From positions 1 to 64,000 of IMG/VR virus record IMGVR_UViG_3300043444_000523: DNA of 64,000 nucleotides; one strand, written 5' to 3'. A program made the translations under genes and the position numbers. The notes beneath the pieces are model-generated. The model ran no database searches. It was not told the DNA's origin and saw only the letters and a program-made list of their open reading frames with translations. Numbering within the stretch: position 1 is the first letter of the stretch; the number at the start of each line of letters is the position of its first letter. The DNA comes from a virus. Of this stretch, positions 1 through 64,000 are shown in pieces.

Positions 1-165
1 GCGACCTACGCTGCGGCCGACGCTGCGACCTACGCTGCGACCCGCGATGCGACCCGCGCTGCGACCTACGCTGCGACCGACGCTGCGACCCGCGCTGCGA
101 CCCGCGCTGCGACCTACGCTGCGACCCGCGATGCGACCGACGCTGCGACCCGCGCTGCGACCGAC
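1..165 (+). repeat. 12-bp coding tandem repeat GCGACC(TAC/CGC/GAC)G(C/A)T, about 14 units
   Basis: Read directly from the sequence. Confidence 0.95.
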
Positions 166-852
166 GTGTTTATTGATCTGTCCAAGGAAATTCTTGGAGA
201 CAACTGGATTCTAGGAATCAAAGAGTCATCAAAATGGGGCACTTACTACCAAGGTGGAAATATGTGGGCTGGATATGAGTGCTACATGACCGCTTGCAGA
301 GATATTATTGGATTGAAACTTGATCAACATGAGAAGTATAAGTATTGGGAATCTGCTTCAATTGAAGGCGGATTCAGGTTCATGCACGAAGAATTTTGCA
401 TGGTGTGTGACTTCCCAGAAGTTCTCAAGGTTGAAAACAATCTCCCTCATTGCACGGATGGTCCATCCCATAAATGGAGAGATGGGTGGTCTTTATGGCA
501 TATTGAAGGGGTCGCTGTCGATGAGCAGATAGTGATGAGGCCGGAGACACAAACTATCAAACAAATAGCTTCTGAGTCAAACGCCGATGTCAAAGCAATC
601 AGGATTCAGAGATACGGATGGACAAGGTATCTTGAAGCCATTGGAGCAAAGTGCTTGCATCGAAGGAGGAACCAGATAGAAGGAACACTAGAAGCGTTGT
701 TTGATGCCGGTGAGTTTGGGAAACGTCTTGTTGCCACATGCCCGACCGGAAGAGTGTTTTCGATGGGAGTACCATCGGAAATAAAAGATTGTGAGCAGGC
801 CCAAAACTGGCTTGCTGGTGAACGACCGTTCCGTGTTTTGTCAAGAACCTAA
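1..852 (+). CDS. DUF6745-like phage protein with N-terminal tetrapeptide (AT[Y/R/D][A/D]) repeats; 5'-truncated by window edge
   Basis: Frame 1 is open from base 1 through the repeat into ORF 166..852. C-terminal motifs HCTDGP..W.DGW.LWH..GV and N..V...I..YGW.RYL, CP.TGR.F..GVP are typical of DUF6745. Confidence 0.7.
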
Positions 853-864
853 AAAGGAGAAGCA

Positions 865-1317
865 ATGAGCGTAGCAATCATCATTCGAGAAATCGAATCG
901 CACGCAAAAGTGTTGGCTGAAAAAGTCAGCCCAGGAATGCCAGCGGTTATCAACGAGGCCGCAAGCATCGGCGATGGCGTATGGCAAGGCGACCTTGGCC
1001 TTGAGGTCGTTGGCAGAATTCCTGATGGCTATGTAATGGTCAAGAAGCCATCAACAAAGGACAAGCAACTTGTGCCGGGAAACACACAAGGGAGCAAGCA
1101 TGTCATCAAGGATGTTTCCACGGTTGAATTGTGGCTCCCCAAGACATGGCCTCAAATTGACGGTCTTTGGGGGCCATGCTTTGTGGCAATCAAAGAAACA
1201 GTGATCGAGCATCCGACTCACGGACCAGTAACTATTGCCACTGGCCATACTATCCTTTGCCGATACCAGCGTGAGTGGGATCAAGATCAGAAAAAATCAC
1301 GTCGGAATGCAGACTAA
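865..1317 (+). CDS. Conserved phage hypothetical protein, usual partner of DUF6745 genes
   Basis: AAAGGA RBS; WQGDL, HPTHG and YQREW motifs. Confidence 0.6.
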   Translation: MSVAIIIREIESHAKVLAEKVSPGMPAVINEAASIGDGVWQGDLGLEVVGRIPDGYVMVKKPSTKDKQLVPGNTQGSKHVIKDVSTVELWLPKTWPQIDGLWGPCFVAIKETVIEHPTHGPVTIATGHTILCRYQREWDQDQKKSRRNAD

Positions 1318-1335
1318 CCAACAACCGGAGAGCCA

Positions 1336-1974
1336 ATGAAGATCATCGAATGCGCCCAGCTCAGCCCTGAATGGTGGGAGGCCAGAAAAGGCATCCCAAC
1401 GGCGTCTAATTTCGACAGGATCATGACGCCAAAGAAAATGGTCCTGTCTTCACAGTGCGAGCCGTACATCGCCGAATTGATCGCCGAACAGATATGTCTT
1501 AATCCGAACTACTTCACCGAGCAAGGGAGGCCGATTACTCAGGCAATGACAGATGGCGTTGACAACGAGCCTGAAGCAAGACGGTTCTACGAGATTGAGA
1601 GAGATGTTACAGTCCAGCAAGTTGGCTTCGTCACAACAGACGACTCAAGGTTCGGCTGCTCGCCGGACGGGCTTGTTGGAGAAGACGGCGGGCTTGAGTT
1701 GAAATGCCCGATGTTGAAAACCCAGGTCATGTATGTTCTAAATGGACAAGTGCCAGACGAGTATCTTGCTCAAGTTCACGGGAGCCTGATTGTCACTGGC
1801 AGAAAGTGGTGGGACTTCCTGAGTTATTGCCCAGGCGCTCCTCCATTGTTGATCCGTGTCACACCGAATGCGTTTACTGAAAAACTGCGAGCGTGCCTTG
1901 AGCAGTTTTGGACCCTGTACCAAGAGTCATTGGCCAAGTTCATCAAGGGCGTAAGCGTCCAAGTCCAGAAATAG
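1336..1974 (+). CDS. YqaJ/lambda-exonuclease family recombination nuclease
   Basis: Q.SPEWWEARKGIPTAS, E.EAR..YE, GCSPDGLV, LELKCP, Y.AQV.G motifs. Confidence 0.93.
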   Translation: MKIIECAQLSPEWWEARKGIPTASNFDRIMTPKKMVLSSQCEPYIAELIAEQICLNPNYFTEQGRPITQAMTDGVDNEPEARRFYEIERDVTVQQVGFVTTDDSRFGCSPDGLVGEDGGLELKCPMLKTQVMYVLNGQVPDEYLAQVHGSLIVTGRKWWDFLSYCPGAPPLLIRVTPNAFTEKLRACLEQFWTLYQESLAKFIKGVSVQVQK

Positions 1975-1992
1975 GCGCGAATCGCGCCTATT
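1970..1992. promoter_or_regulatory. 23-bp palindromic site, copy 1 (AATAGGCGCGA-A-TCGCGCCTATT)
   Basis: Perfect inverted repeat overlapping the exonuclease stop; one of 12 copies. Confidence 0.8.
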
Positions 1993-2254
1993 ATTCACAA
2001 CCCCCAAGGAGTCCCGAAATGCCCCGGCTGACTTTTGAAGAAGAGATCGCTATCATTGCGAAACTGGAGTCTTCGTCAAAGCCATTCCAAATGGGATCAA
2101 GGTTCACTTGCCCAGTCTGCAAAATGCTGTGTCCTGACAACGAATTCTTCGCATATCGGCGGCATGAGGATTGCTCATATCTGATTAAACTGCCAATGAT
2201 GAGCCGTCAACCAAGGGCGGCAATCCCAATTCGTGTTTCTTCGGAATTTCCTGG

Positions 2255-2283
2255 TTGACAATCATCCTGAAACAGATTAAACT
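2255..2283 (+). promoter_or_regulatory. Sigma70-type promoter TTGACA-17-TAAACT upstream of the ParB-like gene
   Basis: Consensus -35 at 2255-2260, 17-nt spacer, -10 at 2278-2283. Confidence 0.75.
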
Positions 2284-2287
2284 CGAC

Positions 2288-2376
2288 TTTCTCCTGCCCG
2301 GAGCAACCAAACAACTTGGCACTGCCGCCCCGATGGCTCTTTCGCCGGGCAGGGGAAATTTCCAAAGGGGCGGCGG
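2288..2376 (+). ncRNA. Putative pseudoknotted 5' leader RNA
   Basis: 2288-2301 pairs with 2345-2358 (14 bp, one G.U) and 2322-2331 pairs with 2367-2376 (10 bp, one G.U); the stems interleave. Confidence 0.5.
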
Positions 2377-2395
2377 CTTTCATGGAACCAGACAC

Positions 2396-3322
2396 ATGCC
2401 AACAGAGGCCCACGAGTATGCCGAAATTTTCCCACTTCACGAAGGACAGACGCTTTTCGAGCTTTCCGAAGACATCAAGAAGAACGGCCAGCGAGAGCCG
2501 ATTGTTCTCCTCGATGGGAAAGTGCTTGACGGTCGGCGAAGAGAGAAAGCCTGCGAGAACGCCGGGGTAACTCCCAAGTACAGGAAATTCGGAAGCATCC
2601 CATCTGATGGTTCTGACCCGCTTGACTTTGTGTGGTCAAAAAACTTTCACCGGCGTCATTTGACAGCCAACGAAAGGGCTTTCGCTGCCGCACTGTATTC
2701 GACGGCAGAAGCCGGTAGGCCAAAATCGGCGCAACTCGCGCCTATTTCCGAACCCGTGACCCGCGAAGAAGCCGCAGATAAATTCGGCGTGTCCGTCGAT
2801 GCTGTCAAGCGGGCCAGGGCAATTGTATCAGGCGGATCAAAGGCCCTTGTTGACGCAGTGAAGAAAGAAGAGGTCAGTATCAGCGATGCGGCCTCTGTCG
2901 TGAGTTTGCCAAAGAAAGAGCAAACAGCGGCGGTCAAGGCTGTTCTGGCCGGAGACGCTGGAACCGTCAGAGAGGCCGCAAAAACACTATCAGAAGAAAC
3001 AAACGAAGCAGCGATTGAAGAAGAGTCAGAGGCCAGAGAAGAGACAATCGCTGACCAGATAAAGCGAGTGAATTCCAGCATCGAGACGTTCTGCCGTGAT
3101 CTGATGAAATTCTTCAACGAGAACTGCCCAGACGACCCGTGGATTAGCGAAGAGGGAACGCTGGAAGGCGCACGCAAGAAAGTCCAGAACGCTTGCTCGG
3201 CACTGAGGACTGCCAAGTGTGAGGCCGAGTGCAGCAAGTGCGGCGGAGGCGGATGCCAGAAGTGCTACAGAACAGGAAGAATGCCGAAGTTCGTTCTTGA
3301 GCAAATGGGGCTAACTAAATAG
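2396..3322 (+). CDS. ParB/Spo0J/KorB-like protein (ParB N-terminal domain + HTH + C-terminal CxxC zinc-finger-like tail)
   Basis: LSEDIKKNGQREPIVL..GKVLDGRRR.KAC, N.HRRHLT..ERA, HTH TREEAADKFGVSVDAVKRA. ATG at 2396 preferred because the TTG at 2255 is the -35 box. Confidence 0.85.
   Translation: MPTEAHEYAEIFPLHEGQTLFELSEDIKKNGQREPIVLLDGKVLDGRRREKACENAGVTPKYRKFGSIPSDGSDPLDFVWSKNFHRRHLTANERAFAAALYSTAEAGRPKSAQLAPISEPVTREEAADKFGVSVDAVKRARAIVSGGSKALVDAVKKEEVSISDAASVVSLPKKEQTAAVKAVLAGDAGTVREAAKTLSEETNEAAIEEESEAREETIADQIKRVNSSIETFCRDLMKFFNENCPDDPWISEEGTLEGARKKVQNACSALRTAKCEAECSKCGGGGCQKCYRTGRMPKFVLEQMGLTK
2724..2746. promoter_or_regulatory. 23-bp palindromic site, copy 2, inside the ParB-like gene (encodes SAQLAPI)
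   Basis: AATCGGCGCAACTCGCGCCTATT. Confidence 0.75.
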
Positions 3323-3331
3323 GAGAGTCCC

Positions 3332-5572
3332 ATGTCAGAAGCAACACTGTTTGAAGAGCCAGTGAAAAGCCGAGCGTTGATAGTTCCAAGGGACTACCAG
3401 ACAGAGGCTCATGATAATGCGCTCAGGCTGATGGACGACGGGGTTCCTGGTGTGCTGCTCAGGATGGCCACTGGGTCAGGGAAGACCCTTACTGCCTCTC
3501 TTATTATCGACTCCTGGCTGCGTCGAGGAGATGATTATCGGGCGATGGTGATCAGCTATGAGACGCAGCTTGTGTGGCAGTTTGCCAAGGAAATCGAGGC
3601 CTTCATTGGCATTCAGCCTGGAATCGAGATGGAGAAGAACCGTGCTGATTCATCAAACAAGGTTGTTGTTGCATCTCGACAGTCTCTGCTCCAGCATCCG
3701 CCACCTACGCAAGAACAGATTGACGAACTAAAGGCACTTGGGATCGCCGAAGTCAGATGCATAACCAAGAAGATGGCCGAATCGTACATCAAGTACCTTC
3801 GCAAAGGGATCAGCGTCGATGAAGTCTTGGCAGACATCGAAACCAAGAGCCAGCAACCAGAGGCGGCAAACGGTAAGTGGAGTCGTGTTCATAAGTTTGA
3901 TTGGCGGCTCAACTGGCTGTTGTGCTTTGACGAAGCACATCGACATTCTCATAATCTTCTAAGCGTCGGGCACATCGTCGATTGGTTTGAACAGAATCCC
4001 AAAACGGCTCGTGCAGGCCTTACAGCAACTCCTAAACGCAGCGATGGCGTGTCTATCGGGAGCAAGATGTTCCCTGGGATCGCCATTGATTATCCTCTGT
4101 TCAGCCGCGAAGGCCGATGTGCATTGAAAGACGGTTATGCGGTCCCTTACTTGCAAAGATACATCGAGGTCGAAGGGGTTGATTTCAAGCAGATCAAGAG
4201 AATCACTGAGGGGGGAGACTTTGACGAGGCCGAATTAGCCCGCGTCCTTGGAGAAGACAAGCAATTAGCTGGACTCGTTGACCCGATGCTAGACATGGTT
4301 GGTGATCGGCCAACACTGATATTCAGCCCTACTGTGGAAATGGCCAAGAAGGTGGCCAGATATATCAATGCCCGATGCGAGGCCAAGTGCGAATGCGGGA
4401 TGACTCGGTGGTATCCACGTCAACTCGTTGGTGATGGCGCAACATGCGAATGCGGTCGATTCATAACACAAGAAAACGTCACCAAAGACAAAGAGCAGGC
4501 TGTTGAGCTTGATGGCGAAGTCCCGCATCACATCCGAGACGAGTATTATCGGAAGTTTGAAGAGAAGCATTTTCAGATGCTGTCTTTATGCGGTCTAGGG
4601 CGAGAAGGGTTTGACGCTCCTTCGATTGCTTGCGTTGCAGTGTTTCGGCCAGTGACAAAGAAGGCATCATCTCTTGCGGAACAAATGAAAGGAAGAGGAT
4701 GCAGGCCGCTTAGAGACATTGCCAAGATTCTGCACACGCTTCCGACTGCCGAAGATCGGCGACGGATGATCGCAGAAAGCAATAAGAAGGACTGCCTCGT
4801 AATAGACTTGGTTGGCATTACTGGCCTAGCCGACTGCGCCTCAACTGCTGAGATTTATGCCGAAGGTCTTCCAGACGAAGTAATCAAGAGAGCAGAAGAG
4901 ATTCTGGCTGACAAGGGGAAAGACGAAGAAATTGATGTGCAAGAGGTTCTTGAACAAGCCGAGAAAGAAGACAGAGAGGCCAAGGAGCGGATCAGGAAAG
5001 AGCGAGAAGCGGCTGAGCGTCTTGCCAAGGAAGAATTCGAGAAAAGAGCCAAAGCAGACCCCAGGGCGCGATATACGACCCATGAACGTGGCGTTGGCAG
5101 CAATTATGACCCCAATGAAGCAAGTCCTGAACAATACAACTTTATCAAAGCGCTTGGGATGGACATTGATGATGTTCTGAGCCGACGAAAAGCCGGTCGC
5201 ATCATTAGTATGCTCAAGCAAAGGATGAGCCCAGCTGACGTTGCCTACAAGAACGGGATTTCGGCTTGGGAGGCAACTCCGCCAAGTCCCAAGCAGAAGT
5301 ATGCTTGCAAAACACTTGGGTACGAGTCTGTGTCGTCTTCTTACGAAGCCAGCCAGATATTATCTGCGGCAAGGAAGCCGCAGGAATTTCGAGACAGGAA
5401 ACTAAAAGACATTCAATCAGCCAAAAACGATGGAGACCTAACAGCGGTCGGAATCGACATGCGGCTGGTAAGGAAAGTTTGCCCACCGGAGATATGGGCG
5501 GAGATAGTGGCCGCTGGAACAGCCAAGCGAAAGCAGCTCGCGCCGATCATGGCCGAAGACATTCCCGAATAA
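3332..5572 (+). CDS. Superfamily II DEAH helicase (ResIII/Irc3-like)
   Basis: RDYQ, MATGSGKT, FDEAH, GLTATPKR, EGFDAPS, QMKGRGCR motifs. Confidence 0.92.
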   Translation: MSEATLFEEPVKSRALIVPRDYQTEAHDNALRLMDDGVPGVLLRMATGSGKTLTASLIIDSWLRRGDDYRAMVISYETQLVWQFAKEIEAFIGIQPGIEMEKNRADSSNKVVVASRQSLLQHPPPTQEQIDELKALGIAEVRCITKKMAESYIKYLRKGISVDEVLADIETKSQQPEAANGKWSRVHKFDWRLNWLLCFDEAHRHSHNLLSVGHIVDWFEQNPKTARAGLTATPKRSDGVSIGSKMFPGIAIDYPLFSREGRCALKDGYAVPYLQRYIEVEGVDFKQIKRITEGGDFDEAELARVLGEDKQLAGLVDPMLDMVGDRPTLIFSPTVEMAKKVARYINARCEAKCECGMTRWYPRQLVGDGATCECGRFITQENVTKDKEQAVELDGEVPHHIRDEYYRKFEEKHFQMLSLCGLGREGFDAPSIACVAVFRPVTKKASSLAEQMKGRGCRPLRDIAKILHTLPTAEDRRRMIAESNKKDCLVIDLVGITGLADCASTAEIYAEGLPDEVIKRAEEILADKGKDEEIDVQEVLEQAEKEDREAKERIRKEREAAERLAKEEFEKRAKADPRARYTTHERGVGSNYDPNEASPEQYNFIKALGMDIDDVLSRRKAGRIISMLKQRMSPADVAYKNGISAWEATPPSPKQKYACKTLGYESVSSSYEASQILSAARKPQEFRDRKLKDIQSAKNDGDLTAVGIDMRLVRKVCPPEIWAEIVAAGTAKRKQLAPIMAEDIPE

Positions 5573-5593
5573 TAGGCGCGACTCGCGCCTATT
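5571..5593. promoter_or_regulatory. 23-bp palindromic site, copy 3
   Basis: AATAGGCGCGACTCGCGCCTATT at the helicase stop. Confidence 0.8.
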
Positions 5594-5605
5594 TTGGAGA
5601 CGCCA

Positions 5606-5803
5606 ATGCCAAGAAGCAAAGATGATTTCGTCAAAGCATGGAAATACCACCTTACCGGACTTTCGCTGTTCGGATATGTCAGCGAATCCAAGGACGGCCA
5701 AATGGAGCGGCTGAAGAGGGTCCATGAGATTCCTTCCGAGTCGGAAAGAATACTGGCCAATATGTACGATTGGATCATGGGTAGCAAAAATGGCAAAGAA
5801 TAA
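5606..5803 (+). CDS. Hypothetical protein
   Basis: GGAG RBS, co-directional ORF. Confidence 0.55.
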   Translation: MPRSKDDFVKAWKYHLTGLSLFGYVSESKDGQMERLKRVHEIPSESERILANMYDWIMGSKNGKE

Positions 5804-5868
5804 CTTGCCGGATTTGTGAATTGCAAATACAATACGCTCTGTCAATAGATTATACGAGAATTCGGCAC

Positions 5869-6129
5869 ATGAACGCCACAAATTGCGACAAATGCGGATA
5901 CAGACCACGGAACACAGCTAACTTGATCCGGTGCGGGTTCGCCAGTTACTGCGCCGAGTGTAACAAGGTATGGCGAGCGCAGCGTAAGGCTGGCGGAAAA
6001 AAGGGCGCACGTGTTCGTGTCGAACGTGAAACTGAAACGATGGCCGAACTGGACGCGATGATTGCGGAACAACGGAAGCGCCTGCCGAAGTGGTGGTCGA
6101 ACTGTCGGGCGTTCGTGAAGGGCGACTGA
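5869..6129 (+). CDS. Hypothetical zinc-finger protein
   Basis: CDKC...CAEC pairs. Confidence 0.45.
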   Translation: MNATNCDKCGYRPRNTANLIRCGFASYCAECNKVWRAQRKAGGKKGARVRVERETETMAELDAMIAEQRKRLPKWWSNCRAFVKGD

Positions 6130-6141
6130 CCAGAAAGGGGA

Positions 6142-6651
6142 ATGACATACATGTTGACGTTCAAGCAAATTGGCAACAGTGTCAAAGTTTATGACGATGG
6201 ACATTTCGTTGGCACGGTTGAGGACGATGGTCTTTTTATTACAGTCCTCCGCCAGATCGCGGACGAAATCGACCGACTAGCATGGGCGCGGGAGCGCGAG
6301 GAACTGGTCAAGATCGGCGATGGGGCGGTGAGGTGCTTCAGGTCCGAGGCAGACGGCCGTTGGGTTGTTGCAGCCGACCATGACGGACCAGATGGCGTGT
6401 ACTTCACAAGTAAAATTCTCGACAAATCCAAAGTGCCGCTGTGTGAACTAACTAAGGATCACTCGTCTCTGACGCTATCAAACCTACTAGCCTATTGCCC
6501 CGTTCACGCTCGCAAACCAGTAGCCGACTTCATCCGTGCGACCCGCAAACGCATCGACGCGGCCAAGTGCGACCAGTCACCAGTTGACACCAATCCATCA
6601 CACAAGACGATCATGCTTGACGGCGTGACGTACAACCTTGTGCCAGTGTAA
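6142..6651 (+). CDS. Hypothetical protein
   Basis: AAAGGGG RBS, operon-like packing. Confidence 0.6.
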   Translation: MTYMLTFKQIGNSVKVYDDGHFVGTVEDDGLFITVLRQIADEIDRLAWAREREELVKIGDGAVRCFRSEADGRWVVAADHDGPDGVYFTSKILDKSKVPLCELTKDHSSLTLSNLLAYCPVHARKPVADFIRATRKRIDAAKCDQSPVDTNPSHKTIMLDGVTYNLVPV

Positions 6652-6664
6652 CCGGAGTCCGATC

Positions 6665-6994
6665 ATGGCGAAGAAACTGACCAAGCGGCAGGCATGGCTG
6701 TGGCTGGCGGAAAAGTGGGCGAAGCCGCAAAAGAATTTTCGCAACGAGATGGTTGTGTACATCGGCATGGTGGTGAAAAATCTTCACGAATCGGTCATCG
6801 GTATGTTTCTGGACGGCATGATCAGCAAGCGAACCTATGCCAGTATGATTTCGGCTATCGCAAAAATACGGCACAAAAAAGTCCCTTATTGGCCGCGTGA
6901 CGATGCTGGCGCACGCGAGCGGGCCGCATTCTGTCGGCGGCAGGCGAAACTGTTGACCCGTAAGCCCAGCAAACGAAAGGCGGTGTGCAAGTGA
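6665..6994 (+). CDS. Hypothetical basic protein
   Basis: GGAG RBS; GTGA overlap with the next gene. Confidence 0.6.
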   Translation: MAKKLTKRQAWLWLAEKWAKPQKNFRNEMVVYIGMVVKNLHESVIGMFLDGMISKRTYASMISAIAKIRHKKVPYWPRDDAGARERAAFCRRQAKLLTRKPSKRKAVCK

Positions 6995-7305
6995 CCGACG
7001 AACTGCGAGCGGCGATCCTGGCTTGGTGCGACTGGTTCGCTGACGAAAGCCGGTGGTGCAAGGATGAGTACTCCAAGTACGATGGGAAAGGAAAGGAGCC
7101 TACTAGTCGCTGTGCTGAAGGGGCGACGTTTTTGGGCAGAGAATTTGGCATTGGCATGTCCATGCAAGTCAGAGACTTCCTCTCGCAGCATCGCCCTGAA
7201 GGCTTCATTAGCATCGTCGCCTTCAATGACGCCCCCGACACCACATGGCCCGTATTCAAGCAGTGGGTTGACAGCATCCGAGCGGCTGCGATGGCCGCGA
7301 ACTGA
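6991..7305 (+). CDS. Hypothetical protein, probable paralogue of 13863..14195 (DUF6197-like)
   Basis: Shared MTD..RAAI...FAD.SRW N-terminus and ND motif. Confidence 0.55.
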   Translation: MTDELRAAILAWCDWFADESRWCKDEYSKYDGKGKEPTSRCAEGATFLGREFGIGMSMQVRDFLSQHRPEGFISIVAFNDAPDTTWPVFKQWVDSIRAAAMAAN

Positions 7306-7319
7306 AAGGCAGGCTGACG

Positions 7320-7550
7320 ATGGCAGATGTACGGTACACGACTGGTCTTGAGCAACCGGCCCGCGTCCATACTGGCGGACTTGCGAGCGAGATGACCGTG
7401 CGGCAGTTTGCGGTGATCGAGATGGCGAAGGCATTGGTATCTCGCAATGTGCCTTGGGATGGCCAAGCGTTGGCGCTCCTGGCAATCCAGTACGCCGACG
7501 ACATTCTTGCCGCTGAGCGCGACAGTCGGCAAACGAAAGGCGATTCGTGA
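7320..7550 (+). CDS. Hypothetical protein
   Basis: Small co-directional ORF with stop/start overlap. Confidence 0.5.
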   Translation: MADVRYTTGLEQPARVHTGGLASEMTVRQFAVIEMAKALVSRNVPWDGQALALLAIQYADDILAAERDSRQTKGDS

Positions 7551-7831
7551 TGGCACGCAAACGGACAGCAAAGAAAACGATCCGCCTTGGTTGCTACGAG
7601 TGCAACCAGGAAGCGTATGACGGCATCACTGCCGACGAGCTTCGCAAGTTGAGGAGCAAGGCAGGCGGCTGGAAGGAAGTTGTCCGTGTGCAGACCTACG
7701 CACAGTCGATCAAGACTTACGATGACCCGAAAGATGCGCCGTCGGGATACAGTGTTTTAGATTGGGAAACGCATAAGGGCGTGTGCCAGGACTGCGTGAA
7801 AGAACGCGAAACGAAAGGCAACCCGCAATGA
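7547..7831 (+). CDS. Hypothetical CxxC protein
   Basis: CYEC...CQDC; ATGA overlap. Confidence 0.55.
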   Translation: MMARKRTAKKTIRLGCYECNQEAYDGITADELRKLRSKAGGWKEVVRVQTYAQSIKTYDDPKDAPSGYSVLDWETHKGVCQDCVKERETKGNPQ

Positions 7832-8220
7832 CCACCGACGAACTCATCAACAGCCTACCGCTCGCCGTCCGCAATGCCGCATACGAGGACGCGGCAGTCG
7901 GAGCCGAGACATGGAACACGTGCGAGCATGGAAGGTGCGACTCCCTATTCGGCTACTTTCACTATGGCAAACAGCCGCTGCAATTCAGTCCGGCGTTGCC
8001 ATTCACCGACGACCCCACATTCGGTTGACCGGCAGTGAAGTTTGCGGCCCGCGTGCCGGGCCTTACGCCAGTGAAGGCAGTGGAGCACTTGCATAAAGTC
8101 TACTGCGATTTTGAAGGCGTCGAAGAAGCCGGCTACGCGCGAGACATCGACAACGGCCTCGGCGAACAGGTCGCCAGGGCGTTCAGGAGCATGATCGCGC
8201 CAGTGCCGTCCGCCGCGTGA
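7828..8220 (+). pseudogene. Hypothetical gene interrupted by an in-frame TGA at 8026-8028
   Basis: ORFs 7828..8028 and 8035..8220 share a frame and read FG*PAVKF. Confidence 0.45.
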
Positions 8221-8230
8221 TCCGGGCAGC

Positions 8231-9130
8231 GATGGCCGCGAACGGCGTGCCGAAAACGAAGGGCAGGAAAACGTGAACGAGTTGCACATCCTCAACCTTG
8301 GCGCTGGCGTACAGTCAACCGCGCTCTACCTGATGGAGATGGAACACATATGGGGGCTGCGTTTTGACTACTCGATCTTTGCTGATACGAAGAACGAGCC
8401 GAAGAAGGTGTACCAGCATTTGAAGTGGCTCAGGTCTTTGAATGGCTCGACGATCCTGACTGGCAGTAAAGGCAGCCTGTTGTCCGACCTTCTTGTCGGC
8501 CAAAAGACGACTAAAAGGAGCGCCTCTATCCCATCGTATACCAAAGGACCGAACGACACGAAGGAAGGAATGACAAAACGGCAATGCACAAAAGAGTACA
8601 AGACTGATGTTATCTACCAAATTATTCGCAGGAACATACTAGGCTTGGGAAAAGGCCAACGGGTGCCAAAAGACGTGATAGTTCACCAGTATTTCGGCAT
8701 CTCGACCGATGAATCCAGGAGAATGTCGAAGATAATCAAACGGCTTCCAAAGTGGTCTGTTGGCCATTTTCCGTTCATTGATCACGGCTGGGGCAGACGC
8801 GGTATCCAGGAATGGCTCAAAGATCGAGTGCCGCACGATGTTCCGCGTTCAGCGTGCAAGATTTGTCCGCTCCGCAACGACCACGAGTGGGCCGAGATGA
8901 AACAAGAGGAACCGACAGAATTCAAAGAAGCGTGCGACCTGGACGACAAACTGCGTGAGCCGGGAACAGTTTGCAATCGCGGCATGGACAATCCGATGTA
9001 CCTGCACCGATCTTGCATTCCGCTCAAACTGGTGGACTTCGACAACTTGCCGCCGCAGCAGTTGGACGGGTTCACTTTGTACGATTGCTCTGGCGCATGC
9101 GGAAACTGATGGCCGCGAACGGCGTGCCGA
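8231..9130 (+). repeat. 23-bp direct repeats GATGGCCGCGAACGGCGTGCCGA at 8231-8253 and 9108-9130
   Basis: Identical copies bracket the 8273..9109 gene; a partial third copy lies at 7288-7302. Confidence 0.85.
8273..9109 (+). CDS. PAPS-reductase-like / adenine nucleotide alpha-hydrolase (PP-loop) protein
   Basis: LNLGAGVQST, IFADT..E, RQCT.EYK, GIS.DE, RSAC..CP, terminal CSGAC. Confidence 0.8.
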   Translation: MNELHILNLGAGVQSTALYLMEMEHIWGLRFDYSIFADTKNEPKKVYQHLKWLRSLNGSTILTGSKGSLLSDLLVGQKTTKRSASIPSYTKGPNDTKEGMTKRQCTKEYKTDVIYQIIRRNILGLGKGQRVPKDVIVHQYFGISTDESRRMSKIIKRLPKWSVGHFPFIDHGWGRRGIQEWLKDRVPHDVPRSACKICPLRNDHEWAEMKQEEPTEFKEACDLDDKLREPGTVCNRGMDNPMYLHRSCIPLKLVDFDNLPPQQLDGFTLYDCSGACGN

Positions 9131-9202
9131 GGTCAACGCACTGCGGGCACAGTTGGGCATCGGCGTGAAATACCGTGAATGGGATGAAGGACCGGAGGTG
9201 AC

Positions 9203-9949
9203 ATGAGCGAGCTAATTAGTTTTGACAAAACGGCAATGAGCGAGCCATTTCAGCATGCGCCATGGGATGTTCGCGCAGATTGGCTTGAAGAACAAGGCCA
9301 AGGCGCTGAAGGTGAATTATCCAGGATGCCGTTCACTGCACAAATAGGGCCAGCGGTTTTTTCGGCTGTTGGCTTTTTGGGGCGTGGGAGCGGGAGCGGG
9401 CGCGGGAGCGGGCGCGGGAGCGGGCGCGGGATCGGGAGCGGGAGCGGGATCGGGAGCGGGAGCGGGCGCGGGAGCGGGAGCGGGAGCGGGAGCGGGAGCG
9501 GGCGCGGGATCTGGATCGGGAGCGGGAGCGGGAGCGGGAGCGGGAGCGGGAGCGGGAGCGGGAGCGGGCGCGGGAGCGGGAGCGGGCGCGGGAGCGGGAG
9601 CGGGCGCGGGAGCGGGAGCGGGCGCGGGAGCGGGAGCGGGCGCGGGGGCGGGAGCGGGATCGAACTTATACGGAGTTACGAAATGCAACACGGCAAAAAC
9701 TATTTGGTTCACTGCGGAGACTGGCACACGTTCGTTGGGAAATTTGTGCGATTCGTTTCGCCGTCGATTGCGGAATTCGAGTCTGTATCGAAAATCCGAG
9801 AAACCAGAAACGGAGACAATTGGAATAAACTGGCAAGCGGCGACCAATCCGCCCGCGATGCCTGCGATTATCAGCACTATACCACGCCGACATTCCTGCC
9901 CATCTCGATTGCCGTATTCGAGTGGGTTGGTGAACTGCCGCGTCGATGA
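9203..9949 (+). CDS. Gly-Ser repeat protein with a TIGR02996-like N-terminal motif
   Basis: GGAGG RBS; ADWLEEQG motif; about 90 residues of G-[S/R/I] dipeptides. Confidence 0.7.
   Translation: MSELISFDKTAMSEPFQHAPWDVRADWLEEQGQGAEGELSRMPFTAQIGPAVFSAVGFLGRGSGSGRGSGRGSGRGIGSGSGIGSGSGRGSGSGSGSGSGRGIWIGSGSGSGSGSGSGSGSGRGSGSGRGSGSGRGSGSGRGSGSGRGGGSGIELIRSYEMQHGKNYLVHCGDWHTFVGKFVRFVSPSIAEFESVSKIRETRNGDNWNKLASGDQSARDACDYQHYTTPTFLPISIAVFEWVGELPRR
9380..9661 (+). repeat. 6-bp coding microsatellite GGG(AGC/CGC/ATC)
   Basis: Read directly from the sequence. Confidence 0.95.
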
Positions 9950-9977
9950 TGGACCGGAAACCAAGTGAGGGCTGACG

Positions 9978-10427
9978 ATGGCAACGACAAAACACAAATT
10001 GTTCATCCGGTGGATGAATCGCCGCGACATGCCAGAAGTTCTTGCAATCGAGCAAGCCAGCAACGACGAGCCGTGGGCTGAGGATGATTTCTTGAAATGC
10101 TTGCGAGAACGAAATTGCATCGGAATCGTTGTTGCCCAAGGCGAAAACGTGATCGGATTCTCGATCTATGAACTTCAAAAAGGTCTGCTCGGAATCATCC
10201 GACTTTCTGTTCATCCGGCGCATCGCAGACGCGGTATCGGGAAAATGATCCTTGAAAAGCTGATTACAAAACTTTCGCTTGCGCGTCGAAATCGACTTTC
10301 AACCGTGATTTGTGAGACGGAACTTGCAGGTCAGTTGTTTCTGCGGAAAAACGGATTCAAAGCGATGAAAATGATTCGCGGGCACTTCGGCTCTCGTGAC
10401 GGAATCATGATGGAGTACGAACTGTGA
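9978..10427 (+). CDS. rimI: RimI-like GNAT N-acetyltransferase
   Basis: IRWM.RRDMPEVLAIE N-terminus; acetyl-CoA motif VHPAHRRRGIG; FL.KNGF. Confidence 0.8.
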   Translation: MATTKHKLFIRWMNRRDMPEVLAIEQASNDEPWAEDDFLKCLRERNCIGIVVAQGENVIGFSIYELQKGLLGIIRLSVHPAHRRRGIGKMILEKLITKLSLARRNRLSTVICETELAGQLFLRKNGFKAMKMIRGHFGSRDGIMMEYEL

Positions 10428-10804
10428 TCCGCTACCTCGACCGCAAGCTAACCGCCCGACAAGCCGCTATGCGGTGAGAAAAACGAAAGGCTAAACATGA
10501 CACCCGCCTACCGCTGGCCGAAACCTGGAACCGACTCGACGCCGACCGAGCCGGGGCACTACTGGCTCAGGAACGCAAAACAGTCGTCAGGGCTATTGAT
10601 CCCCGATGACGTTTACGAAGTGAGTCTGTTCGCGGGAATACTGATGATCCACGATTACGGACCAGTATACGTCCACGACATCATCGGCGAGTGGTGCCGC
10701 GTGCCGGAGCCGGGAGAGCCGGGAGCGTGAAACGTCTGACCACAACTGAACGCAACCGCCGCATCTCGGAAGGGCTTCGGCTTGCGTGGAAACGGAGGAA
10801 ACAA

Positions 10805-11008
10805 ATGGCCGCACTTTGGATCAACGTCGAATTCGAGTCAGTCAAACGAATCACCGACAAGGCGATCCTATTCGTTGTCGATGGTGAGGATGTTTGGATT
10901 CCAGTGAGCCAGATTGCGCCCAGCGACCGTGACCAGTACGAAGAGGGCGATACTGATGGAAGCGTTTCCGTCAGCGAGTGGTTTGCAAACCAGAAAGGAT
11001 TAGCATGA
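10805..11008 (+). CDS. Small conserved phage protein (TDKAIL...WIP.SQ family)
   Basis: GGAGG RBS; recognisable motif. Confidence 0.6.
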   Translation: MAALWINVEFESVKRITDKAILFVVDGEDVWIPVSQIAPSDRDQYEEGDTDGSVSVSEWFANQKGLA

Positions 11009-11217
11009 ATACGATCAGCAAGTTTCATTTCGGGAATGGCATCACGTTCTGCCGACTTGATGACGGCAGCGTTCGTGTCGAGGGAATGCAAGACAAAGAA
11101 TCTGTCGTGATTGACCCGTATTCGTAGATGTCGATTATCGACGCTGTTGGGTTCAACCCTGGGCAGACGATTGGACTGGCCAACGAAATTCATCGAGGGA
11201 TTGGGAGTAACGTATGA
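11005..11217 (+). pseudogene. Small phage gene interrupted by an in-frame TAG at 11125-11127
   Basis: Reads FHFGNGITFCRLDDGSVRV...IDPYS*MSIID; ATGA overlaps at both ends. Confidence 0.45.
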
Positions 11218-11561
11218 ACCGACTTCGCGCTATCTGGTTGTTTCTTCGCATCGTTTGGCGTCCGTGGGACACGTACCCGGACGGCGACAGGATTCGCACA
11301 TATCGAATTTCTGCAAAAACCGCGTGGGAAGTTTCACAAACTGTTTGGCTCGATTAACGGCTTGCGTGGAAACGGAGGAAGAAAATGAGCGAACAAGCAA
11401 AATGCCAACTGTGTGGCGAACCAATGCCCGCTGGCGAAGAAATGTTCAATTTCCACGGCTACAGCGGGCCATTGCCGAGTTCTGCGAACAGAAAACGGCA
11501 GAACATCGGCGCAAGGCGCATCATTTGCAACTGATTATCGACAAATACAAGGAGAGCGACC

Positions 11562-12299
11562 ATGAATCTTGACCGCGTTACCATTACCGGACCCGATGAC
11601 AGCATTCGGCCTGAAGACTTGATCGGACTGACAAAGGAATTCCCGTTTGTGGAGTGGGGCATCCTTCATTCCGCGAGCAACCGTGGGAACAATCGATTTC
11701 CAAGCCACAAGTGGATGTGCGATCTGCAAGACTTGGCTGGCAAAGAACACTTGCCGCTGTCGCTGCATCTCTGCGGTCGATACGTCCGCGAGCTTCTCTT
11801 TGGCGGCATCCCAGAAAGCGTGCTGACGTTCCTTCCCATGTTTCGCCGCGTCCAACTGAACTTTCATGCCGAGCGAAACGAATGCCATCCGAAATCGTTT
11901 TTTGAGGCGCTGAAGAAAATCAGCGAAGGGCAACGCGAATTCATCTTCCAACTTGATGGCGCTCTTGGCAATCAGCACATGGACGCGGTACGCGCGATTG
12001 GTGAACTCAACACGTTCGGCTTGTTCGACGTGTCCGGCGGTGCTGGCATTCTGCCAACCGAATGGCCGTCACCGATCTACTATCGCGACATGCGACCGGA
12101 CTACCACGGCTACGCAGGCGGTCTTGGGCCGGACAATCTCGCCGAGCAGATGCCGCTGATCGGCAAAGCCGCGAAAGGTTGTCGATTCTGGATTGACATG
12201 GAGACGCGGGTGCGGTCGGACAACGACCGGCAATTCGACCTTGCCAAAGTGCGGAAATGTTTGGAGTTGTCGCGGCCGTTCGTGAAAGGGCCAGCATGA
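11562..12299 (+). CDS. TrpF/PRAI-like TIM-barrel phage protein
   Basis: SLHLCG, RVQLNF, LFD.SGG.G, GYAGGLGPDN, WIDMET.VR motifs. Confidence 0.75.
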   Translation: MNLDRVTITGPDDSIRPEDLIGLTKEFPFVEWGILHSASNRGNNRFPSHKWMCDLQDLAGKEHLPLSLHLCGRYVRELLFGGIPESVLTFLPMFRRVQLNFHAERNECHPKSFFEALKKISEGQREFIFQLDGALGNQHMDAVRAIGELNTFGLFDVSGGAGILPTEWPSPIYYRDMRPDYHGYAGGLGPDNLAEQMPLIGKAAKGCRFWIDMETRVRSDNDRQFDLAKVRKCLELSRPFVKGPA

Positions 12300-13063
12300 A
12301 CCACGAATCCGCCTTCCTCGCCGCCATCCGCGACCAGCCCGCCGACGATTTCCGCCGACTCGTATATGCCGAGTACCTGGATGGGCAGGGCGATCCGAGA
12401 GGCGAACTGATACGGGTGCAGTGCGAGTTGGCGAAGATGACTTGCGACAAGTGTAACATGACTGGCACTTTCATAGCCGACAATGGAAAACATTACGTGA
12501 AATGCAGCACCTGCTGGCCTCTGCGAGAACGTGAAATCGAACTGTTCCATTTCCATTGGAACGAATGGGCCAAACCGTTTGACGCACTCAGACGGATCAA
12601 CCCGCTGCCGTTCACCGTCCGCTTCGTTCGCGGCTTCCCCGAAGTCTCGCTGACGATTAGTGCGTTCCTGGGTGAGCGGTGCGAATGGCACGTTCACACC
12701 GGCAATTCTCGCAGTGGCAATTTCAGCAAGTGCCTTTACTGCCACGACACCGGCTACCGCAACGGCCTCGCCGGTCCGCTGTTCGCCGCGTGCCCGGACA
12801 TCATGGCCGTGCGACTGACGGATCGGGAGCCAGATTTTGTTGACTGGTGGAACGCGGATCGGCCGCATCCAAACTCTTCTACTCTTCATCCAGAATCAGA
12901 ATTACCATTCGTGCTCTGGAAGAATCTCGACATAACTGGTCGTGATCGGTGTAAACAAGCCGACTCCCCCGCTCATGCTCACGCCGCCATGTCCGCCGCG
13001 TGCATGAAGCTGGGGCTGGAGTGGGCGGAACTGGAACACGAACGAAAGGCGGTGACGGCGTGA
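12296..13063 (+). CDS. TIGR02996 repeat-companion domain protein
   Basis: AFLAAIRDQPADDFRRLVYAEYLDGQGDPRGELIRVQCELA and FVRGF; family typical of Gemmata-like planctomycetes and myxobacteria. Confidence 0.88.
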   Translation: MNHESAFLAAIRDQPADDFRRLVYAEYLDGQGDPRGELIRVQCELAKMTCDKCNMTGTFIADNGKHYVKCSTCWPLREREIELFHFHWNEWAKPFDALRRINPLPFTVRFVRGFPEVSLTISAFLGERCEWHVHTGNSRSGNFSKCLYCHDTGYRNGLAGPLFAACPDIMAVRLTDREPDFVDWWNADRPHPNSSTLHPESELPFVLWKNLDITGRDRCKQADSPAHAHAAMSAACMKLGLEWAELEHERKAVTA

Positions 13064-13635
13064 ACATCGAAATACTGTGCTGGAAGTGCGGGACTGGCTT
13101 GAAGTATCACTTCTACATCAGCCCAATAGTAGACAATTCATTGAGTATGGAAATCGATCCATGTCCAAAGTGCTGTCCACATCCGGTAGCCGTGGACAAG
13201 ACAGACACGGAGTCAATCAGGAAGATGGAAGCGGCAATGGCGGAATACTTGAAGAGTTACAACGAACCGATAACCGCACTCACCGACGAACTCGGCAGAC
13301 CGGCTGGGGCTGTCTGGAAAAAAGCAAATGGGTACAGAATCGTACTACAAATAACAAAAGAATCTGACGGCAGATTTTCAGCCGTGGCACTGAATCTTCC
13401 AGGGGCGGGAAGCTGTGGTGATACTGCCGCCGAAGCCGAAGCCAATGCCAAGGAAGCGATTCTCGCAGCTATTGAAAGCTACGGCGATTACATTCCGTGG
13501 ACGGAACCGCGACTGACAAAAGATACGGGGATTGTGAAATATATCATGCTGAAACGTGAATCGGAACCCGTTGACGACTTCCCGAATCAATACGACGACT
13601 ACGTTCGCGGGCTGCGAAAGGAAGGCAAGCTGTGA
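13060..13635 (+). CDS. Protein with N-terminal CxxC motifs and a HicB-like antitoxin domain
   Basis: ESDGRFSAVALNLPGAGSCGDTAAEAEANAKEAILAAIE matches the HicB fold signature. Confidence 0.7.
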   Translation: MNIEILCWKCGTGLKYHFYISPIVDNSLSMEIDPCPKCCPHPVAVDKTDTESIRKMEAAMAEYLKSYNEPITALTDELGRPAGAVWKKANGYRIVLQITKESDGRFSAVALNLPGAGSCGDTAAEAEANAKEAILAAIESYGDYIPWTEPRLTKDTGIVKYIMLKRESEPVDDFPNQYDDYVRGLRKEGKL

Positions 13636-13862
13636 GCCGCAAAACCGGGAACCTACGAAAACGCCCTGCTATCGAGTCAGCAAAATGCAAGGCGTTACCA
13701 AAACGTGCCACGGCAATTCAAAGATTGCTGCAATCTACGTTCAAAGTTCATATAGACGCTGGGCGGGATCAAATCGTGTTTGATGCCGTATACGTCACTG
13801 ACGTTACGCCACAGACGCTGTTCTTGAAAGCAGTAGGAATGACCACCATTTTGGGGTAAGCC

Positions 13863-14195
13863 ATGACCGACCTGCAAAGAGCCGCGATTGCACTGGATGA
13901 ATTGTTTGCGGATAAGAGCCGATGGACGCAAGGGGCGTTTGCACGGCGGAAAGACGGTAGTGAATGCTCGTCACGTTCTGGTGATGCTGCTTGTTGGTGT
14001 TTGCTGGGAGGGATAAATCGTACCGCAGAGTGTCTTATTGACTGTGGAATTTTGCAAAAAATGGCCGAAGATATAAGTCATGAACAGCACCTTTCTTATA
14101 CCGCAATAGATGTCAACGACTTCAGAGGCTACGATGCCGTCATGCAGGTGATCGGTGAGGTGCGCAAGCGGCTTGGTGTACCGAGGGCAGAATGA
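13863..14195 (+). CDS. DUF6197-like hypothetical protein
   Basis: RWTQGAFAR...CWCLLGGI...ND motif. Confidence 0.6.
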   Translation: MTDLQRAAIALDELFADKSRWTQGAFARRKDGSECSSRSGDAACWCLLGGINRTAECLIDCGILQKMAEDISHEQHLSYTAIDVNDFRGYDAVMQVIGEVRKRLGVPRAE

Positions 14196-14524
14196 AAATA
14201 ACCAACAGGCATCTGCTCAGGGAGTTTTCCAGGAAGCCAGCATGTGAGTTTTGCGGCAAGAGGAACACTCATGGCCTCGACCCGCACCATTTTTGGGTCA
14301 AGAGAGGCATGGGCGGAGGAAGCCGACTGGATGTGGCCATAAACCTGATTGCACTTTGCCGAATTCCGTGCCACCATGATGCCGAACACGGGAAGATCAC
14401 CAAAGAGACACTGCTGAAGATCGTGTCCAGAAGAGAGAAGAGGACAGAAGAGAGCATCATCAAAGAGCTGACGAGGCTCAGGTGGTCGATTGGCAAAGAA
14501 CAACAAACAGACACATGGCAATAA
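14192..14524 (+). CDS. HNH-like zinc-binding nuclease
   Basis: CEFCG...DPHH...GMGGG...NLIALC..CH...H. Confidence 0.75.
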   Translation: MKITNRHLLREFSRKPACEFCGKRNTHGLDPHHFWVKRGMGGGSRLDVAINLIALCRIPCHHDAEHGKITKETLLKIVSRREKRTEESIIKELTRLRWSIGKEQQTDTWQ

Positions 14525-14545
14525 TAGGCGCGACTCGCGCCTATT
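14523..14545. promoter_or_regulatory. 23-bp palindromic site, copy 4
   Basis: Perfect palindrome, 20 bp upstream of a promoter. Confidence 0.8.
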
Positions 14546-14565
14546 ATTTCGGTATCCGTTTTTTC

Positions 14566-14594
14566 TTGACGGCGAATCGCTTTTGCTATACACT
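14566..14594 (+). promoter_or_regulatory. Sigma70-type promoter TTGACG-17-TACACT
   Basis: Spacing and hexamers read from the sequence. Confidence 0.6.
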
Positions 14595-14617
14595 GTCCTA
14601 AACCCAAGGAATTGAAA

Positions 14618-14929
14618 ATGAAAATCCGAGATGCAGCAATTCGAGTCATGGAACGTGGCCATTCTCGGTTCCCAAGACTCGCCCAACACTACTTGGCCAG
14701 AAACGTCGTTGCCGAGTACATTCACTCAAATCCAGAGTTCGGCAAAGAAGAAGTAGGCGATGCCCCTGACGCACTCAAGGAGTCGCTTCGGGCCGCTTTT
14801 GATGCTGTTGAAGCACGGCTTGAGTCAAACGGGAAAACGGTCCTGTTGTCACTGGTTCAAGCAGCTGAATATGTTCTGATTGACGCCGGGCTCATTGACG
14901 TTCTGTGGGATATGTGGTTCAAAAAGTAA
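14618..14929 (+). CDS. Hypothetical protein
   Basis: AAGGA RBS downstream of the promoter. Confidence 0.55.
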   Translation: MKIRDAAIRVMERGHSRFPRLAQHYLARNVVAEYIHSNPEFGKEEVGDAPDALKESLRAAFDAVEARLESNGKTVLLSLVQAAEYVLIDAGLIDVLWDMWFKK

Positions 14930-14950
14930 TTTCACTTGAAAGGGTCTATC

Positions 14951-15205
14951 ATGGCCGAATAATTGAACAAGCCTGTTGCTGGCTGGAAGTCCAGTGAGTT
15001 CTGGAGTAACCTTCTTTCGCAGGTGACTCCTGTTGTTGGGCTGCTAGTCACTCTTGGAGTTGTAACACAAGTCCAAGGCGATGCATGGTCGAAGACTGGC
15101 GTGGCCATCATTGGCGCAATTGCGTCCATCGTTGCCGCTTTCGCTGGCAGCAGCACGGCAAAGAACTACACCAACAACCGAACGAAGCTGAAATCTGGTG
15201 AGTAA
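14951..15205 (+). pseudogene. Holin-like two-TM protein with an in-frame TAA at codon 4 (or TTG restart at 14963)
   Basis: ATG GCC GAA TAA TTG AAC...; GWKSSEFW motif followed by two hydrophobic segments and a basic tail. Confidence 0.5.
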
Positions 15206-15305
15206 AAATGAACGGCTACGAAATTGCAGCTATCATCGTTGCTTGTGCGGTCGCGTTCATGTTGATTACGGCTACGCTTCGTGCTAAGTACAAAAAGGAC
15301 TCATA

Positions 15306-15866
15306 ATGTCACGCATCCTGATCTTACTGATCCTGTCCTGTCCCGCGTTCGCACAATCGCCGCCGTCAATCGAAAAACTCGTTGACGATCTTGCGGCACT
15401 ACGGGCGCAACGTCTGGACCTGGAGAAGAAAGAGGCCGAGAAGTCGGCAGAATTAAAGTCACGGCTGGCGGAGTTGCAGCGCCGCATCGACGATCTTGTC
15501 GGGCCGGTCAAGCCAGACACGAATGCGGAGTTCCTATCGGCGGTCAAAGCCGCTCTCGCAAAAGAATCGGACGCCGACAAGTTGTTACTGCCCAAACTGA
15601 TTAGCCTGTATCGGGCCGCATCGCAGACGGTATCGGCGGCAACGACCTGGGGCGCGTTATGGCAGGCAATGGCATCGACCGCGACACAACTTGGCATAGC
15701 TGGCGGCAAGTTGCCCAACGTACAAGCCGCTGTAAGCAAAGAGTTAATCGCACGTTTGCCGATCAACCCGCGTGAGAAACCGGCTGAGACTCTGACGGCG
15801 GATCATGCGAAACTACTGGCGTCTGAGTTTGCCCGCGTTGTCACCGTACTGGAGCAAGTGAAATAA
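15306..15866 (+). CDS. Exported coiled-coil protein
   Basis: Signal peptide MSRILILLILSCPAFA; heptad-rich segment. Confidence 0.65.
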   Translation: MSRILILLILSCPAFAQSPPSIEKLVDDLAALRAQRLDLEKKEAEKSAELKSRLAELQRRIDDLVGPVKPDTNAEFLSAVKAALAKESDADKLLLPKLISLYRAASQTVSAATTWGALWQAMASTATQLGIAGGKLPNVQAAVSKELIARLPINPREKPAETLTADHAKLLASEFARVVTVLEQVK

Positions 15867-16477
15867 TGGAAAAACTCATAATTACATCAGAGCACGTTCG
15901 AGAAGGTAAATACATTGGAACGCCTGTCAATGACTGGCATGGCCACATTGAGATAGAAGCTAATCTTGGAATTGTGTTTTTCAACGGAAGCATAATTGCC
16001 AAAGGCAAGGTCGTTTCAAAAGCTGGTTCTGGAATCAAAGCCGGTGAGGGAATCGAAGCCGGTGAGGGAATCAAAGCCGGTGAGGGAATCAAAGCCGGTT
16101 GGGGAATCAAAGCCGGTGGTGGAATCAAAGCCGGTTGGGGAATCGAAGCCGGTGGTGGAATCAAAGCCGGTGAGGGAATCGAAGCCGGTGAGGGAATCAA
16201 AGCCGGTGAGGGAATCAAAGCCGGTGGTGGAATCAAAGCCGGTGGTGGAATCAAAGCCGGTGAGGGAATCGAAGCCGGTGGTGGAATCGAAGCCGGTTTA
16301 TCGATTGTATGCAAGTGGATTTTTTCAAAGTTTCGTATTTTTGCTGGTCTGTGTATATGGAAAAATCCTGACCAAAGCGAAATGGAGATTCGCGGACAGC
16401 TTCGCTCAGGCACAATAGCGTTTGGGACTCACGTTGTTCCAAGTACAAAAGAAGAACCAGAAAAGGCGGCTGTATGA
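15866..16477 (+). CDS. Hexapeptide-repeat (I[K/E]AG[E/W/G]G) beta-helix-like protein
   Basis: About 15 repeats; stop/start overlaps on both sides. Confidence 0.75.
   Translation: MEKLIITSEHVREGKYIGTPVNDWHGHIEIEANLGIVFFNGSIIAKGKVVSKAGSGIKAGEGIEAGEGIKAGEGIKAGWGIKAGGGIKAGWGIEAGGGIKAGEGIEAGEGIKAGEGIKAGGGIKAGGGIKAGEGIEAGGGIEAGLSIVCKWIFSKFRIFAGLCIWKNPDQSEMEIRGQLRSGTIAFGTHVVPSTKEEPEKAAV
16031..16300 (+). repeat. 18-bp coding tandem repeat GGAATC(A/G)AAGCCGGT(GAG/TGG/GGT), about 15 units
   Basis: Read directly from the sequence. Confidence 0.95.
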
Positions 16478-17517
16478 GCAACGCATTCGATTTCAGTCAA
16501 GTCGGTGGCGTGAGAATGTTTCAGGCGACCGACGACCCCGGTGATCCTGACGCTGGAGTGTGGAACTTTGGACTGGTTCCGTCCGCAATCGACCAGAATT
16601 TGTCGCCGCCAATTCGCAATGAGTTTTTCTCGCGTGTTGCATCTGATGTGATTGACATTTGCCCACGACTCCCAGACTTCCACGAAGCCGCGCCATCGCT
16701 TGCTGGTAGGTGGGACGGGAAAACGTCTATCAGTCTTTGGCTTGCTACTCAGAAAGTGGACAAGGGCAACCTTGGCAGAATCGGCGTCTTTCTGCCAGCA
16801 CAAAATCAGCCTCGTGGGACGTGTGTTGGACGTGGATGCTCAGGCGCTGGCAATGTGCTGCAATGCGTTCAGATCGTGGCCGGATTGTCTCAGTCAGAGT
16901 TTAGGTCGCTATCGCACGCATGGCTATATGCTGGCGCTCGAAAGAAGGGCGGAATGCTCCGTTCGTGGTCTGATGGCGCACCAGGAGCATATGCCGCATT
17001 GTGGGCACAGGAGAAAGGGCTTATCACTCAAACCGAAGGCAATGACGAGAACTACTACGGGGCAGGATCGGATGACGTTGCCGTAAAATGGGGATATTAC
17101 GGACCACCTGTTGAACTTGAACCGGAAGCCAGTGACAACCCATTCCAAGAAGTTGCTTACTGCCGATCATTTCAGCAGTTTGCCGACACTATCGCATCCG
17201 GTGGAGTCGTGACAGTTGCCAGCAATCAAGGCTTCACGATGGAGAGGGATGCGGACGGAATCTGCCAACCGAAAGGGTCATGGGCACACCAGATGTTTGG
17301 CGCTGGCGTTGTCGTAATCAAGGGCACGGCTTACGGGCTGATCGGTCAATCATGGGGCAACAACGTGCCGTCCGGCCCCACCGCACTTGGATCGCCGGAT
17401 TATGTGTTTGCGGTCCATCACGAAGTTCTTGACCGCATGTTGCGGCAAGGCGACTCGTGTTCGATCCTGTCTCTGAAGGGATGGGGCGCAGTCAATCCTG
17501 ATCCGTGGGTGTTCTAG
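16474..17517 (+). CDS. Papain-like (C1) cysteine peptidase
   Basis: NQPRGTCVG (Q...C), WAHQM (His), GQSWG (NSWG-like). Confidence 0.75.
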   Translation: MSNAFDFSQVGGVRMFQATDDPGDPDAGVWNFGLVPSAIDQNLSPPIRNEFFSRVASDVIDICPRLPDFHEAAPSLAGRWDGKTSISLWLATQKVDKGNLGRIGVFLPAQNQPRGTCVGRGCSGAGNVLQCVQIVAGLSQSEFRSLSHAWLYAGARKKGGMLRSWSDGAPGAYAALWAQEKGLITQTEGNDENYYGAGSDDVAVKWGYYGPPVELEPEASDNPFQEVAYCRSFQQFADTIASGGVVTVASNQGFTMERDADGICQPKGSWAHQMFGAGVVVIKGTAYGLIGQSWGNNVPSGPTALGSPDYVFAVHHEVLDRMLRQGDSCSILSLKGWGAVNPDPWVF

Positions 17518-17528
17518 GAGAAATCATC

Positions 17529-17772
17529 ATGGCTGTTAAATGTTCTGTACCGCAAGGGCAGCAAGCGACTATTGATCATCTAAAATCTACGCTGACAACT
17601 GTAATCCAGTCCTGGATTGATGAATCCTATCGATGGTGGTACATGGTATGGTCTAGGCTCTTTCGTTGGTAATAACATCGCATCATTCATGAGCAAAGCC
17701 GCCATTGCTGTCATTGAAGCCGTAGTTGATACTGACAGATACCACAAAGAAAACAAAACGTCGTTTGAATAA
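17529..17772 (+). pseudogene. Small gene with an apparent 1-nt frameshift near 17625
   Basis: AGGAG RBS; the span is 3n+1 nt and two overlapping frames join into one plausible protein. Confidence 0.35.
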
Positions 17773-17780
17773 GGCATGAA

Positions 17781-18665
17781 ATGCGAAACATCGCTTCCAT
17801 TCTGATCGTTCTGTCATTGGCGTCCGTCTTACGTGCTGACGACGACGCGCGAGCAATCATGCTCATGCTCATGCGCATCGCGTTGGCGAACCCGTCGAAG
17901 CAGGCTGAACAGCCTGTCACTGAATCCAAGCCGTCAATCTGCATCACGCTCGCAGATTTCCCTTGCGCTCCGTGCGAAGCCCTGAAGCGGTACGATTGGT
18001 CCGCGTTCAATGTTGAATGGAAGATCGGCGGCGCAGATTCATACCCGCAAATAACGTGGTACGAAAACGGTGAACGATGGGGCGTCAAAGGGTTGTACAC
18101 GCCGGAACAAATTCTCAAGTACGTCCGACCTGTGAAGGCGTCACAAGCCCCGACGCCGATAGACGAGGTGCGGCGCATTCTTGCGCTGCTCAAGCCGACT
18201 CGCGCCGAGACGTTCATCGACTATGGTTGCGGAGATGGTCGTTGGCTCATTGAAGCCGTGCGATCCTACAGGTGCAAAGCAATAGGTATCGAGATTGACC
18301 CGGCACAAGTCGAAAGAGCCCGTGTCGCCGTCAAGGATGCCGGACTCGACAACCTTATCCGCATCATCGAAGGCGATGTAACGACTGTTGACGTACAAGC
18401 CGATGTTGGTGTGGTGTACCTATACCCGGACACGCTGACACGGCTCAAGCCGAGATTGACGCAATTGAATCGGTTCGCATCATACATGCACCGCGTTGAC
18501 GGGCTTGTGATGCATCAGGACGGCGATGTATGGCTGTGGGAACGCCAACCGGAACAGCGGCACGCCGTATGGGGCGGCAGTGTGTATTCAGGGCCGGTCT
18601 GCTCGAATCCAGGATGCGTTATGTGCCAGTCGATCCGGCAACAACTTGGACAGAGGACACGATGA
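17781..18665 (+). CDS. Signal peptide + thioredoxin-like CxxC + class I SAM methyltransferase fusion
   Basis: CAPCEALK; FIDYGCGDGR, GIEID, GDV, VVYLYP; C-terminal CSNPGCVMC. Confidence 0.75.
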   Translation: MRNIASILIVLSLASVLRADDDARAIMLMLMRIALANPSKQAEQPVTESKPSICITLADFPCAPCEALKRYDWSAFNVEWKIGGADSYPQITWYENGERWGVKGLYTPEQILKYVRPVKASQAPTPIDEVRRILALLKPTRAETFIDYGCGDGRWLIEAVRSYRCKAIGIEIDPAQVERARVAVKDAGLDNLIRIIEGDVTTVDVQADVGVVYLYPDTLTRLKPRLTQLNRFASYMHRVDGLVMHQDGDVWLWERQPEQRHAVWGGSVYSGPVCSNPGCVMCQSIRQQLGQRTR

Positions 18666-20064
18666 CTGGGAATGGTGGGACTAACCGACGTGTACAGGCC
18701 AACATAGACCCAGGCGACCAAGGGATTGACTCATGCAAACCGCTTCCCAACAACAACACGCCGATCGCGCCGCTGCCGACAAGATGAGGCGGACGGCAAA
18801 ACGGGCCGCGAACAACGCTCGGTCGGTCGAGATTCAGTGCAGCAAGACTGCCGCGCACGCTGCCGCGCTTCGTGCTCGGAAAGCAACGGGTCGTTCATGA
18901 ACCGGATTAGAACAAGGTCAGTCATAATGGTATGACAGCAGAACATTGACATGGGTTCAAGGTGTAACAATGAAACCTATGCACCGCAACGTGATGAAGT
19001 TCCTGATATCCGATGAGGATGCCGCCGCCGATCCGATCATGGCAACGCCGTGCGAAAAATGCGGATCGGCACGTATTGCGGCCGAGGCCGCAGCATACGG
19101 GCACAAGTGCGAGAACTGCGTCCACAAGAGCCACAAGCACTGCGTCACGCATATACCGCCGAGGGTGAAGTAATGCTCTCACGCATGTACCGACGCTGGT
19201 GGTTCAGGCACTCGTTGGCAACGGCGCGAATGGAACGGGCGATACGCAGAGAGGAAAGCGAGCGGTTCCAGATACGTTGGCGAATGACGTTTCCAACATT
19301 ATCTCATATGGCAAGCTCAATTGATGCACTCGCCACAGCGCTTAGAAACTTTGTAGAAGTAATCCACAATGCATTCCCGTCAGAGGCAGTACAACAACTG
19401 GCAGAAACGCTTGAGCTACAAGCATGGGGTGAAGAATGACCGACCTACTCGCCGAAGTCACGGACCATGCTGTTGAGCCGCCACGACCGGACCTGTACGT
19501 TGTCGTAGCGTATTATCATCAGCTAGGTGTATGGGAAGTCACGTGCGACTCGTTTACCACACGCGAACAAGCGGAAGAGTACGCAACCAGGCACCCACGA
19601 GCTAAAGCATGGCTCTATCCGAAGATCGTCAGAATACCGGGGGTCGAATGAACTACATCTGCCACAAGTGCAAACTGCCGACGCCACCGGACGATATTGT
19701 CAACGGGCTGTGCAAACATTGTCAGCCGAAGGGTAGACGTTTTCCATCATCAAAGAAAGGATTCTTCAATCATGGGCACCGTAGGAATAGTTGATGACGA
19801 GCCGGAAGACGGATCGAGGCCTCACGGTCTTATGCGAGGGAAGGACATGGTTTCTGAGAATGAAGAAACGCCATTGAATCAAAAGAGTCTTGATGAAAGC
19901 CGAACCCACTCGTCGTGGGAACGGTAAAGACCGCTGCTGTGGTAGGAGTTCCGAAGCAGTGGGCTTTGCTCTCCCGGCTTGGTGTTGCATCGGCCCTCCT
20001 GTGCGACATCAGGCCGGGTTTTTGTTACAATGAGTAGGTGGTTTTGTTTTTCACAAAGGAGTGT

Positions 20065-20418
20065 ATGATGCGATTTGTTCTCTGCTTGATTGCGTTGATG
20101 GCCATTTGCGTATTTGCCAGTGCCAATGACAAATCGACAGTGGCAAAGGCACCGTCTGTTGCTGCTCCGTGCGGCCCAAACGGATGTCCGATCCGATCCC
20201 GGTCACTGACTCTGCATTTTGAGAGCCAAGGCGCATGGAATTTCGACGGCCATCGCGTGTCTGGGTTCTTCGGGCGAGTCCGTGCCGTTGCCCAGGCATT
20301 TGCGTTCAAGGCTGTTCATTTTGTATCTGCTGTGAAATGCAATGTCGCTGGCATGGTTGTGAATCGGCCACGGCTTGTTCACCGAGAACGCCACTTTGTT
20401 CTTGTCAGGCGTCGATAG
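20065..20418 (+). CDS. Exported hypothetical protein
   Basis: AAGGAG RBS, signal peptide, CGPNGCP motif. Confidence 0.6.
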   Translation: MMRFVLCLIALMAICVFASANDKSTVAKAPSVAAPCGPNGCPIRSRSLTLHFESQGAWNFDGHRVSGFFGRVRAVAQAFAFKAVHFVSAVKCNVAGMVVNRPRLVHRERHFVLVRRR

Positions 20419-20434
20419 ACTGTGTTCAACATCA

Positions 20435-20461
20435 GGGCGGGGAAACCCGCCCGCTTCTTTT
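20435..20461 (+). terminator. Intrinsic terminator
   Basis: GGGCGGG-GAAA-CCCGCCC followed by a T-rich tract. Confidence 0.6.
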
Positions 20462-20844
20462 GGTGGGACATGAAATTCATTTTGCTACGAAAACGATCTG
20501 TGATGACTGACGAAGGATGGAAGGCACTGGGGCAAAACGTCGAGGCCTTAGTGTGGGACAGGGAAATCGACGCACTTGCCTACATGGTCGATATGCCGCT
20601 TACAAAAAACAAGAAACGCGGTGTTCTTGGGGCAGTCATATCACCACTCATTACCAAAGGGGATTTGCAATGAAGCCTAATTGGGAAATGGTCGGAGACG
20701 TTGGAGCCTATCACTACTCCAAAGGCGAGCAGGACGGCTACCAGCAAGGGTTGGACAACAGCATGTCGTCTCTTGGGTCTGTGATTGGCACTGCCATCGT
20801 AGGGGCGTTGTGTGTTGTCGGACTTGCCGCCGTCTCGTCTTGGA

Positions 20845-21249
20845 TCAGCGGCGGATCAGCAGAAGAATTATCGTAGCAGCAAACGAAACTCCAACCAGCA
20901 GGCCGAATAAGATTCGCTGCTGGTTGCCAATTATCTCTCTCATCTTGTCTCTAGTCTCTTCAAGCACTCGACTTGTGAACAGTTCGCTTCTCATGTCGCT
21001 CAAGATCACGTCCATATTCACGTCATCGAACGATGATGCCGGGATGCCGATTCTGTCAAGCTCAGACACGGTTGCATTGTGAAAGATTTTGCAAGAGATC
21101 AGAACAATGTCTGGCCGCTTATCCCTTGCAAACTCTACTGCTTCTGGCCCGTTGTCAAAATAGCCGTCAACATGATGCCCAAGGTCGATGAGGCTTCTGA
21201 CAACCTGCGATCTTCGCTTTTCGTCTTTGTCGGCTACGACAACTCTCAT
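20845..21249 (-). CDS. Degenerate response-regulator receiver domain with a C-terminal TM helix
   Basis: MRVVVADKD...NGPEAVEFARDKRPDIVLIS; the expected phospho-acceptor Asp is Ser. Confidence 0.65.
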   Translation of the reverse strand: MRVVVADKDEKRRSQVVRSLIDLGHHVDGYFDNGPEAVEFARDKRPDIVLISCKIFHNATVSELDRIGIPASSFDDVNMDVILSDMRSELFTSRVLEETRDKMREIIGNQQRILFGLLVGVSFAATIILLLIRR

Positions 21250-21963
21250 CGGAGCCTCGCTAGTTTTGGCTTATCTGAATCGTCATCGATCTTTTTTTTG
21301 AATGGCATGTAGCCGTTAGTGATTTTCGTTTTTTTTCTAGGCTTCGACAATTCAGATATGATCTCAAACACCATGAGGATTGAGGCCATGATGGTGAATG
21401 AGACAAGAAAAAGCCTTATTGCAACCAAGGCGAATTCCAAGTTCATGGGGTCTCCTTACTTTGTCACGCCGTTCTTCTCAGCGGCAAGCGAAGAGCCCCA
21501 TGACCGCTCTCTCTTGGCCCGGACTTCACACAGAAGCGACTGTGCTCTTTCGTTGAGCTCGAAAGACCTCTTCTTGATTTCAGAAGCCTCACGAACCCAC
21601 TTCCTGAACTTGAAGGCGGCAAAAGCGCCAAAGATAATCACTAAAGCCGTGATAAAGCTAAGAATCTGGTCAACTGTTGTTACGGCCAGCATCTTTGATC
21701 GCCTTCCAATAAGAATGTATGTCGGTCAACTGAAGACGGATTTGGACCATTTCTTCAGATAGCTTTGATCCAAGCTGTTCAGTTCCATCGGCTGTTTCTT
21801 TATGCGCTTTTGCCAGCGCATCAATCGCACTTGTGTTATTAGCCTCTTTTTCCTTGAAGTGCTTCAAAAGCATCCAGTTGGCAGCAAGTGCGCCGAGGAT
21901 CACAGCACCTGCTACACCGGCGTTTGCTATTTTGGCAACAATGCCGATCATTGTTTCGTCCAT
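21246..21963 (-). other. Cluster of three small membrane proteins (21246..21446, 21456..21692, 21670..21963)
   Basis: Each ORF has one N-terminal hydrophobic helix; located at the distal end of the late operon. Confidence 0.55.
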
Positions 21964-22108
21964 CGCTACTCGCATGGCGTTTGTGCAGGTTCGTACAGGT
22001 AACTCCCAGGCGCAGACGGTATTGCGCACATTTTCCCAACTGGGCAGGCGTGAGGATGCGCAGGGTCTTCGGACCATTGCTCTCCATCCCAGAACCAATG
22101 GCAGCTGT

Positions 22109-22588
22109 TCACTTCTTCTCCTTTAGCCTTTTGACATGGACGGTGCAAGCAACGTCTCCTCCGCGATGGCCAGAAACAAACTCTCCCATAGCACCGTCAA
22201 TGTCCCCGCGTTTCTTGAGGATCAGGCCACGGATCAAATGAGCCCGATTCCGTGCCTCTCGGCTTCCATTCAGACTCTTTTGAGTGTAGTAGAAAGCGCC
22301 ATCGTCGTCGCCAAGATACATGCAGCACTCGGCAGAGTCCAAATCGAGATTGTTCGCCTTAAAGATTCTCAAGGCTTCGTGATACTCACGATTGGACATA
22401 TGCAAGTTGGCACGGGCAACTTCAGACATTTCGACCTTTGACATTTTGCTAACCAGTGGAAGGACTGCGACAAACGATAAAAGGCCAGCAGCCACGATGG
22501 CAACCGGCCTCTGCCTCAACGCAATGCCGAGCAAGACGGCGGCAAGTGCGATTCCTGCAATGATGATGGCGTGCTGCACGTTAAACAC
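22109..22588 (-). CDS. Membrane protein with TPR-like repeats
   Basis: Two TM segments, then AHLIRGLILKKRGDIDGAMGEF (TPR-like). Confidence 0.55.
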   Translation of the reverse strand: MFNVQHAIIIAGIALAAVLLGIALRQRPVAIVAAGLLSFVAVLPLVSKMSKVEMSEVARANLHMSNREYHEALRIFKANNLDLDSAECCMYLGDDDGAFYYTQKSLNGSREARNRAHLIRGLILKKRGDIDGAMGEFVSGHRGGDVACTVHVKRLKEKK

Positions 22589-22718
22589 TCGCCTCGATTG
22601 ATCGAGTCAACATCAGACATAGGTCTCTTGCATGTCTTGCACTTCGGCTTGTGAACGCAATCACAAGGCCAAGTTCTGAAACAGTACAAGCATACCGTAG
22701 GCGACGGGTCATTCATAA

Positions 22719-22790
22719 TCGCAGAGATGGGAATCGAACCCATTACCTGCTGGTTATGAGCCAGCCGAGATGCCAATTCTCTACTCTGCT
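22719..22790 (-). tRNA. tRNA-Met(CAT), initiator-like, no encoded CCA
   Basis: Cloverleaf: acceptor AGCAGAG/CTCTGCG with 1:72 mismatch, D-stem GAGA/TCTC (A11-U24), anticodon arm GCTGG-CTCATAA-CCAGC, T-arm ATGGG-TTCGATT-CCCAT. Confidence 0.92.
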
Positions 22791-22869
22791 ACAGGCTTCA
22801 GGCTGCTGCCTTCTTTTGTACTGCTCAACAGCCACACGTCGGCGGTTCAAGACGACGGAAGCCTACCAT

Positions 22870-22877
22870 TTATAGGG
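22870..22877 (-). promoter_or_regulatory. CCCTATAA late-promoter motif upstream of the tRNA precursor
   Basis: Same motif as at 27286, 47271 and 52465. Confidence 0.6.
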
Positions 22878-22910
22878 AGAAGAAACCGGATTACTCTAAG
22901 AGAGGTAGGA

Positions 22911-23258
22911 CTAAGACTTGAATGGCCCAACGTGCGGATAGCTTGGCTTAACGTGATCGTTCATGAACTTGCCTTTGCTGCTTGCTGCCAGCATTTTCTT
23001 GTACACTTCAAACGGAGCCGATGGATACCAGTAAATCGACTGGTTTCCAGTGGCCTTCCCGTCTTTCCCTTTGGAAACGAACCAAACTCCAAGCCCGTGC
23101 TTGGTCTTGTCTTCTTCTTCGGACTTCCAGCAAATGTAGCCGACGTTTGAAGACGACACCGGCGTCCAGTTCGACGCCTGCTGAATCTCTTGCGCCTTGA
23201 ACTTGGTGATCGGCTTGTCGCGGACCAATCTGCCGTTGCGAAAGAACGGTCTGGCCAT
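22911..23258 (-). CDS. KTSC domain protein
   Basis: PVSSSNV..I.W...L.VWF...Y.Y...P.EVY..ML.ASSKGKF.N..VK..Y. Confidence 0.85.
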   Translation of the reverse strand: MARPFFRNGRLVRDKPITKFKAQEIQQASNWTPVSSSNVGYICWKSEEEDKTKHGLGVWFVSKGKDGKATGNQSIYWYPSAPFEVYKKMLAASSKGKFMNDHVKPSYPHVGPFKS

Positions 23259-23710
23259 TAACGAACACTCCTGACGTAGAACGAATAATCGCCGTAGGTG
23301 ACGGTCGTTGAGCCGTCTGTCACCTTCCAGTATCGACGCCAAGTGCCGGATGTGTCAAGGTCGCTGGCCGAGGTCGTGAATCCCCAAATGTAAGTCGAAA
23401 TACTGGTTGCTGTTTTGGGAATCACAGTCCCGTCTGGCTTGACGAGATACAGAGTGGCCGCAGTCAGAACCCAAGCGACTCCGCCTTTGGTAGTGTTCAC
23501 GGCCCGAAATCTCTTGATGTCGCCAGTGAAGTAAACTCTGGTGTCTTGGATCATTCTCGCACTCGATTCCGTGTCGCCGACATTGAACGTGTCGTCGATG
23601 TCGTAGTCAAAGTCGAACGTGTCGTCAATGACTGGAATATTATCCGCCTCTTCGATGTCCCACGAAGAGCCCCAACTGCTGCCCCAAGAACTTCCCCATG
23701 TTGACGGAAT
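23258..23710 (-). CDS. Virion protein with WGSS repeats and an Ig/BppU-like domain; probable ATT start at 23710
   Basis: The frame of ORF 23258..23554 stays open upstream through PSTWGSSWGSSWGSSW; GGAG lies 7 nt before ATT. Confidence 0.55.
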   Translation of the reverse strand: MPSTWGSSWGSSWGSSWDIEEADNIPVIDDTFDFDYDIDDTFNVGDTESSARMIQDTRVYFTGDIKRFRAVNTTKGGVAWVLTAATLYLVKPDGTVIPKTATSISTYIWGFTTSASDLDTSGTWRRYWKVTDGSTTVTYGDYSFYVRSVR

Positions 23711-23723
23711 GACCGAACTCCAT

Positions 23724-23746
23724 AATAGGCGCGAATTGCGACGATT
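23724..23746. promoter_or_regulatory. 23-bp palindromic site, copy 5 (degenerate)
   Basis: AATAGGCGCGAATTGCGACGATT, just downstream of a minus-strand TATAAT. Confidence 0.65.
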
Positions 23747-23764
23747 ATCTTATTATACCTTGTA

Positions 23765-26524
23765 TTACGGCCCCCACGTACTGCCTGACTGGCCGTTTCC
23801 GGTGATCAAAACGTCGTTGACCCTCTGGACGTTACAATCGAGATTTGCAGCCACAGTGAACGTCAGGCTATCAGTCTTGGCCTTGATTGCCACGATGCTC
23901 GCATTGGCCGTCAAAGCGTCGTCGCACTCACTCTGGACCTCTGTGTCCCAGTTCGTGTTCCAAGCTATCGAGTTGGATGTCACGGTCATGGTATTGACCT
24001 GGAATGTGGCCGCTGTTCCGCCATGCGTCACATTGGCCAAGTAAACGCTCAGGTTGCCACTGGACAGCGTGTTTGGCGTCGTCCCTAGCCATGAGCCCAA
24101 ATCGACGCGATTGAACGGCAGGACGGCAAATGTGCTCGACGAATCGGGGTTTGTGGCCCAGTTCGGCTCAACCGTCGCAACCTTGGTCGATCCAACGTAG
24201 TCGCTGACCCTTCGGCACTGTCCAACGCCGGTCCCGCCAGTGATGTAGACCCAGCAGTCGTTGTAGAAGTCATCGACCGCACTTGCCGACGCATCCAGGG
24301 TGATGTTCCCTGCTGCCCCGGTTTGTGCCGTGCTGCTTCGGATCGTTTGCATTCCGGTGTCGGCTGCAAACGTGGCCCGATCAATGGCCCCGTCTGCGAT
24401 AGAAGACGCTGTGATGACGCCGGTTCCAAGCGAGCCAATGTACGAGTCCATTCGGCCAGACACAAGAGAGGCAGGCAACCGGCTCTGAATGTCCTGAGTA
24501 TCGGTCTCGATGTCGGTCTGCTTGTCCCTTACGGCCTCCAAGCTGTCTGTGGTGTTGTCGTAGCTTGAGTACGCCGGAGTTGCAGACTTGCTGTGCAACT
24601 TGGCCCACAGAGACGAATTGGCCACGATAGAGCCAGGATCAGCCACTTGAACCAAGTGGTCAAGTTGATTGACCTCGATGGCGTCCTGAACTTCGGACTG
24701 AACTTCGGCGTCCCACGATGCGTTCCACGGCACAGTCGTGAGGGCCGCGCCAGTCGTGCCGATGTTGTCCCGATTGGCCTCAAGGGAATCCGTAGTGTTG
24801 ACGTAACTGCTCCAATCGGCGGTTGCACTCTTGGACGCCAACTTAGCAATGATCGAGTTGTCAACTACATCGTCTGCATCGGCCACGGCAACTAGATGGT
24901 CGAGCTTTTGGGCCACAAGAGCATCATTCACTTCGGACTCGACTTCTGCCTTGGCCGAAGTGGTAAATCCGCCGATTGTGCCAGACAGATTGCCGGTGAT
25001 GTTTCCGGTGATTGATCCGGTTATATCTCCACGGATAGGAACCCCCCCAGTTCCTGCAACAGCCTTGATACCGTCGCACGTTCCTGATGTTCCGCCAGTT
25101 GCAAGAAGACCGTGCTTGCTTGAGCCAGCAGATATAAGGTTAAGCCCATTACCAGACGTAGTTGCCTCGCATTTCAAAGCATCATTACTTGTGCTCAGTA
25201 CATATATCCCTGTCCCTGTCCCATTTATCCCGCTTTGGAACAATGCCCCATATGTACCTGATCCAGAACCACTGCCACCAGATACTGATAATCCAGACCC
25301 ATTATCCGATCCAACTATTCTAATTCCATCAGAAGCTCCTGTTCCAGCAGAGCCTATATCTAAGCCAACAGAACTGGCCCCAGACCCGCTTGTGATTCTA
25401 AATCCACATCCTGATCCGTTGCCCGTAGACAACATTCCATGACCGTTACCTCCACTGCTCGAACACGTAAACCCTGTCCCACTCGCATTCGTATACGTTG
25501 CCCCGCCACTAACCGTGAATGCACCAGTGATCGTCAGAGAATGCAGCGTGGCCAATCCGCTCGACAGAATGTTGTTGAAGTCCAATCCGGCCTCGCCGGT
25601 TGCTGCCACATCCAGCGTCCTGTTCATGACGGTCGGCTTCAAGGCGCGATCGGCGATGATCGTCACAATGTCCGTTGTGGCCATCGTGAACACTGCCGGA
25701 TCAGTGCGAAGCGTGATGGTCTTGGTTGAGCCGGTGTAGTCGTCAACAACGCCCACAGCCTTCTGCGCGGCCGTGCTCGCATCCTCAATCACGATGATGC
25801 AGTCGTTGTACGCATCATTGTCCGATGAGCCTGCTGTGAGAGTAAACGAAGTCTGGCTTGCCAAGGTTGCAATCGTCGTGCGCTGCAACACTTGGCCGTA
25901 CCCTGTGCCGTCGTATTGCTTCTCAAGATTATCAGCCGCCGCTGTGTCGCCTGAGATAGCAGTGGCATCAGAATCCATCTTGCCACTGACCAGAGCGGCT
26001 GGCAATCTGGATTGAATATCTTGGGTATCAGTCTCAACATCAGTCGCAGTCTTGACTGTGGTTCCGCTCAGAGTAACCGTCGTTGACGGGCTTCCAACAT
26101 TTGCCCAATCAACACCCGCTTCGCCTCCAGACGAAACATCCAGTTTTCGGCCAGCAGTCGTTGGTCTCAGAAGATTTCCAAGCACCAGATAGTAAGTAAA
26201 TCGGACAGTTTGGCTGTCCACGGTGATCGCGTTGATGTTCACCCAATACTGAGAGCCATCGGCCCAAAAACTGGCATCCGAGTTGTCCGAAGTGTCGATG
26301 CTGAATCCGTGAAGACCAGTCGTGGCATCAAAGTCAATGCCGTCTGTGTCTAGGAGCGTATATCCGTTGTCGCTGGCTCTCTGTGTCGTTGAGCCGTTTT
26401 TGTATACTTCAATGTCGGTGACTGCCAAGCCGGTGATCGTGACCGACCCACCGGAGCTGTCATATGTGTCAAACGGGAAATAGATCGTGTCGCCTGAGTT
26501 GAAACAGGCTGGCATGACAAACAT
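23765..26524 (-). CDS. Large virion structural/tail-associated protein (919 aa) with internal repeats and a Gly-rich beta-helix segment
   Basis: Duplicated D[V/I]ETDTQDIQSRLPA.LVSG.MDS, LDVxxxGEAG and WD.EVQSE motifs; position in the tail module. Confidence 0.7.
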   Translation of the reverse strand: MFVMPACFNSGDTIYFPFDTYDSSGGSVTITGLAVTDIEVYKNGSTTQRASDNGYTLLDTDGIDFDATTGLHGFSIDTSDNSDASFWADGSQYWVNINAITVDSQTVRFTYYLVLGNLLRPTTAGRKLDVSSGGEAGVDWANVGSPSTTVTLSGTTVKTATDVETDTQDIQSRLPAALVSGKMDSDATAISGDTAAADNLEKQYDGTGYGQVLQRTTIATLASQTSFTLTAGSSDNDAYNDCIIVIEDASTAAQKAVGVVDDYTGSTKTITLRTDPAVFTMATTDIVTIIADRALKPTVMNRTLDVAATGEAGLDFNNILSSGLATLHSLTITGAFTVSGGATYTNASGTGFTCSSSGGNGHGMLSTGNGSGCGFRITSGSGASSVGLDIGSAGTGASDGIRIVGSDNGSGLSVSGGSGSGSGTYGALFQSGINGTGTGIYVLSTSNDALKCEATTSGNGLNLISAGSSKHGLLATGGTSGTCDGIKAVAGTGGVPIRGDITGSITGNITGNLSGTIGGFTTSAKAEVESEVNDALVAQKLDHLVAVADADDVVDNSIIAKLASKSATADWSSYVNTTDSLEANRDNIGTTGAALTTVPWNASWDAEVQSEVQDAIEVNQLDHLVQVADPGSIVANSSLWAKLHSKSATPAYSSYDNTTDSLEAVRDKQTDIETDTQDIQSRLPASLVSGRMDSYIGSLGTGVITASSIADGAIDRATFAADTGMQTIRSSTAQTGAAGNITLDASASAVDDFYNDCWVYITGGTGVGQCRRVSDYVGSTKVATVEPNWATNPDSSSTFAVLPFNRVDLGSWLGTTPNTLSSGNLSVYLANVTHGGTAATFQVNTMTVTSNSIAWNTNWDTEVQSECDDALTANASIVAIKAKTDSLTFTVAANLDCNVQRVNDVLITGNGQSGSTWGP

Positions 26525-26535
26525 CTTTCATGCTC

Positions 26536-26727
26536 CTACTTCTGAAGCTCGGCAATCAACTTGCCTTGCTCGTAAAGTTTCTCATCACGCATCTTGGCAT
26601 CTTGTCGAGCCTGAAGGTATCTGGCCGCAAGATCATCACGATCCACAGATTTCAGAAGCTCAAGGTTCTTAGACTTGTTAGCTTTCAGTTCCGCAAACGT
26701 CTGATTCTCGATTTCGCCCCAGTTCAT
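26536..26727 (-). CDS. Hypothetical protein
   Basis: GAGG RBS, co-directional. Confidence 0.5.
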   Translation of the reverse strand: MNWGEIENQTFAELKANKSKNLELLKSVDRDDLAARYLQARQDAKMRDEKLYEQGKLIAELQK

Positions 26728-26734
26728 GTCTGCC

Positions 26735-27280
26735 TCACAGTTTTCCAGAGAGTTTGCCAGCAAGTTTTCCAAGCAACTTTGGGACTCCGCCAGCCGTGTA
26801 GTACACCGTCATCTGAACGTAATCCACTTTGGCCAGAAACGCCATCGAGTCGTAAAACGCCCCGTATCCGACCTTGACTCCGTTGATCGTCGCGCCAGCC
26901 GGTATCGCGCTGAAGTCAAAGTTCGTTGCCTTCAGATACTCAGAGGCATTCAGAGCGCCGTCCCAAACGGCCAAGACACACCCGAAATCGCTTGACTTCA
27001 CCTGTGCCGCAGTCGGCGTCAATCCCCAAAGAACCGCTGCTCCACCGTAATCAAGCAACGTCTCGCTTCCAGGAAGAGTTGCCGCATTGTCGGCCACTCT
27101 GTTGTCGCCAGAAACAGACCCGCCAACAACCAGCTTAACCACTTCCACGTCCGTAAGCAGAGACACCGTGGCATAGGTGTCGTTGTTCGACGCCGCATTT
27201 GAAGCATCAGTCCACGCCGCAGAGCCGTGGCTGTTGTCGCTCGCAAGAGTTCCAGGTGCTACTGCTCCGGTGTCGGCCAT
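26735..27280 (-). CDS. Putative minor virion protein
   Basis: Beta-rich; preceded by CCCTATAA-N5-ATG. Confidence 0.65.
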   Translation of the reverse strand: MADTGAVAPGTLASDNSHGSAAWTDASNAASNNDTYATVSLLTDVEVVKLVVGGSVSGDNRVADNAATLPGSETLLDYGGAAVLWGLTPTAAQVKSSDFGCVLAVWDGALNASEYLKATNFDFSAIPAGATINGVKVGYGAFYDSMAFLAKVDYVQMTVYYTAGGVPKLLGKLAGKLSGKL

Positions 27281-27285
27281 ACTAC

Positions 27286-27293
27286 TTATAGGG
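27286..27293 (-). promoter_or_regulatory. CCCTATAA late-promoter motif, 5 nt before ATG
   Basis: CCCTATAA-GTAGT-ATG. Confidence 0.65.
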
Positions 27294-27323
27294 TCGATGC
27301 CGGATTTTTACGTCAGAACGGTA

Positions 27324-28505
27324 CTACGGTATGATCCGATACTTGATCCACGATCCGGCCATCACCCTAACAGCTGTTCCGCTTGTCTCACTCGCCAACT
27401 GAATCCGCGTCAATCCGCTCGGTGACGCCCCGGCAATCACCGTCGCCATCACCGCAACCGGCCAACTCTGCGTCGTATTAGGAATCCCGCCGACTGCTGC
27501 CAGCAGAGATGCTGCAATGTTCCCGCGCGTTGTCAATTGCGATGTCGCAGTCTGAGCCGTGTCAATCGTCGCAACGCCGTCAGATAAGCCCGTTGACCAT
27601 GCGAGCCCCACTCGCGGATTCACTGTCGCCGTTGCCGTGCGAATCATAAGCGTGCCTTCGACTTCGTACCGCGAGTTCGCGGCAGGCGTGAACCCAAGGG
27701 CCGCACCGCCAGGGGCGACAAGCACATCACCTGCCGCCGTTGCCGTAGTCGAGTGGTCGGACGTGACTCGCACATACGTCCACGGGTCGGAACCCGCCGC
27801 TGGAAGCTGAGCAGACGGAACCTTGCCGTCTGCGCCGAGGCTTGCGTATCCGTTGGCCGCACCCTTCTGCGACGTTTCTTGCTTTGCTGAAAGAGCCGTC
27901 ACAAGGCCGGTTACATCAGATTGAGCATGAGAGTGGGACGAGGACGCTTTGCCGTCAAGTGACGTTTGCAATCCGGTCACATCGCCAATGGCGTGCCCAT
28001 GAGCCGTAGGAGTCCTGGCGTCCGAAAGCCTTGAGTCATTATCGACAACTGCTGTTCCAGTGATGTCGCTTGGGGAATGAGCATGGGCGGTTGGGGGGCG
28101 TGCGTCTGAAAGCCTTGAATCATTCTCAACTACCGCAGTCCCAGTGATTTCACTTGGAGGATGGGTGTGTGATGAAGGATTGAATGATGAAGGGACTCCA
28201 GCAAGACTGGAATACTGCCCATCGAATGCTTGACCGGCACTGGACGCAGCCCCAATTGCATTCCTCGCAGCCTCAAGACATGCACTCTGCTCTGATGTTG
28301 CAGCCGATGCAAGACCAGACCTCCAAGCAACTGCTCCCGAAGTGTCATCCCATGATGTCCCGTTCCAGTGTTTCAGGTATGTATTCACCGGGTCATATGA
28401 CGGCAGCGTTATCCACTCTGCGCCAGAGAACAACTCTGGATGAGACGTTTTCACAATCTCAACACAGATGTCCGACCCGTCAAGTCTTGCTTTGACAACT
28501 GGCAT
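27324..28505 (-). CDS. Tail fibre protein with HxH fibre repeats
   Basis: HTHPPSEITG, HAHSPSDITG, HGHAIGDVTGL, HSHAQSDVTGL; KGAANGYASL..DGKVP. Confidence 0.8.
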   Translation of the reverse strand: MPVVKARLDGSDICVEIVKTSHPELFSGAEWITLPSYDPVNTYLKHWNGTSWDDTSGAVAWRSGLASAATSEQSACLEAARNAIGAASSAGQAFDGQYSSLAGVPSSFNPSSHTHPPSEITGTAVVENDSRLSDARPPTAHAHSPSDITGTAVVDNDSRLSDARTPTAHGHAIGDVTGLQTSLDGKASSSHSHAQSDVTGLVTALSAKQETSQKGAANGYASLGADGKVPSAQLPAAGSDPWTYVRVTSDHSTTATAAGDVLVAPGGAALGFTPAANSRYEVEGTLMIRTATATVNPRVGLAWSTGLSDGVATIDTAQTATSQLTTRGNIAASLLAAVGGIPNTTQSWPVAVMATVIAGASPSGLTRIQLASETSGTAVRVMAGSWIKYRIIP

Positions 28506-28506
28506 G

Positions 28507-30801
28507 TCACCAATCCACTATGGGGAATCGTGCCGTATAAGACAAATGGACGTTAGTGTTGCTCAATGCGTAATGGCCGCTTGAAACTGCTCCAGACGTA
28601 GCCTGAATCTGCAAATTGGATGTATCATAAACCCTAGCCGAGCATAATGCGATAGTTCCTGTTCCAAGAGAAGCAGTTCCACTTCCAACGGTCGAAGGCA
28701 TATCCGTGTGTGCCGACATTGCGCCAGCAACGACAAGTCCAGTGTCAATCACCGAACTCCCTGGAGTCGGAATCACGAACAAGTAAGTGCCTGTTCCAGC
28801 AGCCCCAGCCGCCGTTTGTTCATAGAAGAAACTCAACAGCATGTCCTGCCCTTGCCGCTTCCATGCGCACAGTTCCTCTCTCGTAGCGCCCTTTGTTGGG
28901 TTTGCAGTAACTGCATTGATTGTTGGGGTATAAGTTGTCCAGTCCTTGTGAACATGAGACACCACTTGCCAACCGCTTAGGCCCATTGATCGAACAACCA
29001 GCTGTTCACTTGCAAGAACGATCAGATAACGCCGATTCCCATTGAGTGAATTAGCACCGAAATCAAGCCTGACATACGCCGAAGTCATTGCTGAATCACC
29101 CTTGAAGTGCAGATACCTTCCGGCATCCTCTGACTTCAAAGTTGAAACAGTAACATCGTACCCACCAGTTGAGAGAGTGATTTCACGTCCAAACTCGTCA
29201 GCGTCAATCGTTGTTGCGCCTGTGACGCTTAATGCTTCACGGCCTCGCCATTGAAGAACGTCATCGTTGTACGGCTCGCAATGGAAGCTATCGACATGGA
29301 AGTCAATTGCCGTAGCGTCAGTCGTTGCAATGTGAACGAACAGCCGGTAGCTTGAACTACTTGACCCTAGCCGAGTGATGAAACAAATGTCACTCCCGGC
29401 AGTGCCAACTGAGTCAACACGAGAGAAGCCGCTAAGCAGTGCAGCCCCGGTCACATCGTAAATGCCAAACCTGAGAACCCCATTTGTCGTGTCTGTGACA
29501 GTGGTGCTTCCTCTGACCATCGCCCTGACAATGACCGCTTTGCTCCTCATCGTGTCAGGAACAGTGAAATCGTAGCTGATGCCTTCGCCCTGTCTATTGG
29601 CCGCGCTCTTGGTGATCTTGAGAGACTGAGCACCTTCCATGTACGTCGTGGCATCAACGGCAATCGTGATGTTTGTAGCGCCGCCGGTCGCGTCTACTGG
29701 AGTAGTTCCAGCCGCATCGGCATAAGTTGACCATCCGGTTGTTCCGTCCTCAAAGTCCGCGTTGGCAATGTAATTGATCGGCATCCGTGACCGATTCGCC
29801 GCACTCAGAGTCGCCGCCCCAGAAGTGAATGTTCCATCGGCATTCTGAATCAGCGTGTTACCGGCACTTCCAGACGCCGAAATGATCTGCTCAGGAACTA
29901 CGGCCCCTGTCCACGGATAACGCCATCCACCGGGAGGAGCCTGTGACCATCTTGGGTCAGGGAACAGCCCTGGCCCTGGCATCGGAAACGGCATCGGCCC
30001 AGGCTTGGGAAGAATGCCAATGATCGGCGATATAATCGGCCAAATAGGCGAAGGGAGCGGATTAGGCGGGATTCCACCAGGAGGAATTGGCCCAGGCATC
30101 GGCGGAACAGGAGGCCACGGCGGGATTCCGCCTCCACCAGGGGGAATTGGCGACGGCATTGGCGGGACCGTTCCTCCGCCGCCTGGGGGCATTGGAGGCA
30201 TCGGATAGCAATCAGGAAGATTCATCCCAGGGCACATCGGGAGAATCAACGGATATTCCGTATAAAATGGGTAATCTCTTAATTCAACCCATACGCCATT
30301 CCCCTTGTAACGAATAAATGGTCCAGTCGTCTGTGATTGCCCACACAGAACATACGCTCTTTGGATGTCTCCAACTGAAAAACAAGTAGCAGCAGTTGCA
30401 ATCACATAGCAGCATTTTGATGGAGGAGGAGGTTCTGGATCAGTTCCCCACGGCGTACAAGTTGCACAAGCCGATCCGATGATGTCATAAACGTAATCGG
30501 TGTATACGTTAGTCTGGCCTCTGATCCGAAGCCAGACCAAATCTCCAACATTGAAGCATCCGCAGTTCAAGTCAACAACAAAAGCCGGAGCACCTTCAGG
30601 AGCTACGCCAGATGCGCCCTCTCGGCCCATCGGATGATCGTCATAGACCAATCCACTTGGGTTAAGCTGAAGCTCTTTCCACCCATAAGGTGTAAGCACA
30701 TTCCCATCGCTGTCGGCGACATTTGCGCCGACAGACGTTATCTCAGCCAAGAATATGTCGCCAGCTGGCTGAAGGTTCGGGTCATACCAATCATGTGCCA
30801 A
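28507..30801 (-). CDS. Tail/receptor-binding protein with a Pro-rich linker and carbohydrate-binding-like domain
   Basis: Long P/G-rich segment; NYI.NADFE.GTTGW motif; WTTYTPT fibre-tip-like C-terminus. Confidence 0.65.
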   Translation of the reverse strand: MAHDWYDPNLQPAGDIFLAEITSVGANVADSDGNVLTPYGWKELQLNPSGLVYDDHPMGREGASGVAPEGAPAFVVDLNCGCFNVGDLVWLRIRGQTNVYTDYVYDIIGSACATCTPWGTDPEPPPPSKCCYVIATAATCFSVGDIQRAYVLCGQSQTTGPFIRYKGNGVWVELRDYPFYTEYPLILPMCPGMNLPDCYPMPPMPPGGGGTVPPMPSPIPPGGGGIPPWPPVPPMPGPIPPGGIPPNPLPSPIWPIISPIIGILPKPGPMPFPMPGPGLFPDPRWSQAPPGGWRYPWTGAVVPEQIISASGSAGNTLIQNADGTFTSGAATLSAANRSRMPINYIANADFEDGTTGWSTYADAAGTTPVDATGGATNITIAVDATTYMEGAQSLKITKSAANRQGEGISYDFTVPDTMRSKAVIVRAMVRGSTTVTDTTNGVLRFGIYDVTGAALLSGFSRVDSVGTAGSDICFITRLGSSSSSYRLFVHIATTDATAIDFHVDSFHCEPYNDDVLQWRGREALSVTGATTIDADEFGREITLSTGGYDVTVSTLKSEDAGRYLHFKGDSAMTSAYVRLDFGANSLNGNRRYLIVLASEQLVVRSMGLSGWQVVSHVHKDWTTYTPTINAVTANPTKGATREELCAWKRQGQDMLLSFFYEQTAAGAAGTGTYLFVIPTPGSSVIDTGLVVAGAMSAHTDMPSTVGSGTASLGTGTIALCSARVYDTSNLQIQATSGAVSSGHYALSNTNVHLSYTARFPIVDW

Positions 30802-30815
30802 GGTCTATCCCCAGA

Positions 30816-30838
30816 AATAGGCGCGACTCGCGCCTATT
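30816..30838. promoter_or_regulatory. 23-bp palindromic site, copy 6
   Basis: Perfect palindrome extending to GAAA/TTTC flanks. Confidence 0.8.
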
Positions 30839-31142
30839 TCAGTTCAGGCCATTTGTTCAAGCCACAATCCAAGCCAATCCATCTCGACTTGCCCGCTTTC
30901 CCGAATACCGGGTCTCTATGCGGAATGATGTCAAGCCAGCATCCACACTCCGCGCATCGCTGGTCTTCGTCTCTGTACATCTCGCACTTCGAAGTCTCGC
31001 CATCACCACGGCATATTCTGAGCCGAATCTGAACCCTGTCTTCGTCAAGCGGGCCTTTCTTTCGGATTGCTGCGGCAGCATAGTTCGCCGCCATCTGCAA
31101 ATCCGAAGGCAAAGGAGTACAACCTGTGCATGGTTCACTCAA
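30834..31142 (-). CDS. Cys-rich hypothetical protein
   Basis: R..IC...C...CAECGC...C.L.KW pattern. Confidence 0.6.
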   Translation of the reverse strand: MSEPCTGCTPLPSDLQMAANYAAAAIRKKGPLDEDRVQIRLRICRGDGETSKCEMYRDEDQRCAECGCWLDIIPHRDPVFGKAGKSRWIGLDCGLNKWPELK

Positions 31143-31552
31143 GCGTACACTTCTCCCTCAGCCGTCAACTCGTAAGTGATTCCAGCGTGTGTGCTGGCAA
31201 TCAGTGTATCGCTCGTAGTTGGAAGCTCAACCTTGCCGCCAATGATATAGCACAGCCCATGCGGAGCCACAGTCGGAGGCGGTCCAACGCCCGGCGCACC
31301 AGACGGCTGCACAATTGCAAATCCGGCAAACTGCGCCCTTGAGCCGTTCTTCTTGAACAACTTGATGATGTCAGCGCCAGTGGCCGTAGTCACCGTCGAG
31401 TTGAACTTGACCATGTAGACCTTCTTCCGGCCACTGGACGTGCCAGTAGCCAGAGTAGCATACGTCCCAGTCGTGCCGTCCCAGTTCGTATTGGCCACAC
31501 TGATCGTTTGCTGATCTGACGTTTCAGATGTTGGGAAACCTGGACCTGCCAT
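31139..31552 (-). CDS. Putative minor tail protein
   Basis: AGGAG RBS; ANTN.DG.TGT motif; position. Confidence 0.6.
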   Translation of the reverse strand: MAGPGFPTSETSDQQTISVANTNWDGTTGTYATLATGTSSGRKKVYMVKFNSTVTTATGADIIKLFKKNGSRAQFAGFAIVQPSGAPGVGPPPTVAPHGLCYIIGGKVELPTTSDTLIASTHAGITYELTAEGEVYA

Positions 31553-31561
31553 GAATATCTC

Positions 31562-32689
31562 CTAAGCGATTACGCCTGGATTCGTGAAAAGAAATTGATA
31601 AGGGAAAGATGGTATGATCGGTCTTCCGCTTGAAGCCGCGTGTCCAGGAACTTGTGTTTTTACATAGTACCAAGACGACGTATGGGCGAACGGAACAAGA
31701 TTGTGTCCGTGCGGAACGTCTTGAGTTCCGGTTGTGACAGCAAGCTCAGCCGCCCCTCTTGTCGGATTCATCTCGGTGAAAAAGAACGTGATGTCAACAA
31801 GTTTCTGATTGGCAAAAACCCCTGCCGATCCAGACCATTCTAAAACATCTGGAACAATCGGCGTGTATCGAACGACGTTGATCCCTTCCAACAGAAGCGT
31901 GCCTTTGCCATAATTCCACCAATCATACTGGTTCACCTTGCCTATTGTCCGATCAATGTATGATTCAATAGTCGGGTCTTGTGTGTTTACATAAAGCTCC
32001 GGGACGTGATACCACGTCATCTTGATTGTTTTCTTTTTGAGGAACATCCTCAACTGGCCATTGCCAGCTGACTTACCATGAGGGACCGCACTGGCCGCAA
32101 CGTCAAATATGAATCTTCCTGCGTTTGCAGTGACGTACTCTCCAGATGGGATAGTCTCTACGTCAACATATCTGAGCCACTCTTGCGCATACGTTACATC
32201 CGATTGAACTGTTCCGTTTTCTCGATAGATGCTAGTAACGCCAGTTGGGATGCTGTCATCTTTAAGAACAGCAAATGGCCTTGGGGTGAATGAACAGCCT
32301 CCGAATCTCCATCCAGGATACATGGCAGACTTAGAGATCAGTGATGCCTCAAAAATACCTGGTCCATCTGTCGTAAATTGTGACGGCCTGCCGACCCCTC
32401 GAATGTCGCTTATCCCTTCACAGTAACACCACCAGAAAAACGGATCGGCCTTTGGTTGTACTCTTTTTAGCCTGTAGCCGTCATTGTGCGTGTGCGTGCT
32501 TCCTGTAAGCTCAATTATTGCGTCTGTAACCTCTATAGGGTCTGTGATAGCCTCATGTCCTGTAGCCGTCTGACCGTCTTGGCCGATGATGTAGTTGCGA
32601 ACAGACTTCAACCCACCTCGAACCGACACGCTTGCCGTGCTTGGGCTGACTCCAGCCGTTGTCTCCATGTATAAGCGAAGATCAGCCAT
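31562..32689 (-). CDS. Putative distal tail/hub protein
   Basis: Directly follows the tape-measure candidate; GAGGA RBS. Confidence 0.55.
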   Translation of the reverse strand: MADLRLYMETTAGVSPSTASVSVRGGLKSVRNYIIGQDGQTATGHEAITDPIEVTDAIIELTGSTHTHNDGYRLKRVQPKADPFFWWCYCEGISDIRGVGRPSQFTTDGPGIFEASLISKSAMYPGWRFGGCSFTPRPFAVLKDDSIPTGVTSIYRENGTVQSDVTYAQEWLRYVDVETIPSGEYVTANAGRFIFDVAASAVPHGKSAGNGQLRMFLKKKTIKMTWYHVPELYVNTQDPTIESYIDRTIGKVNQYDWWNYGKGTLLLEGINVVRYTPIVPDVLEWSGSAGVFANQKLVDITFFFTEMNPTRGAAELAVTTGTQDVPHGHNLVPFAHTSSWYYVKTQVPGHAASSGRPIIPSFPYQFLFTNPGVIA

Positions 32690-32700
32690 TCAAAATCCTC

Positions 32701-33891
32701 TTATCGACGGAAGTGCATAAGACGGTCAAGTTTGTCGAGCCCCATCTCAAATGATTTCCCAACAGCCTTTGCCTTCGTGTATTCTGTCTCAACGTCACCA
32801 GCCAGCCTCCTGGCAGCACTAGCAACATCCTTCACATCATTGAATATGCCAGTGACTTCCTCCTTCTTAGCCTCAAGCCACTTCTGCGCCATCTCGGCAG
32901 ACTCTTTGATCTTCTCAACTGTCGGCATCTTTTCTTTAACCAAAGCTACAAGGTCTTTGATCTCGTTGACCGTCTTGTTTGTTCCGTCATCCCCATTGGC
33001 AATCAGCTTCTCAAGTTCACCCTTGATCTGGCCAAGGAACTCAACTGCCTGCTCTGCCGGGTCTTTCTTTTTGTCGTCTCCGTAAGCACTGGCCCGAAAC
33101 GCCTCAAGCTGAACGCTCTTGGCCAAATCCCCGATAGCTTTGAACGCAGGATTCATCAACACCGCTGTTCCGCCAGACTCTTCTTTTTCAGATTTCCCGG
33201 TTTTGCCGAGTCCCTTGATCAGCCCCTCGATCCCTTTGGTCCATCCGAATGACGCCATCAGGCGAGCAGAAAACAGTATCATGTCTTTGATCAGGTTCCT
33301 TACCGTCTCACGAAGTTCCTTCATCACGTCCTTAACCGACTTGCCCTCTCCAATAAGCCCGCTCATCGTCCCTTTGACCATCTCTGCAAGGCCGCGTGAG
33401 AACGCCGTGAAAGAAGACCAAACATCTTTCATGATGTCGATGACGCCAACCATCACATCCTTGATCATTCTCAATGTCGGCATCATGCCATTGATCATGA
33501 TCGACATATCATCGAACGACTGAATCAACACATCGCCAATTGCCTGTGACAGCTCCTGGATCATCGGCTCAAGTTTACGCATGATCGGCAGCAACTTGTC
33601 CGACAAATCCTTTGTGACCTCTCTGGCCACATCGACCATTGGCCGCATTGCAACGCCAATCACGGCGTTCAGGTCTCTGAACTTCCTCCCAAGATCATCG
33701 ACAAGAGCCGGATCGATTGCTTTGACAAAGTGAGATGCAATGTCTGTGAGCTGCTCAAACGGAACAATCATCATCTTCATCTGACCGACGAATGTTCTCG
33801 TCATGTCAACGAACGGCTGTACGATGCTCGACATACCCGGAGTAGCAAACCCCGCAGCCATCGCGCCAGACATCTCTCCAAACGAAGCCAT
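32701..33891 (-). CDS. Putative short tape measure protein (396 aa)
   Basis: Amphipathic all-helical sequence downstream of the frameshifted chaperones. Confidence 0.6.
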   Translation of the reverse strand: MASFGEMSGAMAAGFATPGMSSIVQPFVDMTRTFVGQMKMMIVPFEQLTDIASHFVKAIDPALVDDLGRKFRDLNAVIGVAMRPMVDVAREVTKDLSDKLLPIMRKLEPMIQELSQAIGDVLIQSFDDMSIMINGMMPTLRMIKDVMVGVIDIMKDVWSSFTAFSRGLAEMVKGTMSGLIGEGKSVKDVMKELRETVRNLIKDMILFSARLMASFGWTKGIEGLIKGLGKTGKSEKEESGGTAVLMNPAFKAIGDLAKSVQLEAFRASAYGDDKKKDPAEQAVEFLGQIKGELEKLIANGDDGTNKTVNEIKDLVALVKEKMPTVEKIKESAEMAQKWLEAKKEEVTGIFNDVKDVASAARRLAGDVETEYTKAKAVGKSFEMGLDKLDRLMHFRR

Positions 33892-34214
33892 TAAACACCT
33901 AATTCAAGTCGCTTGAGAACAGCAATCACATAGTCCCGGCTCACTCCCTTGGGGAGCAACACAGACGGCCCCTTCGGCTTGCCGTCTACAACCGGGTGAA
34001 TGATCCTGATCCGCATTTGCAGAAGCCTCCCGATGTTGTCACGGGAGTTATCAGGGACGAACTTCAGTCCCTTCGGGAACTCGATTCGTTCGCCGTCCGT
34101 CATGATCGCAAATGCCGGATCGCCGCTGCTGTCCACTTCGCTCAGGACTGCTTCGGCAACTGCTTGTTCATCTGAGAAAGACATGCTTCTCTCACTTTCT
34201 TCATTTTGAAACAC
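33891..34214 (-). CDS. Hypothetical protein
   Basis: Stop/start overlap with the tape-measure gene; start uncertain. Confidence 0.45.
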   Translation of the reverse strand: MFQNEESERSMSFSDEQAVAEAVLSEVDSSGDPAFAIMTDGERIEFPKGLKFVPDNSRDNIGRLLQMRIRIIHPVVDGKPKGPSVLLPKGVSRDYVIAVLKRLELGV

Positions 34215-34903
34215 TTCACCAAATGATCGTAAGCATCCGCAAGATTCGGCGTATCATTGCTGACGCCGTAGTTTGCCAACTCTCCAGACTCTGCCATTGC
34301 AGAGAAAGCCGACAATCCATCACGATCCGGCATCTGGAGCACATTGACAAGTTTGTCGTAAATCCGGCAATTCTCTTTCCACGACGTATCGAAGAAGTTC
34401 CTTATGGCCTCTTCATTGGCTTTCTTGTCATTGCTCATGACGCAACCATAATTCTGCAACTGGCCGTGCATGGCCAACGTGGCAATCATGACGTATTGCC
34501 GATCTTTGGTGACATCACGCGGCACACTGAACGGGTCTTTATCGTTCTCGCCGGGATAAACATCAAAGCACTTGTGCTGGTCCAATCCAAGACCGCCGAT
34601 CATCTGAAGACCGCTCTTCGCCATGTCATCCTCTTCTTTCTGTTCTTCGTTCTTCTCGTTTTGCTTGTCTGGTTCCAACGGCGGAATCACCAGAGCACTT
34701 GCCATCTCTTTGTTCTTCTCAAGAACGCCGCTAATCGACTCGCTCATGCTGTTCAGCATCTGCCAAAGCTCAAACGTCCTTCGTGGAGTCTGATTCGCTA
34801 TCTCTTCGTCTGAGCAACTCAGTGGCCACGACTTCAGCTGGCAGAACGCCCTGTTCCAGTCCATCTTGAGGTCTTCCCTGTCCTCAAGTTTTGGGACACT
34901 CAC
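34142..34903 (-). CDS. Tail assembly chaperone, gpT-like part expressed by -1 frameshift
   Basis: Lies in the -1 frame of the upstream gene and is open back to the slippery site. Confidence 0.7.
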   Translation of the reverse strand: MSVPKLEDREDLKMDWNRAFCQLKSWPLSCSDEEIANQTPRRTFELWQMLNSMSESISGVLEKNKEMASALVIPPLEPDKQNEKNEEQKEEDDMAKSGLQMIGGLGLDQHKCFDVYPGENDKDPFSVPRDVTKDRQYVMIATLAMHGQLQNYGCVMSNDKKANEEAIRNFFDTSWKENCRIYDKLVNVLQMPDRDGLSAFSAMAESGELANYGVSNDTPNLADAYDHLVKCFKMKKVREACLSQMNKQLPKQS

Positions 34904-34920
34904 TGGCCCTGAATGTCCCC

Positions 34921-35406
34921 CTACTCTTTTGGGGGCGACGGCAATCCATTCTTCATGGTCAAAGAAATCTTGGCCCTCAGTTCCTCCGGCTTAGCCGCCA
35001 TCAACTCAATCGACTCGTCAAACGAAAGGCCAGTGAACAGAGAGACCAGAACAACGCTTCCCTCGAATATCACGCCAGACTCTTTCGGTGCGGCCTCGCC
35101 CCTGTCCGCCATGCCCATGATCTTCATCATGATTGGGCTTCCGAATGAATATGTCCCATTCTCAACACAATCATCGGAGAAAGAATTTTCCAAGGCATCG
35201 ACTTGCTCCTGCGTCATCAGCCCCATTTCTTTTTTCTTCTTCCACAGAACCAGTTTCACACCAAACGCGCGGTCGATCAGATACGACTCAACAGCGGAAA
35301 TGATTGACTTCCACTTCAATGGCATGATCTGGACAGTGCGCCCTTTGAACTCAATCTCCAAAGGCGATGCTTGCCCACCAAGACCGGCTGAAACGCTCGC
35401 AGACAT
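34921..35406 (-). CDS. Tail assembly chaperone (gpG-like)
   Basis: Follows the tail tube gene; ends CCC CCA AAA GAG TAG. Confidence 0.7.
   Translation of the reverse strand: MSASVSAGLGGQASPLEIEFKGRTVQIMPLKWKSIISAVESYLIDRAFGVKLVLWKKKKEMGLMTQEQVDALENSFSDDCVENGTYSFGSPIMMKIMGMADRGEAAPKESGVIFEGSVVLVSLFTGLSFDESIELMAAKPEELRAKISLTMKNGLPSPPKE
34927..34933 (-). other. -1 programmed ribosomal frameshift heptamer C CCA AAA
   Basis: In-frame X XXY YYZ; the -1 frame reads RVGGHSGPVSVPK into the next ORF. Confidence 0.75.
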
Positions 35407-35414
35407 AAGGCCCC

Positions 35415-35864
35415 TTAGAAGGTAACTGAGAATGATCCGTTGGATTCAATCGACACAGAAGCACGAGCCACGGCATTGCTTGTAGCAGTGCTAAGCCGAA
35501 TATCGGCAACACGGAATGTGATCGTGAAACTTGAACCGCCGCCGCCAAGAGCAAATACCATCGAAATGCTCTGCCCTTGAGTTAATCCAAGAGAACTGTT
35601 GTAAGGCCCTTCGACAGTGCCCTTACACGCGAAAATGCCAGCCTCATTCGACTGATAACCGCTAGATGTAAAATTCGTTGTCGGAATGATTTCTGCTGGG
35701 AATGACAAGTCAACCTTGTCCATCGGCTGAGAAGTTGCGCTCCAAGTCCAGCTACTCGCCTTTCCCGGATAAAAGGTGCCAAGCAGAAGAAGAAACGGCA
35801 GCAGCAAGATTAGATAATCAAGCCACTTATCAGCGTCTTTCAAAAACTGAAATAATTCAAACAT
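35415..35864 (-). CDS. Putative major tail tube protein with a hydrophobic N-terminal extension
   Basis: FYPGK...TTNF.S.GY...AG...GTVEG...SIESNG pattern; sits before the chaperones. Confidence 0.6.
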   Translation of the reverse strand: MFELFQFLKDADKWLDYLILLLPFLLLLGTFYPGKASSWTWSATSQPMDKVDLSFPAEIIPTTNFTSSGYQSNEAGIFACKGTVEGPYNSSLGLTQGQSISMVFALGGGGSSFTITFRVADIRLSTATSNAVARASVSIESNGSFSVTF

Positions 35865-35875
35865 TTCTTCTCCTA

Positions 35876-36367
35876 TCACGCAGTCTTGAGAACAACCGCA
35901 AGTGTGTACGTCAATGTCCCAGACCCGGCTGTGTTTGTCAGTCTGATATTTCTTGTAGTGTTGTCAACGGTGGTCGCCGTCGTTGCTCCGAACGCAAACA
36001 AGCCGCCAGAGGCTCCATTGACCTGCGGGCCTGTGCCAGCAAGAAACCAACTCAACGGATTCGCCGCACCAGGGTCATATCTCCATGTCGTGCCAGAGGT
36101 CTTTACAAATATCATGTAAGCGCCGGTTGGCGTCAACGCCGTTCCGAATGCCGTCTCTGTCAGCGACCGAATATCGATTGTCACTGCGGCAGCTGCTGAT
36201 AAAGTCCCCTGAACGAAGTAAACTTCACTGGCATCGCTGGCCCCGATTGTCGGGACTATTTCGCCAACTAAAGCACTTGAATGCGTCGATGAATCAAAGC
36301 CGGTGATGGTATGGAGCTGTGTCCACGCCATACTTACATCAAGCCGCGCTGTGACCAGATTCGCCAC
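35876..36367 (-). CDS. Putative virion structural protein
   Basis: GAGG RBS; Thr/Ala-rich beta protein. Confidence 0.6.
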   Translation of the reverse strand: MANLVTARLDVSMAWTQLHTITGFDSSTHSSALVGEIVPTIGASDASEVYFVQGTLSAAAAVTIDIRSLTETAFGTALTPTGAYMIFVKTSGTTWRYDPGAANPLSWFLAGTGPQVNGASGGLFAFGATTATTVDNTTRNIRLTNTAGSGTLTYTLAVVLKTA

Positions 36368-36822
36368 TACTTACCGCCTCTCACAGCCGCAAGGATTTTC
36401 TGCTTGTGTGCTTCTTCAGCAGCAATCTCTTTGTTGAATCTCTGTGTGTCCTTGGGGCAATCGACGTAGGACACCTGATCGCCCTCTCCTCTGGCCCGCT
36501 TGATGATCGACTTCACGCATGAAGGAATCGAGTCCAGGAAGGATTTACAAGATGCTTCACGCTCCTTGAGGCTGCTCGACTTCCAGCAGTCTTCGCACAT
36601 CACCGCCTGACTCTTCTCGCCGTCAATCATCAAGACGTTATCAGTCGGCTTTCGATGGATGTTCTCAACAACCAGCTTCCCAACTTCGTAGGAGATGTAA
36701 TGGAACGGCTTCCATATCATGCTGTCCTTGCACTTCGGGCATTCCATCATTCCAAGCGACTTCCCCTTGGCGTTCTCTGCCGCTATCTCTTCAGGGGAAT
36801 ACTCGATTGTCACCTTTGGCAT
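36367..36822 (-). CDS. Zinc-ribbon hypothetical protein
   Basis: CPKC...CEDC; GAGGA RBS. Confidence 0.55.
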   Translation of the reverse strand: MPKVTIEYSPEEIAAENAKGKSLGMMECPKCKDSMIWKPFHYISYEVGKLVVENIHRKPTDNVLMIDGEKSQAVMCEDCWKSSSLKEREASCKSFLDSIPSCVKSIIKRARGEGDQVSYVDCPKDTQRFNKEIAAEEAHKQKILAAVRGGK

Positions 36823-36829
36823 CGCATCC

Positions 36830-37384
36830 TCACGGTCGAGTATCGTCAGCAGACAAATCCCAGTTGAACTCAAGTTCCAATGTCAGCCTGAACGGACGCC
36901 ATGTGCTTGTTCCAGGCCCCGGAGGCTCAAACGAAACCCACAGCATCGGCCTCTTCAGGATCGCATCACCATCGGCATTGAGAAGGTCTTCTTCCCAAAA
37001 CGCCGCAAACAACCGGCCAAGAAGCCTATTCCCCCTCGGTGGAGGAGAAGCGGCCTCATCTACTGCCGCCTCTGCTCTCCAAAACAAATCGAGATCGTTC
37101 CTCATCCACAGCGTAATCCGCACCTGCCCCTGAACAATGAACTCGCTGATGTTCCCGCCGCCTATGAACACATCGCCATGCGCCCAAACAAGACTCGGAT
37201 ACCTGACCGTGATAAACCTGTCCGAGAACGGCATGTTCCCAGGCAACGCCTCATCATCCAAAGTCATGTACACCTGCGATGAATCGACTATGTTCGCATC
37301 AATCACCTTCTGGGCCATCCGCTTATGGACCGTATCAAGCGATGTCCCAGAAAGCCGAGTCACATCCGGGTCGAAGGCCATCAA
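36830..37384 (-). CDS. Putative head-tail joining/tail terminator protein
   Basis: Position after the adaptor gene; ATGA overlap. Confidence 0.5.
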   Translation of the reverse strand: MMAFDPDVTRLSGTSLDTVHKRMAQKVIDANIVDSSQVYMTLDDEALPGNMPFSDRFITVRYPSLVWAHGDVFIGGGNISEFIVQGQVRITLWMRNDLDLFWRAEAAVDEAASPPPRGNRLLGRLFAAFWEEDLLNADGDAILKRPMLWVSFEPPGPGTSTWRPFRLTLELEFNWDLSADDTRP

Positions 37385-37920
37385 TTAGTCCCCGTCAACG
37401 GATTGCTCGTCCAGTTATCCGACCGGCTTCCAAAGAACCGGCTGAATACTTCCGTTGGCCGATTGGAAATCCCGTCTGACCGCTTGCTGACATCCACCGT
37501 AGAAATCTGGCCTGCCTCAGCAGCCTCTTGGATGCCAAACACCAACTCGCCCTTGTTCAATGCGTCCAGCATTTCACGGGCCTCTTTGTAGCCGGACACC
37601 TTCTCAGGCTCAGGGATTCTCCTCTTGGCCAAGTGATAGAACGCCAAATCGCACACAAGCCCCTTCAGTGCAGCCTGACTGGCCCCTGTCAATGCGGCCA
37701 AGTCTGTTGGTGTGTACCTTTCGCCGCGATAGCAAGCCATTTCCACTTCGCCAGATGCCCGAAGCAAAGCCTTCGACACGATGTTGTTGGTCGGCAAGTC
37801 TCCAGGCGTCAACGTCACACCAGCATCGCTCGCATAATGGCAAATCTTGTTCACATCATGTGCGTCAACAAGATCGTCAGAGTCGGCGTATGACGTTGCG
37901 CTAGAAACAATCGTGGCCAT
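37381..37920 (-). CDS. Mu gp36-like (DUF1320) head-tail adaptor
   Basis: SYA..DDL, ALLRASGEV......RY, LVCDLAFYHL..RR, YKEA..ML..L.KG. Confidence 0.8.
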   Translation of the reverse strand: MATIVSSATSYADSDDLVDAHDVNKICHYASDAGVTLTPGDLPTNNIVSKALLRASGEVEMACYRGERYTPTDLAALTGASQAALKGLVCDLAFYHLAKRRIPEPEKVSGYKEAREMLDALNKGELVFGIQEAAEAGQISTVDVSKRSDGISNRPTEVFSRFFGSRSDNWTSNPLTGTN

Positions 37921-37941
37921 TCATTCACCAGTCCTACAACG

Positions 37942-37974
37942 AAAAAACCCGTCGCCGCCAAGGGCGACGACGGG
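37942..37974 (-). terminator. Intrinsic terminator after the capsid genes
   Basis: GC-rich hairpin of about 12 bp followed by T6 on the minus strand. Confidence 0.8.
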
Positions 37975-37996
37975 CGGCGTAACGGAGCACAATCAA

Positions 37997-38563
37997 TCAA
38001 ATGACCCGATGCTCTTTCCACACAATCGTCGATGCGTAGAGAGCCACGCTTGCCTTCGTGCAAGCCAAGTAAACCAAAACTCCAGACGGCACAATCAGAG
38101 AACCATTGAACTCGTGAACAGCCGCAGTCGTTGCGTGCGCGGTTCCTGTGTCTGCTTCAAGGTTGATCGTGAACAGCGTTCGCATCCATTCGGTTGCAAC
38201 ACCAGCAGTGACAGTGTTTGTTCCGGTATTCGAGCAATTGATAGACGACGACTTGCCGAAAAACAACCGGCCATTGACAGGCCTGTTTGTTTCATCAAGA
38301 GCCGTCATAAGCTGGCCGGTAGCAATTGCAGTCAGTCCCCTTCGTGCCATCAAACCAATTGCGCCGAAGTCTGCCGTCCCAGAAGTCCTTGCACAACTCA
38401 CAGAAACCAACTCGATGTCAACGCCAGACTGCGGCGGATTCCAGATCGGCAATGCACCGCCGCCAAGGGCCGTCGCTGTATAGATCGGGATCGCAAGCCC
38501 AAGCGGGGTAGTGCTCAGGCTGAACGTGATCCCGTCTTTTGTGTCCTGATACATCGCTGTCAT
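37997..38563 (-). CDS. Putative capsid-associated protein
   Basis: GGGAG RBS; follows the major capsid gene. Confidence 0.55.
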   Translation of the reverse strand: MTAMYQDTKDGITFSLSTTPLGLAIPIYTATALGGGALPIWNPPQSGVDIELVSVSCARTSGTADFGAIGLMARRGLTAIATGQLMTALDETNRPVNGRLFFGKSSSINCSNTGTNTVTAGVATEWMRTLFTINLEADTGTAHATTAAVHEFNGSLIVPSGVLVYLACTKASVALYASTIVWKEHRVI

Positions 38564-38584
38564 TCTCCCAAGTCATCGATCAGA

Positions 38585-39682
38585 TTAGATCGGGCTCAGA
38601 ATGTTCTGAATCAGCCAGCCAGAGGCTGGGGCAGCAAGCACTTCCTGAATTTCTTCCGTGACGTAGCCGCGTGTCATGCGGTTCTCAGGATCATCGAACG
38701 TCTCAAGTTCGATTTCCTTGCCGTAGTAGTACAATTGCAAGGTCGAGAAGTTGGACGAACTTGCCATTCCGTCCAAGCCTCCGATTCGAGATAGAACAAT
38801 GGCCGAACTGTCATCCTTGATAAACCGGCGTCCAGGGACAGCGCCAGTCACCGAGGCCTCAGAACCGATTGCGGCCGATGCGGAATCACGTTCGGTCACA
38901 ATGCTGGCGTCTTCGACCAGAATGTCCCAGCCATAAAGCTGATCCGGCAGACCCCACTGAGAATTCTGCCCAGGCTCACGACCCTTCACCTGTGCCATCG
39001 CAAATGGCGATTCACGCAAGTAATCATGAATTTCAGGAGACCGGCTGACTCGAAGGGCCGCATTCGGGCTCAACATCAAACGCAACAGACCCTTGTTTCG
39101 GAAGTTCACTGCGCCGTTGGTGTACAAGTTGATCCGAGCGCCAACGGTATCCAGCGTGCTCTTGATCGCAAGGTAGTTGCCGCTGCCAGGATCAGACGAG
39201 GACAAATCCCAGAACCCGCGACCGCCGTTCAAAGAGTTGGCCGTCGCCGTGTTATTGCCCCAGCCGCTTGTCGTCTCAAGCAACGTAATTGCTCGCTGAG
39301 TTCTGGCCGTCATAAGTCGGCTTCGTGCTTGCATGGACTCCACATCGAGAACCTTGATGTCGGCTTGTTCGATGAGCTTCCAGTCAAGGACGAACTTCTC
39401 AAATCGCCGTTCGGTCTGGAACTCAACGGTATCGAACTTCGCACCGTTGAAGTCGCCGATGTCTCGGCGCATTCCGCCTTTCCAGACGTTTTCCTTGTCG
39501 TTCACAGAGCGAACGAACGAATCCACGCCGATCCTGTAATAGAGACCGACCGTTTTCTTGGTCTCAATCAGCTGGGCGTAGTCATTCAACAGGAAGTTCT
39601 TGGGGTCGCGGGCAAACATAATTGCTTGCCCGGTCGCTTCTGGAACAAAGGCGTTGAATTCACCGAAAAAGTTCAAGGCCAC
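38585..39682 (-). CDS. Major capsid protein (HK97 fold, gpE/Mu-like)
   Basis: 365 aa; AAGGAG RBS; follows scaffold and cement genes; C-terminal EVLAAPASGWLIQNIL. Confidence 0.8.
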   Translation of the reverse strand: MALNFFGEFNAFVPEATGQAIMFARDPKNFLLNDYAQLIETKKTVGLYYRIGVDSFVRSVNDKENVWKGGMRRDIGDFNGAKFDTVEFQTERRFEKFVLDWKLIEQADIKVLDVESMQARSRLMTARTQRAITLLETTSGWGNNTATANSLNGGRGFWDLSSSDPGSGNYLAIKSTLDTVGARINLYTNGAVNFRNKGLLRLMLSPNAALRVSRSPEIHDYLRESPFAMAQVKGREPGQNSQWGLPDQLYGWDILVEDASIVTERDSASAAIGSEASVTGAVPGRRFIKDDSSAIVLSRIGGLDGMASSSNFSTLQLYYYGKEIELETFDDPENRMTRGYVTEEIQEVLAAPASGWLIQNILSPI

Positions 39683-39715
39683 GGCCTTCTCCTTGCAAAA
39701 TTATTGCAATACCAA

Positions 39716-40105
39716 TTAGACAGATCGTTCAAACGTCTTGACCTGTACACGAATCTGCTGGCCAGACGTTCCGCTGACAATGGCGCGAGCGCCAACGTCA
39801 TCAAGGTCTGTGCTTGAAGTCACGCCCTTGCCGTCTGCGTCAGACTTCAGATAGTCGCCAGCAGTGACGGTCCCGCCAAGCTCAAGCAGGCACTCTTCGT
39901 TTTCGAGGTAAACGCCGACAGGCTCGCCAGCGATTGCCGCGCGGCCAAGAGTTTCCACATACGGAGTCCGGCGAGTATCACGCTGGCTAATTCCGTAAAC
40001 CCGGCCGTTAGCGCCAGATTGCGTAACTTGGCCGCTGTCCGTTGTGTCCTTGATGACAAAACGGCACGGATAAATAGCTGCACTTGCAATTGCCGAAGCA
40101 GGCAT
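39716..40105 (-). CDS. Capsid cement/decoration protein (DUF2190-like)
   Basis: AIYPCRFV, LELGGTVTAGDYLKSDADGKGV, GARA...G.SG..I.V. Confidence 0.75.
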   Translation of the reverse strand: MPASAIASAAIYPCRFVIKDTTDSGQVTQSGANGRVYGISQRDTRRTPYVETLGRAAIAGEPVGVYLENEECLLELGGTVTAGDYLKSDADGKGVTSSTDLDDVGARAIVSGTSGQQIRVQVKTFERSV

Positions 40106-40122
40106 GTTTCTCTCCAGTCAGA

Positions 40123-40926
40123 TCAGCTAACTCGAATCATGTCAAACGTCGTGGCCGCAGTCTTGCGAAGCAAGTATGTGCCGCCAGTGGTCGTTACAGC
40201 GCCAGAACCGATCAGCGTCACATCGGTTCCGCCAGAAAGCGTCGATGTATTCGATGCGTGATTCGCGTAATGGAACACAAGCAAAGAATCCCCAGTTCGC
40301 AATTCTGGGAAGTCGCCAGCAGTCTGAGTCCCTGTGCGAGTCGTCATCGTGACGTTTCCGCCAGATGCGTCCTGGAACAAAACCCGACCGCGAAGATTCG
40401 CTGCCGACACAGTACCAGCGTTCGCAACCGTTTCCTTGGACGTGTAGAACGGCAAGCCCTGGGCAAAAACAGTCGCCGCATACCAAAGAGTAGCCGATGT
40501 CGGGATGAACAAAGCCATCGTTCCGGCTTCCATCGTGAAAGCCGCATCTTCGGCCAATGCGTTGATATTGTCGTTGCCGCCGTTCACCGGATATACAAGC
40601 AACTTCGCAGTAGTATCGTTGATGACCCAGTACGGGCCAACCGTTGTCGCAGCCGCAGGCAACGCAACACCCTTCGCGTTGTCAGCACCAGTAACAACCG
40701 TCACTTGATTCACGATCACAGCGGCATCAGTGGCACTTGAGCCAGCTGCCGCCAGTGTTCCACGCGACAGACCCCACATGCTGCTTGCAGGCATCATGTG
40801 ATTGCCAGACGAGTCCAGCACAACCGCTTTGCTGGCAACGCCAGTACCGGCTGTAGCGCCGTCCAAGACCGCTTCTTCAGTGGTCGTCAGCGTACCGGCA
40901 GAATTAACAGGACGGCCATAGCCCAT
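40123..40926 (-). CDS. Putative head fibre/decoration protein
   Basis: GAGGAG RBS; LDGATAGT..ASKAVVLD, GVALPAA, VYP..G..INA motifs. Confidence 0.6.
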   Translation of the reverse strand: MGYGRPVNSAGTLTTTEEAVLDGATAGTGVASKAVVLDSSGNHMMPASSMWGLSRGTLAAAGSSATDAAVIVNQVTVVTGADNAKGVALPAAATTVGPYWVINDTTAKLLVYPVNGGNDNINALAEDAAFTMEAGTMALFIPTSATLWYAATVFAQGLPFYTSKETVANAGTVSAANLRGRVLFQDASGGNVTMTTRTGTQTAGDFPELRTGDSLLVFHYANHASNTSTLSGGTDVTLIGSGAVTTTGGTYLLRKTAATTFDMIRVS

Positions 40927-40941
40927 GATCCAACTCCTCAA

Positions 40942-40964
40942 AATAGGCGCGAGTCGCGCCTATT
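40942..40964. promoter_or_regulatory. 23-bp palindromic site, copy 7
   Basis: AATAGGCGCGAGTCGCGCCTATT, between a stop codon and the next RBS. Confidence 0.8.
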
Positions 40965-41643
40965 AACGACCCGTGTAAATTGCTGAGACCTTTTCAAGAA
41001 CGCCAGCATTCGTGGCATTGCCTGAATGCAAAATCATCGGCTCGTTCATGCCGTCAAGCGGCCATTCAGTGATCGCAAGACCAGGGATGGTCCCAACAAA
41101 ACCAGCAACGCCTTCGCCAGCGTCGGAACCAAGGTAAGTCGTGATGCTCGCAGGGAGCGTGTATTGCGGATGGGCCAAGTTGTCGTTCGGATTCGTGTCC
41201 GTGATGATCCCGAAGAACCAGAACGGAGCACCCTTCAGAACCGTCGAAGTCGGCACGTTCGTCGTCATCGTGATCGCCAGCGTCGATACGCTGGAAACCG
41301 TGTCGAGAACGTAATTGCCATCGGCAGTCTGGTAAACGCAAAAATCGTTTGCCGCAATCGCGTTGTTCGATGTGTTCACAGTGCCAATCGCACTGTAAGC
41401 GCCAGGGTCTCGCTCAATGTTGATAACGGCTTGAGAAGTCGCAGCCGCAGCAGATGCGAACGTCTTTCCTAATGGCCTCATCACTGTAAGAGTGTGAGCT
41501 GTTGCGCCAGCTGTGTACCAAACGCTCGTCAAACGAGTGAAACTCTTTTCACGAGGCGGCACAAGCCGAGTAATCACCGTGCCTGCGGTTTGGGTCAGTT
41601 TCCCATGCCCAAAAACGCCATGTCCTGGAATCGAAATCATCAC
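40963..41643 (-). CDS. Putative virion structural protein
   Basis: AAGGAG RBS within the head module. Confidence 0.6.
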   Translation of the reverse strand: MMISIPGHGVFGHGKLTQTAGTVITRLVPPREKSFTRLTSVWYTAGATAHTLTVMRPLGKTFASAAAATSQAVINIERDPGAYSAIGTVNTSNNAIAANDFCVYQTADGNYVLDTVSSVSTLAITMTTNVPTSTVLKGAPFWFFGIITDTNPNDNLAHPQYTLPASITTYLGSDAGEGVAGFVGTIPGLAITEWPLDGMNEPMILHSGNATNAGVLEKVSAIYTGR

Positions 41644-41696
41644 TTCTCCTTAGCTGCGTCTGGTGTCGGACAAGCCGATCATGCCGAGCGCACGGG

Positions 41697-42635
41697 CTAA
41701 TTGTTGACGACCACTTCGCCTGTCATCGCGTATTGCTTGCACTGTTCCCAAGTCGCCTTGGGGTTTTTCTTCATGTAATCGCGGGCTTTGTCCAAAGAGT
41801 CCTTGCCGAATGCTTCGCCCTTGCCGCTGTTGACCTTCTGGTCAGTGATCTGGAGGAAGTCGCCAATCGGCGCGCCCTTGGCCGCGTACTGGACTGCTTC
41901 GTCTTTTTCCCAGTAGGCAAGAATCTGAGCTGCTTCTGCTTTGCGAGAGACCTCGTTCATGCCAAGCAACTTCTTCTTGATTTCGGCTTTCTTCTTTGGA
42001 TCGCCGAGTGCTTTGACACCAGCATATTCAAGCTGGTAGATGAGGTTGTCCGTGTCTTTTTCAGCGGCCTTGAGAGTCAGCTTGGCCAACTCCGCGTCTT
42101 TCTTCGTGCGGTCGCTCTTGAGGCTGGCAATCTCTTGCCGAAGCCCACCAATCGCGTTGGCAACCTGCTCAAAGGCCTCAGCATAAGTGATGACCTGATC
42201 GCTGTTTTGCATCGCAAGAGCCTCTTCGGGTTTCTGTTCACCTTCCGGCAGCGGGACTTCTTCAGCACCGCCGCTCATTGCTTCCTGAGTGGCCGCTTCT
42301 TCAGCCGCCTGTGGATCAACAGGCTGCTCTTCTTGACCGCCTTGGTCAGCCATCATGTGTTCGTAGAGTTGTGCCAGACCGTACAGAGTCGGATTGGTCT
42401 GGAGTGCGTATTCAAAGTTGGCCAGCCATTCCGCATGACCAGGAGGTTCTTGCGGACCTTGCTCAGCACCCATGTCCATCTCGGCATCGGGAGTAGCAGC
42501 CTCGCCGCCGCTCTCTTCCTCGCCTTCGTAGGATTCGGATTCGTGGCCTTCACGCTCTTCGCGGTCTTTTTTCTCTTGCTCTTCGTCTCTCTCGTCAGCC
42601 ATGATGGCCCCTTTGGAGACCTTGTTATCGGCCAA
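41697..42635 (-). CDS. Capsid scaffolding protein (alternative start ATG 42602)
   Basis: Acidic disordered N-terminus, coiled coil, C-terminal helix pair; follows the protease gene. Confidence 0.65.
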   Translation of the reverse strand: MADNKVSKGAIMADERDEEQEKKDREEREGHESESYEGEEESGGEAATPDAEMDMGAEQGPQEPPGHAEWLANFEYALQTNPTLYGLAQLYEHMMADQGGQEEQPVDPQAAEEAATQEAMSGGAEEVPLPEGEQKPEEALAMQNSDQVITYAEAFEQVANAIGGLRQEIASLKSDRTKKDAELAKLTLKAAEKDTDNLIYQLEYAGVKALGDPKKKAEIKKKLLGMNEVSRKAEAAQILAYWEKDEAVQYAAKGAPIGDFLQITDQKVNSGKGEAFGKDSLDKARDYMKKNPKATWEQCKQYAMTGEVVVNN

Positions 42636-42843
42636 ACTTCTTTGCGAATGATTTCGCTTTGGCAGCGATTCGCGCCGTCTGATAACTGATAGGCGCAGAC
42701 TGGCTCATGCCATCAAGACAGGTAGATGGGATCGAGTCAGATTGAAACGCTTGATAATCAGGCGGAACCATCTTTGCCACAGGAAGAGGAGGAGCCATCT
42801 TGGCAACAGGCGGCTTTTCAGCCGGAAGAACATCAAGAACTCG

Positions 42844-45800
42844 CTATTGCCGTTGCGGCTTGAATCCATTAGCCGGACTTGACTGCTTCCCTGATTGAGC
42901 AGCAACATTCGGCTTATCGCCAAGAGAATTCCGAATCGCCTTCCTTGCGCCAGCAGCAACAAGAGCGACCAAAATTGACTTTGTTAGAGCCCTTCTCTGT
43001 GTTCCAGGATCGCCAAGCAACAAGTTTCCGAACTTCTTCAACGGCGAGTCTTTGCCAAAGTTGATTAACTTCTTTTGGTCTGGATGAGCCCGCTGAATAA
43101 ACGAAGGCGGGATGTAATCCCCTTCGCCAAACTTCTGCCCCTCAAGCGTGATGCCGCCCTTCGGAGCACGCGGCCCCTTGGCCATGCTCTTCGGCATGTC
43201 CTGCGGAATCCGCATCAGCAACTTCCGGTTCAACTCGTGCAATTCTTCAGGCGTTGCATTCGAGATGAAGTCGCCGACATGGCCAGAGAGAGTCTCATGC
43301 AAGTGCTGCTGCAACTCTTTCTGAACTTCAGGAGGAGCATCGGCAATGAAGTCACTCACAGTTTGCTTGAGTTCAGGATCGAGTCGCTTTGGGACCGATG
43401 GCGATACTCCAAAAGCCTTACCAAGTCGCTTTTTGACACTCTCAGACATCTTCTGCCTAATTGCGCCGCCCATCGTCTTTGGCTGAGTTGGGATCGGCTT
43501 GCGACCGTCGCCCTCTTGGGCCTTCTTGAGTTTGGCCTTCTCTTCAGGAGTCGCCGACTCCAGAACTTCGGACGGAATGAATTGACCGCCGATGTACTTC
43601 TTGCCTTGAAGAGTCACACCACCAACCGGAGCGCGTTCGGCTGCGTAGGGAACCGGCCGTGTCTTTGATTGATCGGTAACTGCACCAAGTCCTGCACCGC
43701 CAGCAGCACCCATCGTCCCGCCAATGGTAGCACCAGCAAGTGAGCCAACTGGACCAAGGATGCTCCCACCCACAGCGCCAGCAGCAGCACCGCCAGCACC
43801 TCCCATTAACCCACCTTTGGCAAGTCCTTTGAAGAAGTAAGGGACTGGAGACTTCTTCCCCTTGTTCTCAACCGGCGTGTCCTTCACACCAGCCGCCTTC
43901 AGTCCCTTCTCTGCGACCCAACCGACTGGGCCAGCCACTTTGCCGCCCATCTTTGAGCCGAGTTTCTCACCGAGGAATCCGCCTGCAATTCCGCCGACTG
44001 TAGAAGTGATCGGGGCCGCTGGTCCTCCGAGCATACCCAAGGTAGCACCAGCTGCGCCACCGCCGATTGCGCCAACAACTCCGCCAGCGTTGTTGTTCAT
44101 CTTGGGCTTCGGGACTTCGTACCGGACTGGATTCTTCTTCCCGGCAGATACAACCGCGCCTTTCATCTTTGGCATGGATTTCACGTTCCTTAGCCACGGA
44201 GGATCAGCGTTCCCTGAATCACCTTGGGCAACAGCTGCAGCAGCCGGAGTCGCAGCCGGTGCAACATCCTTCGGCTTCCTCACATACTTCCTCTTCGGTT
44301 TCGGACTGTCCTGAACAGCAGTTGCAGCCGGAGCCTGTGCCGGATCGGCAACAACCGCTTTCCCAGGTGTTGCATTGGCGTTGATTGAACCAAGCAAATC
44401 GTCTCCGTCCGTGCCAGCTGCTTTCGGAGGAGGAGCACTTCTTCGTCCAGCGCCTGGGGGCGTTGTCTTTGGAGTCGGCTTATTTGCCGTAGGCGGATTG
44501 CCTTTGCCAGCAACTGGAACATCGCCGTAAAGGCCAGCCAAAATGTCTTTGCCAAGCATCTCTGTCGCAGGTTGTCCAGTATTCCCGCCGTTCATCGGAC
44601 CAGGGAAACCTCCCTGTGTTCCTGTCGGCGGAGTAGAAGGCTGACCGGCCAATCGCGCTGGGAATCCAGGCTGAACTCCTCCAGTGTCAGCTGGCAATGC
44701 TTCCATTCCAAGCCTTGACGGGAACCCTGGCTGTGCGCCATTGCTCGCTGCTGGAGTCGGCTTAACTGCCCCAGGAATTACCTTGTTCCTTTCAATCCTC
44801 TTTGCCCTATCTTGTGCCCGCTGAGCCACAGATTGCCTTGCTTGAGAACCCATACCCAACATTGCGCCGCCGCCAATTCCGGTTACACTACCGGCAATAG
44901 CGCCTTGTTTGATTGCCGTTCCAAGCCTTGATCGATACTCTTCGTCGGTCTCTCCAGGCTGTTGCCCATCAGCCATAATTCCGCTGCTGATACCAGTCAG
45001 CGCAGCACCGCTCAGTCCGCCAAGTGCCGATTGCTTCAGCACTTCGCTGGTTCGTGGGCTTTCACGCCGGAATTTCTGAACTGCACGAGACATCCTCTGG
45101 CCAAGTGATCTGTTGACCGGCGCATACTCTGTCGCCTGATTCTGAGTCGGTCCCATAGCTTTCCCGATCTGGTCTGCGGCCACCATAGAGCCGACTTGAG
45201 CGGCCCCTTGTTGGACAGCCGGATTACGAACTGCCTTGCCAGCACCTTTCGCAATCGCACCGCCTGCCTTGGCCAACGCTGCGCCGAAGCTGTACTGCTC
45301 GGCATCTTTGGTTTTCCCAAGTGCAACGTCGAACTTGCCATACTGCACCGGCTTCGCTTGCCCCATGCACATCGACTTCTGATCCGGCGTCATGGACCGA
45401 GCAAACGACGGCGGGATATGATGGCCAGCCTTAAAGTGATGGCCACCAATCTCGATGCCGCCTTTCGGGGCACGAAGAGAAGAGGCGTCGTATTTACCAA
45501 CGGTCTTTCCTGCACCTGGGAAGAGTTCAGCGTTGACTTTTTTCATAAACTCGGCCCCCTCTTTCCCTGTGACAATTCTCGTTCCAACAGGCTTCGAAGG
45601 GCGAATCATAAACCGTTCTCTTGGGGTCAGACCAGCAGTAGTGCCAATTGCCATCCCCCTACTAATCAAGGCAGGCACTTGCTCTTTGCTGAAATTGAGT
45701 TTCTTGGTCAGACTCTTGATGAGTTCTTGATCGCCCTTCTCTGGGTCGATTTTCGTCAATTGATGCGTGATTCTGTCGGCCCGTTCCTTGTTTTTCGACG

Positions 45801-47265
45801 CCCTATCAAACGCAATCTTGGCCAATGTGATCCTTCGGTCTGCCGCCATCCCCTTCATCACGCCAGCGTATTCCTTCGGCCCTGCCGGACTCACTGGCGC
45901 ACCGAAAGACATGCCAGCGTAATTCGCCGGTTGGCCAGATACTATCGAGTCTGCAATCGCGTCGATGTTATTGCCGCCTGTATACTTCGCTGGCTTGCCT
46001 TTGCACGAACTCGTCAATGGCCGATTCTTGGCCGGATCAAATCCAGACACCTCCTTGGTCATTCGGTCAATCTCTGCCTGACGAGCAGCGTTCTTCTGCT
46101 TTTGCATCGCTGCCGGATCAGCAGTTGGCTTGGCCGCAACAGACGTGCCCTTGGATGATTGCAAATCACGCGGCAACGGCTCTTTGAAACTCAAGAAGCC
46201 GCGCTGCGGAACGCCAACAGTCGCACCGGCGTACTTCGTCGGCTTCGTCTTGCCTGCAAACTGCCTTACTTTGGTTTCTTGGTTGTTCGGCAACATCGCC
46301 CGACGCGCCATGATGGCGTCGTTCTTCTGCTGCTTCATCGCCCCACGAACCGCCGCTGCCGGAACTCCTGCTGCCTGAGCAAGAGTCGTCTTCCCAGCCG
46401 CTTGTGCAACCGCATCTGCCTTGGACGGAATCGCCGAGGCTCTTGTATTGGCCAACTTCTGTGCCGCTTCACCAACCGGAGTCTGCCTGAACTGACCTGC
46501 GGCCTCGTGCGCTGCACCGGCCAAGATGCGAACCGGGTTCTGTTTCAACGCTTGCCCGGTTCGCTTCAGCCGCTCCAGTTTGGCTTGTGCTTTTAGGCCA
46601 GGGGATACGTATTGTTGCGCCTCGTACATCGCCACATAGTTCGGCGGGATCGGCTGGCCGGATTTGAACCTGTATCCGCCGATTTGGATGCCGCCTTGGG
46701 GGGCAACGCATCGTTTGCCGACAGTTTTCTTCTCCATGGCGCGAACGATGCTCGAATACGGCATCGAATTGGCCTGATACGACACGATGCCCATCGGCAG
46801 GAACGGGTCGCGCTTCAAAAGCGCAACGCCAGTGACCTTGTTCGAGTTCGGATAGAAGTCAACACTGCGGAACGGGTATTTTTTCGTGTCTTCCCAGTGT
46901 TCTTTGTCGTAGTACAACGTGGCCAAGACTGCCGGAGTACCCTTTGGCCCGAATGTGCCAACTTTCGCATTGCGAGCAACGCCAACAATGTCAGGCTGGA
47001 GCTTTTCAGGGTACGAAGGGTCGCTTTGTTGCCGATGGCCGATGGTCATGATCGGCGGAACGCCGTATTCGGCCTCTCGCACATTGATCTGGTCCGCAAT
47101 GAGCGGCAAATCCTGCGCAGTGACCACTATGTCAACTTCTTCCCCGTTTGGCCCTCGCGTTTTCCGCGTGTGCGGCACGAAGATCGGCACATTCTCCACT
47201 CGAATGTACCGATTCGGGTCATTGATCTTGGCCAGGAAGTCGAGAGTTGGGTCGTTGGTTGCCAT
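42844..47265 (-). CDS. Mu-like prohead protease fused to a ~1300-aa multi-module extension
   Basis: N-terminal NVPIF...TIGH...YPFRSVDF...GVALL; start placed at MATND (47265) after the CCCTATAA motif. Confidence 0.75.
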   Translation of the reverse strand: MATNDPTLDFLAKINDPNRYIRVENVPIFVPHTRKTRGPNGEEVDIVVTAQDLPLIADQINVREAEYGVPPIMTIGHRQQSDPSYPEKLQPDIVGVARNAKVGTFGPKGTPAVLATLYYDKEHWEDTKKYPFRSVDFYPNSNKVTGVALLKRDPFLPMGIVSYQANSMPYSSIVRAMEKKTVGKRCVAPQGGIQIGGYRFKSGQPIPPNYVAMYEAQQYVSPGLKAQAKLERLKRTGQALKQNPVRILAGAAHEAAGQFRQTPVGEAAQKLANTRASAIPSKADAVAQAAGKTTLAQAAGVPAAAVRGAMKQQKNDAIMARRAMLPNNQETKVRQFAGKTKPTKYAGATVGVPQRGFLSFKEPLPRDLQSSKGTSVAAKPTADPAAMQKQKNAARQAEIDRMTKEVSGFDPAKNRPLTSSCKGKPAKYTGGNNIDAIADSIVSGQPANYAGMSFGAPVSPAGPKEYAGVMKGMAADRRITLAKIAFDRASKNKERADRITHQLTKIDPEKGDQELIKSLTKKLNFSKEQVPALISRGMAIGTTAGLTPRERFMIRPSKPVGTRIVTGKEGAEFMKKVNAELFPGAGKTVGKYDASSLRAPKGGIEIGGHHFKAGHHIPPSFARSMTPDQKSMCMGQAKPVQYGKFDVALGKTKDAEQYSFGAALAKAGGAIAKGAGKAVRNPAVQQGAAQVGSMVAADQIGKAMGPTQNQATEYAPVNRSLGQRMSRAVQKFRRESPRTSEVLKQSALGGLSGAALTGISSGIMADGQQPGETDEEYRSRLGTAIKQGAIAGSVTGIGGGAMLGMGSQARQSVAQRAQDRAKRIERNKVIPGAVKPTPAASNGAQPGFPSRLGMEALPADTGGVQPGFPARLAGQPSTPPTGTQGGFPGPMNGGNTGQPATEMLGKDILAGLYGDVPVAGKGNPPTANKPTPKTTPPGAGRRSAPPPKAAGTDGDDLLGSINANATPGKAVVADPAQAPAATAVQDSPKPKRKYVRKPKDVAPAATPAAAAVAQGDSGNADPPWLRNVKSMPKMKGAVVSAGKKNPVRYEVPKPKMNNNAGGVVGAIGGGAAGATLGMLGGPAAPITSTVGGIAGGFLGEKLGSKMGGKVAGPVGWVAEKGLKAAGVKDTPVENKGKKSPVPYFFKGLAKGGLMGGAGGAAAGAVGGSILGPVGSLAGATIGGTMGAAGGAGLGAVTDQSKTRPVPYAAERAPVGGVTLQGKKYIGGQFIPSEVLESATPEEKAKLKKAQEGDGRKPIPTQPKTMGGAIRQKMSESVKKRLGKAFGVSPSVPKRLDPELKQTVSDFIADAPPEVQKELQQHLHETLSGHVGDFISNATPEELHELNRKLLMRIPQDMPKSMAKGPRAPKGGITLEGQKFGEGDYIPPSFIQRAHPDQKKLINFGKDSPLKKFGNLLLGDPGTQRRALTKSILVALVAAGARKAIRNSLGDKPNVAAQSGKQSSPANGFKPQRQ

Positions 47266-47270
47266 ATCCT

Positions 47271-47278
47271 TTATAGGG
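47271..47278 (-). promoter_or_regulatory. CCCTATAA late-promoter motif, 5 nt before ATG
   Basis: CCCTATAA-AGGAT-ATG. Confidence 0.65.
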
Positions 47279-47313
47279 GGATGCAATATGGCAACCGAAC
47301 GACGGATGATGTG

Positions 47314-48018
47314 CTATTTAAGAGGTTTGGCCCCTTCGATGTCGTCGATATGTCCGCCCGGCAGCTTTTTACCAGCGTATCCAACTGGCTTTGTCTCTTC
47401 TTCGTCAGGCAGCGAATCCATCACATATGCCGGTAGCTCTACAATGTCGTGATTGCGAGCCTTCCTGATCCGATGCCGACCATCAATGATCTTTGTGACG
47501 CCATCCTTGTGCCAAATGAGAAGAGGATGCGACAAATCGCATTCTTCTGCCCTCTCCACAAACGCCGGTGAACGGTCATGTTCGTCCGATTCCGAGTCCT
47601 GCATGAGTTTTGACAACTCATCGACTGGCACAAACATCAACTTGGCCGACTCTTTCGCAAATTCGGCCAATTCGGGGATTCGATACTCCTTGCCACCCTC
47701 TTCTAACGACCACGTTTGGCCCCAGAACGGCTCTTTCTTGCCAACCACCGTGACCGCGTGCTCTTCAGAAGGATCGTCTTCAGTCGGCCTCTTGTGCTCC
47801 TCGACAATCAATGCCCCATCATCGCCGATATAAACGACCGGATTTTCGTCGTCTTGATTTTCTACAGGCGCATCTTCTTGTGTGGACTCATCTTGTGGAC
47901 TAATCGGCGCAATTTGCGCCGATTCTTCTGGGTTGTATTCGTCGTCTTCGATAAGCAAATCCAATACAAATCCATTTGCATGAATGTGCCCTGAGAAAAT
48001 CTCTTCCAGTTCAGGCAT
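47314..48018 (-). CDS. Acidic protein with a C-terminal ParB/Srx-like domain
   Basis: DLSHPLLI......IIDGRHRIRKA.....ELPAYV. Confidence 0.7.
   Translation of the reverse strand: MPELEEIFSGHIHANGFVLDLLIEDDEYNPEESAQIAPISPQDESTQEDAPVENQDDENPVVYIGDDGALIVEEHKRPTEDDPSEEHAVTVVGKKEPFWGQTWSLEEGGKEYRIPELAEFAKESAKLMFVPVDELSKLMQDSESDEHDRSPAFVERAEECDLSHPLLIWHKDGVTKIIDGRHRIRKARNHDIVELPAYVMDSLPDEEETKPVGYAGKKLPGGHIDDIEGAKPLK
47902..47924. promoter_or_regulatory. 23-bp palindromic site, copy 8, in CDS (SAQIAPI)
   Basis: AATCGGCGCAATTTGCGCCGATT, a perfect palindrome variant. Confidence 0.7.
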
Positions 48019-48019
48019 G

Positions 48020-51000
48020 TTACACCAGATTGTTCTTTTTCAACACAGCCCAGCACTTCGGGAATTTTGCTTTGGCTACATTTGGCTTGGTTATGGCAAG
48101 ACGAACATACTCTGCCCACCCCTCGTGAGCATTAGACATTGCATATGAACTTAGCGGAGCTTTTTTCTCGTCTTCGTGCAGGATTTCAATAACCCATGCT
48201 TTTTTCCAATCAAAATCACTGCTGTAGGACAAATCGCCCAATTTGCCGTCAATAATATGGCCAATCTCATGGGCATAAACGCTGGACATTCTTGTGTCCG
48301 CAAGTTTCCCTTCGTGTTTTATACTCGGCGCGCCGTCAAGAAACATGCCGCCAGAACCAACCTCGACGGCTCCTCCAACTCTACCGTCATTATCCGTCGC
48401 TGTGGATTTTGATATATCTTCAGAAAGCCTCTTTGATGTTGGATAGAACTTCACATGCCGAAGGTTCTTCAAAAGCGAGCCTTTCATCTTTGGATTCATA
48501 CTGGAAATCGTCTTAACAATTCCAGACTTGAACTCGCTCTTGAGGCCATTCGGAATATCCTTGTCTTTGTCTATTGATGAATGAATCGCTGACACAAGAT
48601 CATTGCTGTTCTTTGGATTGGCGGAAATGATATTCCCTTTTATCCACCTGTTTGGGTTTTCTGAAACAGGAGGGCGTGCAAATGCCGCAATTACACCGCC
48701 TACAGCCGCTGACGCTACCGCAGACTTACCAGCAACAACCAGTGCGTGTTCTACAGAATCGCCTAATGCCATATTGCGTACAAATACAAGAGCCCCAGCA
48801 GTAGCAGCACTTCCAAAAGCGCCTTTCAAAAAGTTCACAGCCCTTGCAGTAACAACGCTGTGCCCGTGAGTCATTCCTGGAACTTTTTCTTTTCTAACAA
48901 CAGACGATCTTTTCCCAGGCGACAATGCCGCCTTTTCGCTCGAACTTGCTCTGGCAATCGCTTCTTTGGGTATAAACTCTCCGCCCTTGAAGTGCTCTCC
49001 GCCAACTTCGATTCCGCCCTTGGGGGCATGGACAGCCTCGTATCCAATTGCCTGATTCATAATCGGTGCAATTTGCGCTGATTTCTGGGAGTACGACTCC
49101 AGCGCCCTTGCAACAGCCGGTGCTAACGCGGACGCCTCTGCATTTGCCAGTTCTTCAAGGGCCACTTCGGACACTTGAATGCCACTACGCCGAATGCGGT
49201 TCTTGATCTTGTCCCGAATCCATAGCGATACAGCGCCTTCGCTGTGGCTGTCCGAAGACGGTTTATTGAGCAAATGAACCAACGCATCTCCAGCCACGTT
49301 CTTGGCGACATTTTTGATGTGTGCCCTCAAGTCTTCAGTCGGCTTGGATTCCGGCATTGGCTTTTCGCCGTCGATGCCAGACATGCTGAGCATCAGCGGC
49401 GCATACCGCTCTGCCGCTTCAGATGCCTCGCTCACCAAGTCTTCCTCAGTGGCCTCGATTCCGGCCTCTTTCATGGCCTCTTGCATCTTGCCCTTGAACA
49501 ACTCGACAAGGTATTCGTGCATCACCGCCGAGGCCGGAACTTCATCCTGATAACCGACCATCCACTCGTCATCCTGGCTCGTTACTAAGCTGCCGCCCTT
49601 CTTTTTCATGAGCACGTCGAATAGCTTCGGGATGAGCATCACGCCCTTCTTGATGCCCAACACAGCCAAGTCCATCGTGGCCTGTGTCGCTGCCCGAAGA
49701 GCGAGTCTCTTCAAAGCATCTTTCTCGTTTGGAACCCTAGAAGACTTACCTGTCACCGGGTCTATCACGAGTTTTGTTTCATTAGGATCGATGCCAAGAG
49801 AGATTGCTGTCTTATCAAACGCTCCCTGTGCCAACGGGCTCTTGGCGATGTCTCGCCTCAGTTTCTTAGGGTCTCTGATCATCCGTTCCGCGATCTTGCC
49901 AGCGTACTTGGCCGTCTCGTGAGCCGCCTTCGGCACGCCTCTGAGGCTCTGCTTCTTGTCAAACGCCTTCGACCGATTGCCGGAATACTGGTCGATGATC
50001 CGAAGCGCCATCGTGGCCACGGTGTCTTCGCCAGTGGCTGTAACTTCGCGCTCACGTTGATAAGCCCGACCACGGGCACGGGCATACTCATGCGGCGTTA
50101 GGCTACCGAATTCCTTGATCTTGTTCATCACATATGGCCGAAGTTTGAAGTCCGTCTTCAGCCAACGCTCGGTCTCTTGGATCAAGTCATACTCGTTGCC
50201 CATCAGGATCGGCTCATCAGGCTTCGGAGCCCGAATCCCAGCCTGTTCCAGCATGTCATCGACAGTGGCCGGTTTGTCTTCTTGTTTTTCAGACCTGTCC
50301 ATGCCGGTTTGCTGCGTCTCAGGCTTCTTGCCATGATCCTGCGGCCTGGAAGCAGGCATCTCCGGCACTTTCTCGCCTGAAATCGCCTTCTGGCCAGCCA
50401 ATGCCGCCTTCTCCTCCGGCGATGCGCGGGCAATCACAGAGCCAGGAATAAACTGGCCACCTTCGTAGTGCTTACCGGAAATGTCAATACCACCCACCGG
50501 CGCACGAGTCGCCTTGTACTCAATCGTGAACTCATCATCAGACACCGCCAAATACTCGATCACAAGGCCATCGTTGGCCATCGACACCTGCCCACCCTCT
50601 TCAGGCGGGGCCGGATCAAGAGGAACACTCGTCCCGTCAGCCAAACGAATGTAATTCCCGTCTTCCGTCTCGTCTGTGTTCTCTTCGCCCATGATTTCTT
50701 CAAGTATCTGATCAACCGTCATATCGCTGGCCTCTTCGGCCACTTGCTCGTCCCGCTGGACCTGTTGCTCTTGCTGCTCTTGGGCCGCTTGCTCCTGGGC
50801 TTGCTGTTCCTGTTGTTCCGCTTGCTGCTGCTCTGCGGCTTGTTCTTGGCCCTGTTGCTGCACTTGGGCCTCTTGATCTTGCGGCATCTCTTGAGGCTGG
50901 CCCTCTGCTGGAACTTGCATCTGTTGTTGCGCAGCTGCTTGCTGTTGCTGGGCCTGCATTTGCTGCTGCATCTGGGCTTGTTGGGCCTCCATCTGAATCT

Positions 51001-52459
51001 GCGTTTGCGCCTTGAGCAACTCAATCTGCGTCTCTGTTTGAACCTTGGACTGAACCTTAAGCAACATCTCCTGGTTAAGAATTTCATCGTCAGGCTCAGG
51101 AGCCTTGAGGCCAGCGTTGGCCAAAAGCTCGTCTTTCCTGACAGAGCCGCCCATCTGAAACACCGCCGAAGCATTCTTCAACTTCGCATCGGCCTTTGGA
51201 TCATCAACATCAAATACAAATCTGACCCTGAAGTTGGCCTTGGGGAAATTCCATCGCTGAATTACAGGGATATAATCTTCAGAAAAAGTGTCGGCCAAAT
51301 TGTTTGCGTCAAACTTCAGGATGCGCCATTTAGTGTTCTCATGGAACTGAGATACTCCGCTGCCAAGTCCCGTTGCCTCTGCATTGGCGCTCAAAGTCTG
51401 GCCGATGATCAATCGCTCGATGTGCTGCTCAAAGTATTCCTTGACGATATTGATCAGGATGTTGATGCCGCCGCCTTCAAACCGAAGCAAATCAACACCG
51501 GCGGTATCCTTGCTCTGCCCACGGGTCTTCGGCATTGCGATGGCGTATCGTTCGCCGACGTTTTGGGCTGCGGCCTCGGCTTCTGCCTTGGAATTTGGAT
51601 TGCCTTCATCATAGTAGAACACCATGATGCCACCGATGCTCATCTTCTTCAGGTGGTTGATCGCCCACCCAAGCATCTCGTCACGAAGCTGGAAATTCCA
51701 GTAAATCTGAGACCGCAAGCCAACGCCATGCACGCCGCCTGACATCTCGCCTTCAAAGAAGTCGGCGTCAACGCACTGGTGTTTGTGGATGATGAACCGC
51801 TGCCGCCACTTCGGGTCTTTCAGCCGAAGCACCATCGACCTTTGATCCGAGAAAAGGTCTTCTTCCTTGACGATGCCGCGTTCTTTCAACGTCCGGCCAA
51901 TAGAGTGATTGACCATCACCCTTGGAACATCGTCATGGCCGTACAGGATTTTGTCGCCATTGACCGGCTTGTGCCCGACGACTCCAAGCCGATTCTGGCC
52001 ATCAATCGGAATCGCGCCCCACTTGACCTGATTCGCGTATCGGCCATACCAGATCGCCCAAGCCAGCTGCCAAACGAACGGCGTCCACCGCGACGTATTG
52101 GCCACGATCTTCGACATATCATCAGTTACGGCCTTTTGAATCTTGCTCTTTTGGTTCTCAGGCTCAAGATGCCAGCCAAGAGCCGAAAGCTGAAGGAATC
52201 TCTCGTTCATGCATCCCAAAACGAACGCATCACGAAGCATCGCCAGCGCGTTTTCGCGGCTGTGCTTCGTGGCCTCGTCATGAGTCCATCGATGAGACCG
52301 AGTTACGGATTGATAAATTGATGAGAATGTTCTGTGCTGCGGCAACAGAAAGCCGCCCTCGTCTTCGATGGGTCGGCCATTGTGATCAAGCAGCCGAAGC
52401 GGTCCACTCCCGTTTCGGCTCATCAGGCCATTAACGTCTGGTTCTGGTAGCAGTGCCAT
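48020..52459 (-). CDS. Mu gp29/DUF935-like portal protein fused to a Gln-rich linker, extra modules and a C-terminal zincin (HExxH) domain
   Basis: AIWYG, GVGLRS.IYW, LIIGQTLS, G.GVSQFH...D...L.DT, IQRWNFP; C-terminal YAHEIGHIID...LSSYAMSNAHEGWAE. Confidence 0.85.
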   Translation of the reverse strand: MALLPEPDVNGLMSRNGSGPLRLLDHNGRPIEDEGGFLLPQHRTFSSIYQSVTRSHRWTHDEATKHSRENALAMLRDAFVLGCMNERFLQLSALGWHLEPENQKSKIQKAVTDDMSKIVANTSRWTPFVWQLAWAIWYGRYANQVKWGAIPIDGQNRLGVVGHKPVNGDKILYGHDDVPRVMVNHSIGRTLKERGIVKEEDLFSDQRSMVLRLKDPKWRQRFIIHKHQCVDADFFEGEMSGGVHGVGLRSQIYWNFQLRDEMLGWAINHLKKMSIGGIMVFYYDEGNPNSKAEAEAAAQNVGERYAIAMPKTRGQSKDTAGVDLLRFEGGGINILINIVKEYFEQHIERLIIGQTLSANAEATGLGSGVSQFHENTKWRILKFDANNLADTFSEDYIPVIQRWNFPKANFRVRFVFDVDDPKADAKLKNASAVFQMGGSVRKDELLANAGLKAPEPDDEILNQEMLLKVQSKVQTETQIELLKAQTQIQMEAQQAQMQQQMQAQQQQAAAQQQMQVPAEGQPQEMPQDQEAQVQQQGQEQAAEQQQAEQQEQQAQEQAAQEQQEQQVQRDEQVAEEASDMTVDQILEEIMGEENTDETEDGNYIRLADGTSVPLDPAPPEEGGQVSMANDGLVIEYLAVSDDEFTIEYKATRAPVGGIDISGKHYEGGQFIPGSVIARASPEEKAALAGQKAISGEKVPEMPASRPQDHGKKPETQQTGMDRSEKQEDKPATVDDMLEQAGIRAPKPDEPILMGNEYDLIQETERWLKTDFKLRPYVMNKIKEFGSLTPHEYARARGRAYQREREVTATGEDTVATMALRIIDQYSGNRSKAFDKKQSLRGVPKAAHETAKYAGKIAERMIRDPKKLRRDIAKSPLAQGAFDKTAISLGIDPNETKLVIDPVTGKSSRVPNEKDALKRLALRAATQATMDLAVLGIKKGVMLIPKLFDVLMKKKGGSLVTSQDDEWMVGYQDEVPASAVMHEYLVELFKGKMQEAMKEAGIEATEEDLVSEASEAAERYAPLMLSMSGIDGEKPMPESKPTEDLRAHIKNVAKNVAGDALVHLLNKPSSDSHSEGAVSLWIRDKIKNRIRRSGIQVSEVALEELANAEASALAPAVARALESYSQKSAQIAPIMNQAIGYEAVHAPKGGIEVGGEHFKGGEFIPKEAIARASSSEKAALSPGKRSSVVRKEKVPGMTHGHSVVTARAVNFLKGAFGSAATAGALVFVRNMALGDSVEHALVVAGKSAVASAAVGGVIAAFARPPVSENPNRWIKGNIISANPKNSNDLVSAIHSSIDKDKDIPNGLKSEFKSGIVKTISSMNPKMKGSLLKNLRHVKFYPTSKRLSEDISKSTATDNDGRVGGAVEVGSGGMFLDGAPSIKHEGKLADTRMSSVYAHEIGHIIDGKLGDLSYSSDFDWKKAWVIEILHEDEKKAPLSSYAMSNAHEGWAEYVRLAITKPNVAKAKFPKCWAVLKKNNLV
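49061..49083. promoter_or_regulatory. 23-bp palindromic site, copy 9, in the portal CDS (SAQIAPI)
   Basis: AATCGGTGCAATTTGCGCTGATT, degenerate. Confidence 0.55.
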
Positions 52460-52464
52460 ACCAA

Positions 52465-52472
52465 TTATAGGG
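52465..52472 (-). promoter_or_regulatory. CCCTATAA late-promoter motif, 5 nt before the portal ATG
   Basis: CCCTATAA-TTGGT-ATG; no SD sequence. Confidence 0.65.
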
Positions 52473-52489
52473 ATATGGAGACACTCAAG

Positions 52490-52744
52490 CTAAAGTCTGG
52501 TAGCCGACTGAATTGCCCAGACAATCAAGTTGCCGATGACCGTTCCAACCAAGATCGAAGCGGTCAGAACCAATGACCACTTGAACAAACTCGGCAAAGG
52601 AGGCCGCTTGTCGATGATCTCGATTCCGCCTTTGACCGGCACTACATCAATGTAAGGCGGCTTGATGATGTCTATGTGGACCGGATGGCCATTCTCAGGC
52701 CCATACTCGACATCGTACCCGTCATCGTCCTGTTTGTAGTCCAT
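52490..52744 (-). CDS. Small protein with a C-terminal TM helix
   Basis: GGAG RBS before MDYKQ. Confidence 0.5.
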   Translation of the reverse strand: MDYKQDDDGYDVEYGPENGHPVHIDIIKPPYIDVVPVKGGIEIIDKRPPLPSLFKWSLVLTASILVGTVIGNLIVWAIQSATRL

Positions 52745-52763
52745 CTTTGGCTCCAGTTTCAGA

Positions 52764-52786
52764 AATAGGCGCGAGTCGCGCCGATT
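52764..52786. promoter_or_regulatory. 23-bp palindromic site, copy 10
   Basis: AATAGGCGCGAGTCGCGCCGATT. Confidence 0.78.
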
Positions 52787-53093
52787 ATTGCATGTCCCGA
52801 AGTTCTTGAGAGGTCTTCCCGCAATCAGGGCATCGGTCAAGTTGAGGGTCGAACTTGTTGTGGAAGCACTTATCCGGCTCTTGGGGCTTCTCCACTGAAT
52901 CAATGCTGCCAAACGACACCTTGCCGGATTCTACCACGGCGTCACTCGGCAAATTCGTCTCTACTTTCGCTGGCACGCCCATCTTGGCCAATAGCCCAGT
53001 ATCACGAAGCACAGTCATCATCTCGTTGACCGAGCAGAAACCAAGCTCATGCCAGCCTTGACCGTCGTGCCATTTATAGTACAGGCCACTCAT
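52785..53093 (-). CDS. Hypothetical protein with a C-terminal zinc ribbon
   Basis: CFH...CPDCG; ATGA overlap. Confidence 0.5.
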   Translation of the reverse strand: MSGLYYKWHDGQGWHELGFCSVNEMMTVLRDTGLLAKMGVPAKVETNLPSDAVVESGKVSFGSIDSVEKPQEPDKCFHNKFDPQLDRCPDCGKTSQELRDMQ

Positions 53094-53350
53094 TTCGACT
53101 CACCACCGTCTTGCGGCACTTGCTGCATCAAATGGCCGAGTAATCCCAAACTCGGAATATCCCTGAACGACTTGTAGCCGACCGTGGCACACCAAATCTT
53201 GTACGACAATTCTAGGCAATACGCTTCGGCGCACTTCGCATGAGACTCCGAGCTTTCAAACGACGAACTTTCGCTGATAACGCCTTTGAGTTCACCGGCC
53301 CCTTTTGTGATGTGCTTGATGGCCGCATTGAATTCTGAATAGTCAATCAT
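53090..53350 (-). CDS. Hypothetical protein
   Basis: AAGGGG RBS. Confidence 0.5.
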   Translation of the reverse strand: MIDYSEFNAAIKHITKGAGELKGVISESSSFESSESHAKCAEAYCLELSYKIWCATVGYKSFRDIPSLGLLGHLMQQVPQDGGESK

Positions 53351-53548
53351 TTGTGCCCCTTGATAAAGGAAAGAACCACGCCCCTGAAATACGAAGACAA
53401 ATCGCGGCCAGCAACCTTACGAGCGGCCTTCATCTCCTCTTGCGTGAGGAGAATCTGAAGCCGCTCGGTACGCTTCATGTTTTTAGGCATTGCCGTTCTG
53501 CCGCGTTTTCGCATACTATATCATTATCATAACTATAGAGGATCGGCA

Positions 53549-54568
53549 ATGGTGAATGTCGGCAAACACGAGTTGCACCACGGCAATTGCCTTGACATTC
53601 TCAAGTCCATGCCGGACAAGAAGGTGTCTCTGACACTCACGAGTCCGCCGTATGAAGACTGCCGAACCTACGGCATTGATTTCTCTGTCAAAGGCCAAGA
53701 CTGGGTTGATTGGTTTATCCCCATAGTCATCGAATGTTGCCGAATCACTGATGGCCTAGTGCTTGTAAACGCAGCCGGGAAAGTCCGTGACTTCAAATAC
53801 TCGCCGGTCATGGAATGGCTTGTGGCCGATCTGACACGCAAACACGGCATCGTATGCGGCCCGTCGCCATACGTCTATTACAGAGTCGGAATCCCAGGCA
53901 GCGGAGGCCATCACTATCACCGCCGAGACTGGGAGCCTGTCTATGCCTTCGCTCTTCCAGACCGACTTCCATTGAACTGGTCGGATAATAAAGCCACTGG
54001 CCACAAACCAAAGTGGGTTCCTGGCGGAGAAATGTCATACCGGCTTGGAGACGGCAAACGTGCTAACCACAAATCTCAAGGACGAGACAAGTGGGGAAAT
54101 GCTGGCGAATCATCCGGCGAAGGAAGAAACGCCGATGGCAGCAGAAAGAAGAGGAAGCGATTCGGTGCCAATCCTGAAGGCGACGTAAAAGTCTCACACG
54201 ACAGAGACATTGTTGATATTGCCAACGCTGGCAATCGAATAAGTGAGATGTACGACGCCGACATGGTTAAAAAGCTGCTCGACGACGGAGACGCGGGCGA
54301 CATCGTTCACTGCAAAGTCGGCGGCGGTCTTATGGGGCATCCTTTGGCGTCACAAAACGAAGCCCCGATGTCTCTCACGCTGGCCTCTTGGTTCGTTCGC
54401 AGCTATGCGCCGCCAGGAAGCTACGTCCTTGATCCGTTCATGGGCAGCGGAACTTCTCTGCACGCCTGCCTCGAAACCGGCCGAATCGGAATCGGCATTG
54501 ACATCAGGGAATCCCAAGTGGAACTGACAAAGAGCCGTCTTGAGTCTGTTACACCGTCTATGTTCTGA
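53549..54568 (+). CDS. Orphan beta-class N4-cytosine/N6-adenine DNA methyltransferase
   Basis: HGNCLDIL, LTSPPY (motif IV) ahead of VLDPFMGSGT (motif I), GIDI. Confidence 0.92.
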   Translation: MVNVGKHELHHGNCLDILKSMPDKKVSLTLTSPPYEDCRTYGIDFSVKGQDWVDWFIPIVIECCRITDGLVLVNAAGKVRDFKYSPVMEWLVADLTRKHGIVCGPSPYVYYRVGIPGSGGHHYHRRDWEPVYAFALPDRLPLNWSDNKATGHKPKWVPGGEMSYRLGDGKRANHKSQGRDKWGNAGESSGEGRNADGSRKKRKRFGANPEGDVKVSHDRDIVDIANAGNRISEMYDADMVKKLLDDGDAGDIVHCKVGGGLMGHPLASQNEAPMSLTLASWFVRSYAPPGSYVLDPFMGSGTSLHACLETGRIGIGIDIRESQVELTKSRLESVTPSMF

Positions 54569-54594
54569 GTTCTATTCGCCGAGACGACTGAGGA

Positions 54595-55062
54595 GTGATC
54601 ATGGACTGCCAATGCCAGACCTGCCAGAATGCGTGCAAGTACAAGCCGGGATGGTTCCGCCCAGGAGAAGTCGAGAAAGTCGCCGACTTCCTCCAAATTT
54701 CTCTTAACCGGCTGTTCAAAGAGAAACTGGCCGTAGACTTCCTCTACAGGTCGGACGATGGCAATTCTCCGGTGTTTGTTTTGTCGCCTGCAACGACATC
54801 AGGCGACCCAGGGAAGGAATTCCCTTTCGACCCACGAGGCCAGTGCGTGTTCTACAAGGACGGCAAATGCGAGATTCATCCCGTTAAGCCGCACGACTGC
54901 CGAGCATACGACCACACGCAAACAGGCGATCAGTCATTGCCAACTCACTACGAAACCGGGGATTCTTGGAGCGACCATCAGGATCAGATAAAATCACTGC
55001 TTGGACGCGACCCTGAGTTGCCATCTGTAGGCTTATTTGACTTCTTAAACATCATGACATGA
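54595..55062 (+). CDS. YkgJ/CxxCxxCC-like cysteine-cluster protein
   Basis: CQCQTCQNAC, CVFYKDGKCEIHPVKPHDCR. Confidence 0.75.
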   Translation: MIMDCQCQTCQNACKYKPGWFRPGEVEKVADFLQISLNRLFKEKLAVDFLYRSDDGNSPVFVLSPATTSGDPGKEFPFDPRGQCVFYKDGKCEIHPVKPHDCRAYDHTQTGDQSLPTHYETGDSWSDHQDQIKSLLGRDPELPSVGLFDFLNIMT

Positions 55063-55069
55063 GGGGAAC

Positions 55070-55282
55070 ATGAAGCCAACTCAGCAGACTACAAAACAGG
55101 TTAATAGACCATCTCGGTCATGCGTTTGTGCCACTTGCACTCTTGACGAGAGGCTCAGAAGCAATGGCTTCAAGATTCTAGCTAGGCCAAGAAATTCTCA
55201 GCCGATCTGGATAAAGGACGGGAAGCAGTTTCTTCAGTCTGACGCCGTTCAGCAGTGCAAACCTTTGCCAGCAAAAAGGTAG
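55070..55282 (+). CDS. Hypothetical protein
   Basis: GAGGGG RBS. Confidence 0.45.
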   Translation: MKPTQQTTKQVNRPSRSCVCATCTLDERLRSNGFKILARPRNSQPIWIKDGKQFLQSDAVQQCKPLPAKR

Positions 55283-55428
55283 TCACGCGATTCCCAACCG
55301 AAAGCGTAAGCCGTCTGAAAAGCCGCCTTCGTATTGGGCAGAGCATGTAAGAATTGTCGAAGAAGAAAACAAAAAGCTGCGAACCATCATAGTTGACATG
55401 ATGCACAAAATGCAGCAAGCAGCTGAAA

Positions 55429-56049
55429 TTGCCTCTCCGTTCTTCAGAAAGAGCAACCGTGAAGCTACTCTTGAATAACTGGAGAACGCCAGCAACCGGA
55501 TACAAGCTGAAAACACTCGGCTGCGCGTCCATCGTCGCAACCGAATACCCCAAGGGCGTATATCCGATGCACGGTGAGTCCGGCTTCTCAGACTTCCAGT
55601 GCCTCAGTCCGATCCGAATCACCATGCTGGCCATCAATGAACACGTTTCGATGTGGGACGAGCCTCCTCATTGGTACGGCATCCAGCGATGTGCCAGGGC
55701 CATGCACGGGAAAGTCCTTGTCGCTGGCCTCGGTCTTGGCCTAATCGCCCATGCCCTCAAATGGAACAAGGCTGTCCGCGAAATACTGATCATCGAAAAC
55801 AACCAAGACGTTATCGACCTCATCGGCCCCATGTGCCCACGCTCGGCACAAATCGAACACGCCGACTGGTATCGATGGGAAGGCCGATTCGAGCCAGATA
55901 GCGTACTCATGGACTTGGCAGATGGCGATTACACCAAAGAACGTGTGGCCGACGAAACCGAGAAATGCCGACAAAGGTTCCCATCGGCGACAACGATCTC
56001 CGTCCACGGAAGCGTAGAGTCTAGGCAGAACGAGATGAGTGCTTTCTAA
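55429..56049 (+). CDS. Spermidine-synthase-like class I SAM methyltransferase fold protein
   Basis: GKVLVAGLGLG, IIE.NQDVIDL, HAD; start uncertain. Confidence 0.75.
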   Translation: MPLRSSERATVKLLLNNWRTPATGYKLKTLGCASIVATEYPKGVYPMHGESGFSDFQCLSPIRITMLAINEHVSMWDEPPHWYGIQRCARAMHGKVLVAGLGLGLIAHALKWNKAVREILIIENNQDVIDLIGPMCPRSAQIEHADWYRWEGRFEPDSVLMDLADGDYTKERVADETEKCRQRFPSATTISVHGSVESRQNEMSAF

Positions 56050-56111
56050 CAACGAAAGGAGATTTCGTAAACAACCCCACGGCTGAAGCCGGGGGGCTTT
56101 GCCGCTGGGTT

Positions 56112-57185
56112 TTAGCCCGCGACTTTTGGGGCCGGTTTACTGACGGCCCAAGCCCTCAAATTGAGGGCAGCGTTTCGGTCGGCATTTGTGGAGTGCCCGC
56201 AATGTTTGCAGACAAACTCAGACTGGCTCTTTCGGTTGGCACGCTCGCAGTGGCCGCAGACATGGCACGTCTGGGAACTGTATCGCGGGTCAACCAAGAC
56301 TACGGACACGCCTGCCCGTCGGGCCTTGTACTCCACAAACTGCCGAAGCTGAAAGAAACTCCAGTTGCCAAGTCGTCGCCGGAAACGCCTAGAAGCCGTT
56401 TGCTCACAACGGTCACGCAAACCGGAGAGGTTCTCCAGAGCGATACCGATGCCGAGTGTCTTGGCTTTGCCGACAAGACTCTTGCTGATGGCGTGGTTTA
56501 CCCATGCTTGATAGCGGGACTGCCGCCCCGCCATCCGCTTCAACCGTCGCTTGGCAGACTTGGTTCCTTTCCGTTGGTACTGCTTACGGGCTGTCATCCG
56601 GCGCTTGCGGTTTCGTTCGACACCCGCACCGGAGAACGATTCCCCGGTGGAGTCGGTAGCAATCTGGACAATGCCAAAGTCACAACCCAAGTATTCGGTA
56701 ACCGGCTGTGGGTCGGAAACGGTCGCCTTGACTTGAACATGCAGAAAGTAACCGCCATCGCGTTTGACAAGTGCAGCGCTGGTCGGAACCTTCCCCGCAA
56801 GCGCGGTTCGCTGAAAGTCGCCAAGTTGGGTCGTCAGTCGATGCCGCCCATGCAACAGGGTCAGGCTGAAAGTCCAGTCGGATTCTCGGAAGGAAAAGAT
56901 TCGAGCATCGTAGTTCACGCTCGTAGGAGCAAATCGGGAGAGGTCTTTTACGGCGGCAACGCGACCGATGGCACGAACGGCCAGATTCGCCGACAGCCCG
57001 AACGCAGTCCGCGTTTCGCGGTAGGCCAATTTGTGCAGAGCGAGATGTCCTTTAGTCTCTGTCTCTGCCGCACGACGAACCAAGTGATTGCACGCCGCAG
57101 CGAAAGCCACAAGTGTAACGTCGATTTCAACCGCCTGTTCAGCGGTCGGAACCAGCTTGCAACAGATGGTACGGATGGCTTCCAT
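56112..57185 (-). CDS. tnpB: TnpB RNA-guided endonuclease
   Basis: RuvC D-E-D (LGCDFG, IALENL, NADRNAALN) and zinc finger CHVCG/CKHCG. Confidence 0.93.
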   Translation of the reverse strand: MEAIRTICCKLVPTAEQAVEIDVTLVAFAAACNHLVRRAAETETKGHLALHKLAYRETRTAFGLSANLAVRAIGRVAAVKDLSRFAPTSVNYDARIFSFRESDWTFSLTLLHGRHRLTTQLGDFQRTALAGKVPTSAALVKRDGGYFLHVQVKATVSDPQPVTEYLGCDFGIVQIATDSTGESFSGAGVERNRKRRMTARKQYQRKGTKSAKRRLKRMAGRQSRYQAWVNHAISKSLVGKAKTLGIGIALENLSGLRDRCEQTASRRFRRRLGNWSFFQLRQFVEYKARRAGVSVVLVDPRYSSQTCHVCGHCERANRKSQSEFVCKHCGHSTNADRNAALNLRAWAVSKPAPKVAG

Positions 57186-57578
57186 TCAGACACCCTTCTG
57201 GTTCTCGATGTACTGCTTGATAACGGCCAGAGGCGCGCCGCCAACAGTCGCGACAAAGTAGGAGTTCGTCCAGAGCGATGGCAACCGGCTACGCAACGCT
57301 GGGTACTCCGTGCGCAGGAACCGGGACGAACGGCCCTTGACCAACTTTATCAGCCGGTGGATTCCGAACTGTGGATCGACTTCAACGAGCAGATGTACGT
57401 GATCGGGCATCACTTCCATCTCGATCAGTTCCGAACGGGTTTCAAGGATCACTTCCCGAATCAGATTCTTGAGCCGTTCATCAACGCCGTCGATCAAGAC
57501 CTTGCGACGATACTTGGGGCAGAAAACAACGTGGTACTTGCAGCAGTAGGACACGTTGTTATTGCTCTTGAGCCTCAT
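57186..57578 (-). CDS. tnpA: IS200-type Y1 HUH transposase
   Basis: YHVVFCPKYRR, DHVHLL, LWTNSYF, IKQYIENQ. Confidence 0.95.
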   Translation of the reverse strand: MRLKSNNNVSYCCKYHVVFCPKYRRKVLIDGVDERLKNLIREVILETRSELIEMEVMPDHVHLLVEVDPQFGIHRLIKLVKGRSSRFLRTEYPALRSRLPSLWTNSYFVATVGGAPLAVIKQYIENQKGV

Positions 57579-57684
57579 TCCTGTATTATACACGTCCGAG
57601 ATGTCGAATGCCACCTCAGTAGCGTGGATTCGCCGTCTCCATTCCTCCCCATGCCTGAAGGCAGGGGTTTCTTGGAGACATTTC

Positions 57685-57780
57685 ATGAACAGCAAAGCCA
57701 AATTTTGGTTTGTGTTCGCTATTGTGTCTTCATGCTTTTGTGCGTTCTTATTCTCAATCTACTCATGGAAAGTCTGGTAG
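57685..57780 (+). CDS. 31-aa single-TM protein, target gene of the IS insertion
   Basis: MNSKAKFWFVFAIVSSCFCAFLFSIYSWKVW; its original AAAGGAG RBS is left at 56055-56061. Confidence 0.55.
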   Translation: MNSKAKFWFVFAIVSSCFCAFLFSIYSWKVW

Positions 57781-57795
57781 TGGCTCAACATGGTG

Positions 57796-57823
57796 TTGAC
57801 AACCTGGACGACCCTGATAGAGT
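57796..57823 (+). promoter_or_regulatory. Promoter TTGACA-16-(TGn)TAGAGT for a leaderless tnpB
   Basis: GTG start 7 nt after the -10 box; no SD. Confidence 0.6.
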
Positions 57824-57830
57824 TATCCTT

Positions 57831-59006
57831 GTGCTGAAAACGATTACCTATCGTCTGTACCCGTCGCGGGAGCAGGAATCTTTCCTGTTCTACTTCCTCT
57901 ACATTGGCCGCAAGATTTACAACGACGCACTTGCCGAGCGCGTCCGGTTCTACAAAGACACTGGCAAAAGCCTGACTAAATTCACGCAACAGATGGACCT
58001 GACGATACGCAGGTCAATTAGCCCGGTGCTTGCCTCTGTCCCTGTCTGGATTGAGCGAGACTCCCTGTCTAGGATAGACAAGGCATTCGCCAATTTCTTC
58101 CGCAGAGTAAATGAAGGGAGTGCCAAGCCTGGGTTCCCGCGATTCAAGTCAGCCAATCGCTGGAACAGTTTCTCAATGCCTATCCAAGGCAGTGGCAAGA
58201 AACTGGTGCAAGGAAATAGAATCCGCGTGGCCGGGATTGAAGGAACAATGCCAAGCCGTGGCGGGCAACAAATACTTGGAAAGATCATTGTCCAGAGAAT
58301 TGTTCATCGAGCAGGCAAGTGGTTCTGCAAGTTCGTAGTTGATGACAAACTCGACCCACCGCCTATTCATCCTGTAAAGTCGGCTATCGGCGTCGATGTT
58401 GGTCTGAAATCGTTTGCAACGCTTAGCAACGGTTCAACGATTGAGAATCCACGATTCTATCGGGGACTGGAACTCAAGCGTGCCCATCGCAACGTGTCTC
58501 GTAAAATCAAAGGCAGTCGGAACCGATGGAGAGCCGTTCGTCGTCTTCAATCGGTTTATGAGAAAGTCAGAAACTTACGCCACAATTTTACGCATCACGA
58601 GAGCAAGAGGATTGTCAATGACCACCAACTGATTGTTGTCGAAAAACTGAACATAGCTGGCATGGCCAGAAGCCGATTTGCCAAAAGTATCTTGGACGCT
58701 GCATGGGGTCGGTTCATATTTCAATTGCGTTACAAAGCTGAAAACGCTGGTTGCGCATTCGTTGAAGTTGACCCCCGTGGCACAAGCCAAGATTGCAGCA
58801 AGTGCGGCCAGACCGTGCCAAAGAAGTTGTCGGATCGTGTCCATAAATGCTCTTGCGGTCTCGTGCTAGACCGCGACCATAATGCGGCGTTGAACATCCT
58901 TCAGCGTGCCGTTCGATCAGCACCCGGCCCCGGTAGGTGGATCGGTAAAGCGTGTGGAGAGGCTACGAAGACTCGGCGAAACACGAAGGCTTCAACACCA
59001 TGTTGA
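57831..59006 (+). CDS. tnpB: Stand-alone TnpB (IS1341/IS607-like)
   Basis: YRLYP, GFPRFKS, IGVDVGLK, IVVEKLNI, TSQDCSKCG, DRDHNAALNI. The 5' part of ORF 56193..59006 is only antisense to the IS. Confidence 0.9.
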   Translation: MLKTITYRLYPSREQESFLFYFLYIGRKIYNDALAERVRFYKDTGKSLTKFTQQMDLTIRRSISPVLASVPVWIERDSLSRIDKAFANFFRRVNEGSAKPGFPRFKSANRWNSFSMPIQGSGKKLVQGNRIRVAGIEGTMPSRGGQQILGKIIVQRIVHRAGKWFCKFVVDDKLDPPPIHPVKSAIGVDVGLKSFATLSNGSTIENPRFYRGLELKRAHRNVSRKIKGSRNRWRAVRRLQSVYEKVRNLRHNFTHHESKRIVNDHQLIVVEKLNIAGMARSRFAKSILDAAWGRFIFQLRYKAENAGCAFVEVDPRGTSQDCSKCGQTVPKKLSDRVHKCSCGLVLDRDHNAALNILQRAVRSAPGPGRWIGKACGEATKTRRNTKASTPC

Positions 59007-59096
59007 GCCACTACCGAAGTGTTCTACAATAGGCGTCATTCGCATGTACGAGCGATAGGCAAGCCGAAATGCTTGAGAAGAAGAAAGGAAACAACA

Positions 59097-59711
59097 ATGG
59101 TTCGTAAAATTGGAAGAATCCAGTTCCCGGTTTTTTCTGGAATCCGCTGTTTGATGCTCCCTTATATTCAAGGAGATTCAAAAAGCGTCCCGCATGAGTA
59201 TGGTCATGGATACGAATCAATACTCGACGACCTTTATGTCAGGAAAGGGGACATCGGGTTTTTGACAATTGACGAATCAATTGCTCATTCTGGATCGCCG
59301 CATCGCGGAGCGAGAGCCAAGCATGGACGGGCATTGCATACAGAGGCAGGTCGTCATCCAGACATGGTGTACGCCTGGGGTGGCGGGAATTGGGGCGGCT
59401 CCAATAGAACAACGCTGAGCAGAGATGTTAAGGTTCTCATTTCAAACAGCATCGACAAGACTTGCGCTGTTTGGGATGCAGAGCATGAAAACACTACCAT
59501 TGACGGGGACATTGGGTATTTGAGTGATCGTTATCCTTACGATTCTGCGATGTTCATGATGGCCGGTGAAGTGTACGAGATCGGAATCCTGACTCCACAC
59601 GAAAGCCTTCCAGTCAACCAAGACACAAGGCGGCAGTTTATTCGCATTGTGTCGTCTGGGGTGAATGGAAGAGAGCCGTATTTTACCAAGAACAGGCTTC
59701 TTGATTACTAG
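59097..59711 (+). CDS. Putative 2OG-Fe(II) dioxygenase-like protein
   Basis: LHTE...PHESLP...RQFIR pattern; AAAGGA RBS. Confidence 0.5.
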   Translation: MVRKIGRIQFPVFSGIRCLMLPYIQGDSKSVPHEYGHGYESILDDLYVRKGDIGFLTIDESIAHSGSPHRGARAKHGRALHTEAGRHPDMVYAWGGGNWGGSNRTTLSRDVKVLISNSIDKTCAVWDAEHENTTIDGDIGYLSDRYPYDSAMFMMAGEVYEIGILTPHESLPVNQDTRRQFIRIVSSGVNGREPYFTKNRLLDY

Positions 59712-59720
59712 GTTGCCAAA

Positions 59721-59958
59721 GAAATAGGCGCAACTCGCGCCTATTTCCGCCTCCCCCACAGGCTGACCTTCTTTTCGTCTCTTCGGGGCGGCTCGTCTGG
59801 TATACTTGCAGGCGAGCCCCTCTGTCCCCTGCCTCCGATGCCGATCCGTGCGCCCATCGTCTGGTCTGTTCGTGATGCTCCGGTTTCTATGCCAGCTAGT
59901 GAAGCAACTCCGAAGTCGGCATGGAAGTGGGCCAGATTGAATGCGTCCATGCCGTCTG
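59721..59958 (-). pseudogene. Inverted copy of the terL 3' end (last 71 codons + stop + palindrome copy 11 at 59723-59745)
   Basis: Aligns without gaps to 62939-63176 with about 25 mismatches. Confidence 0.9.
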
Positions 59959-60027
59959 ACAAGCGAAAGAAACAGCACAAGTTCAAGTGCAGACGATGCC
60001 ACAAAAAGGCGTTCCTAGAAGAGCCAA

Positions 60028-60564
60028 CTACTTCGGCCGAGGCTTACTGGCCGCAATCTCAGCCTTGACATTCTTATGGCGCTCTTCCAAGGCTTTGTGC
60101 TCTGGAGAGTCGTATCGGTGCATCTGCTTCTGCAGCTTCAACCAACGGCACTCTTTGTCAGGGCTTGCAAAATCTGGGAAACTCAAGCCGTCCCACTTTT
60201 CTCCCTGTTCGGCCCTGTTGACAACCTCATCATCCCAAGTCCTGTATTGCGACTTCAGCTTTTCTTTGTCCCTGGCAATCGTTGTTGCCGGATCATGCAG
60301 CGTAGAAACAACGTAGTATGTCACGATCTTCGTGAGGCCGCCTGAACGCTTCTCGGCAACGAACACGCCGCCAGTCGGCTTGTGATACCTGTGCTCGATG
60401 TCGCTTCGGTTGTTCTTCTGAGACGGGACCATGTTCTTGTCAAGTTTTGACGACTCAAGATATGCCGAGATGATTTCTTTGGCGTCTTCGTTTACAAAAG
60501 ACGCGGCCCTCTCGACCCATCGATCATACGCATGGTTGCTTACACTGATTTTTGAACGGTCCAC
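60028..60564 (-). CDS. Hypothetical protein with a possible RelE/BECR-like RNase-fold N-terminus
   Basis: VSNHAYDRWVER...FV......IVTY. Confidence 0.4.
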   Translation of the reverse strand: MDRSKISVSNHAYDRWVERAASFVNEDAKEIISAYLESSKLDKNMVPSQKNNRSDIEHRYHKPTGGVFVAEKRSGGLTKIVTYYVVSTLHDPATTIARDKEKLKSQYRTWDDEVVNRAEQGEKWDGLSFPDFASPDKECRWLKLQKQMHRYDSPEHKALEERHKNVKAEIAASKPRPK

Positions 60565-60610
60565 AACATCCCCTTAAAAAGAATCGCCCCTGCAAGCAGG
60601 GGCATAAAGG

Positions 60611-60946
60611 TCACACCAGTTCCAGAATCCTTCGCGCCTGTTCACGCCCCATCTCGTTGACCGCACTCTTCATGGCCGCAACGTGACCGGCGTAGTCGAT
60701 TGGCCTCGGCGGATCAATTGGCCCGGTGGTATACGAAGTCACAAGGCGGAACGACTTCTTGGCTCCGTCTTGTTTTGGCTTCCCATTCTTGATGATCGAC
60801 TTGTACGTTGACACCTGAGCCAACGTGGCCTCGACACCGCTCTTGGAGCAGTATTCGACGATCTTCTGATTGTCCGTGATGCCGTCCTTGATCGCTTGCC
60901 GAACCATCCCCATCCGAGACGGCTTCTTCTCTTTTGCCTTTGACAT
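60611..60946 (-). CDS. Hypothetical basic protein, possibly DNA-binding
   Basis: GAGG RBS; QVSTYKS helix. Confidence 0.55.
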   Translation of the reverse strand: MSKAKEKKPSRMGMVRQAIKDGITDNQKIVEYCSKSGVEATLAQVSTYKSIIKNGKPKQDGAKKSFRLVTSYTTGPIDPPRPIDYAGHVAAMKSAVNEMGREQARRILELV

Positions 60947-61022
60947 GCATACCTCTTGTTAGAAACGGGACCAAACACCATTATCATGATACTGGATGTG
61001 ACACGCCGCGTCTATAACTCAA

Positions 61023-61280
61023 CCGGGTAGCCCAACGGAAGAGGCAGCGTCGGCCTATCAGACTATCACAGGAGACTTGTAACGTCGTGCCAAGGTCATG
61101 ATCGTTTGTCGGCCTTAATGCCCTGAGATGCAGGTTCGATTCCAGCTCCCCCAGCTTATCCACAACCCTACTGGGGGATCGTCTAACGGAAAGACATCAG
61201 GCTTAACGATTGAGGGCCACAAGTGGATAAGAGCATGACCAACCTGAAAAGGCGCATCCCATCTTGAGTGATGGACTCGG
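61023..61280 (+). ncRNA. Structured ncRNA with a circularly permuted tRNA-like core (Y RNA/YrlA-like topology)
   Basis: T-arm (61130-61146) precedes a loop-closed acceptor stem (61147-61154/61171-61178), then the D-arm (61181-61195); CCTGA/TCAGG close the anticodon-equivalent stem. Confidence 0.75.
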
Positions 61281-61313
61281 ACCCGGCAGACGGCTACTCT
61301 GTCGGGTCTTTTC
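61280..61313 (+). terminator. Intrinsic terminator ending the ncRNA
   Basis: GACCCGGCAGA-7nt-TCTGTCGGGTC followed by TTTT. Confidence 0.75.
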
Positions 61314-61315
61314 TA

Positions 61316-61344
61316 TTGACACATCCAGGCGTCATGCGTAGCCT
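61316..61344 (+). promoter_or_regulatory. Promoter TTGACA-17-TAGCCT giving a leaderless terL mRNA
   Basis: ATG at 61351 begins 7 nt after the -10 box; no SD. Confidence 0.7.
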
Positions 61345-61350
61345 GCTTGC

Positions 61351-63156
61351 ATGTTAAGTGCCTCCGAACTCGCCGAACTTGAAGCCTATCTCCCGCACGC
61401 CAATGAAGATGAACGTCGGAAGATCAACGAGTATCTAGTCTCCATCCGCAAGGTGGAGAACAACTTCCCTTGGGCCGCATACCGATACGATCCAATCGGC
61501 TATGCGTACAACGTCCTTGGCCTCACGTTCCTTTCCGACGATCAGAAGATTGCACTGCGAGCGGCTGTAACGCCTCCGTACCGAGTGCAAATTGACGCCG
61601 GAAACGCTGTTGGCAAAAGCCTAACCTGCGCCGTCTTGGCCTCATGGTTCTACGACTCATATGACCCAGGCTGCGTTTTCACTACGGCCCCGACGCACGA
61701 TCACGTTGTCCGCGTGCTCTGGGCGCAAATACGCTCGCTTAGGTCCAATGCCAAGATGAAGCTACCGATGGACTTCATCGGGCCAGCTGCACCTGAGATG
61801 CGATCATCGGAATATCACTTTGCAAAAGGCCTGACCGCCTCGAAAGGAGAGGCGCTCAAAGGTTCTCACTTGCAGAATATGTGCTTCATATTCGACGAGT
61901 CTGAAGCATTGCCGGTGATGTACTGGGAATCTGTTCGCACGATGTTTAAGCCGCAGCCGGGTATGCTGTGGCTATCCGTGGGCAACCCGACAACCACCAG
62001 CAGCGCTGCATTCCTTGAGTCCACTCGCACGGATGAGAACAAGAAGCCGTTCTGGCGCAACCTGCGCATGAGTGTGCTCAATCACCCAAACATCATAGCT
62101 GGTCTCCAAGGGCTTCCGCCGCCAATCCCAAACGCCGTCGATGTCGGCATGGTGGATGACTGGGTGCGACGACTATGCACGCCTCTCGATGAAAAAGAAG
62201 AAAAAAAAGCCACTGACTTCCAGTGGCGAGGAAGATGGTATCGGCCAAGCGGTGAAGCCGAGACGGTCATTCTCGGCTGTCGCCCGTCAACAGGAGCATC
62301 CGGCGTTTGGTCAGACTCGCTCTGGGAAGCCTGTTGCCATCTCGATTTGCCGTTCCCAATCGATCAACCACCCGAACTTGGCTGTGACGTGGCCAGAGTC
62401 CTTGGTGGCGATGATTGCGACATTCACGCACAATGGGGCGGCAACTCTCTCGCCCATGACTCTGCCAATGGCCGCTCTATACCAGCTACCATCGCTCGTC
62501 TCAAAGAGATGGCCGAAGAAGTATGCGAGTTTGCCAACGCCAAGAGAAAGGAACTTGTGGCCACTGGCAAATACTCACCCGAAGAACTCTCCAGGGCTCA
62601 AATCCACAAGCCGTGGGTTCCCAAAGAAATACCTGTCAAGATCGACGATTGCGGCATCGGCAACGTCATCACCGACTTTGCAGACGGCTGGAACTTCATC
62701 CCAGTCAACCCAGGCTGGGCTGCAAAGCAAGACCTACGTTATCCCAACGTCCGAAGCGAGCTGTGGTTTGAGACCCAGGAGAAGGCCATACTGTTCGGCC
62801 TCAGCATGAAGCACCTGTCTGAAGATGATCAGCAGATGCTGCGTATCCAATCCTTTGCGCCAAAGTGGGAGTTGGATGCTAGACGCCGACGAGTTGTTGA
62901 GAGCAAAGAGGACACAAAGAAACGACTTGGCCGCTCGCCAGACGGCATGGACGCATTCAATCTTGCCCACTTCCATGCCAACTTTGGCGTGGCCTCATTG
63001 GCAGGCATCGAAACCGGAGTATCACGAACAGACCAGACGATGGGCGCACGAATCGGCATCGGCGGCAGGGGACAGAGGGGCTCGCCTGCGAGTGTTCCAG
63101 ACGAGCCGCCTAGAAGAGACGAGAACAAAGTTACTCTGTGGGGGAGGCGGAAATAG
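61351..63156 (+). CDS. terL: Terminase large subunit
   Basis: Walker A AGNAVGKS, TAPT, Walker B FIFDESE, GNP, nuclease LGCDVAR...D and RLGRSPDGMDA. Confidence 0.92.
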   Translation: MLSASELAELEAYLPHANEDERRKINEYLVSIRKVENNFPWAAYRYDPIGYAYNVLGLTFLSDDQKIALRAAVTPPYRVQIDAGNAVGKSLTCAVLASWFYDSYDPGCVFTTAPTHDHVVRVLWAQIRSLRSNAKMKLPMDFIGPAAPEMRSSEYHFAKGLTASKGEALKGSHLQNMCFIFDESEALPVMYWESVRTMFKPQPGMLWLSVGNPTTTSSAAFLESTRTDENKKPFWRNLRMSVLNHPNIIAGLQGLPPPIPNAVDVGMVDDWVRRLCTPLDEKEEKKATDFQWRGRWYRPSGEAETVILGCRPSTGASGVWSDSLWEACCHLDLPFPIDQPPELGCDVARVLGGDDCDIHAQWGGNSLAHDSANGRSIPATIARLKEMAEEVCEFANAKRKELVATGKYSPEELSRAQIHKPWVPKEIPVKIDDCGIGNVITDFADGWNFIPVNPGWAAKQDLRYPNVRSELWFETQEKAILFGLSMKHLSEDDQQMLRIQSFAPKWELDARRRRVVESKEDTKKRLGRSPDGMDAFNLAHFHANFGVASLAGIETGVSRTDQTMGARIGIGGRGQRGSPASVPDEPPRRDENKVTLWGRRK

Positions 63157-63805
63157 GCGCGAGTTGCGCCGATTTCTTCTTATCAAGCATCTCAGTCAAA
63201 TGCTTCCGAATGGCCGAATTTTGGTCATCGCATTGCTTATTGTAATCGAACAAGTCTTCGGGACTGTTGAAGAACATCCTGCCTACCAGTCGTTGGTCTT
63301 CTACGCGGAATCTGTCGTCTTTGTCAATGAAGCAGAACTCTTTCTCTGATGAAGCCACCAGCCTGAACTGGTTCCCATCGCTATCAAACACCGTCATGTT
63401 CACGCCAAACACGCAACCAGGATGCTCAGGGTCAGGAAACTTTTCACGAGCGTCTCGAATGTCTTTTGCCGACAGGCAGACCTCGGTATTGTGATAAACA
63501 AGCACAATCGTCTTCAGTTTGCCCCAGTCCAAGACGGCCTTGTACCGTATCGATTCATAGTCTTCGCCGAAGCCCGTGTACGTAAAGCCATAAGCGGCCC
63601 CGACGCAGTTGTCGTCATAGAAGACAATCTCGCCGGAGAACGGAACCTGATCGCCGTCAAGCGACAGGCCACGCTCCATTTCAATCCAATATGTCTCAAG
63701 ATGGCAACCAAGGCTCTTCGTCTGGTACTGATGGCGCGCATCCTTGATGAAGTTCGCCTTCTTCGGCAGCGGCGCAGTGCAGATGATCGTGTCATACATT
63801 CCCAT
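63131..63805 (-). CDS. Conserved phage hypothetical protein (MGMYD...QTKSL family)
   Basis: GGAGG RBS; MGMYDTIIC..PLP, YQTKSL, F.GEI.FY motifs. Confidence 0.65.
   Translation of the reverse strand: MGMYDTIICTAPLPKKANFIKDARHQYQTKSLGCHLETYWIEMERGLSLDGDQVPFSGEIVFYDDNCVGAAYGFTYTGFGEDYESIRYKAVLDWGKLKTIVLVYHNTEVCLSAKDIRDAREKFPDPEHPGCVFGVNMTVFDSDGNQFRLVASSEKEFCFIDKDDRFRVEDQRLVGRMFFNSPEDLFDYNKQCDDQNSAIRKHLTEMLDKKKSAQLAPISASPTE
63152..63174. promoter_or_regulatory. 23-bp palindromic site, copy 12
   Basis: AATAGGCGCGAGTTGCGCCGATT; supplies the terL stop and encodes SAQLAPI on the opposite strand. Confidence 0.78.
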
Positions 63806-64000
63806 TCTTGGCCTCCTGTTCTTCAATCAAAGCCACAGCTTTCTTCAGGCAGTCAAGGCAAATGTCTGGTATTGTGTTGGTGGGGTCCATTGCTTCGCCA
63901 ATTTCGACTGCGTACAACGGCGTGCATCCGCACTCATCGCATAAAACCTCAGTCCATGCTTTGTTCCCGATAACACAGTCAATCGCATCGGGATCAAGAT

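Follow-up and report, generated by a model that had tools for sequence, protein, structure and literature searches.

A probable non-autonomous tnpB element in a phage genome, with perfect inverted ends that include the predicted omegaRNA scaffold terminus

The window analyzed here, i.e., the first 64,000 nucleotides of a phage record of 104,736 bases (104.7 kb), carries on its plus strand a gene, tnpB1 (57831..59006), which begins with a GTG codon and encodes a predicted RNA-guided nuclease of 391 amino acids resembling that of ISDra2. This assignment draws on Pfam domains (HTH_OrfB_IS605, PF12323; OrfB_IS605, PF01385; Cas12f1-like_TNB, PF07282), a family alignment and a comparison with the PDB, in which ISDra2 TnpB (8EXA/8H1J) is the best natural match (E=3e-50 over residues 4-363) and shares the D-E-D triad. 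In an alignment of 18 homologues, the triad residues D189/E271/D349 and the cysteines of a CxxC...CxC zinc finger (C322, C325, C340 and C342) are invariant; thus, the RuvC site is as intact as an earlier note on this DNA had judged it to be. Because the triad is intact, the sequence indicates that TnpB1 is not a TldR, a name given to TnpB-like, nuclease-dead repressors (PMC13565253).

The gene is enclosed by two arms on the plus strand (57776..57799 and 58992..59015) that are complementary at 24/24 positions, forming a perfect inverted repeat whose identity covers exactly 24 nt, with a sharp break on either side. This repeat was the starting observation of the earlier note and is confirmed in its particulars: no copies other than the two arms occur in the 64-kb window at up to 3 mismatches (0 expected from 100 shuffles), and in the whole record the 24-mer is present solely as these arms; each arm contains the palindrome TCAACA-N3-TGTTGA, 9 nt from each tip; and the left arm ends, on its inner side, in 4 nt (TTGA) with which a TTGACA -35 box at 57796-57801 begins. 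The tnpB1 stop codon falls within the right arm, where the hairpin extends to GGCT(T)CAACA..TGTTGAGCC. Hence the note's statement that IS hairpin ends are lacking was mistaken, as the arms themselves carry the end hairpin. A search of viral contigs for the exact 24-mer gave no match, and neither did a megablast of 56000-61000 against GenBank phages.

To the left, 90 nt away and on the minus strand, lies a separate and complete IS605-type element (56067..57684), hereafter IS-X to distinguish it from the tnpB1 unit, IS-Y. It comprises a left-end hairpin (57647-57667), a predicted tnpA promoter (57585-57614), a Y1 tnpA (57186-57578; Pfam Y1_Tnp, E=3e-42), a second tnpB, tnpB2 (56112-57185), coupled to tnpA by TGAATG, and a right-end hairpin (56075-56096); its ends lie 17 nt 5' of the left and 8 nt 3' of the right hairpin. 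Both hairpins were delineated by comparison with related tnpA loci, with hairpins displayed for about 40 of the 80: the same CCCC..TTCA..GGGG hairpins also flank tnpA-tnpB units at related viral loci, and they differ from the TCAACA-CCA-TGTTGA of IS-Y. Thus, IS-X is a textbook case of the IS605/IS608 type (Y1 tnpA plus tnpB), and IS-Y is a separate element with different hairpins. The description of tnpB1 as "stand-alone" holds within 57776-59015, where it is the sole gene and no transposase is found, but not for the neighborhood, given the Y1 tnpA and second tnpB directly to the left. We also considered tnpB1 as a divergently oriented partner of that tnpA and rejected the pairing: tnpB is co-directional with tnpA in 80/80 relatives and divergent in none, and the displayed hairpins of these relatives match those of tnpA-tnpB2. 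Between TnpB1 and the co-directional TnpBs found in Y1-associated relatives, identity amounts to 30-40%.

The right arm (58992..59015) is the end of a longer conserved stretch. When the tnpB 3' tails of the locus in the window (WIN) and eight relatives (L266, L256, L255, L258, L269, L088, L290 and L103) are compared, all show GAAG, a hairpin of variable sequence and CACTAC(C), followed by unrelated DNA; alignment positions T129, C134, A135, C136 and T137 are invariant, giving a shared core CACT, with L255 reading CACTTTC. WIN and L266, whose TnpBs are 54% identical, have about 100 nt of scaffold in common up to CACTACC. Alignment with L266, L256, L255 and others delimits a predicted conserved 3' part of the omegaRNA scaffold at 58917..59015 on the plus strand (TCAGCACCCGG..GGTAGG..GATCGGT..TGTGGAG..GGCGAAACACGAAG), which ends in a terminal hairpin predicted by RNA folding (58988-59009) and the linker CACTACC (59009-59015), and the right arm takes in most of the former and all of the latter. 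In 9/9 sequences CACUACC can pair with an upstream GGUAG (the GGTAGG segment of L290 being taken from the alignment), likely as a pseudoknot. An Rfam search of 56500-60500 (evalue mode) returned no family, the pattern GGCGAAACANGAAG..CACTACC had no match in viral contigs, and a search for an association of hairpin plus CACTACC with Y1 tnpA loci gave no informative match. Since the tails of the relatives keep the hairpin and CACTAC(C) and diverge only afterwards, we read the right arm from this comparison as the final 24 nt of both the omegaRNA scaffold and the right end of the element, a fixed structural part and not a guide. The guide would then correspond to the phage flank directly after the conserved scaffold end (59016..59035, GAAGTGTTCTACAATAGGCG, a length that is itself a prediction); with up to 3 mismatches allowed, the window contains this sequence a single time.

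This anatomy bears directly on the central proposal of the earlier note, namely that the scaffold ends at TTCAA (58996) and that the following 20-mer, CACCATGTTGAGCCACTACC, guides TnpB to the -35 box of its own gene, where TGTCAA would be the TAM on the opposite strand, so that the promoter is repressed or cut in RNA-guided autoregulation by a domesticated TnpB. The perfect 24-nt complementarity overlapping TTGACA speaks for it, as does the precedent of TnpB-derived repressors, the TldRs (PMC13565253). However, the relatives place the conserved scaffold end at CACTACC (59015), the entire 24-mer lies within a scaffold whose hairpin and CACTACC are kept in eight relatives with differing flanks, and sequence divergence starts only past CACTACC, i.e., from 59016. 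Further, what is mirrored in L256 is likewise the end of the scaffold, whereas a true guide would vary among copies and would not be mirrored within the element; with D189/E271/D349 intact, a self-matching guide would also be self-destructive. As the whole 24-mer is scaffold, it would have no guide-target relation to the promoter, and we hold self-targeting to be barely credible. What the TldRs have in common with it is the notion that an adjacent guide RNA brings a TnpB-family protein to a promoter; here, by contrast, the D-E-D triad is unimpaired, the sequence that matches the promoter belongs to the scaffold, not to the guide, and the gene lies within the frame of a mobile element.

The identity of the left arm, which reads as the final 24 nt of the right end in reverse complement, emerges from the relatives. 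In profile scans of viral, genome and metagenome contigs, the matches listed reached at most 46% identity to TnpB1, apart from one partial match at 54%; a scan with the homologue P0024 as query found nothing close, tblastn of TnpB1 against phages gave a best match of 42%, and homologues of 55-67% identity (P0005-P0025) were compared as proteins only. The nearest relatives with DNA among the matches listed, L255 and L256 (TnpB 45-46% identical to TnpB1), show the layout of IS-Y in unrelated flanks, with the left arm in the same position and with a different hairpin sequence that is mirrored at both ends. In L256, whose hairpin differs from that of WIN, 20/21 positions of the left arm ACGGTAATGGTCAAGTTTGAC, loop included, agree with its own right end read as the reverse complement; cognate inverted matches are 14/16 in L255 and 21/27 in L290. 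The cognate pairs score 24.5, 19, 12 and 11.5; non-cognate ones average 6.8 and do not exceed 11. The note had suggested asking whether complementarity is kept across diverged tnpB loci: mirrored arms co-vary in L256, L255 and L290, with the matched sequence being scaffold. More broadly, among 165 tnpB-only relatives, 16 (~10%, against an expectation of 1.3%) reach or exceed the 99th percentile of the null with an inverted match that is not palindromic, and in further clades, with GGGAA...TTCCC or GGGC...GCCC ends, the tails diverge just where these ends have their outer edges. An inverted left arm was undetected in 3-4/8 members of the CACTACC subgroup (L088, L269, L103 and perhaps L258), and it is thus, on the sequences compared, not obligatory there.

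L255 and L256 also delimit the unit: they are 80% identical over 1,269 nt only, a similarity that begins 3-5 nt before the arm and ends no more than 5 nt from CACTACC, and the left arm can for this reason be taken as part of the element. Two other readings place it outside the element. In the first, the element would be 57800-58991 alone, inserted in the middle of a 48-bp perfect palindrome of the phage (…GGTGTTGA/TCAACACC…), with the arms being target DNA. IS200/IS605 elements do favor single-stranded, hairpin-prone DNA, and the joined arms would form a perfect palindrome with TTGA/TCAA at its center. Yet the right arm bears the family-conserved hairpin and CACTACC, the left end would shrink to 31 nt devoid of a hairpin, and L255 and L256 bring their own arms into unrelated flanks; we accordingly give this reading almost no weight. 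In the second, the left arm would be a solo right-end fragment without function, left over by chance from an earlier copy in the opposite orientation. Elements of the IS605 family are known to cluster and to decay to remnants consisting only of ends (PMC3119063), and a second IS lies 90 nt away; against this, the identity is perfect over exactly 24 nt with an abrupt stop on both sides, and independent relatives carry the arm at an equal distance from the start codon, making a remnant very improbable. A second, outward-facing scaffold at the left end was likewise rejected, the inverted identity stopping at 24 nt.

The insertion site provides a further line of evidence on the borders. Between IS-X and IS-Y lies a 31-codon hydrophobic phage ORF (57685..57780, plus strand), recognized from the sequence at the junctions: IS-X sits between its RBS and ATG, and the first bases of IS-Y supply its TAG stop. 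Joining 57775 to 59016 restores a stop codon for this ORF exactly at the junction (GTC T/GA), giving ...AAAGTCT/GAAGTGTTC... as the expected empty site. Searches for such a site via the flanking genes found six viral relatives of the downstream gene without synteny and none of the upstream gene. Because the record holds one copy and an empty site was not found, the boundaries draw on analogy with relatives of 45-54% identity and on the restored stop codon of the ORF, with a possible error of 0-3 nt. No target-site duplication is seen at AAAGTCT/ ... /GAAGTGT, in agreement with the earlier note, nor in L255 and the other clades.

Taking these observations together, we propose that 57776-59015 is probably a compact, non-autonomous mobile element of 1,240 bp that contains only tnpB and its omegaRNA between perfect 24-bp inverted ends. 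The promoter spacing that WIN has in common with L255 and L256 (below) also speaks for this, as does a search around 14 such elements, which found no Y1 tnpA and no recurrent transposase, DDE genes included. The note had offered, as a fallback, an unusual TIR-bounded or invertible tnpB cassette; its first half is supported by the borders of L255/L256, the co-varying arms and their recurrence among tnpB-only relatives. In its second half, a site-specific recombinase would flip the 1.2-kb segment between the arms for phase variation, and perfect inverted repeats do flank a promoter-bearing segment here. However, no recombinase was found among the neighboring genes scanned, the architecture is that of a discrete insertion in unrelated genomic contexts, and inversion would part the omegaRNA from its flank-derived guide; phase variation is thus a very improbable account.

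The left arm appears to have a second role in transcription. A predicted sigma70-like promoter of tnpB1, TTGACA-16-TAGAGT (57796..57823, plus strand; 10/12 matches), ends 7 nt before the GTG, and L256 and L255 have TTGACA-16-TATGCT/TATGGT-7-GTG with identical spacing. The distance of 7 nt implies a leaderless transcript, which we infer from the sequence. At the other end, an outward hybrid promoter-like site (59003..59030, plus strand; 9/12 matches) combines a -35 TTGAGC from the right arm with a -10 TACAAT from the phage flank, upstream of a phage gene at 59097, and might function as a promoter. These arrangements raise the question of whether the inverted repeat works at the level of RNA or as an operator, and not in transposition: for example, transcripts reading through the left arm might inactivate the omegaRNA by pairing with its 3' end and so shield the element from outside transcription, or TnpB or a host factor might bind the hairpin at both ends and regulate the promoter. 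The left arm occupies -55 to -31 of the promoter with conserved spacing, is complementary to the omegaRNA hairpin and the probable pseudoknot strand, and is read into by the upstream ORF (57685-57780); further, the search around 14 such elements gave no transposase partner. Against this stand the different promoter relation in other clades, where the left arm is at -3 to -41, and the coincidence of the arms' outer edges with the element boundaries, as expected of termini. We consider such a role improbable.

Among known systems, the probable mobile element is closest to the tnpB-only elements of the IS1341 group ("IS605B") of the IS200/IS605 family, with an ISDra2-type TnpB and omegaRNA. It shares with them a lone tnpB (about 390 aa) whose RuvC triad is intact, an omegaRNA overlapping the 3' end of the gene, a right end of GAAG, hairpin and short linker followed by a flank-derived guide, the lack of a target duplication and of an internal transposase, and a hairpin near each end. 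Elements of this group also insert 3' of a fixed 4-5-nt motif (TAM), for which the record offers a single IS-Y insertion. The family is described as having asymmetric ends, direct-oriented subterminal hairpins and no terminal inverted repeats (PMC3627910, PMC4810608, PMC13565253). In contrast, the left end of IS-Y mirrors the final 24 nt of its right end without a mismatch, in the loop and a 9-nt flank as well, and the 24/24 identity reaches the tips; this left end is also only about 55 nt long and doubles as a predicted promoter. Symmetric inverted terminal repeats are, according to Altae-Tran et al. (2023, PMC10691335), a feature of DDE-transposase-associated TnpBs, with solo TnpBs carrying the same ends. 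IS-Y resembles them in having TnpB and omegaRNA between ITRs, the tnpB 3' end near the right terminus and mobilization presumably in trans; it differs in lacking a target-site duplication and in a right arm with the hairpin-plus-linker build of Y1-type, not DDE-type, right ends, and searches of the record and of the surroundings of relatives yielded no DDE transposase that shares its ends.

Briefly, we advance the following mechanism for IS-Y. The right arm would furnish the 3' end of the omegaRNA scaffold, with its terminal hairpin and conserved CACUACC, a probable scaffold pseudoknot, and the adjoining phage DNA, from 59016 on, would act as the guide. The left arm would place an inverted copy of the scaffold terminus at the left tip, its inner bases supplying the -35 for transcription starting at or next to the GTG. 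ISDra2-type TnpB has been shown to cut the unoccupied allele, with the element being copied back by recombination. By this precedent, where a co-infecting or excised genome has the empty site (...AAAGTCT/GAAGTGTTCTACAATAGG...), TnpB1 and its omegaRNA may cut there, after which recombination would restore the element. Each of the symmetric ends, with its hairpin and 9 nt, is most likely a recognition site for a transposase provided in trans. The neighboring Y1 TnpA is unlikely to be the mover, because the end hairpins differ. Against the proposal count the symmetric ends in a family described as lacking terminal inverted repeats, the action of Y1 transposases on one strand, and the failure to find a transposase with matching ends. 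More speculatively, in ISDra2-like tnpB-only elements of several clades the terminus of the omegaRNA/right end, copied in inverted orientation, might have taken the place of the usual asymmetric left end, giving true terminal inverted repeats with no target duplication and implying a hitherto undescribed symmetric end recognition, in which either a HUH/Y1 enzyme would nick opposite strands at two identical "right ends" or recognition of the ends would be tied to the terminal hairpin of TnpB-omegaRNA; the same arm would then also be promoter and possibly operator. We regard this wider reading as doubtful.

These findings remove the idea of a natural, active TnpB guided to its own promoter, and put in its place a testable anatomy with element borders, a scaffold end, a guide start and a promoter. 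A minority of tnpB-only elements appear to carry co-varying terminal inverted repeats, the right one built into the guide-RNA scaffold, which bears on how the very numerous TnpB elements devoid of a transposase move or persist; in the present case homing between co-infecting phage genomes is plausible. For the use of TnpB as an editing tool, the scaffold end in this subfamily would be …hairpin-CACUACC.

The tnpB gene that concerns us here (tnpB1; plus strand, GTG 57831 to TGA 59006) codes for a 391-aa protein with three TnpB Pfam domains and lies between two arms, 57776-57799 (GGTAGTGGCTCAACATGGTGTTGA) and 58992-59015. The inverted repeat described in the earlier note is real and unique: the arms are 24/24 complementary, no further copies occur in the window at ≤3 mismatches (0 expected by chance), and the whole 104,736-b IMG/VR virus record contains the same two copies only. 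Each arm is built around the hairpin TCAACA-CCA-TGTTGA, and its geometry, a hairpin followed by 9 nt, looks like a Y1-type right end, which the top strand presents at the right and the bottom strand at the left. The RuvC D-E-D triad is indeed intact: D189, E271 and D349 do not vary across 18 homologues, nor do the four cysteines of the zinc finger, and the best natural PDB match is the ISDra2 TnpB (8EXA/8H1J; E=3e-50). The left arm also overlaps the TTGACA box, as previously noticed, with the -35 element of a predicted sigma70-like promoter (TTGACA at 57796-57801, TAGAGT 16 nt downstream; plus strand) covering its inner 4 nt. The spacing TTGACA-16 nt-TAGAGT/TATGCT/TATGGT-7 nt-GTG is exactly the same in the window and in two relatives, L256 and L255, which supports the promoter as genuine and points to a leaderless message. 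A second, outward promoter-like site (TTGAGC-16-TACAAT, 59003-59030, plus strand) takes its -35 from the right arm and its -10 from the phage flank, and points to the downstream phage gene at 59097-59711 (phrog_8970, unknown function); it is a possible candidate for an IS-created hybrid promoter.

The central proposal of the earlier note, namely that a guide within the right arm matches the promoter of tnpB1 itself, hinges on where the omegaRNA scaffold ends. At the protein level, the nearest homologues of TnpB1 are 55-67% identical. Relatives of tnpB1 with DNA context were gathered from viral, genome and metagenome contigs, the closest among the matches listed being L266 (54% TnpB identity, partial), L255 (46%) and L256 (45%). 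Across the family more widely, tnpB tails consist of GAAG, a hairpin and ~9 nt, after which the copies diverge; for instance, a tail ending in GGGAGGTAGTTCAC has six different continuations in six related loci. In the subgroup nearest tnpB1, the terminus is a hairpin followed by (N)CACTACC. An alignment of nine sequences shows T129, C134, A135, C136 and T137 to be invariant, with CACT as the common core (L255 continues it with TTC, and L103 ends in ACT) and similarity absent beyond the scaffold end. The window and L266 have in common ~100 nt of scaffold (TCAGCACCCGGC..GGTAGG..GATCGGT..TGTGGAG..GGCGAAACA.GAAG), whereas their terminal hairpins differ (GGCT(T)CAACA-CCA-TGTTGAGCC as against CCAC-GACGT-GTGG), CACTACC following in both. 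The predicted RNA fold of the window's tail has the terminal hairpin and then single-stranded ACUACC; in 9/9 sequences (L290 via alignment) an upstream GGUAG(G) or GUAGUG offers a pairing partner for the terminal (C)ACUACC, the two probably forming a scaffold pseudoknot. Because the relatives keep the hairpin and CACTACC and diverge only afterwards, 58992-59015 is best read as scaffold and right end, with the predicted guide starting at 59016 (GAAGTGTTCTACAATAGG; one match in the window). The guide-promoter match is hence very unlikely: on this reading the scaffold runs through 59015 and the matching 24-mer is part of it.

The left arm can be followed in the same relatives. L255 shares with L256 a block of 1,269 nt at 80% identity, beyond which the two are unrelated; the block extends from 3-5 nt before the left arm to within 5 nt of CACTACC. 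In L256 the left arm (ACGGTAATGGTCAAGTTTGAC) agrees at 20/21 positions, loop included, with the reverse complement of the right end of the same element, and its hairpin (GGTCA-AACT-TGACC) is unlike that of the window; the corresponding matches are 14/16 in L255 and 21/27 in L290. Cognate arm-match scores are 24.5, 19, 12 and 11.5, as against a mean of 6.8 and a maximum of 11 for non-cognate pairs. Since the shared block includes the arm and the cognate scores exceed the non-cognate ones, the left arm moves with the element and co-varies with its right end. Taken together, the 24/24 arms, the co-varying left arm and the scaffold-end right arm sustain the fallback of the earlier note, a TIR-bounded tnpB cassette, and we read the tnpB1 unit as a compact 1,240-bp element bounded by inverted ends.

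The description of tnpB1 as stand-alone holds in that it is a transposase-less unit, but a Y1 tnpA and a second tnpB adjoin it on the minus strand. TGAATG couples the IS200-type tnpA (57578->57186; Pfam Y1_Tnp E=3e-42) and tnpB2, which is intact (57185->56112, 357 aa), and the record's one tnpA and two tnpB genes are all at this locus. Their end hairpins, at the left CCCCTGCCTTCAGGCATGGGG (57667->57647, ~90 nt upstream of tnpA) and at the right CCCCCCGGCTTCAGCCGTGGGG (56096->56075, downstream of tnpB2), both minus strand, follow the pattern CCCC..TTCA..GGGG at both ends and recur in related viral loci, the same hairpin at one end or the other being listed for ~40 of 80. The pair constitutes a complete IS605-type element, IS-X, which by analogy with the borders of these loci spans 56067-57684 on the minus strand. 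In 80/80 viral loci whose TnpA is related (52-76% identity) tnpB is co-directional and 3' of tnpA, a divergent tnpB beside tnpA being found in 0/80. Given this arrangement, the position of the left arm ~90 nt outside IS-X and a TCAACA-CCA-TGTTGA hairpin unrelated to those of IS-X, tnpB1 is a separate unit that happens to lie head-to-head with IS-X. A 937-codon mechanical open frame (56193-59006, plus strand) crosses tnpB2 and tnpA in antisense and stays open, in the same frame, into tnpB1; it probably reflects codon usage and does not mark a gene. The genes tnpA and tnpB2 share one frame, and TTA, CTA and TCA codons are absent from both.

A 31-codon hydrophobic ORF (MNSKAKFWFVFAIVSSCFCAFLFSIYSWKVW; 57685-57780, plus strand) comprises the 90 nt between IS-X and the tnpB1 element and the first left-arm bases, which supply its TAG stop. 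IS-X sits between its RBS (AAGGAG, about 56057) and ATG (57685), with the IS-X left end furnishing a substitute GGAG. Joining 57775 to 59016 gives GTC T|GA, restoring a stop exactly at the junction, one codon earlier than the TAG; borders at 57776 and 59015 therefore fit, with an uncertainty of up to 3 nt. Neither a further copy of the element in the record nor an empty site was found on searching. The phage genes just upstream of the IS pair include, on the plus strand (53477-56049), one for a DNA methylase at 53477-54568 and a methyltransferase-like one at 55429-56049, and, on the minus strand (48020-52459), a gene for a protein of 1,479 aa whose Mu-type portal domain is confined to residues 73-447.

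An exact-match survey of 144 relatives yielded nothing comparable (longest match 14 nt, distribution as in the null). In a more sensitive, mismatch-tolerant survey of 198 loci, 16/165 tnpB-only loci among the matches listed reached or exceeded the 99th percentile of the null with an inverted match that is not a palindrome (expected 1.3%). Among these are further clades with GGGAA...TTCCC ends (L260, L265, L273, L196) or GGGC...GCCC ends (L297), the outer edges of the arms coinciding with the point of tail divergence. A Y1 tnpA adjoins 0/14 of the inverted-end loci, and no recurring transposase family lies next to these 14; nor was a target duplication visible at inverted-end tnpB elements, in agreement with the earlier note. 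The five loci just named and L118 are compact 1.15-1.23 kb tnpB-only elements on metagenome or genome contigs, with imperfect terminal inverted repeats of 20-32 nt, the left arm stopping 3-32 nt short of the start codon and the tip of the tnpB tail forming the right arm; their left flanks are A-rich (TAAA-like), with no target duplication seen. In some relatives (L118:139-1143, L265:6-344), as in the window, a second tnpB or fragment lies directly upstream, which suggests a clustering of TnpB elements at permissive sites.

Published descriptions of the IS200/IS605 family, IS1341-type tnpB-only elements included, give it no terminal inverted repeats (PMC3627910, PMC4810608, PMC13565253), whereas the tnpB1 element has inverted ends along with a Y1-type right-end build. 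The literature records symmetric inverted ends for TnpBs associated with DDE transposases and for solo TnpBs whose ends match (PMC10691335); the tnpB1 element resembles these in its ends but lacks both a duplication and a DDE partner, and its right end is of Y1 type. It thus matches neither description fully. The neighbouring TnpA is unlikely to be its mover because the IS-X hairpins differ from that of the arms. What the symmetry is for is the weak point of this reading; we favor a transposase acting in trans that recognizes the symmetric arms; alternatively, the left arm could possibly have a regulatory or RNA-pairing role. In the element as a whole, the left inverted repeat overlaps the -35 box of tnpB1, the last omegaRNA hairpin and CACUACC form the right one, and the phage flank beyond it is the predicted guide. 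By analogy with ISDra2-type biology, the TnpB-omegaRNA complex would cut the unoccupied allele, where a left-flank TAM precedes GAAGTGTTC..., and recombination after the cut would restore or spread the element. In a phage, this would amount to homing between co-infecting genomes.

What the first reader, a model, noticed from the sequence alone, without database searches (positions are those of the whole stretch)
61023..61313. Circularly permuted tRNA-mimic RNA with a 9-bp kissing interaction, directly upstream of terL
Seen: the 3' half of a tRNA (CCTGA-GAT-GCAGG TTCGATT CCAGC-TCCCCCAG, 61122-61154) comes before its 5' half (TGGGGGA-TC-GTCT AACGGAA AGAC-A-TCAGG, 61172-61201). The acceptor stem is therefore closed by a 16-nt loop. 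The anticodon stem continues into a long helix with a bulged C (61106-61119/61209-61222) and then GGTCATG/CATGACC. The acceptor loop CTTATCCAC (61155-61163) is exactly complementary to GTGGATAAG (61223-61231) in an internal loop at the far end. A second D-arm-like segment opens the region at 61023, a second CCTGA at 61243 offers TCAGG an alternative partner, and a terminator closes it. Known: bacterial and phage YrlA Y RNAs have this permuted topology but normally sit beside a Ro60/TROVE gene, and none is in this window. Inference: the paired loops lie at opposite ends of an L-shape, so pairing may be intermolecular (dimer or ring). With terL adjacent and no recognisable terS, a pRNA-like packaging role is conceivable; a decoy for anticodon nucleases is an alternative.
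Basis: partly seen in the sequence, partly recalled or inferred. Interest (0 to 1): 0.88.

Follow-up and report, generated by a model that had tools for sequence, protein, structure and literature searches.

The report
Orphan one-headed phage tRNA-mimic RNA
The flagged stretch is a real folded RNA shaped like a glutamine tRNA with its halves swapped. It is a cut-down phage copy of a two-headed tRNA-mimic RNA that planctomycete bacteria and other phages keep beside an unstudied protein (DUF7873), and nothing ties it to DNA packaging.

Summary
61122-61201 encodes a T arm, a loop-capped acceptor stem and a D arm in permuted order, closed by a long helix. A promoter-like site precedes the unit and an intrinsic terminator ends it.

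It is not chance. A covariance model built from the phage sequence alone finds full-length homologues in Planctomycetia chromosomes. In that alignment 33 of 42 base pairs show compensatory changes, and the tRNA tertiary pairs 8:14 and 15:48 are kept.

The host RNA is about 400 nt and has two heads, one tRNA-Leu-like and one tRNA-Gln-like. The phage copy keeps head B and only the 5' half of head A.

The family scores below threshold against Rfam YrlA, and the phage copy does not score at all. It is not linked to Ro60. It co-occurs with DUF7873 in 13 of 13 genomes, usually directly downstream of that gene, and in hosts it usually precedes the CCA-adding enzyme gene. This phage record holds no DUF7873, CCA-enzyme or Ro60 gene.

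Adjacency to terL is not conserved, so the packaging idea fails.

The 9-bp loop-loop complementarity is real (p about 0.001), but none of 17 relatives has it. It also coincides with the record's only perfect DnaA-box 9-mer.

This scan had already met the DUF7873-linked RNA family on other DNA (at least 18 notes).

The parts
60960..60987 (+). Promoter-like site (two hexamers, 16-nt spacer). It is the only predicted + strand promoter upstream of both the RNA and terL. Its -10 resembles the ATCAT-type -10 of the host copies.
   Evidence: host promoters seen
60995..61022 (+). Short 5' leader. 61010-61022 can pair with 61264-61276 in the MFE fold. This pairing is unverified.
   Evidence: inference only
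61023..61045 (+). Remnant of head A: acceptor 5' strand, positions 8-9 and a tRNA-Leu-like D arm. Its T arm and acceptor 3' strand are missing.
   Evidence: No second head is found by the RNA models.
61046..61085 (+). Inter-head linker, homologous in position to the host linker.
61086..61091 (+). Outermost helix P0, 5' strand. It pairs with 61251-61255.
   Evidence: pairs 8-12 with 190-194 conserved
61094..61100 (+). Closing helix P1, 5' strand. It pairs with 61234-61240.
   Evidence: 6 of 7 pairs show changes on both sides
61101..61105 (+). 5' side of the conserved internal loop. It keeps the family's AUCG but has lost the CGAA seen in several host copies.
61106..61119 (+). Helix 2, 5' strand, which replaces the anticodon loop. 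It pairs with 61209-61222, with bulges.
   Evidence: compensatory changes in the GGCC core seen
61122..61154 (+). 3' half of head B (tRNA-Gln-like): anticodon-stem 3' strand, 3-nt variable region, T arm, acceptor 3' strand and G73.
61155..61170 (+). Loop capping the acceptor stem. 61155-61163 is complementary to 61223-61231. 61156-61164 is a perfect DnaA-box 9-mer.
61171..61201 (+). 5' half of head B: acceptor 5' strand, U8 and C9, D arm, A26, anticodon-stem 5' strand.
61202..61208 (+). 7-nt bulge between the anticodon stem and helix 2. It is homologous to a variable 12-14-nt stretch in hosts and is not an anticodon loop.
61209..61222 (+). Helix 2, 3' strand.
61223..61233 (+). 3' side of the conserved internal loop. 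It keeps the family's GGAUA. In this phage it is complementary to the capping loop.
61234..61240 (+). Closing helix P1, 3' strand.
61241..61255 (+). Conserved CCUGA-type loop motif (61243-61247), then the P0 3' strand (61251-61255).
61259..61274 (+). Small hairpin, at the place where host copies carry a variable hairpin.
61279..61313 (+). Intrinsic terminator: 12-bp stem, 7-nt loop and a T run.
61351..63156 (+). Large terminase gene. It is a neighbour, not part of the RNA unit. It starts 38 nt after the terminator, and no promoter is predicted in between.

Best explanation
The stretch encodes a non-coding RNA of about 320 nt. It is an orphan, one-headed derivative of a conserved two-headed tRNA-mimic RNA family. 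That family resembles bacterial YrlA Y RNAs in plan but travels with the protein DUF7873, not with Ro60.

Shown:
- Head B folds as the acceptor, T and D part of a tRNA-Gln. The acceptor stem is capped by a loop, and the anticodon loop is replaced by a long closing helix. That helix carries a conserved internal loop.
- The fold is held by covariation across Planctomycetia hosts and other phages.
- Head A has been cut down to its 5' half.

Inferred:
- The RNA is made from its own promoter and mostly ends at its terminator.
- It works in trans as a tRNA-shaped handle or decoy. The tRNA-like head would engage enzymes that read the tRNA elbow and acceptor arm (RNase P, CCA-adding enzyme, modification enzymes).
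- The internal loop, which lies where YrlA binds Ro60, would dock the partner protein. The host would have to supply that partner, DUF7873, because the phage record has none.
- The 9-bp complement between capping loop and internal loop is specific to this phage lineage. It would lock or mask that docking loop within one molecule, or pair two molecules.

Odds: family membership about 0.95. A working trans-acting RNA of this kind about 0.45.
For: - A model built from the phage sequence alone finds full-length matches in Planctomycetia genomes, up to 65 bits and E 5e-11 per genome.
- MAFFT plus RNAalifold gives 19 of 40 pairs with compensatory changes.
- On the model-based alignment, 33 of 42 pairs change on both sides. 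89.6% of cells are paired, against 34-42% when partners are slid.
- U8:A14 is invariant. The 15:48 pair switches from A:U to G:C in one host.
- Head B is closest to tRNA-Gln: 20 of the 25 best matches among 1394 tRNAs. Host head A is closest to tRNA-Leu: 25 of 25.
- In a sample of 151 Planctomycetia, DUF7873 is in 13 genomes and all 13 hold the RNA. Only 1 further genome has a full-length match of 51 bits or more.
- The DUF7873 gene lies directly upstream on the same strand in 7 host genomes (6 with a gap of about 0.1-0.3 kb, one of about 0.5 kb) and in phage loci L188, L304, L219 and L254.
- A complete 103.6-kb phage (L255) also carries a one-headed copy and no DUF7873, so orphan copies recur.
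- A promoter-like site and a terminator bracket the unit.
Against: - There are no expression data.
- No close relative of this phage was available, so selection on this particular copy is untested.
- The copy shows wear: an A.A mismatch in the T stem, loss of the CGAA motif, no head A, and no partner gene in the record.
- The record is only 87% complete.
- DUF7873 has no known fold or function, so the mechanism rests on analogy with YrlA and Ro60.
- The DUF7873-RNA co-occurrence is confounded by shared ancestry of the genomes.
Confidence: 0.55

Rival explanations
1. Decaying remnant. A DUF7873-RNA cassette was broken by a rearrangement inside head A. The remaining head is an inert fragment that simply has not eroded yet.
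For: - Head A is truncated and there is no DUF7873 gene.
- The T stem has a mismatch and the CGAA motif is lost.
- There is no Rfam YrlA score, whereas host heads reach 24-39 bits.
- The area is rearrangement-prone: a 247-nt inverted repeat encloses it and a TnpB-like ORF (56193-59006) lies about 2 kb upstream.
Against: - 41 of the 42 modelled pairs of head B and its closing helices are intact. The T and D loops are canonical and the tertiary pairs are kept.
- A promoter-like site and a strong terminator remain.
- About eight substitutions relative to the host consensus created a perfect 9-bp complement, which looks like selection after the truncation.
- A complete phage genome also keeps an orphan single head.
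Confidence: 0.2
2. Cis-acting leader. The RNA and its terminator gate transcription of terL from the only upstream promoter. This copies the host arrangement, in which the CCA-enzyme gene follows the RNA's terminator.
For: - No promoter is predicted between the terminator and terL, and the upstream genes point the other way.
- In 9 of the 10 strongest host loci a CCA-adding-enzyme-like gene follows on the same strand. In several, only 8-17 nt separate the T run from the start codon.
Against: - No antiterminator could be defined.
- Other phage copies precede unrelated genes or tRNAs.
- Two host genomes lack the cca neighbour or have it further away.
- Co-transcription of stable RNAs with mRNAs is common without any regulation.
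- Phage late promoters may escape the sigma-70 scan.
Confidence: 0.12
3. The 9-nt complement is a DNA-level feature, not an RNA contact: a pair of inverted DnaA boxes that bind host DnaA.
For: - 61156-61164 is the only perfect match to the classical DnaA-box 9-mer in the whole 104.7-kb record.
- 61222-61230 on the other strand is a one-mismatch box 66 nt away, the closest pair of such boxes in the genome.
Against: - One perfect box per 105 kb is about what chance gives.
- There is no box cluster and no AT-rich stretch. The cumulative GC-skew extremes lie at about 21 and 78 kb, not here.
- The motif is not enriched in three of four host genomes.
- The family's conserved GGAUA already supplies 5 of the 9 bases. 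I estimate the remaining coincidence at roughly 1 in 64 to 1 in 256.
Confidence: 0.1
4. A classical YrlA Y RNA that uses a host Ro60/Rsr.
For: - The topology is the same.
- Host heads give sub-threshold Rfam YrlA matches.
- Several host copies carry an NUCGAANG stretch just after the closing helix, where YrlA has its Ro60 motif.
Against: - There is no TROVE gene in the phage. Four of five RNA-bearing host genomes have none, and in the fifth it lies hundreds of kb away.
- The phage RNA has no GNCGAAN0-1G motif and no CGAA at all.
- It gives no Rfam hit even at E 10.
Confidence: 0.04
5. A pRNA-like packaging RNA that forms a ring by intermolecular loop pairing on the prohead, or a decoy for anticodon nucleases.
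For: - It lies next to terL.
- A 9-bp loop complement could pair in trans.
Against: - The RNA is absent from the terL-homologue loci searched (95 with one model, 100 with the other) and from two related phage records of about 110 kb.
- Homologues are chromosomal or lie in tRNA arrays.
- The loop complement is absent in all 17 relatives.
- There is no Rfam pRNA match.
- There is no anticodon loop for an anticodon nuclease to cut.
Confidence: 0.03

Closest known systems
YrlA (Y RNA-like A; Rfam RF02553), the tRNA-mimicking Y RNA bound by bacterial Ro60/Rsr (Chen et al. 2014, PMC4201824; structure preprint 10.1101/312249)
   Same: - The order is T arm, capped acceptor-like stem, D arm.
- The RNA ends form a closing helix where the anticodon loop would be.
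- The T and D loops, U8:A14 and a covarying 15:48 pair are conserved.
- A conserved loop in the closing helix lies where the protein partner would bind.
- YrlA also occurs in phages.
- The 7-8-bp acceptor stem matches the M. smegmatis form, which RNase P cuts and which then receives CCA.
   Different: - There is no Ro60 gene in the phage or in most hosts.
- There is no GNCGAAN0-1G motif.
- The Rfam score is absent for the phage copy and 24-39 bits for hosts, against a 69-bit threshold.
- Full family members carry two heads in one RNA of about 400 nt.
- The linked genes are DUF7873 and, in hosts, a CCA-adding enzyme.
DUF7873-linked double tRNA-mimic RNA
   Same: - Head B, both closing helices, the internal-loop motifs, the CCUGA motif and the terminator align with the host and phage members.
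- The head copies a specific tRNA.
   Different: - Only one complete head is present.
- There is no DUF7873 gene upstream or anywhere in the record.
- The upstream neighbour is on the opposite strand.
- It has a unique 9-bp complement between capping loop and internal loop.
Two-piece (circularly permuted) tmRNA genes of alpha-proteobacteria and cyanobacteria
   Same: The 3' acceptor and T-arm part is encoded before the 5' acceptor strand.
   Different: - There is no G3:U70 pair and no tag reading frame or pseudoknots.
- A full D arm is present.
- There is no ARAGORN or Rfam tmRNA match.
phi29 pRNA
   Same: It is a phage RNA with loops that could pair between molecules.
   Different: - There is no sequence or structure match.
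- The fold is tRNA-like.
- It is not conserved beside packaging genes.
- Homologues are chromosomal.

Membership tests
YrlA / Ro60 Y RNA (RF02553) | Permuted tRNA-like domain (T arm, acceptor-like hairpin, D arm) closed by a helix formed from the RNA's two flanks | tested here: met
YrlA / Ro60 Y RNA (RF02553) | Score at or above the Rfam gathering threshold (69 bits) | tested here: not met
   The phage copy gives no match even at E 10. Host heads reach 24-39 bits.
YrlA / Ro60 Y RNA (RF02553) | GNCGAAN0-1G motif near the 5' end (proposed Ro60 site; PMC4201824) | tested here: not met
   A regex over 60990-61320 finds no match and no CGAA.
YrlA / Ro60 Y RNA (RF02553) | Ro60/TROVE gene within about 4 kb on the same strand | tested here: not met
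   PF05731 is absent from the whole record. It is absent from 4 of 5 host genomes and distant in the fifth.
DUF7873-linked double tRNA-mimic RNA | Significant covariance-model match to the family's head B with its closing helices | tested here: met
   The phage-only model hits hosts at 50-65 bits.
DUF7873-linked double tRNA-mimic RNA | Two permuted tRNA-like heads in one transcript | tested here: not met
   The window gives only one model hit. 61023-61045 is half a head.
DUF7873-linked double tRNA-mimic RNA | DUF7873 gene directly upstream on the same strand | tested here: not met
   There is no PF25283 match in the record and no tblastn hit in the window. The record is 87% complete.
DUF7873-linked double tRNA-mimic RNA | Physical binding of the RNA by DUF7873 | not testable with these tools
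   Only co-occurrence and adjacency are available.
phi29-type packaging RNA | Conserved next to packaging genes in related phages, and a match to the pRNA family | tested here: not met
Permuted (two-piece) tmRNA | Alanine identity pair G3:U70, a tag reading frame, and detection by ARAGORN or Rfam | tested here: not met
Genuine permuted tRNA gene | An anticodon stem-loop that can decode | tested here: not met
   The anticodon stem runs on into helix 2 and there is no 7-nt hairpin loop.

The most novel reading that the evidence does not exclude
The phage carries a stripped-down head of its host's DUF7873 RNA as a weapon. It would be a decoy that captures the host DUF7873 protein or tRNA acceptor-end enzymes. 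Its protein-docking loop would be pre-locked by a newly evolved 9-bp contact. That contact would either turn the tRNA L-shape into a closed triangle (helix 2 plus the 9-bp helix is about 23 bp, close to my estimate of the distance between the acceptor-stem end and the anticodon-stem end) or join molecules head to tail.
Probability: 0.18. Interest if true: 0.85.

Novelty: new variant of a known kind. Interest (0 to 1): 0.6.

Why it matters
Permuted tRNA mimics are known so far only as partners of Ro60. Here the same RNA plan is shown, with strong covariation, in bacteria and phages that lack Ro60. It is tied instead to an unstudied, widespread protein family: more than 1400 sequence clusters, with no paper and no recognisable fold. 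In hosts it is also tied to the CCA-adding enzyme gene.

An orphan one-headed copy in a phage gives a natural handle on function. If it titrates or hijacks the host's DUF7873 particle, that would be a new kind of RNA-based interference between phage and host around tRNA maintenance.

For annotation, the result turns a speculative 'packaging RNA' into a member of a definable RNA family that could be added to Rfam.

Tried and rejected
- **Direct searches for the same or close sequence found nothing.** These were blastn against phage records, an exact-pattern scan of viral contigs, and close terL relatives in viral contigs.
- **No RNA beside terL relatives.** I fetched 115 loci around terL homologues. 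A hand-written descriptor scan, the phage-only model (95 of the loci) and the family model (100 loci) found no such RNA there.
- **Permuted tmRNA and a true permuted tRNA gene were rejected**.
- **A cis leader of the cca gene was my working idea for the host RNA**. The DUF7873 link proved tighter. The leader idea is kept as a rival.
- **Loop-loop pairing as a family feature was rejected.** The other 17 members show runs of 2-6 bp, all with p above 0.05.
- **A replication origin at the DnaA-box pair is not supported**.
- **The DUF7873 fold remains unassigned.** There is no PDB sequence match. The AlphaFold model is good (pLDDT 82.6), but Foldseek finds nothing and VIA-align gives only generic helical matches at Z 8.2 or below.
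- **Literature searches found no description of this RNA or of DUF7873**.

Full report
**What is there.**
- The 3' half of a tRNA comes first: anticodon-stem strand, 3-nt variable region, T arm with a canonical loop, and acceptor strand (61122-61154).
- A 16-nt loop follows (61155-61170).
- The matching 5' half comes last: acceptor strand, U8, D arm with GG, A26 and anticodon-stem strand (61171-61201).
- The anticodon stem continues into a bulged helix (61106-61119 with 61209-61222).
- After an asymmetric internal loop comes a 7-bp outer helix (61094-61100 with 61234-61240).

A sigma-70-like site at 60960-60987 and a 12-bp terminator at 61279-61309 bracket the unit. No + strand ORF of 40 codons or more lies inside it. 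ARAGORN and Rfam find nothing here, even at E 10. Folding energy alone is unremarkable: z is -1.2, and the hand-drawn fold scores -45.6 against an MFE of -46.1 kcal/mol.

**More than chance.** I built a covariance model from the phage sequence alone, using my hand structure.
- It found nothing beside terL relatives.
- It hit a Planctomycetia MAG that also holds a terL relative.
- It then hit 22 of 151 sampled genomes of that class, ten of them full-length at 37-65 bits.

A plain MAFFT alignment with RNAalifold recovers the permuted cloverleaf, with 19 of 40 pairs showing compensatory changes. On the model-based alignment, 33 of 42 pairs change on both sides. There, 89.6% of cells pair, against 34-42% when partners are slid by 1-3 columns. 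That alignment is fitted to the structure, so the MAFFT result is the independent check. U8:A14 is invariant, and the 15:48 pair is A:U in nine sequences and G:C in one. The tRNA-like fold is therefore real and conserved.

**Family anatomy and what the phage copy lacks.** Host copies are about 400 nt long and contain, in order:
- a promoter and a short 5' hairpin;
- head A, itself a permuted tRNA-like module;
- a linker;
- head B with two closing helices;
- a conserved CCUGA-type loop;
- a variable hairpin and a terminator.

Compared with 1394 tRNAs found by ARAGORN in the fetched loci, head A is tRNA-Leu-like (25 of the 25 best matches). Head B is tRNA-Gln-like in the window (20 of 25), in phage L188 and in host L119, and tRNA-Gly-like in host L122. 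The window aligns from the D arm of head A onward.

**Partners and context.**
- *Ro60.* TROVE is absent from the 104.7-kb phage record (87% complete). It is absent from two related phage records and the MAG and from four of five RNA-bearing host genomes. In the fifth it lies hundreds of kb away.
- *CCA-adding enzyme.* In 9 of the 10 strongest host loci, a gene of the CCA-adding enzyme / poly(A) polymerase family follows the RNA on the same strand. In several loci only 8-17 nt separate the terminator's T run from the start codon.
- *DUF7873.* In phage locus L304 the gene directly upstream of the RNA is DUF7873. Earlier notes of this scan report that DUF7873 and a double tRNA-mimic RNA recur together, and one note describes the Gemmata two-headed RNA upstream of cca.

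I tested the DUF7873 link myself.
- Among the same 151 genomes, DUF7873 occurs in 13, and all 13 have a full-length RNA match of 51 bits or more. Only one further genome has such a match without DUF7873.
- The gene lies directly upstream on the same strand in seven of the 13 genomes. It is unlinked, or on another contig, in the other six.
- It is also adjacent in phage loci L188, L304, L219 and L254.
- The phage studied here has no DUF7873, no PolyA_pol-family gene and no TROVE gene.
- A complete 103.6-kb phage with terminal repeats (L255) likewise carries a one-headed copy inside a tRNA array and has no DUF7873.

**terL.** The downstream ORF is a large terminase. A profile of its relatives matches a solved terminase nuclease domain (E 7e-5), and one relative is named as a terminase large subunit. 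The RNA is not conserved beside terL. There are no hits among the terL-homologue loci searched, 95 with the phage-only model and 100 (830 kb) with the family model. Two related phage records of about 110 kb, searched whole, also give none. None of the other RNA-bearing phage loci contains a terL relative. This removes the packaging-RNA idea.

**The 9-bp complement.** 61155-61163 and 61223-61231 are exact complements, with a duplex energy of -13.9 kcal/mol.
- In 2000 loop shuffles, a run this long arose with p of about 0.001.
- The other 17 family members, including the closest phage copy, show runs of only 2-6 bp, all with p above 0.05, and duplex energies of -3 to -8 kcal/mol.
- At the homologous register, hosts pair only 3 of 9 positions, by my count.

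The contact is therefore specific to this lineage. It needed about eight substitutions relative to the host consensus. The internal-loop side keeps the family's conserved GGAUA.

By my estimate, helix 2 (14 bp) stacked on the 9-bp helix spans about 64 Å. That is near the roughly 60 Å between the ends of the acceptor and anticodon stems of a tRNA. An intramolecular 'strut' is therefore as possible as pairing in trans. This is inference, not a model.

There is an alternative at the DNA level. 61156-61164 is the only perfect classical DnaA-box 9-mer in the record, and the partner is a one-mismatch box on the other strand. However, there is no box cluster and no AT-rich stretch. The skew extremes lie elsewhere, and the motif is not enriched in three of four host genomes.

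**How it most likely works.**
- *Shown:* a conserved tRNA-shaped head on a closing helix with a conserved internal loop; genomic partnership of the family with DUF7873; independence from Ro60.
- *Inferred by analogy with YrlA/Ro60 (PMC4201824):* the head recruits or occupies enzymes that recognise the tRNA elbow and acceptor arm, and the internal loop docks the protein partner.

In this phage the partner would have to come from the host. The RNA would then act in trans as a hijacker or decoy, with its docking loop engaged by the new 9-bp contact.

The rivals are an inert remnant, a leader that gates terL (no promoter is predicted between terminator and terL), and a DnaA-box pair. Each is scored in its own section.

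**Comparison with known families.** Rfam holds YrlA (RF02553). Host heads reach only 24-39 bits against a threshold of 69, and the phage copy gives nothing. The YrlA motif GNCGAAN0-1G is absent from the phage RNA. Several hosts have NUCGAANG at the matching place. No paper in the searchable library mentions DUF7873 or this RNA. The DUF7873 fold stays unassigned.

**Limits.**
- There are no transcript data.
- Co-occurrence statistics are confounded by phylogeny.

Noticed in passing
window 59719-59965 and 62932-63178: A 247-nt inverted repeat, 89% complementary, encloses the RNA and most of terL. The left arm lies in a minus-strand ORF that repeats the terL 3' end, so the roughly 3-kb segment could invert without breaking terL.
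   Followed up: partly
window 61156-61164 and 61222-61230: The capping loop holds the only perfect TTATCCACA (classical DnaA box) in the 104.7-kb record. The complementary loop is a one-mismatch box on the other strand. I found no cluster, no AT-rich stretch and no skew extreme here.
   Followed up: yes
window 56193-59006: A long ORF whose C-terminal third carries TnpB/Cas12f-type domains (HTH_OrfB_IS605, OrfB_IS605, Cas12f1-like TNB). It lies about 2 kb upstream of the RNA.
   Followed up: no
host loci L120, L123, L125, L127 (ends of the RNA): In Planctomycetia chromosomes the two-headed RNA's terminator is followed within 8-17 nt by the start codon of a CCA-adding-enzyme-like gene. That gene must be read through from the RNA's promoter, which may be an attenuator arrangement.
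   Followed up: partly
L301 4480-5400 (and L303): A phage tRNA array contains several other permuted tRNA-like modules that keep an anticodon-like hairpin after the D arm. Each is followed by a similar conserved flank of about 20 nt. ARAGORN does not call them.
   Followed up: no
L255 558-687 (complete 103.6-kb phage with terminal repeats): A one-headed permuted tRNA mimic with a closing helix sits inside a 19-tRNA array. The complete genome has no DUF7873, so this is a second orphan copy.
   Followed up: partly
L254 979-1120: A DUF7873-linked permuted tRNA-like module whose acceptor hairpin is about 15 bp long.
   Followed up: no
L219 9839-10212: A phage contig with the DUF7873-RNA pair also encodes a tmRNA and at least nine tRNAs nearby.
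   Followed up: no
proteins P0002, P0008 (terL relatives): Some terL relatives are about 940-955 aa long and carry homing-endonuclease/LAGLIDADG domains, which suggests inteins in this terminase family.
   Followed up: no
window 22718-22791 (minus strand): The phage's single tRNA (Met, CAT) has no encoded CCA end, so it depends on a host CCA-adding enzyme.
   Followed up: partly
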